NCBI GenBank assembly: GCA_013375475.1
Contig: JABXKD010000041.1
Coordinates: 1-31,602, forward strand
Source of the DNA: Promethearchaeota archaeon
GTDB taxonomy: Archaea; Asgardarchaeota; Lokiarchaeia; Sigyniarchaeales; SOKP01
Length of the DNA: 31,602 nucleotides
Reading direction: 5' to 3'
Positions 1-31,602 of the stretch are shown in pieces. The notes beneath the pieces were generated by a model that was not told where the DNA came from, did not search any database, and worked only from the letters and a program-made list of their open reading frames with translations. Positions within the stretch are counted from its first letter, which is position 1. Every line of letters begins with the position of its first letter. The translations under genes were made by a program, and so were the position numbers.

Positions 1-180
1 AAAATTGAGATTCTCTTCCTGAATATGGATGATTTTGTTGAGGATATTGAGAAATTAATCATCTCAGGGAAAGACAAACAAGAATTAAGGACTGATATGG
101 CTCATCTAATATTTCCACTCACAGTTTTTGAATTGGGTGAACTTTTTATATATTTGGGTAAAAGAGCTTTTTTGAAATAA
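1..180 (+). CDS. 3' end of a CDS entering from the left edge (hypothetical protein)
   Basis: Frame 1 is open from base 1 to TAA at 178-180 (KIEILFLNMDDFVEDIEKLIISGKDKQELRTDMAHLIFPL...KRAFLK*) with protein-like composition. Confidence 0.6.
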   Translation, partial: KIEILFLNMDDFVEDIEKLIISGKDKQELRTDMAHLIFPLTVFELGELFIYLGKRAFLK

Positions 181-325
181 TATATTTAAGGTTGAAATCA
201 GAGTTTTTAATCTGTAACTCCTTAAATCTTTAGCTTGTGCATAAAGAAATACTTTTATAAAGTAAAAAGCCTAATTTTTATTATTAAAATTAGGAAATTA
301 ATGAAGTTAGAAGAAGGAATTATTT

Positions 326-1195
326 ATGTGCCAATGGTGTATGTCTCATGGAGCGGGTAAAAAGTGGTATATGAATGCTAGAAACTACTCCAATGAGTTA
401 GCGGAAGAACACAATATGAAGGATTACTTAACCGAGCAATGGATGAATTTTGAGCAAGTTTTTATCAGAAAAATAATGGGTTTCTCTTCTAAAAGTTTAG
501 GTTACAAGTTAAAGATGCCAGTTATAGGGAAGGTGCTTCGATGGAGAGCTGAGAATATGATTCATAGCGAGAAAAAAAACAGAAATCCTGTGAGAGCTGA
601 TGGCCATTTCGGTCAAGTGATTCCTTTAGAAGATGCTCAGATTATTATGTCAGAATTAGCTGCTGAACCTATAATCTGCAATTATTGTATGTGTCGATGG
701 ATGCAGAGAAAAGAGAAGGAAGCTGTATGTATCAACTTTGGTGTCTTATCAGAGGTCATTGAAAAACTACCACGTTTTATACCTAAAGAAAGAACAGTTA
801 GGATTGATCGTGAAACAGCGATAGAAAAATTAGAAGAGTTTAATAAAAAGGGATATATTTCAACGGTATGGTTCCAACCAATACCTTATATAAACGCTAT
901 ATGTTCTTGCGAAAGTCCAGAGTGTGGAGCTTTTACTTTACGGAATAATTTTGATTTAATGGCTATGTATAAAGCTGAATACATCATTCAATTAGATCAA
1001 GATAACTGTCAAGGATGTAAATCTTGCGTTGCTACTTGCCAACTAAACGCCATTCGATTTATTCCCTCAATGAATAGAGTAATCATTGATTATAACAAAT
1101 GTTTTGGTTGTGGTGTCTGTCGTCATGCGTGTAAAAACGATGCTTTAAAATTAATTCCCAGAGAAGAATATCCTGGATTTGATGGAATCTACTAG
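326..1195 (+). CDS. 4Fe-4S dicluster (ferredoxin) domain-containing protein
   Basis: C-terminal CQGCKSCVATC and CFGCGVCRHAC motifs; additional Cys clusters (MCQWC, CNYCMCR, AICSCESPEC). Confidence 0.85.
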   Translation: MCQWCMSHGAGKKWYMNARNYSNELAEEHNMKDYLTEQWMNFEQVFIRKIMGFSSKSLGYKLKMPVIGKVLRWRAENMIHSEKKNRNPVRADGHFGQVIPLEDAQIIMSELAAEPIICNYCMCRWMQRKEKEAVCINFGVLSEVIEKLPRFIPKERTVRIDRETAIEKLEEFNKKGYISTVWFQPIPYINAICSCESPECGAFTLRNNFDLMAMYKAEYIIQLDQDNCQGCKSCVATCQLNAIRFIPSMNRVIIDYNKCFGCGVCRHACKNDALKLIPREEYPGFDGIY

Positions 1196-1203
1196 GTGAT
1201 AAT

Positions 1204-1491
1204 ATGAGTAAAATTAAGAAAACTAAGAAAAAGAAAAAGACTAAGATAAAAATCGATTATACTAAATGCGGAGAAAATGGTAAAGTTGACCCTAGGGATT
1301 GTGGATTCTGTATGAGAGCTTGTGATCCCGCTGTTTTCGTTATGCACGAGACGATAGGCACTGAGAAAAAGCAAATAGATCCTCATGATCCACAAGATTG
1401 GAGAATTACACCTATTTGGGAATCACTATGTAGTCGTTGTTTTAAATGTGTAGAAGTTTGTCCCGAAAATGCGATTACAATTACTTTTTAA
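1204..1491 (+). CDS. Small ferredoxin-like Fe-S protein
   Basis: C...CGFCMRAC and CSRCFKCVEVCPENAI motifs; starts 8 nt after the upstream gene with GGTGAT Shine-Dalgarno-like sequence, so probably the same operon. Confidence 0.8.
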   Translation: MSKIKKTKKKKKTKIKIDYTKCGENGKVDPRDCGFCMRACDPAVFVMHETIGTEKKQIDPHDPQDWRITPIWESLCSRCFKCVEVCPENAITITF

Positions 1492-1535
1492 ACAGTTAAA
1501 TTCAAAAATCTTAAACTTTATATTATTTTTGAAGT

Positions 1536-3548
1536 ATGCCACGAAATTTTAATCCTAAAGAAATAGAGATAGGTCTTAGATTACCAACAATAATAGCACC
1601 TCTGAACTCCTTTTTTATTCGGATGTCATTTTTTATTGATTATATTTATTCTCCCCTATTGAAAACGTTTAAACTTATAGGACGTTTTACAAGACTCCGG
1701 AGAATGAATTTTATGCCAGAAAACGACGTGAGAAGATTAAAAGAAGTTTTAATTGAACTTGAAGATGGTGGAAAACTAGCAACAGACATTTATCTACCTA
1801 AAGAGATTTACAATAAGAAAGGTAAAGAAGCGACAATTTTAGTGAGATTGCCTTATTGGAAAAATCGACTTAGTATCCTGGGATATTTTTTAGCTTCTAA
1901 GGGGTATGTCGTAGTAATTCAAGACATTCGAGGATGTGCTGGATCGAGCGATTATGGAACTAATTCACTTTATTTCTACGAACGGAAAGATGGACTAGAC
2001 ACTTTGCGTTGGATTTCCGAACGATTTTGGTACAATGGGAAAATTGGTATGTGGGGGTTGTCATACTTAGGTATAACACAGCTGGCTGTTTCTTGGAGCA
2101 ATGAAAGCTTACTCACGTGTCTCAATCCAATTCATAGTTCTTTTTCAAATGTTTTTTGGCATCCTGGTGGACTATACCCCGTTGGACTTTCGGGAGCTGT
2201 GTATTTAATAATGCTTTCTACTGCAACGATGAAAAATCTATCAACTATGGATTTTGACCAGTGGGACGAGGAAGGATTGTATAAAAAACTGTTTTTTAAT
2301 CCATCAAGTAGCTTCTACAACGAGCCGCTTAGTTCTAAAAGACCTAAATTATCAGATCTAGCAACTGTTCAAAGTCCTAAATACCTGATTAAAATGATGA
2401 ATAGTGTCTATAAAACAGAAGTAGACGTGTCGAAAAAGGATCAAGGGTCTTTCTTAAAACTTATCAAAAAAATATTTTACGAACGAGACTTATTTCAAAA
2501 TTATGATTTATCTCCTTATGCATTTGGGCTTAATTACGAATTAGATTCGCCTATGTTATTTATTGGGGGCTGGTATGACATGTTCATAGAACATATGATG
2601 CGAGACGTGAAGTTAATTAAAGAAGCAGCCCCAACTTTTTTCAAAGACAAATTTAAAATGATTATAGGACCTTGGTCTCATATAAATATGGAAAAATTAT
2701 TTATCAAGCCCTTAAAGTATACAAATTTAAAAGATGATTTTGCTTTCTTTAAGAATATACTCCCATTTTGGTGGTACGATTCGTGTCTGAAGGGAAAGGA
2801 ATCAGATTTATCAAAAATACCACTTATACAGGCCTTTATATTAAATAAAAATATTTGGAGAGCTTTCAATAATTGGCCGCCATCCTCCGCAGAAATAAAG
2901 TTATACCTACACTCGAATGGGAAGAGTAATAGTTTATTAGGAGATGGAATGCTCTCTAAAATCGTTCCAGAAGAAGAACTCCCTGACATATTCCAATTTG
3001 ATCCTTCTGATCCTGTTATGACAAGGGGAGGAAGAAACCTCTTTTTATTAAGTGGTGCTCAAGATCAGACTAATATCGAGAAACGAGATGATGTGTTAGT
3101 ATATACATCTAAAACTCTCGAACAAGGTTTAGAAGTTATTGGTGAAATAAAATTAATACTCTATGCTTCTACCTCCGTGGAAGATACCGATTTTATGGTA
3201 AAATTGGTCGATGTTTACCCCGGCAATAAAAAAGCTGTAAATATAGTTGATTCAGGAGTTAGAACCCGCTATCTTAACGGTGATTTAAATGATCCCAAGT
3301 TAATTACTCCAAATGATATATACAAGTATGAAATTGTAATTGGTACAACTGCAATTTATTTTCCTAAGGACCATAAAATCCGGTTAGAAATATCTTCCAG
3401 CAACTTTCCTCGGTTTGATGTAAACTCCAACTTGGCTGGTAAGGTAACGGAAGGAAATTATATGATAGCGTCTCAAAAAGTATATCATGATACAGAACAC
3501 CAGTCTCATTTGATACTCCCTGTTTTTAGGGAAGATGATAAAGATTAG
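1536..3548 (+). CDS. CocE/NonD family serine hydrolase (peptidase S15-like, alpha/beta hydrolase)
   Basis: LATDIYLP, GYVVVIQDIRG, nucleophile elbow GMWGLSYLG, GGWYD, GPWSH, and C-terminal RLEISSSNFPRFD. Confidence 0.92.
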   Translation: MPRNFNPKEIEIGLRLPTIIAPLNSFFIRMSFFIDYIYSPLLKTFKLIGRFTRLRRMNFMPENDVRRLKEVLIELEDGGKLATDIYLPKEIYNKKGKEATILVRLPYWKNRLSILGYFLASKGYVVVIQDIRGCAGSSDYGTNSLYFYERKDGLDTLRWISERFWYNGKIGMWGLSYLGITQLAVSWSNESLLTCLNPIHSSFSNVFWHPGGLYPVGLSGAVYLIMLSTATMKNLSTMDFDQWDEEGLYKKLFFNPSSSFYNEPLSSKRPKLSDLATVQSPKYLIKMMNSVYKTEVDVSKKDQGSFLKLIKKIFYERDLFQNYDLSPYAFGLNYELDSPMLFIGGWYDMFIEHMMRDVKLIKEAAPTFFKDKFKMIIGPWSHINMEKLFIKPLKYTNLKDDFAFFKNILPFWWYDSCLKGKESDLSKIPLIQAFILNKNIWRAFNNWPPSSAEIKLYLHSNGKSNSLLGDGMLSKIVPEEELPDIFQFDPSDPVMTRGGRNLFLLSGAQDQTNIEKRDDVLVYTSKTLEQGLEVIGEIKLILYASTSVEDTDFMVKLVDVYPGNKKAVNIVDSGVRTRYLNGDLNDPKLITPNDIYKYEIVIGTTAIYFPKDHKIRLEISSSNFPRFDVNSNLAGKVTEGNYMIASQKVYHDTEHQSHLILPVFREDDKD

Positions 3549-3567
3549 TTAATTTCTTAAAAAAAAT

Positions 3568-4368
3568 TTAATCAAATTTTAGAGTTTCAGCTGTTTTGTA
3601 GAGATAATTGAAGTAGAAATTGCTAGCGGGACCAAATGCAATGTGATCGGTATCTACACCGAAATAACTCAATCCTTTAAAAATTTCTTGTGTTAAAATT
3701 ATGAACGCTTCTTCCCCTTCATCCATTACTATACTTGTTCCAAAAACTTGGTCTCGAGAACGAATCTCGCAGATTTTGGAGTATTTTTTTTCAATTATTT
3801 CTACGAATTTTTCGTCTTTCACGGCTTCTTCTTCTATTAACAGTTTAATGTCTGTTACTCCCCGAGCCCTTGCTTTTTTGATTCCATCATAAAAAAGCTC
3901 TAAAAATTCATAATATGGTGCAACAATATAAAGTGAATTCTTTGCGTTATCAATAATATTCATACTTCGATTTATGCAGACATCTCTTCCACGATGAATA
4001 TATAAAGCAACTTTAATAGGCGTATCGTGCGATTCATAAATAGGAGTAAGGTTTCTAATGATGTCATTCGAGTGTTTATCAAAACGAACACTGTATTGCT
4101 TTTTTGCGATTATTAAAGCCTCGTCGGGGCTTTTTGCAAAATACCGGCTAGGTCTAGATTCCTCTTCTTTTATGATCCATTTCTTTTCTTTCTCTAATTG
4201 GGTCAAGATATTGTAAATTCTAGAATAAGGGACCGAGCTTGCATCGGAAAGCTCCCTCGCGTCCATCGGTCCTTTTGAGATTAGAGTTAGATAGATAGCT
4301 ATCTCGTAGTCTGTTAGGCCTATAGCACGCAGAGCGTCCTTAACATTATCGGGAGTTTCTTTCGACAT
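3568..4368 (-). CDS. TrmB family transcriptional regulator
   Basis: N-terminal wHTH GLTDYEIAIYLTL...ARELSDASSVPYSRIYNILTQL...SRPSRY; C-terminal PLD-like effector domain (IDNAKNSLYI, ARARGV). Confidence 0.9.
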   Translation of the reverse strand: MSKETPDNVKDALRAIGLTDYEIAIYLTLISKGPMDARELSDASSVPYSRIYNILTQLEKEKKWIIKEEESRPSRYFAKSPDEALIIAKKQYSVRFDKHSNDIIRNLTPIYESHDTPIKVALYIHRGRDVCINRSMNIIDNAKNSLYIVAPYYEFLELFYDGIKKARARGVTDIKLLIEEEAVKDEKFVEIIEKKYSKICEIRSRDQVFGTSIVMDEGEEAFIILTQEIFKGLSYFGVDTDHIAFGPASNFYFNYLYKTAETLKFD

Positions 4369-4478
4369 TATTCTGTACCGGAAAACAAAATTTTCTCAAC
4401 AAATTTTGTTAATGATAATTTAATTAATACTATATACTATATATAATAGTATTCGTATTATTTTTTAACCATTGTTTT

Positions 4479-4533
4479 TAACCCTTGCGGGGTTAGTCAT
4501 CTTGCGACTAATATTTTTTCGCAAAAATCATCC
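4479..4533 (-). promoter_or_regulatory. Candidate eukaryote-type SECIS element with adjacent GNRA hairpin
   Basis: Minus strand reads GG-AUGAU-UUUUGCGA-AAAAAUAUUAG-UCGCAAGA-UGAC-UAACCCC-GCAA-GGGUUA. It has an AUGA/GA core (4531-4527 with 4499-4496), an 8-bp helix (4526-4519 with 4500-4507) and an A-rich apical loop, and lies just 3' of an ORF with an in-frame UGA. Confidence 0.6.
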
Positions 4534-4538
4534 TTTTT

Positions 4539-4733
4539 TTACATTAAAGTTAAAAATACATTTATTAAGATACTGCACGTACTAGGTCATCCTCCTCCTC
4601 CATTGTTTTCAAGAGAAATGTAGTAGATTATTATCATAGAAATTAGAATAGCCGAAGTAGTTAATAGTGCTATTAGAATAATATAGAGGACGATTTTGTT
4701 AGTTCTCTTATTTTCAAATAATTTCAATGGCAT
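4539..4733 (-). CDS. Small single-TM membrane protein, candidate selenoprotein (Sec at codon 49, TGA 4587-4589); 48 aa if UGA is a stop
   Basis: Manual translation MPLKLFENKRTNKIVLYIILIALLTTSAILISMIIIYYISLENNGGGG(U)PSTCSILINVFLTLM*. Basic N-terminus, long hydrophobic helix, Gly4, and a SECIS-like hairpin directly downstream. Not in the ORF track. Confidence 0.6.
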
Positions 4734-4934
4734 ATAAGAACCTTTTTTGATTTTTTATATATATTAATTTCAGATATATTAATAGATTTTACTTAAAAAT
4801 TTTTTAATCTAAACCACTTTTATTATCCTTTTAAAGTCGTATAATTAACTGTGTATTAATATTGTATAAAATAAGTGTTTTTAACTCTCATTCAATTATT
4901 TGATATTAGATAAAAATAAGAAGATTGTAAAAGA

Positions 4935-5750
4935 ATGGAGATTAATCTTAGAAAAGCGAAAAGTCTCATCACGAAAAGTAACATTCCAAAAATTGATTTT
5001 GTGATAAATCCTTATGTTGGTTGTCAACATGGCTGTATTTATTGTTACGCTGAATTTATGATAAGATTTACTGGCCATAAGGGTGATAAATGGGGGGAAT
5101 TCTTGGATATCAAGACTTACGAATTTGATAAAATTAAACCAGCTAGGTATGATGGAAAAAAAATACTTCTTAGTTCTGTTACCGACCCATATCTTCCTCT
5201 TGAGTTAAAATATGAAAACACTCGAAAGATTCTCGAAAAACTCGTTGGTACAAAAGCAGAGATTTCAGTTTTAACTAAATCTAAATTTGTTACACGAGAT
5301 ATTGATCTTTTCAAGAAATTTGAAAATATTGAAGTTGGGATATCGATTAACACTTTAGATTCGGATTTTGCTAAACTTATTGAAAAAGGGGCTTCAAGGC
5401 CTCGTGAAAGGTTGAAGGCTTTAAAGGAAGTTCACGATAACGGAATCAAAACATACACATTCATTTCACCATTTTTTCCACAGATTACTGACTATAGAGC
5501 AATAATTGAAGAGACAAAAGCCTATACCGATTCGTATATGTTTGAGAACTTAAATTTCAGACCTCATAATGTCCCAAGAATCCTTAAGATAATTAAAAAA
5601 CACTATCCTGGCTTAATTCCTGTCTATCAAGAGTTCAGAAAGGACCACACTCTATGGGATTTAATTGAGTCTGAGATAGAATCTTACTGCGAAAAATTGA
5701 AGCTCACTTACAAAATAGAGTTCCATCATGGGGGATTTTCAAAAAGTTAG
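4935..5750 (+). CDS. Radical SAM protein, SplB/Rv2578c-like (spore photoproduct lyase-related) family
   Basis: INPYVGCQHGCIYCYA (CxxxCxxC), LSSVTDPYLPLE, LTKS..VTRDIDL. Confidence 0.88.
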   Translation: MEINLRKAKSLITKSNIPKIDFVINPYVGCQHGCIYCYAEFMIRFTGHKGDKWGEFLDIKTYEFDKIKPARYDGKKILLSSVTDPYLPLELKYENTRKILEKLVGTKAEISVLTKSKFVTRDIDLFKKFENIEVGISINTLDSDFAKLIEKGASRPRERLKALKEVHDNGIKTYTFISPFFPQITDYRAIIEETKAYTDSYMFENLNFRPHNVPRILKIIKKHYPGLIPVYQEFRKDHTLWDLIESEIESYCEKLKLTYKIEFHHGGFSKS

Positions 5751-5761
5751 GAACAACTGGC

Positions 5762-6250
5762 TTAGTATATCTCATCAATATATCTTTTTAGTTGCGCCAA
5801 ATCTTCGAAGTAAAACAAACTCTCTTCTTCAACGAAGAAAGGTGTTAAAAGTCCGCCTCTCTTTAGAACTTCAGTGATATCTAAATTCTTTAGGACAAAT
5901 ACCTTAGTTTTCTTGTAATATTCTTTAAAGGAAAGGATTATACCCATCTCAATCATATGTCCACCCTTATCGTGTTCGATGACCATGATGATTTCATCGG
6001 AGAATTTGGCGATTAGATCAAATTTAAGAATGAGATTTTCAAGATGAGTGCGTCTAAATTCTTTTTCAAAGAATCCAAGATTGTTTTCGTTCTCATTTAT
6101 TATTTTTTGTACTTCCTGCAGATTTGCGAAAGTGTCTTCGCTGTATGACCCGCAAATGAATACTTTATTCTTAATTAAATCATAAATAGAAAAGACGCTA
6201 ATGAATTCATCTAGAAATTCATCCCATGCACTATGATGAAAAACATCCAT
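5762..6250 (-). CDS. Hypothetical protein with nucleoside 2-deoxyribosyltransferase (NDT)-like fold
   Basis: VFICGSY first strand; SDEIIMVIEHDKGGHMIEMG resembles the NDT D...G-x-x-x-E-x-G catalytic helix. Confidence 0.55.
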   Translation of the reverse strand: MDVFHHSAWDEFLDEFISVFSIYDLIKNKVFICGSYSEDTFANLQEVQKIINENENNLGFFEKEFRRTHLENLILKFDLIAKFSDEIIMVIEHDKGGHMIEMGIILSFKEYYKKTKVFVLKNLDITEVLKRGGLLTPFFVEEESLFYFEDLAQLKRYIDEIY

Positions 6251-6312
6251 ATAATTGCCCCTATAATATTCTAAACATATTAGAAATTCATTTATACTAT
6301 AAATTATTATAT

Positions 6313-6328
6313 GTCAATAATAATTGAC
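6313..6328. promoter_or_regulatory. Inverted repeat GTCAAT-N4-ATTGAC, putative operator
   Basis: Perfect 6-4-6 dyad in the divergent intergenic region between the NDT-like gene and the wHTH regulator. Confidence 0.4.
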
Positions 6329-6423
6329 TCTATTAGATTTGAGTTAGATTTAAATATATGATAAAACATATTTACCTTGGAACTAAACGATAAAACAATT
6401 ATAAATAATAAGAGGGAGATAAT

Positions 6424-6777
6424 TTGAAACTTCCACCAAAATTTGAAAATAAAAGAAAAGATCTGGAATTTATTTCAGAAAAAACCCGTTATAAGATTCT
6501 ATTGACTTTATTGGCAGAGGATAGTTTAAGCTTTATTCAGCTAAGAAACCTCTTGTCGTCAATCCCTGAGAATAATTTAAATTATCACATAAAAATCTTG
6601 AAGGAAAACGGTTATTTAAAAAATAAAAAAGTTCAAGACTATAAACGCTCCGAACCAAGGTCATTCTATTCTTTGAGTAGTCGTTCACTTGAACTTCTTG
6701 AAGAATTGGGATTAACAAATGTGAAGAAGGAATTACATGCGTTAGTACATTCTTTAACAGATGAGATAGGCGAATAA
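6424..6777 (+). CDS. ArsR-like winged helix-turn-helix transcriptional regulator
   Basis: TRYKILLTL...LSFIQLRNLL...NLNYHIKILKENGYL...YSLS; TTG start after GAGGGAG. Confidence 0.8.
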   Translation: MKLPPKFENKRKDLEFISEKTRYKILLTLLAEDSLSFIQLRNLLSSIPENNLNYHIKILKENGYLKNKKVQDYKRSEPRSFYSLSSRSLELLEELGLTNVKKELHALVHSLTDEIGE

Positions 6778-6792
6778 TTTTTCAATTAAAAA

Positions 6793-7110
6793 TCATCCAA
6801 TTCTTTCGACTTTGAAATAAACAGGTCGGAACCAGTCAGTACAACTGGTTACAGCTACACCTTTTTTATTCATTCCCAAAATATTTCCTCCTGAAGCGAT
6901 TAGATTGATATCATTTCGAATATCTGCCCAGGCCCAATCACAAAATCCTTCAGGTATAGAGGCTAAATTAGGATCAATAATAAATTCTTGCCCATTTTCG
7001 AATTTATCACAAGCCTTCATTCCTTTGTATTCTTCTACAATAAACTCATCTATTAAATCTTTATTAAGTGTTCTTTTCATAATTGTAATTTTAATTTTCG
7101 GCAATTTCAT
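6793..7110 (-). CDS. TIGR04076 family protein
   Basis: ACDKFENGQEFII, PEGFCDWAWADI, SCTDWFRPVYFKVERI are characteristic of this small Cys-containing family. Confidence 0.8.
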   Translation of the reverse strand: MKLPKIKITIMKRTLNKDLIDEFIVEEYKGMKACDKFENGQEFIIDPNLASIPEGFCDWAWADIRNDINLIASGGNILGMNKKGVAVTSCTDWFRPVYFKVERIG

Positions 7111-7138
7111 TTTAAATCACCCTTATGAATAATTGAAA

Positions 7139-8134
7139 TTATGAATTTTTACTTATAATATTATCCGGTATGTGAACCGTAAATGTACATTCCATATCGT
7201 TATTAAGAGCAGATTTTACGGGTTTAACTTTTACAGGTTGTTCAAAAATCTGGTCCCAATAAAGTTTATACCAGCCAGCACTACAATAACAGAAAGAATT
7301 TGATAGTTCATCATCAGTCCCTTCTTTCAAGGCTCCACGAACCCAAGGACAATAACAAAGATAATATTTTTTCATATTATTATCCTCTATAGTTAGATAT
7401 TTCTTAGTTTGATAAGGGATTTTACTGATATAAATGAAATTTCCTTTTCTTACTCCTGCACCGAATTCTTGGTTATTTCTTACAAAATCGATCACTTCGT
7501 CATCAATGCTCTGAGCAAATTCTAGCGTTCCGTCATCTCTATGGCTCTTGAGTCTTTTGATTAAGTCTTGGTGTTTTTTTTCCAAAAATCCGTCAATACC
7601 TAACTCTGAGAGAATTGTCTTATCTCCTTCAATATCGTCAGGGGGGCGGCCGTGAAGGCAAGGTGAAAGAAGTGCGATCGTGCTTTCTTTTCCAAGATTA
7701 TCTTCCATTCTTTTCATTACTTTCTTAGTGAATTTCGGTTTTTTTTCTGGGTGCACTCCTACGGGAGGAATTATTAAATCCTTAAAAATTTCATCTCTTG
7801 TTTGCTCTCCATGAAATTCAGCTATTCTTGAAAACATTGTGTCCATAGCATTATAAGATTCAACAATATCTATAGTTTCAGTAATGAATTCATATCTTTT
7901 GGAGTAATCAGCATAACTCAGGATGGCTCTTAAAAAATCAAGAACAGAATCTTTATCAATAGAGACCAAATGTTCAGTATACTCAGCAAGTTTATTGGGA
8001 TTAACTGAGTCAAGATTTAGGTTATCTTTAGCGAGATAATTTTCATAATCGTCTAACTTTGAGAGAAAGTTTCTTATTTGAATCGGATCAATTTTATTCT
8101 CTTCTAAAAATATTTGAAAATTCCTTGTATTCAT
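7139..8134 (-). CDS. DUF6144-like protein (Cys-rich, V4R-like C-terminus)
   Basis: CYCPWVR...FCYCSAGWYKLYWDQIFEQPVKV...ECTFTVHIP pattern. Confidence 0.7.
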   Translation of the reverse strand: MNTRNFQIFLEENKIDPIQIRNFLSKLDDYENYLAKDNLNLDSVNPNKLAEYTEHLVSIDKDSVLDFLRAILSYADYSKRYEFITETIDIVESYNAMDTMFSRIAEFHGEQTRDEIFKDLIIPPVGVHPEKKPKFTKKVMKRMEDNLGKESTIALLSPCLHGRPPDDIEGDKTILSELGIDGFLEKKHQDLIKRLKSHRDDGTLEFAQSIDDEVIDFVRNNQEFGAGVRKGNFIYISKIPYQTKKYLTIEDNNMKKYYLCYCPWVRGALKEGTDDELSNSFCYCSAGWYKLYWDQIFEQPVKVKPVKSALNNDMECTFTVHIPDNIISKNS

Positions 8135-8406
8135 TTTCTAAATATATCTTTGTATCTTAATATTTTTTTTTAATTCAATTCCTTAATACAGAATAAAAAA
8201 GAAATCCACCGGTTTAGTATTGTAGTAAGCTCCTTTTTTGAAGTATGTTTATACATAATCTGCAAAGTAGGAAAATTTCTAATTCGTTTTTAAATAGATT
8301 TAGCCAGTTTAGTCCATCATAAGACTTTCAATTTCTAAAATATAAACAGTTAAGTAATAAGGGATAATTTTATTATTTTATAAAATATGTTAAAGTTGGA
8401 TTTACT

Positions 8407-8892
8407 ATGGCCATAAAGAAAGGCGATATTATTAAGGTTGAATATGAAGGTAGATTGGAAGATAGAACCATATTCGACAGCACAGAACTTCAAGGAGGAG
8501 AACCGATAAAATTTGAAGTTGGCGCTAGAATGTTGATTAAAGGATTTGATGAATCAGTACTAGGCAAAGAAGTTGGAGACGAGTTTGAGATTACGCTAGA
8601 AGCTTCTGAAGCTTATGGCGAGATTGATCCCTTATTAGTTCAAACGGTTAGTATGGATCAACTGCCAAAGGATTTAGATCCAGAGCCGGGAATGATGCTT
8701 GGAGTAGGGGACGCTAACGGGACTCACTCAATGGCTTGGGTTAAAGAGGTTGATGAAGAGTTTATTACGCTTGATATGAACCACCCTCTAGCAGGCAAAA
8801 CGCTTCTTTTCAAAATTAAAATTCTAGAAACGGGTTGTGAACCAGATCCACCAGAGGCTCATGAATGTGGGTGCGGTTGCGAGCATAACTAA
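8407..8892 (+). CDS. slyD: FKBP-type peptidyl-prolyl cis-trans isomerase, SlyD-like
   Basis: GDIIKVEYEGRLED..IFDS, LIKGFDE, EAYGE, LDMNHPLAGKTLLFKIKI; short His/Cys metal-binding tail HECGCGCEH. Confidence 0.92.
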   Translation: MAIKKGDIIKVEYEGRLEDRTIFDSTELQGGEPIKFEVGARMLIKGFDESVLGKEVGDEFEITLEASEAYGEIDPLLVQTVSMDQLPKDLDPEPGMMLGVGDANGTHSMAWVKEVDEEFITLDMNHPLAGKTLLFKIKILETGCEPDPPEAHECGCGCEHN

Positions 8893-9177
8893 ACGAATTC
8901 TGTTTTGTTTATATAAAAAAGCTTTTTTTTACTTATATTAAATTCCTATTAAATAATTTGATTTCCTCTTAGATTATAGAGATTAAATCATTCAATTAAA
9001 ATTCACCAAAAATGTATAATTGGATGTATCAACATTAGATTAAGTTGTATTTAAATCTAATATTATTTTTACATCAAAAACTTAGATTTACTTTTTTAAA
9101 TTGAAATCAAATTATAATATTTTATTTGCTTTAGATAATTTTTACTAGTAATAATTTGCCACGACTAGTAATCGAAG

Positions 9178-10509
9178 ATGAGCTATAAATTTACAAAAGA
9201 GGAATTAGAAGAACTTCTAACCGATTACAACAAAATTGCGTTAGAAGAACAAAAACTCGATTTACCTTCTAAAGTTTGTATCTGGGATGAAACCTTAAGA
9301 GATGGAGAGCAAAGTCCTACTGTTTATCTTACACTTGAAGAAAAAATCCATCTAGCAAAGTTAATGGATGAAATTGGAGTAAAATTAATTGCCGTTGGCT
9401 TTCCTGCGGTATCCAAATCTGAGAAAAAAATCGTTAAAACTCTCGTTAGTGAAAACTTTGAAAAAGCAACTATCCTCGGAATAGCTCGGCCAAAGAAAGA
9501 AGATATTGACGCATGTATAGAGACAGATCTTAAGGAGATTGTATTATTTATGCCTATTTCTCCAATCTTCAGAAAAACTATGAAGCAAAAACCGGAAGAA
9601 CAGTTGGAAATGATAAAAGTTGCTATTCATTACGCTATTGAAAATGGTTTCAAGGTGAATTGGGTTTCCGAAGATGGGACGAGATGTGATTTTAAGCATT
9701 TGAAAAATGTGTTCCAAACAGCTATAGAAGCTGGAGCGGAAAGAATTGTTCTTGGAGATACAGTTGGCATTTTAACGCCATTTTCGACTTCATATTTGAT
9801 CAAACGAATTAAAAATGAGGTCATAACCCCTCTTAATAAAAAAGTTCCAATGGGAATTCACACTCACAACGATTTTGGTTTAGCCGTTGCAAATACCATA
9901 ACGGGAGTATTTGAGGGTTGCACATATCCTCACACATGTATAAATGGGTATGGTGAAAGAGCAGGAAATGCAGCTTTGGAAGAAGTAGTAACAACTTTGG
10001 AACGAGTGGGTATTGACACGGGTATTGATTTAACGCGATTGCCTGAAATTAGCGAAGTTTGTGAAAAATACTTTAATCAACCTTTAGCACTAAATAAACC
10101 GATCGTAGGAAAACACGCTTTTTCTCACGAAAGTGGATTACATATAGCAGCAATCCTCGCACATCCATTAACTTACGAACCCATTAACCCCCACATGGTA
10201 GGAAGAAGAAGAAAATTCTATCTTGGTAAATTTTCTGGTTCGAAATCAGTCTTACATGTATTGCAAAAAAAAATTAAAGTTTTGGATTTAGATATACCTG
10301 AAGATATAATTAAGAAAATAGTCTCCGAAGTAAAAAGTGTACATGAAGAGACTTCTAAAAAGGAATTGAGGAAATCCTTCAATCGGATCAAACAAGAATT
10401 GGATAGAATTTCTAAGGGTGTTAGTGATAAAAAGTTTTTTGAAATTGTGAATAAATACGCTCAACCATATGTACCTGACGATTTTAAACCAAAAAATAAT
10501 AAATCATAA
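9178..10509 (+). CDS. Homocitrate/2-isopropylmalate synthase family protein (DRE-TIM), lacking an obvious LeuA allosteric domain
   Basis: DETLRDGEQ, DTVG, HTHNDFGLAVAN, NGYGERAGNAALEE, AFSHESGLH, LGKFSG. At 443 aa it is shorter than full LeuA; substrate cannot be assigned by eye. Confidence 0.88.
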   Translation: MSYKFTKEELEELLTDYNKIALEEQKLDLPSKVCIWDETLRDGEQSPTVYLTLEEKIHLAKLMDEIGVKLIAVGFPAVSKSEKKIVKTLVSENFEKATILGIARPKKEDIDACIETDLKEIVLFMPISPIFRKTMKQKPEEQLEMIKVAIHYAIENGFKVNWVSEDGTRCDFKHLKNVFQTAIEAGAERIVLGDTVGILTPFSTSYLIKRIKNEVITPLNKKVPMGIHTHNDFGLAVANTITGVFEGCTYPHTCINGYGERAGNAALEEVVTTLERVGIDTGIDLTRLPEISEVCEKYFNQPLALNKPIVGKHAFSHESGLHIAAILAHPLTYEPINPHMVGRRRKFYLGKFSGSKSVLHVLQKKIKVLDLDIPEDIIKKIVSEVKSVHEETSKKELRKSFNRIKQELDRISKGVSDKKFFEIVNKYAQPYVPDDFKPKNNKS

Positions 10510-11871
10510 TTGTTTATCGATTTCATCAATTTTATCTTGGGTTTTTTTCAAATCACTTTTTAATTGACTAATACGCTTTTCATACGATTTTTTATCCATT
10601 TGTTTCGAAGCATATTTTTTTTCTATAAAGTCTATCAAATTTTTAACCGAACCAAGTTTATTTTCTAAGGCTTTCTTTTGATTAATTAATTCACTCTTTT
10701 TCGCTTTCTTACTAGGCTTAGGAACCGGTTTTAATTTATCATTTGCATCGAGTTTCGGTAATCCGATAAGATCATTGCTGTTTTTTGATTTTAAACTCTC
10801 TGGTTTCGGAGGTAAATCAGATAGTTCTTCTGCAGGGGCTAATAAATCATCAAATCGATCAGTAATTGGTATTTTACTCTGTTTTTGTGATGATTTGCTT
10901 GATTTTCCCCATTGATTTTTCAATTCAGAACTATCACTAACGGGTGTTATAGCAGTTTTAACTAATTTATCAATAGTAGCTTTTATTGTGTTAATTTGAT
11001 TCTGAAATATTTTAAGTAATTCTAATAACTCGCTTTGTTTTGAGATATCCATAGAAAAGTTAATATCTACTTTTGGTTTCCCTTCTGAGCTGAATTGAGT
11101 TGCAGATGGAGAATATTCTGATGAGTTTTGAGTGGTTATTTCCTTCTGAGGGATAGGATCAGGAATTTCGCCACTCGAATGCAATTCCATTCGGTAGTCT
11201 GAAATCAACCACGAAAACAAGTTAAACGCAAAACTGGGATGTTCATCGTTACTAAACCCCCCACCTACTCTATCTCTAAATAATTCATAACTTCCGATTG
11301 CACAAATTCTACCATTATCTGGCTCAGAGACACAAACTAATGCAGATGAGAACGGTTCAGAAGTCTCATTTGAAGAAACGACTGAAATCGAATTTCCCAG
11401 CACACTAAGCGAACAACCAGATCTATAACATAGCGAACTAATACTATTTGTAATTGGATGTGGTGGTATGAACGCTGTAATTATAGGCATATTCTCCATA
11501 CCTAGATTATACATTTCATCCAGAACTTGATCGTTTTCAAAAACAATGCCAAAATTTTGACTAAGTTCACTCAAATTGCTATTTCTCCCTCTATCTCCCC
11601 CAGCATGAGATAATAGCAGTAGTCCTCCTCCATCACGTCTAACCCAATTATTAATTTCAGTAATTTCCATGGTAGTGATTCTAGAAAAGTCCGGACATAC
11701 AAATACTAATATATCAAATGGTTTCAGCGAATTTTGAGTAATTGGAGTTTCCAAGAAGTTATAACAAAGAAAATCGTTTGAATTTAAAAAATCTCGTAGT
11801 TCAGTGAGATTTTCGTCAATTTTCCCTCTAGGTTTGTGTGCCACATCAAACGCGATATTATATTTTGGCAT
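10504..11871 (-). CDS. GldG/IFT52 (GIFT, DUF4350-like) domain protein with disordered linker and C-terminal coiled coil
   Basis: IAFDVAH, DILVFVCP, GGGLLLL, N..ELSQNFGIVFEND, HPIT, GCSL, GRICAIGS; Ser/Pro/Lys-rich linker and heptad-rich end; no signal peptide or TM seen. Confidence 0.65.
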   Translation of the reverse strand: MPKYNIAFDVAHKPRGKIDENLTELRDFLNSNDFLCYNFLETPITQNSLKPFDILVFVCPDFSRITTMEITEINNWVRRDGGGLLLLSHAGGDRGRNSNLSELSQNFGIVFENDQVLDEMYNLGMENMPIITAFIPPHPITNSISSLCYRSGCSLSVLGNSISVVSSNETSEPFSSALVCVSEPDNGRICAIGSYELFRDRVGGGFSNDEHPSFAFNLFSWLISDYRMELHSSGEIPDPIPQKEITTQNSSEYSPSATQFSSEGKPKVDINFSMDISKQSELLELLKIFQNQINTIKATIDKLVKTAITPVSDSSELKNQWGKSSKSSQKQSKIPITDRFDDLLAPAEELSDLPPKPESLKSKNSNDLIGLPKLDANDKLKPVPKPSKKAKKSELINQKKALENKLGSVKNLIDFIEKKYASKQMDKKSYEKRISQLKSDLKKTQDKIDEIDKQL

Positions 11872-11975
11872 GATCTTTCAAACTCTCCTTATATTTATTT
11901 TTATTCTTACTAAAAATATATTTTTCGCCATTAATTAAAATTTCTTAAAATCTCATACTATCATATGTCGAGTAA

Positions 11976-13073
11976 TCAGTAAATGCTTTTATCTCCTATA
12001 ATTAGGTTGTTCTTACTAATATTCTCAACTTTTACATTACTGCCAATTATAGACTTTTCAGAGATGACATTTTTCAAGTTTGTACTCCTTTCAATAACAC
12101 AATTCTCTAAAATACAATTTTCTATTACTGAATCATCTCCAATCGATACAAAAGGGCCCACTACTGAATTTAGAATTTTAGAATTCTCGCCAATATAGAC
12201 AGGATATTTAATATACGACTTTTCGGAAGTGATGTTAAATTCTTTAAACTCATCAACTTTTACCGATTGCTGTTCTAACAAATACTTATTTCCCTTCAAA
12301 ACTTCTGAAGGCCTACCGAAATCAAGAATCCCCTTTTTTAGATTTATTGCTGCAATTTTAAAACCGCAATTTATTAAATCCTGTAAGCTTTCTGTTAGAT
12401 AAATTTCTTTAGAGTGTTCTGTTCTTTTATCTAAGTACTTTTTTACCATCTCAAAAAGAGCTTTAGTGGCAGAATTGGAAAAGGCATAAATACCTGCTAT
12501 TGCTAAATTTGACACGAAATTTTTAGGTTTCTCAATTAATTTTTGAATTAGTGAATTCTCATCAACAACAACCACACCATAAGAGCTTGCATCTTCTTCC
12601 GGTACTTCCATAACAGTGATTATTCCATCAACATTAGATTCATAATATCGATACATTAAATAGGAATATTCCTCAATCGGTATCATGTCTGCTAAGAATA
12701 TCAAGGAGCCATTGCGTTTATCCGCTTCTTTGTTTGGATAAGTAACTTCTTTAAAGCGCGTATTTGCTAGGTATACAGCTTCTCCTAACCCCCAATAATA
12801 CGGTATATCATCATTATATCCACGAGGCTCTTGTTCAATAAAAGTTAATTTAAATTTATCACTATACTTCTGTTTGACGAATTCTGTTATTTGTCTTTTC
12901 TTGTAACCGACAATTAAAATTAATTCTGTATCTGAATCAAATGTATTGCCGAACTTATTAAGAATATGTTCTAAGACAGTCTTTCCAGCTACATTTATGA
13001 ATGTTTTAGGCTTACTTAAAGTAAAAGGGCGTAATCTTGACCCTATACCGGCACATGGACCTATAATTTTCAT
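11976..13073 (-). CDS. Sugar-1-phosphate nucleotidyltransferase (long-form glucose-1-phosphate thymidylyltransferase-like)
   Basis: PCAGIGSRLRPFTLSKPK, YGVVV...LIEKP, LAIAGIY, EIYLTE, DFG and C-terminal hexapeptide repeats. ATG at 13073 preferred over TTG at 13085. Confidence 0.9.
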   Translation of the reverse strand: MKIIGPCAGIGSRLRPFTLSKPKTFINVAGKTVLEHILNKFGNTFDSDTELILIVGYKKRQITEFVKQKYSDKFKLTFIEQEPRGYNDDIPYYWGLGEAVYLANTRFKEVTYPNKEADKRNGSLIFLADMIPIEEYSYLMYRYYESNVDGIITVMEVPEEDASSYGVVVVDENSLIQKLIEKPKNFVSNLAIAGIYAFSNSATKALFEMVKKYLDKRTEHSKEIYLTESLQDLINCGFKIAAINLKKGILDFGRPSEVLKGNKYLLEQQSVKVDEFKEFNITSEKSYIKYPVYIGENSKILNSVVGPFVSIGDDSVIENCILENCVIERSTNLKNVISEKSIIGSNVKVENISKNNLIIGDKSIY

Positions 13074-13127
13074 ACTTTGATTCAAACCAAAATTATTTTA
13101 ACTACTTTGATATATAAATTCACTAAT

Positions 13128-13904
13128 TCAATAAAACTTTGACCTATCTGAGTCAAAAACTCTTTGTAAATAACCAAATAAGAGATCTAATCCTTTTTCT
13201 TCTTTTATAGAACAAGGGATTAATTCAGAAGTTGATCCTAATTGACTAAATACATCTGAAATTAGCATAGATAACTCTCGTATCATTCCACTTTCTCTTT
13301 CATTAGTAGAATCTTCTAACGCTTTAAAATCTTGACTCCAATTAACAATCATTTCAATTTGATCTTCGCTTAACATATCTACTTTGGATAATACATTAAT
13401 TTGAGATATATTTCTAAATCTAAATTGCACAGAGGCAGCTAATAGTAGCGTAGATATAAAACCATTTGGTCTGAGCACAAAATTTGAATCAAAAAGGAAG
13501 GATACAACCCGTTGAATAGATCCAAAACCTAGAGTACTTGCTATCAACGGTCCTGTTTCTCTAAAAGCAAATAACTCAAGCTGTCCAGCAGTATCGACGA
13601 ATACCCAATCAGGGTTATATTCGTCAATATCATCCCTAAGTTCGTCCAGAAAATTAACCATTAAATCTGACGCTAAAATCATGGCTCCGTTTGGACCCAG
13701 TTCATATTCGGTCATTACTTCTTCTAGAACAATAAAATCTCTAATATCTATATCCGGAGTATATGGCATTGTTTTAACGCCAGGATCCAAATTTAATGTT
13801 ATTGCTGCGATTTCTGGATCTCGATTTATAACATAATCCTTAAATAATCCAGTTAAAGAACTTTTACCACTGCCAGCTGTCCCTATAAAGTAATTTAATA
13901 AAAT
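13128..13904 (-). CDS. GPN-loop GTPase (start codon uncertain, apparently non-canonical)
   Basis: Frame extends upstream of the track ORF to include YFIGTAGSGKS (P-loop, about 13860-13892) and NLDPG; also LGPNG, DTAGQLELF, VLSKVD. No in-frame ATG/GTG/TTG between TAA at 13947-13949 and the P-loop; ATT 13904 or ATA 13943 are candidates. Confidence 0.88.
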   Translation of the reverse strand: MLLNYFIGTAGSGKSSLTGLFKDYVINRDPEIAAITLNLDPGVKTMPYTPDIDIRDFIVLEEVMTEYELGPNGAMILASDLMVNFLDELRDDIDEYNPDWVFVDTAGQLELFAFRETGPLIASTLGFGSIQRVVSFLFDSNFVLRPNGFISTLLLAASVQFRFRNISQINVLSKVDMLSEDQIEMIVNWSQDFKALEDSTNERESGMIRELSMLISDVFSQLGSTSELIPCSIKEEKGLDLLFGYLQRVFDSDRSKFY

Positions 13905-14031
13905 AGTATTCTCAACTCTTGCGAGTTTTGTGTCTTCATTTATACCTTAATAGTTAAAGCTAATTAAAGGTTTATAATAAAACTAAGAATGATTAGCGTT
14001 AATAGAAATTAAAGAATTAAAGTTAAAAAGA

Positions 14032-15012
14032 TTATTTAGGTTCTTTTAACTGCCCTAACTCGATTTTTTCTTCTTGTTGTTTTTTAAATCGTTTAATTTG
14101 ATTATTAATTGATTCTTCTTCCTTCTTAGCAAGTTCCTCTTCGCTTAATATAATAGATTGAAATTCTTTCTCATCCATTGGTTTTAATATATCTTTAATA
14201 CTAAAACCACTATTTTTCTCCGTGGTTTCTCTAAAAATTGTTTTCATTTCTTTTATTACTAAAAGTTTAGCCGAAGATCCCCGACCTTGGATTAGCGATT
14301 GCGCTTCTGGTCCTTTAATTCTTTCGATACCAGGCCCAGTAATTCTCTGAGGAACCCCAGAAGGAGGAGCGTAAGATATTGGATTAACAGGCATGTTCTG
14401 TAAAGTTAAAGCAAGGCTTGCTAGATGCTTCTCAATATTTTTTAAAGTTTTATTACTCTCGTTCATCATTGAAATTACAGAATGGTCTGTTGGAATGCTT
14501 TCAACACTCCTCTTCTCATATATAACGGTTTTCTCTTCTTTCTTTTGATTAAAATCCGTTCTAGTTGCTTGAACTACTCTTTCTCGAGTTACTTTTTTTC
14601 TCTGGTTTTTAGGTAAGCTTAAATCGACGAATTGGAAACCAGCGTAGCAATCATCGTTTACCCATATATCAGATACATTAAATTTCTCTGAAAAAGTATA
14701 TTCAATCCTCTGACCGGAGTATAAATAAATTGTTAATCTTAAAATTTTAATCTGAATATCAGAAAATCCGTGAATCTCATCCAATTCTATAGAACAACCT
14801 AAATATTCAGTTGAATGATAGATTTTCTTAATGGAAACTAATGATGGAGTTTGCTTGTAGTAAATATCTTGCTTGACTATTTTTGAAATCTCAAAATGGA
14901 TATTTAAACGATTAATCTTCTCAGGAAGAAATAGAACTTGCTCTTCGTCGTTCTTTTCAAATTCTAAAAAAAGTTTCTTTTGATCGTCCCAAAACACTTG
15001 GAACAATTCCAT
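14032..15012 (-). CDS. Hypothetical protein (beta-rich N-terminus, Pro/Gly linker, charged helical C-terminus)
   Basis: 326-aa ORF with no competing frame; no family recognised. Confidence 0.75.
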   Translation of the reverse strand: MELFQVFWDDQKKLFLEFEKNDEEQVLFLPEKINRLNIHFEISKIVKQDIYYKQTPSLVSIKKIYHSTEYLGCSIELDEIHGFSDIQIKILRLTIYLYSGQRIEYTFSEKFNVSDIWVNDDCYAGFQFVDLSLPKNQRKKVTRERVVQATRTDFNQKKEEKTVIYEKRSVESIPTDHSVISMMNESNKTLKNIEKHLASLALTLQNMPVNPISYAPPSGVPQRITGPGIERIKGPEAQSLIQGRGSSAKLLVIKEMKTIFRETTEKNSGFSIKDILKPMDEKEFQSIILSEEELAKKEEESINNQIKRFKKQQEEKIELGQLKEPK

Positions 15013-15174
15013 TTTAGTTTTAACCCGTGAGTATGGTCGTTAAAGTTTCCAATTTATTTAATTATGATTAAAATCTATTTTAACCTTTAATAAATTACGA
15101 CTTTACCAAATTATTGATTTTTAAGAGTTAAGTTATGAATTGAATAGACTTTAGTAAATCGTAAATTACCGAAA

Positions 15175-15558
15175 TTATCCAATTTTAAGTTTAGACAGAT
15201 AATATACTGACCTATGCAGCTGTAAGCTGAAGTATTCGATTTCCTCTTTTGATTGCTCCCCAATATAGTTATCAACATCAAGGACTAAAATTGCTTCTTG
15301 ATCATTTAATTTTTGTATAGCTATCTCTTGCAATTTGTCCCATTCTTCTTCATTAAACTTATCTTTATTTAACAATCCATCGGCAGAACAAATTCCAACA
15401 AGCTTTTTATATAAAATTTGTAAAATTGACTCGATTTTAATGAAATATTCTTTAAACTGAATTGAACCAACTAAAAAGATTTTAGTTTCTTTAATTTTTG
15501 AGAAGTCGTAATCTTGGAATTCATCCAAGAAATTCTTATTTAACCTTTCCTTCTTCAT
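15175..15558 (-). CDS. Small NDT-like/DUF4406-like protein
   Basis: IFLVGSIQFKEYF...QKLNDQEAILVLDVDNYIGEQSKEEIEY matches the GS..F...K-I..-D...V....YIG.S...EIEY pattern of small NDT-fold proteins. Confidence 0.6.
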   Translation of the reverse strand: MKKERLNKNFLDEFQDYDFSKIKETKIFLVGSIQFKEYFIKIESILQILYKKLVGICSADGLLNKDKFNEEEWDKLQEIAIQKLNDQEAILVLDVDNYIGEQSKEEIEYFSLQLHRSVYYLSKLKIG

Positions 15559-15596
15559 TATAATTGTATTAATGTTATTTCCTATTTAATTCTCAC

Positions 15597-16400
15597 ATGA
15601 AATTAAACACTGTCTATCTCGCAGAGAATTTAGAATTCATGAGGAAGTTGGATTCAGAAATAATCGATCTTATATATATTGATCCACCTTTCTATAGTGG
15701 TGTTGATTATAAAGAATTTTCTGATTTGTGGAATTCTTTAACAGATTATTTAGATTTTATGAAACTAAGGATTAAAGAAATGCATCGCGTTCTTAAGAAA
15801 ATTGGTAGTTTTTACTTACATTGCGATGCTAGCGCAGTTTTCGATTTAAAACCGATATGTGACGAAATTTTTGGAAGAAACAATTTTCGAAGAGAAATCA
15901 TCTGGAATGTAGGGAGTGTTTCGGGTTTTAAAAGTCAAGTAAAGGGTTGGGTACGTCAGCACGATACAATATTATATTATACGAAATCAGATGATTTCAC
16001 ATTTAATAAAGAATATCTACCTTATCGAGAAGATTACATTAATAAAATGTTTAGATATAAAGACGAAGATGGACGCCTTTACAGAAAACGAAGAGAAGGA
16101 AAGCAATATTTAGATGAAAGTCCCGGGACATTAGTTGGTGATGTCTGGAACGATATTTATTCGTATCAAACTATCACAAGATCGAAAGATTATCATGGCT
16201 ATCCTACTGAAAAACCAGAAAAGTTACTAAATAGAATCATTTTAGCATCATCTAACGAGGGAGATATTATTGCTGATTTTTTCTGTGGATCTGGAACAAC
16301 TATAGCTACTGCTGAAAAGTTAAATAGAAAATGGATCGGGGTAGATAATAACCCAAAGGCTATTGAATTGTGTAAGAAAAGGCTAGGTGTTATTTTATAG
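15597..16400 (+). CDS. Site-specific DNA methyltransferase (N6A/N4C, beta class), apparently orphan
   Basis: IDLIYIDPPF (motif IV) precedes YPTEKPEKLL and ADFFCGSGTT (motif I). Confidence 0.92.
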   Translation: MKLNTVYLAENLEFMRKLDSEIIDLIYIDPPFYSGVDYKEFSDLWNSLTDYLDFMKLRIKEMHRVLKKIGSFYLHCDASAVFDLKPICDEIFGRNNFRREIIWNVGSVSGFKSQVKGWVRQHDTILYYTKSDDFTFNKEYLPYREDYINKMFRYKDEDGRLYRKRREGKQYLDESPGTLVGDVWNDIYSYQTITRSKDYHGYPTEKPEKLLNRIILASSNEGDIIADFFCGSGTTIATAEKLNRKWIGVDNNPKAIELCKKRLGVIL

Positions 16401-16419
16401 TCTAAAAATAAGAAATATC

Positions 16420-16803
16420 TCAATTTTGTGGTTTAAACTCGATTTTTTCAATCCCAATCCATTCTTTCGCTTCCTCAAAGTTGGATACAATTTTCCGCTT
16501 AGGAGATTTAGCGTGTTCCAAGAGATATTTAAATTCTTCGGTTAAAGGTGGATTTTTCTCTATTATAAAAGCAGATCTAAAAAGTTTCTCGTTATTTCTC
16601 TTCAAGAGATCTAAGATAATATCTACGGAATTTATGCTTAAAAGAATTGCATCGGTAACATCAACAATCATACTTAATTTATTTGGATTATCTTTAGTCA
16701 ATTCCCCAAATTCTTTAATAAATCTTTCTGCTAAAGGAGGTGGAAAAGTACCAGTTGCTTTTATATAAAAACACGTATCGTTTATTTTTTCAATTTGATA
16801 CAT
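16420..16803 (-). CDS. STAS/SEC14-like (SpoIIAA-like) domain protein
   Basis: YIKATG, MIVDVTD, RSAFII, and terminal VSNFEEAKEWI typical of this family. Confidence 0.55.
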   Translation of the reverse strand: MYQIEKINDTCFYIKATGTFPPPLAERFIKEFGELTKDNPNKLSMIVDVTDAILLSINSVDIILDLLKRNNEKLFRSAFIIEKNPPLTEEFKYLLEHAKSPKRKIVSNFEEAKEWIGIEKIEFKPQN

Positions 16804-16909
16804 ATTTCTTTCATTCTTTCAGTTTTAAATTAAATTTAAAAACTTTACTCATATTAACTTTTTTATTTCGCTGAGAAGAATGTGATCATTTAGTTGAAAT
16901 TGTTTAATT

Positions 16910-18208
16910 TTGGGGAGGACAAACGATTTAAGCTCTAATCTATTTTATAATTTAATGAAAAGTGGAGTAAAAATATCGGAAAGCATCCCCAAATTGGAAA
17001 AATCAAATGGAGTAAAAATGAGAAATCTGTGGTCCCAGATAATTATGAATTTAGTCCATGGATTTGGATTTAGTGCGTTTAACATCGTTCTCCAACCTTA
17101 TATATATACATTTACGGGGGAATCTCTTTTATACACGGGTACAATAATATCTATTTCAAATGTAATGCAGTTTCTTCCTATGCCTTTAATAGGCCTATTA
17201 TCAGATAAATATGGGATTAAAACAATTTGGTTATTTGGTCCTCCAATTTTTGCTTTTGGATTGATGATATTAGTTTTCTCAAATAGTATCCCAATATTTA
17301 TATTGGGAATTCTTATTTATGTGCTAGGAGCTATGGTTAATAGCTTAAATTTTCAAATCTTTGTATCGGAAAACAGTGGTGGATCTAAGAAGGGAATTTT
17401 GTACGGACTTGTTTTCTTTGCTTATTTTGGAGGAGCAATTGGAGGTGCGTTCTTTGTAATGCTTAATTTAGTTTCAAATTCACGAGTTTATTTTCTTATT
17501 TTCAGTATCATTTTAGTTATCGAATGGTTAATTCTAATATTTATTATTAGAACTCCAAATCATTCGAACCTTATTCATGTACAAGAGGATAGTGAGTCAA
17601 CTGATCTTATACAAAAAAAATCACCAAAATTATTTCAAAACTCAAAGATAAAAACAGCTACTTTTTTCTTTGCTTTTGATGTTTTTGTCTGGGGAATAGT
17701 ATTATCTGTCTATAATGCGGGATTAAAAGCTAATTATAACTTCTCAGAAGCAAATATCGCATTTATAGTTCTATGGTTTCAAATTTCAAATATGGTAACT
17801 CAAATACCTGCCGGGAGAATCGCAGACAAAATCGGCAGGAAAAAATGCTTAATTATAAGTCAACTTTTTGGGATGGTTTTTTTTTCTATGAATGTCGTTG
17901 TGTCAATATTATGGTCTCAAGGGATTACATTATTCTTGTTTCCCGGATTAATCATCGGACAAATCTTTTTTGGAATTGCTGTAACCACTTTTATTCCTTC
18001 AGAGCAGATGACTCTAACAAATTTAGATGAAAACAGGAAAGCGTTTTCATATGGAATCGTTACTTTCATTAGAGGAATTGGAATGCTGCCTACTGGAGCG
18101 ATCGGGGGTTTTCTTGCTGAAAGCATTAATTATACTGCTCCTTTTATTATAGGATTATTCGGTCTGGTTATTGAAATATGGTTTTTAGCCAAATTTTTCA
18201 AGGATTAA
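16910..18208 (+). CDS. MFS transporter
   Basis: About 12 hydrophobic helices; motif A copies GLLSDKYGIK and GRIADKIGRK. True start may be a downstream ATG. Confidence 0.9.
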   Translation: MGRTNDLSSNLFYNLMKSGVKISESIPKLEKSNGVKMRNLWSQIIMNLVHGFGFSAFNIVLQPYIYTFTGESLLYTGTIISISNVMQFLPMPLIGLLSDKYGIKTIWLFGPPIFAFGLMILVFSNSIPIFILGILIYVLGAMVNSLNFQIFVSENSGGSKKGILYGLVFFAYFGGAIGGAFFVMLNLVSNSRVYFLIFSIILVIEWLILIFIIRTPNHSNLIHVQEDSESTDLIQKKSPKLFQNSKIKTATFFFAFDVFVWGIVLSVYNAGLKANYNFSEANIAFIVLWFQISNMVTQIPAGRIADKIGRKKCLIISQLFGMVFFSMNVVVSILWSQGITLFLFPGLIIGQIFFGIAVTTFIPSEQMTLTNLDENRKAFSYGIVTFIRGIGMLPTGAIGGFLAESINYTAPFIIGLFGLVIEIWFLAKFFKD

Positions 18209-18298
18209 CCTTTTAACAAAAAAAATTACTTTGTTTTAAGTGATATATCTTTAAAAAGGTATTTTTCATTTTATAGAATTAAAATAAGGGATGATGAA

Positions 18299-18757
18299 AT
18301 GAAGTATAAATGTAAAATTATTAAACGCGATGCTCAAAGTGTGCTCGCGGTAAGAACTACAAGTTCTGCCCAGAATCTACCTGTAGCATTAGGTAAGAAT
18401 TACGGCGCAATAATGCAATATCTCGGTCAATTAAATGAACAAACAAGCGGTCCTCCATTTGTTGCTTATTACAATATGGACATGCAAAATTTAGATATAG
18501 ATATAGGGATTCCCGTTGCTAAAAAGATAGCTGATAAGGACGAAATTAAAGCAAGTGAGATCCCTGCAGGAAAATATGCATCTTGTCTTTACATTGGACC
18601 TTATAGTGGAATGGCTCCTACTTATGAGTTACTAGCAAAATTTGTTGAGGATAAAGGATATGAATCAACGGGGATTGCTTACGAACTGTATTTAGACGAC
18701 CCTTCTGTGGTACCTCCCGAAAAACTTCAAACCCAAATACTTTTTCCACTCAAATAA
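18299..18757 (+). CDS. GyrI-like small-molecule-binding domain protein
   Basis: GPPFVAYY, IPAGKYAS..YIGPY, YELYLDDP...LQTQILFPL. Confidence 0.88.
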   Translation: MKYKCKIIKRDAQSVLAVRTTSSAQNLPVALGKNYGAIMQYLGQLNEQTSGPPFVAYYNMDMQNLDIDIGIPVAKKIADKDEIKASEIPAGKYASCLYIGPYSGMAPTYELLAKFVEDKGYESTGIAYELYLDDPSVVPPEKLQTQILFPLK

Positions 18758-18766
18758 AGGATTTAT

Positions 18767-19639
18767 TCATCCATCTTCTTTTTTCTTCCACTCACTATAA
18801 GACTGGAGCAATTTTTTTACTTCTTCTCGTTCAATATTGTCTTTAGCGAATTGTTTTTCCTCACCTTCAATTGGATTCATGCCTAAAAACAAAACCTTTA
18901 GTTTTTCCAGTTTTACCAAACTTTCTAAATTAACTAAGCTGGTTAGTTTATTAGTATCAAGATACAAGGTTTCTAAGTTTATTAGGGAATCCAAATTTTT
19001 AATCTCTTTTATTTTATTGCTGTTGAGGTATAAAACAGTAAGTTTGGTTAATGCATCAAGTCCTTTAATTTCAGATATTTGGTTATATCCAAGAAACAAA
19101 CGCTCCAGATTTGTCAAACTATCTAAATTTTTGATTTCTGCTATCTGGTTGCGATTAAGGTCTAAAGCTACAAGATTAGATAGGTTTTCTAAACCTTTTA
19201 TTTCCTTTATTTGATTTCCTATAAGGGTTAATTTTATGAGATCAGTTACAGATTCTAATCCTCTAATCTCAGAAATTTTGTTATTATTTATTTCCAACCA
19301 TATAAGGTTGGTAAGATTTTCAAGCCCTTTCAGTTCGCTAATCTGATTTCCACTAAGGAAAATACGATCGAGTTTAGTCAAACTCTCAAGTCCTTCTATC
19401 ACTTTAAACTGATTGTTGCTAAAATGTAACTGTTGAAGATTTGGTAGCACCTCCAAACCACTGAAATCTGTAAGTTTGTTGTTAGAAAGATCTAAAGATG
19501 TAACATTTTTTACCTTATTTAGCCCCTTAATCTCAGAAATTTCCTCTATTTCCATATTATTAATATCTAATTTAATAAGACCGAGCATTTCTTTTACATT
19601 AAACTTCTTACCCTTAACCTTGACTGATCCTAGCCCCAT
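18767..19639 (-). CDS. Leucine-rich repeat protein, SDS22/internalin-like
   Basis: About 10 tandem 22-aa repeats LxxLxxLxLxxNxIxEIxGLxx, capped by LFLGMNPI. Confidence 0.93.
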   Translation of the reverse strand: MGLGSVKVKGKKFNVKEMLGLIKLDINNMEIEEISEIKGLNKVKNVTSLDLSNNKLTDFSGLEVLPNLQQLHFSNNQFKVIEGLESLTKLDRIFLSGNQISELKGLENLTNLIWLEINNNKISEIRGLESVTDLIKLTLIGNQIKEIKGLENLSNLVALDLNRNQIAEIKNLDSLTNLERLFLGYNQISEIKGLDALTKLTVLYLNSNKIKEIKNLDSLINLETLYLDTNKLTSLVNLESLVKLEKLKVLFLGMNPIEGEEKQFAKDNIEREEVKKLLQSYSEWKKKEDG

Positions 19640-19777
19640 TATATTCCCTTAAAGTTATTTCATAGTTGCTTATCTTTAAGTAGTGTTCTGAATCTATAAA
19701 AAGTCTCTTTTTTTACTTTTTCTCTAGAGATAATTTTTTTAATACGAAGATTTAAATATCTTAACATTTATTATAAT

Positions 19778-19804
19778 AATGGGCGCCCATTCATAACATG
19801 GGCG
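19778..19804. promoter_or_regulatory. GC-rich palindrome AATGGGCGCCCATT plus a third ATGGGCG copy
   Basis: Perfect 14-bp palindrome at 19778-19791 and ATGGGCG at 19798-19804 in an otherwise very AT-rich divergent promoter region. Confidence 0.45.
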
Positions 19805-19835
19805 TAAAACAAAAAATATTAAAGGTGAAATTAGA

Positions 19836-20765
19836 ATGAGCCAAAAGTTTGAGACTCTAAACGGTTCTCAAGCAATAAAGTTATTAAATTATTTAAAAAA
19901 AATTAATTATCCAAAAGAAGAAATAATATCTCTCTTAAATAAGGAATTAGTTGAATTTGATAAATTATTAGAATTCGAAGATAATATTCCTCTCGCTATT
20001 GAAAAAGTTAAAATGGATAGGTTATTAAAACAAATTTCGGAGACTATATTTAATAACTATGAAAAATCCATTAGTAAAGGACAAGCTAAAGCACTTTTAA
20101 AACGTATTCTGGGAGTTAAATTAACTAACATAGAACGTACCCAGCTTTCTGAATTGCGAAAAAAAATTAGAAGGTATGAAAAATTCCTAACTTACTTTGG
20201 AGAATGGGGCAGGGAATCCGATCAAGTATTCAAAGTGATCATTATCGGATTGGATGATGAAGAATCGAATAAGCTTTCTGATGTACTTCTCCGACCTAAA
20301 GTATCGGGGCATAGAGACACATTAGGAGTTGAATTTTATATTAAAACATTAGAATCATATGATAAATCACTAACGACAATGCATTTTTGGAATATCTCTG
20401 GAGATAAAAGGTACGAGTTCTTGAGAGAACGCTATTATAAGGGTGCTAGCGCTATTGTAATTATATACGAAAAGGGGAATCGAGATTCTCTTCTTTTAGC
20501 TAAGAAGTATTATTCAGAATTTAAAAATGCAACAAATTTGAAATTCAGATTAAGAAAAGGGAAAAGAATCGAAATTGAAACACCAGTGTTTGTTGTAAGT
20601 ATAGGAGAAAACTCAATAATACCCTCACAAGGCGGCCCTCATTTAGCAATTGAATTAGGAGCGAGATATTTTGATAAAAAAGAGATATCCGCAGATGAAT
20701 TTGATGATGTGTTTAATCTAGTATCTTTAGAATTGCTCGTAAAGTGTCAAAATCAATTATTATGA
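19836..20765 (+). CDS. Helical N-terminal domain fused to a degenerate Rab-like small GTPase domain
   Basis: FKVIIIG, TLGVEFYIK, FWNISGDKRYEFLRERYYKGASAIVIIYE parallel Rab TIGVDF and WDTAGQERF...YYRGA, but GKS/T, DxxG and NKxD are not intact. Confidence 0.7.
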   Translation: MSQKFETLNGSQAIKLLNYLKKINYPKEEIISLLNKELVEFDKLLEFEDNIPLAIEKVKMDRLLKQISETIFNNYEKSISKGQAKALLKRILGVKLTNIERTQLSELRKKIRRYEKFLTYFGEWGRESDQVFKVIIIGLDDEESNKLSDVLLRPKVSGHRDTLGVEFYIKTLESYDKSLTTMHFWNISGDKRYEFLRERYYKGASAIVIIYEKGNRDSLLLAKKYYSEFKNATNLKFRLRKGKRIEIETPVFVVSIGENSIIPSQGGPHLAIELGARYFDKKEISADEFDDVFNLVSLELLVKCQNQLL

Positions 20766-20787
20766 GAAAGATTTTCTATATTTTAGT

Positions 20788-21537
20788 TTAGGTTTCTGAA
20801 CCGTTTAAATTTAAATCAAAGAGTTTGTCCTGAATTTTATTTTTTAATTCCTTAGAGAAATTGTTTTTTATTTCATCTGGTACATAGTTCAGATATTCCT
20901 TTATCTCACCTTCAATTATCAAACCTAATTGGTTCATTAATTCCTCAGTAGTCTCGTGTTTTCTCAAGTATAAATTCTTGTAAGTCTCAATATATCGAAT
21001 ATTAAACTTTTTTAACCAAATTTTACCCTTTTGTTCTAACATCGATAAAGTTTCTCTGGAACATGTTTCATTAAAGTTGCTATACTCAGATTCATACTTA
21101 TTTAGCTTGTCTTCACAGTATTTTATAACATGGGCTCTTTGTTTTGAATTTAAGTCTGTATTCGAATTAAGAAAAACGATGACCATGTACTTCTCAAGCA
21201 AAAAGTAGATTTGAGCTTTAATATTAGACCCATAAATTTCGAGGTGAGAAAGGTTTTTAATGTTAGCTTGCCCGGCAAAGATTTTAAACGAGCTTAAATA
21301 CATGGAAACCAAGTCAATCTCTAAAAAATTCTGGTGATCTTTCGATAGATAAGATTTTATTGGACCATATTTATCATCATCATTAGAATCATACTCGAAG
21401 ACCGTTATAGTGTTCCCATATTGATCTGCGATAATAATTCCAATAATCGGGGGTATAGCATTAAAATTATGTGTTCGATAAACGGTTTCTGTCAATTTTT
21501 TTTCAACGAAATTATCATCTTTTCCAGCTTCGAGCAT
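20788..21537 (-). CDS. Hypothetical protein with roadblock/longin (profilin-like) N-terminal domain
   Basis: IIGIIIADQYGNTI hairpin, helix DLVSMYLSSFKIFA, then strands HLEIYG, AQIYF, YMVIVFLN. Confidence 0.5.
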   Translation of the reverse strand: MLEAGKDDNFVEKKLTETVYRTHNFNAIPPIIGIIIADQYGNTITVFEYDSNDDDKYGPIKSYLSKDHQNFLEIDLVSMYLSSFKIFAGQANIKNLSHLEIYGSNIKAQIYFLLEKYMVIVFLNSNTDLNSKQRAHVIKYCEDKLNKYESEYSNFNETCSRETLSMLEQKGKIWLKKFNIRYIETYKNLYLRKHETTEELMNQLGLIIEGEIKEYLNYVPDEIKNNFSKELKNKIQDKLFDLNLNGSET

Positions 21538-21725
21538 AAATCTAAATAAACTTTAACACTATAAATTAAAGGGGGAGTGCTGATTTTTAGGAAAAAGTAG
21601 AAAATTACCGACATTTATGATCGTGAAACAAGTCTTTCACGCACAATCATATCACTTAGAGAATATTTTTTAGTGATCCAAGAAAAAAATTTCTTGAAAT
21701 TGTAAGCTGGTATTGATAAAAAAAG

Positions 21726-21829
21726 TGGGAGCGACCGGATTTGAACCGGTGACCAACAAGTCTGGAGCCTGCCGCGATCAGCACTTTGAACCGAACCGGC
21801 AAAGTTATACCGGGCTTCGCCACGCCCCC
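21726..21829 (-). tRNA. trnW: tRNA-Trp(CCA) with a 30-nt non-canonical D-arm intron (21777-21806)
   Basis: Acceptor GGGGGCG/CGCTCCC+A, D stem GCGA/TCGC, anticodon arm GCAGG-CTCCAGA-CTTGT, T arm ACCGG-TTCAAAT-CCGGT. Removing 30 nt gives a 74-nt cloverleaf; 3' CCA not encoded. Confidence 0.93.
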
Positions 21830-21972
21830 ATGTTTTAAATTTAAAAGTCGTGGCGTAAAATATTTTGTTTTAAATATCGACAGAATATTAAATTTTCTAA
21901 TTACTCATTTTATTTCAGTTTTATGAAATGTCTAAATAATTTAGGATTAAAAAATTTTTTGAACTTTAGGGA

Positions 21973-22464
21973 TTAGACTATTTTCGAGCCACAAAATTCA
22001 CAAAATCTAAGATTTTCGGCATTTTTCATTGAAGCACCACAAGTCGGGCAAAAGTTTGGTTTTTCGAGTACTTGGTCTCCCTTTTCATAGACCTTATACT
22101 CAAATGGTAATTTCTCTCCTTCATATTTTGGAAACTCATATCCACAATTATCGCAATAATTAAGTTTTCCATCAGTGTAGATATTACAATATGGACACTT
22201 ATTTATTAGTTTAAGCCCACAATTACGACAATACTCAGTATAAATACTAATTGGGACGTTACAACGCGGGCAATGCTTTTTGGATTCTCCAGAATAGCGA
22301 TATAATAATAACCCAATTAAAACAAATATAAGAATTGGAAAAATTATCATCAGAATGATACCAATTTCCAACAAAAGCCCAATAGTAAAAAATAAAAGAG
22401 TTAGAAAGACGAGAAATCCCGTTATTACTGAAAAACTCTTGCGATTGTAATCTCGGATACTCAT
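21973..22464 (-). CDS. Membrane-anchored multi zinc-ribbon (DZR) protein
   Basis: Two N-terminal TM helices then six CxxC pairs (CPRC, CRNC, CPYC, CDNC, CPTC, CEFC). Confidence 0.85.
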   Translation of the reverse strand: MSIRDYNRKSFSVITGFLVFLTLLFFTIGLLLEIGIILMIIFPILIFVLIGLLLYRYSGESKKHCPRCNVPISIYTEYCRNCGLKLINKCPYCNIYTDGKLNYCDNCGYEFPKYEGEKLPFEYKVYEKGDQVLEKPNFCPTCGASMKNAENLRFCEFCGSKIV

Positions 22465-22517
22465 TTGATAATGTTTTGATTTTGTATTAATTAGTTTTTA
22501 TTACTAGTAAGATATTA

Positions 22518-22697
22518 TTATTTTAATATTGATTCATTTTTTTCTTGTGCTGTATTACAGTAAGGGCAAATTTTTGTACCAAATTTGATTTTTTCTCCAC
22601 AAGCGAAGCATGTATATTCGTTTTCCCCATAGAGGATTTTTTTGTCAATAGTTTTTGCTATTTTATGCGTTTCATCTTTATATTCTTTTTCAGGCAT
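22518..22697 (-). CDS. 59-aa zinc-ribbon protein (missed by ORF track)
   Basis: Manual translation MPEKEYKDETHKIAKTIDKKILYGENEYTCFACGEKIKFGTKICPYCNTAQEKNESILK*. Confidence 0.8.
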   Translation of the reverse strand: MPEKEYKDETHKIAKTIDKKILYGENEYTCFACGEKIKFGTKICPYCNTAQEKNESILK

Positions 22698-22918
22698 AAT
22701 AAGACCAAATTTAAATATTTAATTTTACATGCTCTTCTATAAATTAGAATTAATACTGAATCTATAAAAATAATGGAGTCCAATTTTTACTTTAAATTAA
22801 GTTTTATTCGTGATAATAACAAAATTTAAGAGCTTATAATGATTTATTGATATTATAATCTATAATTAAATAAAGTGTTATAGTTTAAACAACAAAATTT
22901 AAAGGAGATACTTAAAAT

Positions 22919-23122
22919 ATGCCAGGTTCTCATGGAAGTTTAACTAAAGCTGGAAAAGTAAAACAGCAAACTCCTAAAATTCAAAGAACAGGAGTAAATT
23001 CAAAAAAGAAAAAGCCTCCAAGAATGAGATTTCGCGAACTTTACGTTCAGAGGATTGATAAAGGTCAATATGGAGGACAAAAAGATTCTCTTGGAGCCAA
23101 GCGGGCAAGTTATAAACGCTAA
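22919..23122 (+). CDS. rps30e: 30S ribosomal protein S30e (eS30)
   Basis: SHGSLTKAGKVKQQTPKI signature; GGAG upstream. Confidence 0.95.
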   Translation: MPGSHGSLTKAGKVKQQTPKIQRTGVNSKKKKPPRMRFRELYVQRIDKGQYGGQKDSLGAKRASYKR

Positions 23123-23138
23123 CTTCTTTTAAAAAGGT

Positions 23139-25028
23139 TTAAGCAATTACTCCAATCTTTTTTAATTGATTTATTAATAATTGGCTTTGTTGATAATAGT
23201 GAGTTGAATTATCACTATCACGGGCTAATATATCGTAGTAATCACACATTAATAAATTCCATCTAATAGATCTCCGGATGCCATGAATTTTCTTTAAATT
23301 TAGAGAGAGCTGGTTTTCAATGCTCTTCATTAAGTACAATGCTTTCTTTGAATCAACTCTATGATGTATATAGAACTCCGCTAATTCTAAAACTAAGTCA
23401 TAAAGAATAGGAGTAAATTCCTTCTCGTCAAAATTTATCCCTACTGAATCGATACCAGCTCTTAGGAGTTTTTGAGCTTGGGATAAGTTACCCTTTGCTT
23501 TATAAGTTTTAGCTCGCATTAGATGGTAACTTAACTTCACTTTAATAGAATTACTTCCTAATTGAAATGCATTTTTGAAATTAGTCTTAGCTTCAGCTAA
23601 TTTACTAAGCTCTTCATTGATTAAACCTAGATACAAGTAAGCCATACCGAGAAATTCATCTTTATTTATTGATGGCTCTTCATTTTCTAAGAAATTAACG
23701 ATGATATTGAAATGAGATAAGGCTTTATCGTATTTTTCTATTTTAAAATATCTCTTTCCTAAATAATAATGGATTTTTATTATGTACTCTACTGGTACTT
23801 CTCCGGACTTGGCTACACCTAATGCAGTCTGTAAATAATTATAAGCAACATCATCGTGATTCAGTAAAAAAGCGATTTCTCTTAATTTTAATAGAATTGA
23901 AACTACAACTTTTTTCTGGCGATTTTTATTGAAAATTTTTAAAGAATTGTTTAAAAGTTGAGTGGCTTCATCAAACCGATAATTTTTAATTAATTGCTCT
24001 GCGTCGATATATGAGTTGATAGATTTAATTACTTCAAAATTGGATGGTGGTGTATTAAATAAATCATTGTGGATTTGGTATAAATCTCCCTTTGACATTA
24101 AGCTTTCATAATGCAAAGCAGAAAAAGGAAAGTTATTACTTTCAAATTCAAAGTCATCTGTATCTAACTCATTTTTAGGATTAAAAGTAATAAAGTCATT
24201 TTGGCTAATATTTGCTAGACTGACTATTTCTAATATTGAGTTAATCATCATTCTGGAAAATTTTATCCAGTTCTCAACATAAGTTTCGAGTCTAAAATCA
24301 GTTTCTTTAAATAAAGAGTGCAAAATATAGGGGGTATAGGAATCAAATGAGGACCTAATATAGAATTTATTATATTCTAAATCCTTGAAGAATGTGAAAA
24401 ATCCTTTTTCAAATATGAAAAACTCATCAAATTCTTCGTCGTTAGAGAAAAATAATGTTTCCGATGTCCTAAGTTTAGGTACACCATCTTTTAATTCCCA
24501 AGGTAGTTTGTAAGTGGGTTTTAACCTAGTATTTTCCAGAACATTTACAATCTTGTTTGTATATAAATTGTCAAATTCTTCGAAGGTTATCCGTTTATTC
24601 ATTAGGGATATTCGGACACGGTTTAACCATCTGCTCTCATTTTCATCAGCGATAGTTTCAGGCATAAGCTGATTTAATAGATCGAGCAAATGAGTTTCCT
24701 TACCCTTGATAGGAAAATTATGTTCTAGGGATATCTGGAGGGCTAGATCTCGCAACATTTTCAATATAAAAATTATTACTTTATTCGTATTTTGATTTAA
24801 ATCCCATAATTTAAAAGCGAGAGAAATACGAAAACTCACTACTTCAAATGGAAAATTAAGTCTTAATGGTAGCGAAACCGGAAATTTTATCGTAAAAAGG
24901 ATCAATTTGTCTTTTTTAACGCTGTATCGAAAATAATTCTCGATAGTTCCCTTTAGACCAAATCCGTTTCGTTCAATTGCTTCTTTTAAATTAGTTAATT
25001 CATTAGCAGAAAAAGGTCTTAATGACAT
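23139..25028 (-). CDS. Tetratricopeptide repeat protein
   Basis: C-terminal TPR-like helices (YYLGKRYFKIEKYDKALSHF; AYLYLGLI...EAKTNFKNA); N-terminal region unrecognised. Confidence 0.75.
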   Translation of the reverse strand: MSLRPFSANELTNLKEAIERNGFGLKGTIENYFRYSVKKDKLILFTIKFPVSLPLRLNFPFEVVSFRISLAFKLWDLNQNTNKVIIFILKMLRDLALQISLEHNFPIKGKETHLLDLLNQLMPETIADENESRWLNRVRISLMNKRITFEEFDNLYTNKIVNVLENTRLKPTYKLPWELKDGVPKLRTSETLFFSNDEEFDEFFIFEKGFFTFFKDLEYNKFYIRSSFDSYTPYILHSLFKETDFRLETYVENWIKFSRMMINSILEIVSLANISQNDFITFNPKNELDTDDFEFESNNFPFSALHYESLMSKGDLYQIHNDLFNTPPSNFEVIKSINSYIDAEQLIKNYRFDEATQLLNNSLKIFNKNRQKKVVVSILLKLREIAFLLNHDDVAYNYLQTALGVAKSGEVPVEYIIKIHYYLGKRYFKIEKYDKALSHFNIIVNFLENEEPSINKDEFLGMAYLYLGLINEELSKLAEAKTNFKNAFQLGSNSIKVKLSYHLMRAKTYKAKGNLSQAQKLLRAGIDSVGINFDEKEFTPILYDLVLELAEFYIHHRVDSKKALYLMKSIENQLSLNLKKIHGIRRSIRWNLLMCDYYDILARDSDNSTHYYQQSQLLINQLKKIGVIA

Positions 25029-25174
25029 AGAATATAATTGAATCGTATTTTCTTTAATAATGTAATAAAAATTCCAATTATTAATTTTTATACATATCCT
25101 TATATTAGCAATTATAAATAGTTGAATTAACTTGATAACTTTGAGAATTAATTAAAATTGCATTTTGTTTAATA

Positions 25175-25870
25175 ATGGATATCGCAAAATTCAACCAAGA
25201 ACTAAGTTACAAAGTTGCTAAGGCAAATGGTTTAGAAAAACATAAGCGATTTCAAGAGGCCATCGATCTATGGTTAGATATCTCTGAAATGGCTTTGAAT
25301 GCTTCTAAAGCGCCCAAGATCGAAGTGTATTACAAATCAATGCTTATTGAAAAAACTAAACAAATAATAAACCACATTAAAGATCTTAAATCAAAAATAT
25401 ACGGTCAAAAAGAGAGAGCACAGATTCCAAAACAGGAATTTATCACTCCATCAAAACCATCTGAAGTAGAATCAAGTGGAGAACCAGGTCAAGAAGAGAA
25501 TGAATTTACACATTCTGAAACATCTGAAAGCACAACATTTTCTGATGATATTGAAACATCAAGGGATATCAAGGATGTTAAAATTATTGAAAACAGTGAT
25601 ATCCAAAATCTGCCTATAGGATTTAAAGAAATTAAACCTGCAGAAGATTTTGAAATTATAACTCCTCACGATAAAGACTATGTTAAAAAAATGTTGAGAC
25701 AGGATCATGATATGAGTGTATTTACGCATGATGATAAAGAAGTTAAAGTTCAAAGTCGACAAGAACCAGATTCACCTTCAGCCAAGACTAAAATTATTTG
25801 TTTTGCGTGTGGCAGTGAAATCCCAGCTAATTCTAAAGTTTGTCCCACATGTGGTACTAGTTTAAGATAA
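25175..25870 (+). CDS. MIT-like three-helix domain + acidic linker + C-terminal zinc ribbon
   Basis: AKANGLEKHKRFQEAIDLW...LIEKTKQIINHIKDLK resembles MIT; CFACG..CPTCG at the C-terminus. Confidence 0.6.
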   Translation: MDIAKFNQELSYKVAKANGLEKHKRFQEAIDLWLDISEMALNASKAPKIEVYYKSMLIEKTKQIINHIKDLKSKIYGQKERAQIPKQEFITPSKPSEVESSGEPGQEENEFTHSETSESTTFSDDIETSRDIKDVKIIENSDIQNLPIGFKEIKPAEDFEIITPHDKDYVKKMLRQDHDMSVFTHDDKEVKVQSRQEPDSPSAKTKIICFACGSEIPANSKVCPTCGTSLR

Positions 25871-25886
25871 TGTTCGGTTTTTTCTA

Positions 25887-26570
25887 CTAGAAATTATAAA
25901 ACTTTCCAGCGTCCTTTAAGGAAAAGACACCAAATCTTTCAGATCGTTTTCTTGTTAATGTTTGCCAACCAAGCCTAGTGTCTTTAAACAAGAGTTGAGT
26001 TTTATAAAGTTTCATAATTTCATATACTTCTAACCTGTAATCGGTGATTCTTTCCTTTTTTTGCATCTCCATTGGGGCTTTCATGACATTATAAATTGCG
26101 TAAACATAGAATTCTGTATTTGCAAGGTTCAGTTCTATTGCTGCGTTTTTAGCAATAGTGTGTGTAGCTTGATGATCTGGATGATTGTTATTGTCACTGG
26201 GTATAACTATTCTATCTGCATCTTCGATAATATCCTTGGATAACTTCACTCCATTATGTATTTGGTTCATTGCATCTTGATCGTGGAATTTAAATAGATG
26301 CACATTACTATCTGGAAAACAAAATGCTCTAGCGACACTTTTGGCTTCTTTTAAGCCAATTACACCGATTTCTTCCTCACTTAAATCAATATATTCCTTC
26401 GCTTCTTCTAGTATTATCTGGTTATTCTTTTTCCCCCAGGTTACTAGTGCACGATTATCTGTAACATATACAATATGTACATCATGCCCTTCTTCCATCC
26501 ATTTTAAGATAGATCCGCCTGCTCCATAAATTTCGTCATCAGGATGAGGAGCAAATACTACAATCTTCAT
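25887..26570 (-). CDS. PIG-L/LmbE family deacetylase
   Basis: VFAPHPDDEIYGAGG and HPDH metal-binding motifs; ATG at 26570 preferred over TTG at 26597. Confidence 0.9.
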   Translation of the reverse strand: MKIVVFAPHPDDEIYGAGGSILKWMEEGHDVHIVYVTDNRALVTWGKKNNQIILEEAKEYIDLSEEEIGVIGLKEAKSVARAFCFPDSNVHLFKFHDQDAMNQIHNGVKLSKDIIEDADRIVIPSDNNNHPDHQATHTIAKNAAIELNLANTEFYVYAIYNVMKAPMEMQKKERITDYRLEVYEIMKLYKTQLLFKDTRLGWQTLTRKRSERFGVFSLKDAGKFYNF

Positions 26571-26609
26571 AATCTCACTTATTTTATAAAATAACAAATA
26601 GAATTTGTT

Positions 26610-26825
26610 TTAATTCAATTTAATAATTAAATCAAAATATGCATCTTCTTTCTTTTTTGAAGGATGTATCTCTTTAATTTCACAGAAAACTTTTGTTTTT
26701 AATTCTCTTTCGAGAATACCTTCAGTAATTCCGCATATAATATAAATATGGTAATCAAAATCTTTTGTATCGCTTAGGAAAGGGGAATGTAATTTCTTTT
26801 CGTCGTAATTCAGTAGGAATTTCTT
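26610..26825 (-). pseudogene. Start-less open frame, probable 3' remnant of a V4R-like domain gene
   Basis: KKFLLNYDEKKLHSPFLSDTKDFDYHIYIICGITEGILERELKTKVFCEIKEIHPSKKKEDAYFDLIIKLN*; no in-frame ATG; bounded upstream by TAG at 26826-26828. Confidence 0.45.
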
Positions 26826-27367
26826 CTATTATTTGCTCTTATTTCTTCGTATTTCTCAATACATCTTTCACGCCAAACAATATTCCATTTTTTGAACCCC
26901 GATTTAACATGTTTCTCTCTTTTATAGAAATCGTAAGATACCCAATTGAATAACACGAAATAGCGATTTGCACCACTTTTTATAGTTAATCTTTTCGACT
27001 TAATTCCTAGATCGTTTCTTAGATGATTGACAAGTCTTCGTTCAACGGCATTCTGAAGTTTTCCCTCGATGATTGCGTCTTCGTATAGGATGCCCTCTTC
27101 AATAAAGTAAGCTCTTACGTCATCAAAGATATTTCCTCGGCATAGCAATACTTTTTCTCTCTTTTTATCGAAATTTAGCTCTTCCAAACCCTCTTTAACG
27201 AGATCAACGGTTTTTTTTAAGGGCATTTTATTCTCCCAATTTTTTCCTTTAAATAAATCTACAGAAAGAGTTTTAAAAATTAATTTATTCATATCCTTTC
27301 TATAAAACCCAATAAATGCGTCTCCAACTAAATCTCCAGTTCCACTGTCGTCTATTTCTATTGTCAT
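26810..27367 (-). CDS. Conserved hypothetical protein with RNase H-like N-terminus
   Basis: IEIDDSGTGDLVG resembles the RNase HII GxDExGxG strand-loop; VLLCRGNIFD. Confidence 0.55.
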   Translation of the reverse strand: MTIEIDDSGTGDLVGDAFIGFYRKDMNKLIFKTLSVDLFKGKNWENKMPLKKTVDLVKEGLEELNFDKKREKVLLCRGNIFDDVRAYFIEEGILYEDAIIEGKLQNAVERRLVNHLRNDLGIKSKRLTIKSGANRYFVLFNWVSYDFYKREKHVKSGFKKWNIVWRERCIEKYEEIRANNRRNSY

Positions 27368-27482
27368 TGTCTTGTATTCATAACTTTTTATTAAAATTAC
27401 TGATTATATTATGTTATTAAGTATGATTTAAATTACCTTTGGACATAAAAACAAACTCTATCTATATCTAATTGAAGAAAAA

Positions 27483-28277
27483 ATGGAAATTGAGATATTA
27501 GTAGTTGGAAATGAAATTCTCATCGGAAAGACACTCGATACTAATTCAAACTGGATGGCAAAAAGAATTTCCAAATACGGACATGAATTAAAAAGGATTA
27601 CAACTATAGAAGATAGCATTGATGTTATTTCTAAAACCGTGCAAACAATCTTAGAGCGTAAACCAGACTTATTGATTACTACCGGAGGGCTTGGTCCTAC
27701 ATTTGACGATATGACATTAGCGGGTATAGCAAAAGGTTTAAATCGAGAATTAGAGTTAAATCAACACGCTTATAATTCTATTAAAAGAGCCTACGAACAC
27801 GCTCACAAACAAGGCATCCTAAAACTTGAAGGCATGACCAAAGAAAGAGAAAAAATGAGTTATCTTCCTCAAGGATCTATACCTCTACCGAATATAAGAG
27901 GAACTGCTCCAGGTGTGAAACTAACGGAAGGAAGAACATCTATTTTCATATTACCGGGTGTTCCTGCAGAAATGAAAGCGATTTTTCTAAACGTCGTTAA
28001 ACCAATTTTAAAAGAGAAGAGAGGGAAATTTGTCGAAAAAGGCTTACTTTTTATGGGTATAGGGGAATCACAAATAGCTCCATACACCAGTAAACTCGAG
28101 GAAAAATATCCACAATTATGGATTAAAACTCACCCCAGAATTGGATTATCATTAGAAGTAGAAATCTCCATAACTGGTTTTAATGTTGAAAATGGAGATG
28201 AATTAGCAGATAAAGCTTTAGACGAAATTAGAGAGATAATTTTAAGTTTAAATGGTAAAATCCGGGAAAGAGATTAG
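27483..28277 (+). CDS. CinA N-terminal (molybdopterin-binding-like, COG1058) protein
   Basis: VGNEILIGKTLDTN, TTGGLGPTFDDMT, GTAPG, LPGVPAEMK, GIGESQIA; lacks the C-terminal PncC deamidase domain. Confidence 0.9.
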   Translation: MEIEILVVGNEILIGKTLDTNSNWMAKRISKYGHELKRITTIEDSIDVISKTVQTILERKPDLLITTGGLGPTFDDMTLAGIAKGLNRELELNQHAYNSIKRAYEHAHKQGILKLEGMTKEREKMSYLPQGSIPLPNIRGTAPGVKLTEGRTSIFILPGVPAEMKAIFLNVVKPILKEKRGKFVEKGLLFMGIGESQIAPYTSKLEEKYPQLWIKTHPRIGLSLEVEISITGFNVENGDELADKALDEIREIILSLNGKIRERD

Positions 28278-28307
28278 CATTATTAATGATTCTACATTAT
28301 TATTCCT

Positions 28308-29048
28308 ATGGAATCTAATAATTATGAATACATTAAGCTTGATTTTAAACGTGGAATTTGTGTCCTTAGTTTCAATCGTCCTGAGAAAAAAAATGCTCTT
28401 AGTTCTGACATGCGTTCTGAAATTATCCATGCATTAAACGCTCTAAAAGAAGAGAAAAAAGTTAGAGCAGTCATTTTCTACGGTGGAATAGATTTTTTCT
28501 CCGCCGGATTTGATAGGGATGAAGTTCAAAAGGTTGTCCAAGGTGAAGGCGATTACGAAGAGTTTGTGGAGTCTAATCACCTCTTTCATCAAACATTGTT
28601 TAATTTCCCAAAACTGCTCATTGCTGCTATAAACGGATTTGCTCTTGCAGGAGCTTTTGATCTTACTGTGATTTGCCATCTTAGAGTTGCTTCGAAAGGA
28701 GCATTATTTGGGCATCCTGAAATCAGATTTGGAGCTTGTCCTTTATTCTTTCCCTATATGAGTCTTGTAGGTAGAGGTAAAGCGCTTGAACTTACTTTAA
28801 ATACCGGTTCAAAAGAGAATTTTCTTAGCGCTGAAGAAGCTTATCGGTTAAATATCATAAATAAACTCGTTGAACCGGGGGAGACTCTAGAGGAAGCGAT
28901 AAAGTTAGCAAAAGAAATCAACAAATCTCCTGAATTTGTTGTATCCCAATTACTTGAAGTAAATAAGCTAAATTTTGATAGGGTAAAGGCTTTTGATAGC
29001 GAAATTGAAATAATATTAAAAAGTATGAAGACAATATTAGGAAAATAG
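28308..29048 (+). CDS. Enoyl-CoA hydratase/isomerase (crotonase) family protein
   Basis: NRPEKKNAL, FSAGFD, PKLLIAAINGFALAG, PEIRFG, SAEEAYRL; first catalytic Glu position is Asp (AGAFD). Confidence 0.92.
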   Translation: MESNNYEYIKLDFKRGICVLSFNRPEKKNALSSDMRSEIIHALNALKEEKKVRAVIFYGGIDFFSAGFDRDEVQKVVQGEGDYEEFVESNHLFHQTLFNFPKLLIAAINGFALAGAFDLTVICHLRVASKGALFGHPEIRFGACPLFFPYMSLVGRGKALELTLNTGSKENFLSAEEAYRLNIINKLVEPGETLEEAIKLAKEINKSPEFVVSQLLEVNKLNFDRVKAFDSEIEIILKSMKTILGK

Positions 29049-29055
29049 GTTCAAT

Positions 29056-29688
29056 TCACTGAAGAATTACACTACCGATTGCATCATATGCTACTATTTT
29101 TGCTTTAATAGCAGGAGATTTTAAGTATTCCTCCCTAATAATTGACCAAATCATTGAATCGGATGGTTCCCCATCAATAGTTTCAGTTCTACCGCGTAAA
29201 GTGGCTTCATACTTGTAACCCAGTTTTTTTGGAATTGCAACGCTTCTAATATTATCAGGATCACAATGTATTTCTACTCGATTTACATTTTCTATCTCAA
29301 ATGCGACTTTAGTGAGAGCAGCACAGAACTCTGTAGCGTATCCTTTGCTAATATGGTTCACATTAACCCAATACCCGATTTCAAAAGCATTTGAACCGAC
29401 ACGAGGATGAAGGCCAGTACCTCCTATTAATTCAGTCTCTCCAGGATCGAAAACACCATAGACATAATTTTCACTTAAATCAAATTTAGCTCGAAACATT
29501 CTTAGGCGTTCTATTTTAACTTTTAGTTCTTCAGGTTCGGTCTTTACCCATGGTAACCACGGCCGGAGATGTTCAACGCTTTCTTGAATCGATTTTTGTA
29601 ATAATGGAGCATCTTTGGGATCGTAGCACCTAATTACCAAGCGTTCAGTTTTGATGCGATAAGCGGGTCCTAAATAAGTATGAGTCAT
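29056..29688 (-). CDS. RimJ/RimL-type GNAT N-acetyltransferase
   Basis: IKTERLVIR, HLRPWLPW, EIGYWV...KGYATE, NIRSVAIPKKLGYKYEATLR. Confidence 0.92.
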   Translation of the reverse strand: MTHTYLGPAYRIKTERLVIRCYDPKDAPLLQKSIQESVEHLRPWLPWVKTEPEELKVKIERLRMFRAKFDLSENYVYGVFDPGETELIGGTGLHPRVGSNAFEIGYWVNVNHISKGYATEFCAALTKVAFEIENVNRVEIHCDPDNIRSVAIPKKLGYKYEATLRGRTETIDGEPSDSMIWSIIREEYLKSPAIKAKIVAYDAIGSVILQ

Positions 29689-29732
29689 AGTAAAAGGATA
29701 TTTTGATCCTTGATAAATTATTCAAAAAAAAG

Positions 29733-31601
29733 TTAATCTTCTTTTATTTTTAATTCTTGTTTTAATTTTTCTAATCCATCTAATTTTTCACTTGCTTTGT
29801 AGGTATACATGTCTTTTTTGAGAGGATGCATTCTTTCAGTCAATTTCTGTCCCTCTAAATAATTCTCTTCTGCTTTATCAAGGTTGGATAATTTTTCATA
29901 GCAAGTTCCCATTTTTAAATAAGTTTGAAAAGCGAACCAACCTTTTGGATCAAGTTTAATTGCTCTTTCAAATTTTGTTATTGCTTTTTCATATTCACCT
30001 AATAACATCAAAGTTTCTCCATAAGAGTCATATAGATTTCCATCGTTTGGATTTAGATTTATCATTTTTTCAGCAGTTCTAATTGCTTCTTCTTTCCTCC
30101 CAAGGTGTGCATATAGGATTGTTAAATTATTTAGGATTCCAATGTCATCTTGATTATCATCTATTATTGGTTCAATTTCCTCAAATGATTTATTGATAAG
30201 TTTCATTCTCTCTTCAGAATCTTTAGTTTGATCTGCCTTAACAAAAATCAAAAATGATCTTATTTTTGTAGATTCCTTTTTTTCTATAAATTTGTCAACG
30301 TATAGTTTGTCTACTAATGCTAGAGCTTCATCAGATTTATTATTCATCATTAGAAGCTTAATTTTTATTTCTATAATTCCCATATTTGATGGGTCCAAAC
30401 TGATGGCTTTATCTATTGTTTCTATCGCCTCAGTCGTTCCTCTTGTTTCCATAAATACGTCACTCATTAGCGCATAATATTTTGCCTTGTGGAACTCAAT
30501 AAAATCCAACGATATCGCCTTATTAATCATATCTAAGAAATTTTCTTCCGGAATATCATTCAATTCCTTATTATAAATAAGACTATAACCTATTGCCAAT
30601 GCCTTGGTAAAATAGGAAATAGGATGGTCTTCATATTGTAAAATTACTTCGTCTCCTTTTTTTAATGCTTTTTCGAATTTACCCCGCGCAACATAAGAAT
30701 AAGTTAATATGAAAAAAGCTGCTGTGTTAATTCGAGGATCCTTAGTTACAAGACTTAAATTCACCTCTTTATTTAAAAATTTCTTAACTTCTTTATATTT
30801 TTGCATAACACATAAAGCAACAGCTTTTAAAACATATAAACCTTTATTCTCTGGCCTTATTGTAATTATTTCATCTATAATATCCAGAGGTTTCACAGCG
30901 CACTCACCCCAACACCCTTCATCAGTAAAAAGGATGAGAAATTTAGTTCTTAATAGAAAAACATTTTTGGGATCTTTTCCTAACTCTATTTCGATTAATT
31001 TTAGCGCTTCTTTAGTTTTAGCCATTTTAATCAGAATTTGAGCTTTTGCACATTGTAAGGAATAGTGATTTGAATGAGTTAACCCTTCTTCAACCACTAA
31101 TAACGCATTTTCAAAATCGTTTAATTTGAAAAGATCGAGAGCCTTAAACAAGTATCCAACATAGGAATCAGGTTTTTGAGAGATCAATTTTTCTGAAATA
31201 ATTATTGAGCTCTCAAAATCATTTTCTAAACTGTCGATTATGTCCTCCAATATCATTTCTTCGTAAGCTTCAAAATGTTTTGGCTTAGCTCTTAAAATTT
31301 CTTTAACTTTAGGAAATTTGTAGCGACCCAATTTACTTAAAGTTTTTCGAAAAATTTCTAGATTCTTATCTGATACATATTCTTCTTCAAATTGTTTCTC
31401 ATTAACAAAATCAATTTTATTTAGATAAACGATATCTAAAGCTTCAAATAACATTTTGTGTAAGCTATAATAATCCTCTCCATTTCCGTTTCCGTTCACC
31501 ACCAACGGGGCGTTATATCCCTGAAAAATAGTTTGAAATGTCTGCCATTGAGCAGCTTCTAATCTATCAGAAGAATGAATTAATTTCTTCTCGGATTCAA
31601 T
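29733..31601 (-). CDS. Large TPR protein, 5'-truncated by the window edge
   Basis: Many TPRs (e.g. YDSYGETLMLLGEYEKAITKFERAIKLDP); the frame stays open from 31505 to the right edge. Confidence 0.88.
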   Translation of the reverse strand: MESEKKLIHSSDRLEAAQWQTFQTIFQGYNAPLVVNGNGNGEDYYSLHKMLFEALDIVYLNKIDFVNEKQFEEEYVSDKNLEIFRKTLSKLGRYKFPKVKEILRAKPKHFEAYEEMILEDIIDSLENDFESSIIISEKLISQKPDSYVGYLFKALDLFKLNDFENALLVVEEGLTHSNHYSLQCAKAQILIKMAKTKEALKLIEIELGKDPKNVFLLRTKFLILFTDEGCWGECAVKPLDIIDEIITIRPENKGLYVLKAVALCVMQKYKEVKKFLNKEVNLSLVTKDPRINTAAFFILTYSYVARGKFEKALKKGDEVILQYEDHPISYFTKALAIGYSLIYNKELNDIPEENFLDMINKAISLDFIEFHKAKYYALMSDVFMETRGTTEAIETIDKAISLDPSNMGIIEIKIKLLMMNNKSDEALALVDKLYVDKFIEKKESTKIRSFLIFVKADQTKDSEERMKLINKSFEEIEPIIDDNQDDIGILNNLTILYAHLGRKEEAIRTAEKMINLNPNDGNLYDSYGETLMLLGEYEKAITKFERAIKLDPKGWFAFQTYLKMGTCYEKLSNLDKAEENYLEGQKLTERMHPLKKDMYTYKASEKLDGLEKLKQELKIKED

Positions 31602-31602
31602 C

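Follow-up and report, generated by a model that had tools for sequence, protein, structure and literature searches.

A small gene on the minus strand of a Promethearchaeota archaeon genome, at positions 4733-4539 of the 31,602-nucleotide stretch of DNA that we analyzed (the window), is very probably a genuine selenoprotein gene. Its predicted 64-residue product would span the membrane once and carry a selenocysteine (Sec) residue near the C-terminus. The initial annotation of this DNA had proposed a 64-residue selenoprotein, and the proposal is supported by homologues, by covariance modelling of the SECIS hairpin and by the Sec machinery of the genome.

Results

Anatomy of the gene

The reading frame opens with an ATG at 4733-4731 and runs for 48 codons to a TGA at 4589-4587; beyond this TGA lie 15 further codons (PSTCSILINVFLTLM) and a TAA at 4541-4539 (Table 1). 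Seven nucleotides (AAAAAGG) separate the TAA from the AUGA (4531-4528) at the base of a hairpin, and the U of the UGA stands 58 nt upstream of the A of that AUGA. The initial annotation had this arrangement of frame, TGA, TAA and hairpin correct to the base, and its distance of about 56 nt from UGA to hairpin fits our measurement. At this locus the list of open reading frames in the window contains only the 48-residue frame (4587..4733), so that ordinary annotation would truncate or miss the gene.

Upstream of the ATG, the close relatives L020-L029 have a promoter-like block, AAATTAATATA(T/C)ATAAAAAA, at an equal distance from the start codon. The A/T-rich stretch at 4751-4767 is a putative archaeal promoter, from which the mRNA would be leaderless or nearly so, and the small gene is probably independently transcribed. 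One metatranscriptome run contained an identical 151-nt contig over 4572-4722, spanning the TGA, which is a weak hint of transcription, DNA carry-over being possible; this contig is the sole RNA cover of the ORF, and stretches lacking such cover carry no weight.

Table 1. Features of the small gene and its flanks (window coordinates)
Feature	Position	Strand	Basis
TATA-box-like A/T-rich stretch, about 26 nt upstream of ATG (putative promoter)	4751..4767	-	read by eye
CDS, probable 64-residue selenoprotein, Sec predicted at codon 49	4542..4733	-	a single in-frame TGA in orthologues
N-terminal residues 1-13, basic (net charge +3)	4695..4733	-	predicted cytoplasmic (positive-inside rule)
Predicted single TM helix, about residues 14-38	4620..4694	-	hydrophobic window and AlphaFold2 helix
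Gly-Gly-Gly-Gly hinge, immediately 5' of Sec	4590..4601	-	Gly columns in 31 sequences
TGA, predicted to be read as selenocysteine (U49)	4587..4589	-	TGA column kept across copies
Cys53 (TGC), predicted Sec partner, U-P-S-T-C motif	4575..4577	-	Cys at +4 or +2 in 31/31 genus copies
Short hydrophobic C-terminal tail, residues 54-64	4542..4574	-	tail length and hydropathy across copies
True stop TAA	4539..4541	-	sequence reading; terminator varies across family
SECIS core and upper hairpin (AUGA-U, 8-bp helix II, 11-nt loop AAAAAUAUUAG, U-GA)	4497..4531	-	covariance models, covariation
Second short hairpin AACCC-CGCAA-GGGUU	4480..4494	-	found after the core in SECIS elements of this genome

The downstream hairpin is a SECIS element

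The hairpin at 4531-4497 is a genuine SECIS element of this genome. After the AUGA come a U (4527), an 8-bp stem (4526-4519/4507-4500) closed by the loop AAAAAUAUUAG (4518-4508), and U-GA-C (4499-4496). According to a 2024 survey, type-I eSECIS-like elements have a core 5'-GA_[G/A]A-3' (mostly AUGA_GA), an upper stem of 7-15 bp with at most two mismatches and a loop of 8-20 nt, which in Lokiarchaeia begins A-rich (AAAAA) (PMC11227280). The small-gene element agrees on each point, with AUGA_GA, 8 bp without mismatch and an 11-nt loop starting AAAAA. A helix II of 8 bp, which the initial annotation considered short, proved to be normal for the type-I SECIS elements of this genome.

Both strands of the 3.92-Mb genome were scanned for AUGA-N followed by a perfectly paired stem (7 bp or more), a loop of 8-20 nt with AAAA at its start, and N-GA. 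Six matches were obtained, among them the 3' UTRs of selD2, hdrA-frhD and prx-like genes, against none in the reversed-sequence control; SECIS-like hairpins are thus more than a chance occurrence here. Covariance model R1, built from 30 orthologous hairpins with this genome left out, scores the small-gene hairpin at 82.1 bits. It finds five sites in the genome at E <= 5.6e-8 (the next match has E 1.18): the small-gene hairpin, two hdrA-frhD elements, the prx-like element and one at a contig edge where the gene is cut off. Model R2 was trained solely on three SECIS elements of established selenoprotein genes (hdrA-frhD and prx-like of this genome). The small-gene hairpin is its best non-training match genome-wide, with 54 bits (E 6.2e-12 in the window), and the runner-up reaches 13.6 bits within the window and 17.1 over the whole genome, a gap to background of about 40 bits. 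The hairpin proposed in the initial annotation is thereby recognized by a model derived from other selenoprotein genes. Across the orthologous hairpins, helix II is 98% paired, and in six of its eight pairs both partners have changed; covariation scores 0.344, as against 0.177 for shuffled alignments (0/500 shuffles reach 0.344) and at most 0.116 for slid ones.

A second hairpin at 4494-4480, not mentioned in the initial annotation, keeps its CCC/GGG pairs in 95% of cells, and similar hairpins are found 3' of the selD, prx-like and C50 SECIS elements. None of the nine Rfam matches in the whole window (cmscan, E <= 10) was to a SECIS family or to any other credible family.

A SECIS is present 3' of the gene at 31/31 genus loci, at 21 of 25 distant loci (E <= 4e-10) and at all 12 paralogue loci; it is weak in three loci of genus g18 (15-18 bits), and the search at locus L117 gave no match. 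The small-gene SECIS resembles the Asgard type-I elements of hdrA/frhD, frhA and prx-like genes in its 3'-UTR site, AUGA_GA core, stem and loop (Mariotti et al. 2016, PMC4989117; Huang et al. 2024, PMC11227280), but it serves a family outside the seven of the 2024 survey (PMC11227280). It also differs from them in a very short and tightly held distance from the UGA (51-67 nt in all 31 genus copies, 57-60 nt in 26 of them) and in that helix I is not evident, the SECIS alignments giving no consistent sign of this lower helix. Another SECIS-like element in the genome (G000:C66:32197-32156, minus strand) was dropped, as it lies 3' of a 309-aa ORF without an in-frame TGA past the first ATG.

The genome uses Sec

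The Sec machinery on which the initial annotation's proposal depended is present. With 423.8 bits, SepSecS exceeds its cut-off (224.85), and a full-length PSTK-like gene and a SelB-like gene have PSTK and SelB, respectively, as best-matching families, with scores under the NCBIfam cut-offs. A tRNA-Sec(tca) gene adjoins SepSecS. It was recovered after in-silico removal of two introns; in its unspliced form it was missed in the genome by Rfam and ARAGORN and became visible only after manual splicing. An intact tRNA-Sec was found in 16 of the 42 genus genomes. Each of the two selD genes has an in-frame TGA, and in-frame TGAs also occur in the hdrA, frhD and prx-like genes. TGA accounts for 12.6% of the stops of long frames in this genome.

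Distribution and conservation of the UGA

One genome was examined in full, together with about 70 loci. The gene occurs in 38 of the 42 species genomes of the genus, through 35 full-length profile matches, each with exactly one TGA, and three cases checked by sequence reading; a family-wide search gave matches at E <= 1e-4 in 92 of 134 other genomes of GTDB family f1. The set of 31 aligned genus sequences leaves out L051, L053 and L054, noise in which the family anatomy is absent, and L040, a TM-only match inside a 570-aa frame, was ignored. The Sec column reads TGA in every one of the 31 copies and in 36/36 further copies read in other genera and paralogues, among sequences down to 21% identity. 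TAA, TAG and TGY were never seen in its place in homologues, and the sole relative without a TGA is L149, a distant paralogue with C-N-C (C-x-C). Codon 49, singled out in the initial annotation, has thus remained TGA throughout the 38 species and beyond the genus. The true terminator varies among the genus copies (TAA in 17, TGA in 13, TAG in 1), and in 13 of the 31 genes a UGA stop lies at most 5 nt before the SECIS or within its core.

The Gly codons of the hinge vary synonymously (GGA, GGG, GGT, GGC). Past the UGA, the Cys at +2 or +4 and a His/Tyr and hydrophobic pattern are kept, and the tail is variable and nearly absent in g18. In the closest group, mean pairwise differences after the UGA are 0.187, 0.26 and 0.22 at codon positions 1, 2 and 3, and synonymous codon pairs number 74 in frame and 74 in frame +2. 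The openness of the frame past the UGA is weak evidence by itself, frame +2 having just 9 stops over the same 500 codons.

Relatives in the databases are solely 47-aa shortened "hypothetical proteins". A search of 5.8 billion clusters returned 11 matches, of which 10 are 47-aa truncations and one reads the TGA as W. The named relatives are "Promethearchaeota archaeon" MAGs, which we take to correspond to the Lokiarchaeota lineage.

The predicted protein

The most hydrophobic 21-residue window covers residues 16-36. AlphaFold2 yields a helix-loop(Sec)-helix model (overall pLDDT 73), with a helix at residues 9-42 (block pLDDT 80-88) and a low-confidence tail helix at residues 52-63 (pLDDT about 64). 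The net charge of the N-terminus is positive in 30/31 members and the juxtamembrane linker is neutral or acidic in all 31, a pattern that predicts an N-in/C-out topology with Sec at the outer face of the membrane. Searched against Pfam and NCBIfam, the 64-residue protein gave sub-threshold transmembrane noise only.

Gly makes up at least 90% of each of the three columns preceding Sec in the 31 sequences. All 31 genus copies have a Cys near Sec, encoded by TGC or TGT, at +4 in 11 and at +2 in 20. The UxxxC spacing of the initial annotation holds for this gene and for one sub-clade (11/31); most copies have U-x-C instead, frequently as U-P-C or U-G-C. Other Sec motifs found are C-x-U, C-x2-U and C-terminal -U-C or -U-G, and in the wider set of other genera and paralogues a Cys within four residues of Sec is absent in 4 of the 36 Sec-containing copies. 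The tail measures 11-20 residues in 31/31 copies (mean Kyte-Doolittle value +1.1). In genus g18, one codon follows the TGA and the protein ends -U-C or -U-G; read in this way, the tail is dispensable there.

Genomic context

A gene for a TrmB-family regulator (3568-4368, minus strand) lies about 110 nt downstream of the SECIS on the same strand. Of 63 locus rows from the genus, which include repeats of the same place, 59 show this linkage. Only the main copy in genus g1 has it, and within the flank examined it is absent at second copies and at 20/20 loci of other genera. The neighbors in g28 include an ARMT1-like phosphatase, a NUBPL-type ATPase, Fe-S proteins and MFS transporters; PGK is a neighbor in g18 and g27, and a radical SAM protein gene was also found. 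At the loci examined, no neighbor gene is common across genera. Gene context was rejected as a functional clue for this reason.

Discussion

The findings suggest the following course of events. A ribosome translating the small gene would meet the UGA at codon 49, with a type-I "eukaryote-like" SECIS 58 nt downstream in the 3' UTR. This element would recruit a SelB/EFSec-type factor with Sec-tRNA(Sec), and Sec would be inserted instead of termination. The next 15 codons would then be translated up to the stop 7 nt before the SECIS, which is presumably too close to the element to be recoded, even where relatives have a UGA at that place. In the product, a basic N-terminus would lie inside the cell; after it would come a single TM helix, an acidic linker, a hinge of three to four Gly residues, Sec and its neighboring Cys, and a short hydrophobic tail. 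We infer that Sec is actually incorporated at codon 49.

One could argue that the UGA is an ordinary stop, that the gene makes a 47/48-residue membrane peptide ending in Gly-Gly-Gly, and that the hairpin is a SECIS-like kink-turn RNA acting in L7Ae binding, mRNA stability or termination. A Cys-containing homologue is the usual validation criterion for selenoproteins, and no homologue with Cys in place of Sec turned up among 1.84 billion representative proteins, where 0/21 small matches reach the Sec column. Public annotations all end the protein at the TGA, g18 has just one codon past it, and the codon-position figures after the TGA in the closest group are not clearly coding-like. We nevertheless consider this explanation very improbable. 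The other genome sites of the RNA model are 3' UTRs of selenoprotein genes, bar the one at a contig edge; the Sec codon is constantly TGA in a genome where TGA is a minor stop and in a family whose terminator uses all three stops; an in-frame Cys codon follows at +2 or +4 in every genus copy; and the spacing between UGA and hairpin is held within four nucleotides in most of them. It is harder still to credit that the frame is a regulatory upstream ORF in which passage through the UGA would depend on the supply of Sec-tRNA and set the expression of the TrmB-family gene, making it a selenium sensor. The position of that gene just past the SECIS, and its retention in the genus, would fit such a role. 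However, the small gene and its SECIS persist without it at second copies and at loci of other genera, a promoter-like A/T-rich gap separates the two genes, and the TM helix, charge asymmetry, Gly hinge and neighboring Cys are conserved as features of a protein.

If the selenoprotein reading is right, the role of the Sec/Cys pair has to be considered. Redox chemistry is our tentative choice, held with somewhat less than even confidence. The pair, carried on a flexible hinge, would cycle between selenolate/thiolate and selenenylsulfide at the outer membrane face, and the protein might be a membrane-tethered redox arm, serving as a thiol-disulfide or peroxide reductant or as the redox subunit of a membrane partner. 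Animal thioredoxin reductase has a flexible C-terminal Gly-Cys-Sec-Gly redox arm that forms a selenenylsulfide. In the archaeal protein, too, a flexible C-terminal segment holds a Sec/Cys pair with glycines beside it; in contrast to the reductase, the archaeal protein lacks a flavoprotein body, its arm is attached to a helix in the membrane, and the two residues are spaced 0-3 residues apart in either order. Rather unlikely, although worth weighing, is the possibility that in the same selenoprotein the pair is a ligand for a soft metal (Cu(I), Hg(II), Zn, Ni or similar), the protein being a membrane-tethered metal trap or a hand-over site for a transporter. The commonest motif, U-x-C, recalls bacterial metal transporters: a preprint describes Cu/Zn efflux transporters of the SO_0444 family that have U-S-C where others have C-S-C, and mercury transporters of the MerT family that have C-U, and its authors argue that such Sec/Cys pairs indicate contact with heavy metals (bioRxiv 10.1101/2022.07.06.499078). 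The likeness consists in a Sec beside a Cys in a membrane protein and in the U-x-C spacing, but those proteins are multi-pass and bacterial, with Cys homologues and an in-frame SECIS, whereas the small protein is single-pass and archaeal, with a 3'-UTR SECIS and no Cys form. Three of the 31 members also match the Pfam family FeoB_associated, a Cys-rich small membrane protein family, yet below threshold and at noise level (best E 0.18). Moreover, genes for metal transporters, chaperones or resistance are not among the conserved neighbors, and the pair is spaced in highly variable ways (U-C, U-x-C, U-x3-C, C-x-U, C-x2-U), with some copies lacking the Cys, so that a lone reactive selenol fits better than a fixed chelate.

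The architecture inspires comparison with SELENOK and SELENOS, short single-pass membrane proteins in which Sec follows glycines close to the C-terminus. The archaeal protein is also short and single-pass, with Sec after Gly near its end, and in g18 it ends -G-G-G-U-C or -G-G-G-U-G. In contrast to the eukaryotic proteins, its charge pattern predicts Sec outside the cell rather than in the cytosol, most members have a neighboring Cys and a hydrophobic tail past Sec, and the linker is short and acidic, not long and disordered. The 64-residue protein has no SELENOK/SELENOS match in Pfam (E <= 10), and there is none among the matches listed for the 31 members (25 of 35 families), all of which are sub-threshold and to membrane proteins. 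To this extent the initial annotation's view of the resemblance as analogy rather than homology is borne out. A bolder and quite improbable proposal is that Promethearchaeota have an expanding, Sec-obligate superfamily of membrane-tethered micro-selenoproteins, in which each genome would hold paralogues of several types (GGG-U-x-C, C-x-U, C-x2-U with an acidic linker, and proteins ending -U-G or -U-C), and that the SELENOK/SELENOS class has its archaeal forerunner in this superfamily. If it were true, the continuity from Asgard archaea to eukaryotes would extend from SECIS elements and Sec machinery to a selenoprotein architecture.

In their accessible text, a 2026 review counts 11 archaeal selenoprotein families, those named being enzymes or thioredoxin-fold-type proteins (PMC13188914), and the 2024 Asgard survey recognizes seven, by homology to known selenoproteins (PMC11227280). 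A membrane-anchored Sec family is absent from the published archaeal surveys as far as this text goes, and the supplementary tables of PMC11227280 and PMC4989117 may list extra candidates. By that count, the family described here would be the twelfth in archaea and the first to be anchored in the membrane, restricted to Asgard-type archaea and without a Cys form. This would mean that Asgard selenoproteomes are under-counted by homology-based surveys and that starting a search from the SECIS is effective in these genomes. The family would also offer a natural data set on spacing, in which a UGA about 57-60 nt from the SECIS is apparently read as Sec and a UGA adjoining the SECIS or lying in it is a stop. 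Finally, a Sec residue at the outer membrane face, as predicted here, would be unusual for any prokaryote.

Gene structure and predicted product

The stretch corresponds to contig C224 of a 3.92-Mb assembly (288 contigs, 32.5% G+C). The ORF, TGA, read-through, stop and hairpin described in the initial annotation are all present in the minus-strand sequence (see table). Ahead of the TGA, the predicted protein has a basic N-terminus followed by a single long hydrophobic stretch and Gly-Gly-Gly-Gly; reading past the TGA adds P-S-T-C and 11 mostly hydrophobic residues. A plain ORF listing of the window contains only a 48-aa frame at this site, not the full 64-aa frame. In the genus alignment, the N-terminus carries a net positive charge in 30 of 31 copies and the linker following the helix is neutral or acidic in all 31; therefore, the positive-inside rule predicts that the glycine hinge, Sec and Cys lie outside the cell. 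AlphaFold2, supplied with the family alignment, modelled a helix at 9-42, a Sec-bearing loop at 43-51 and a second helix at 52-63 (mean pLDDT 73). The tail, weakly conserved across the family, is 11-20 residues long, insufficient to span a membrane.

The TrmB-family neighbor is syntenic with the small gene across the genus, not beyond it, and no shared gene neighbor was found across genera. This neighbor is 70-97% identical across the genus vs 21-77% for the small protein, indicating that the small gene evolves much faster. The closest relatives share with this genome a TATA-like block located about 26 nt upstream of the ATG. One metatranscriptome run yielded an identical 151-nt contig over 4572-4722, spanning the TGA, which is weak evidence of expression because DNA can occur in RNA libraries.

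Features of the small gene and related sites (window coordinates unless a contig is named)
Feature	Position	Strand	Remarks
Candidate small selenoprotein ORF	start ATG 4733	minus	sequence reading
In-frame TGA	4589-4587	minus	directly after Gly-Gly-Gly-Gly
Stop TAA	4541-4539	minus	end of read-through frame
SECIS hairpin	4531-4496	minus	AUGA-U, 8-bp stem, 11-nt loop AAAAAUAUUAG, returning stem, U-GA-C
Second small hairpin	4494-4480	minus	3' of SECIS core
TrmB-family regulator gene	3568-4368	minus	directly downstream of small gene
Weak Rfam tmRNA-clan match	21723-21829	minus	19.8 bits, E 2.7e-4
tRNA-Sec gene	contig C230, ~26970-26823 (outside window)	minus	directly upstream of SepSecS
Type-I SECIS	contig C50, 1-101	plus	R1 38.1 bits, R2 35.6 bits; 50 nt from contig start
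SECIS-like element	contig C66, 32197-32156	minus	AUGA/GA core, 8-bp stem, 18-nt A-started loop

Conservation of the Sec codon

When the 64-aa sequence was searched against 61 genomes in all six frames, 24 places matched at E <= 5.8e-4, each with one in-frame TGA and an alignment reaching residues 49-64. Profile searching of 42 genomes of the genus gave 35 full-length matches with exactly one TGA each; the gene was confirmed by reading the sequence in G032, G033 and G062, and neither approach revealed it in four of the 42 (81-88% complete). The initial annotation had proposed checking homologues for TGA or TGY at the Sec codon; the genus copies keep TGA there, with a Cys nearby. Sec is the sole invariant column among the 31 aligned copies, glycine makes up 90% or more of each of the three columns before it, and a Cys (codons TGC and TGT) follows at +2 in 20 copies or +4 in 11. 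The real terminator provides an internal control: it varies (TAA 17, TGA 13, TAG 1) while the Sec codon is TGA in every copy, and in this genome just 12.6% of long frames terminate at TGA. Relative to the SECIS core, the position of the terminator ranges from 19 nt ahead of it to 4 nt within, and the UGA-to-AUGA spacing is 51-67 nt (57-60 nt in 26/31 copies). Past the UGA, copies of the closest group differ by 0.187, 0.26 and 0.22 per site at codon positions 1, 2 and 3, with 74 synonymous codon pairs in frame vs 74 in frame +2, values that do not clearly mark this segment as coding.

A broader profile matched 92 of the 134 other genomes of GTDB family f1, to which this genome belongs, at E <= 1e-4 (g1, the genus itself, 37/41; g18 4/5; g20 1/1; g21 2/6; g27 3/10; g28 43/54; g29 2/7). 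In the remaining six families of the class, one of 26 genomes had a match, a doubtful one; one convincing copy (L117, GGGG-U-G-C) occurs in family f6. Motifs in other genera include C-G-U-G-G, C-x2-U and U-C-C, and some proteins end in -G-G-G-U-C or -G-G-G-U-G, one residue past Sec. Genus g28 also has paralogous small single-TM types (loci L144-L155) with acidic linkers (C-F-U-H..., C-K-I/R-U-K-R...) and longer hydrophilic tails, -G-T-G-U-G ends occurring among them as well; R1, the covariance model described below, recognizes a SECIS at all 12 loci (E <= 1.3e-9). One of these, L149, reads C-N-C and has no TGA, its SECIS being kept, and may represent a recent Sec-to-Cys change. A further 36 Sec-containing copies were read, and in 32 of them a Cys lies no more than four residues from Sec.

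Relatives that carry a name are "Promethearchaeota archaeon" MAGs. In public protein collections, the family appears solely as 47-aa "hypothetical proteins" ending at the TGA, bar one entry that translates three TGAs as W. Exhaustive profile searching across 1.84 billion representatives gave 21 small matches, none reaching the Sec column, and no Cys homologue.

The SECIS element

Five concordant lines of evidence identify the hairpin, whose AUGA begins seven nt after the TAA, as one of this genome's SECIS elements. Scanning both strands of the whole genome, with the reversed sequence as control, a strict pattern gave 6 matches vs 0 and a looser "AA"-loop pattern 14 vs 2; the matches include the 3' UTRs of selD2, hdrA-frhD and the peroxiredoxin-like (prx-like) gene, as well as a low-complexity site (C111) and one without explanation (C66). 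Covariance model R1, trained on 30 orthologous hairpins from other species, this genome being left out, placed the small-gene site at the top of the genome (82.1 bits), followed by hdrA-frhD on C221 (58), the prx-like gene on C229 (43.7), the start of C50 and a second hdrA-frhD on C282 (37.8); the next match scored 14.6 bits (E 1.18). Model R2 was built solely from three SECIS of established selenoprotein genes. The initial annotation had proposed scoring the hairpin against the genome's own elements, and with filters off R2 gave it 54 bits (E 6.2e-12), the next match in the window reaching 13.6; genome-wide it was the best non-training match (E 7.7e-10), with background starting at 17.1 bits. 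The 8-bp helix is 98% paired over 31 family loci, with two-sided changes in six of its eight pairs, and its covariation score is 0.344 vs 0.177 for shuffled alignments (0/500 reach 0.344); slid controls stay at or below 0.116. For this score, as for the counts above, related genomes are non-independent samples. The element satisfies the type-I "eSECIS-like" criteria, and its loop opens with a run of adenines, as described for Lokiarchaeia (PMC11227280). Rfam models gave no SECIS match in the window, and helix I is not evident at this SECIS.

Two other sites carry comparable elements. Ahead of the C50 SECIS are the final 12 codons of a hydrophobic tail, closed by a TAA; the element may belong to a second copy of the family, cut by the contig end. 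The C66 element also has a second hairpin and an outer stem. It is 10 nt downstream of a 309-aa ORF that lacks an in-frame TGA beyond its first ATG, and a small GTPase gene lies upstream; no selenoprotein could be assigned to the element, and it was set aside.

Selenocysteine machinery

The genome uses selenocysteine, and the components that the initial annotation had listed for checking were recovered. SepSecS, at 423.8 bits, is above its NCBIfam cut-off (224.85); for a full-length PSTK-like protein and a SelB-like GTPase, PSTK and SelB are the best-matching families, at scores below the curated cut-offs. In-frame TGAs are present in two tandem selD genes, two hdrA-frhD pairs and one prx-like gene. 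On unspliced sequence, neither Rfam nor ARAGORN detected tRNA-Sec in this genome; it is above cut-off in 16 of 42 genus genomes. BLAST with the relatives' tRNA-Sec matched C230 in pieces adjoining SepSecS, and in-silico removal of 28-nt and 30-nt inserts let ARAGORN call a 90-nt tRNA-SeC(tca). The gene appears to have two introns, one after the anticodon loop (28 nt) and one in the T-loop (30 nt).

Read through, hdrA has four in-frame TGAs in total on C221 and three on C282, rather than a single one at the conserved ...DDC.I-U... site, and the adjacent frhD genes have two each. Within the window, the match at 21723-21829 contains a tRNA-like T-arm and acceptor end; ARAGORN found no tRNA in the window, and the match is probably an intron-containing tRNA gene.

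Discussion

In a Sec-competent genome, these results show a conserved UGA that precedes a genuine SECIS by a short, fixed distance, and we consider it very probable that the small gene is a genuine selenoprotein gene. EFSec would insert Sec at codon 49 and termination would take place at the next stop, which, even where it is UGA, would be too near the SECIS for recoding. Eukaryotic minimal UGA-SECIS spacing is near 51-111 nt. In 13 of 31 small-selenoprotein genes a UGA terminator lies inside the SECIS core or at most 5 nt before it, and on C221 (~11170-11185) the frhD frame ends at the UGA belonging to the AUGA core; such UGAs evidently function as stops while the upstream UGA is read as Sec.

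The specific chemistry of the Sec/Cys pair is much less certain than the status of the gene. A selenol on a glycine hinge beside a thiol suggests a possible selenenylsulfide redox arm. Alternatively, the pair might bind a soft metal, by analogy with the U-S-C and C-U motifs of bacterial metal transporters reported in a preprint (bioRxiv 10.1101/2022.07.06.499078); we regard this as somewhat less likely than the redox reading. The likeness of the small protein to SELENOK and SELENOS is architectural only, and the orientation predicted here is the opposite of theirs.

The 2024 Asgard survey sought homologues of known selenoproteins alone and found seven families (PMC11227280); the 2016 Lokiarchaeota study (PMC4989117) worked from selenoproteins already known or from homologues with Cys. 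Eleven archaeal selenoprotein families are counted in a 2026 review, and the word "transmembrane" is absent from its accessible text (PMC13188914). We found no description of such a small membrane selenoprotein family in the literature, supplementary tables aside. The RNA element falls within the Asgard type-I SECIS class already described, and the protein that it accompanies belongs to no known family.
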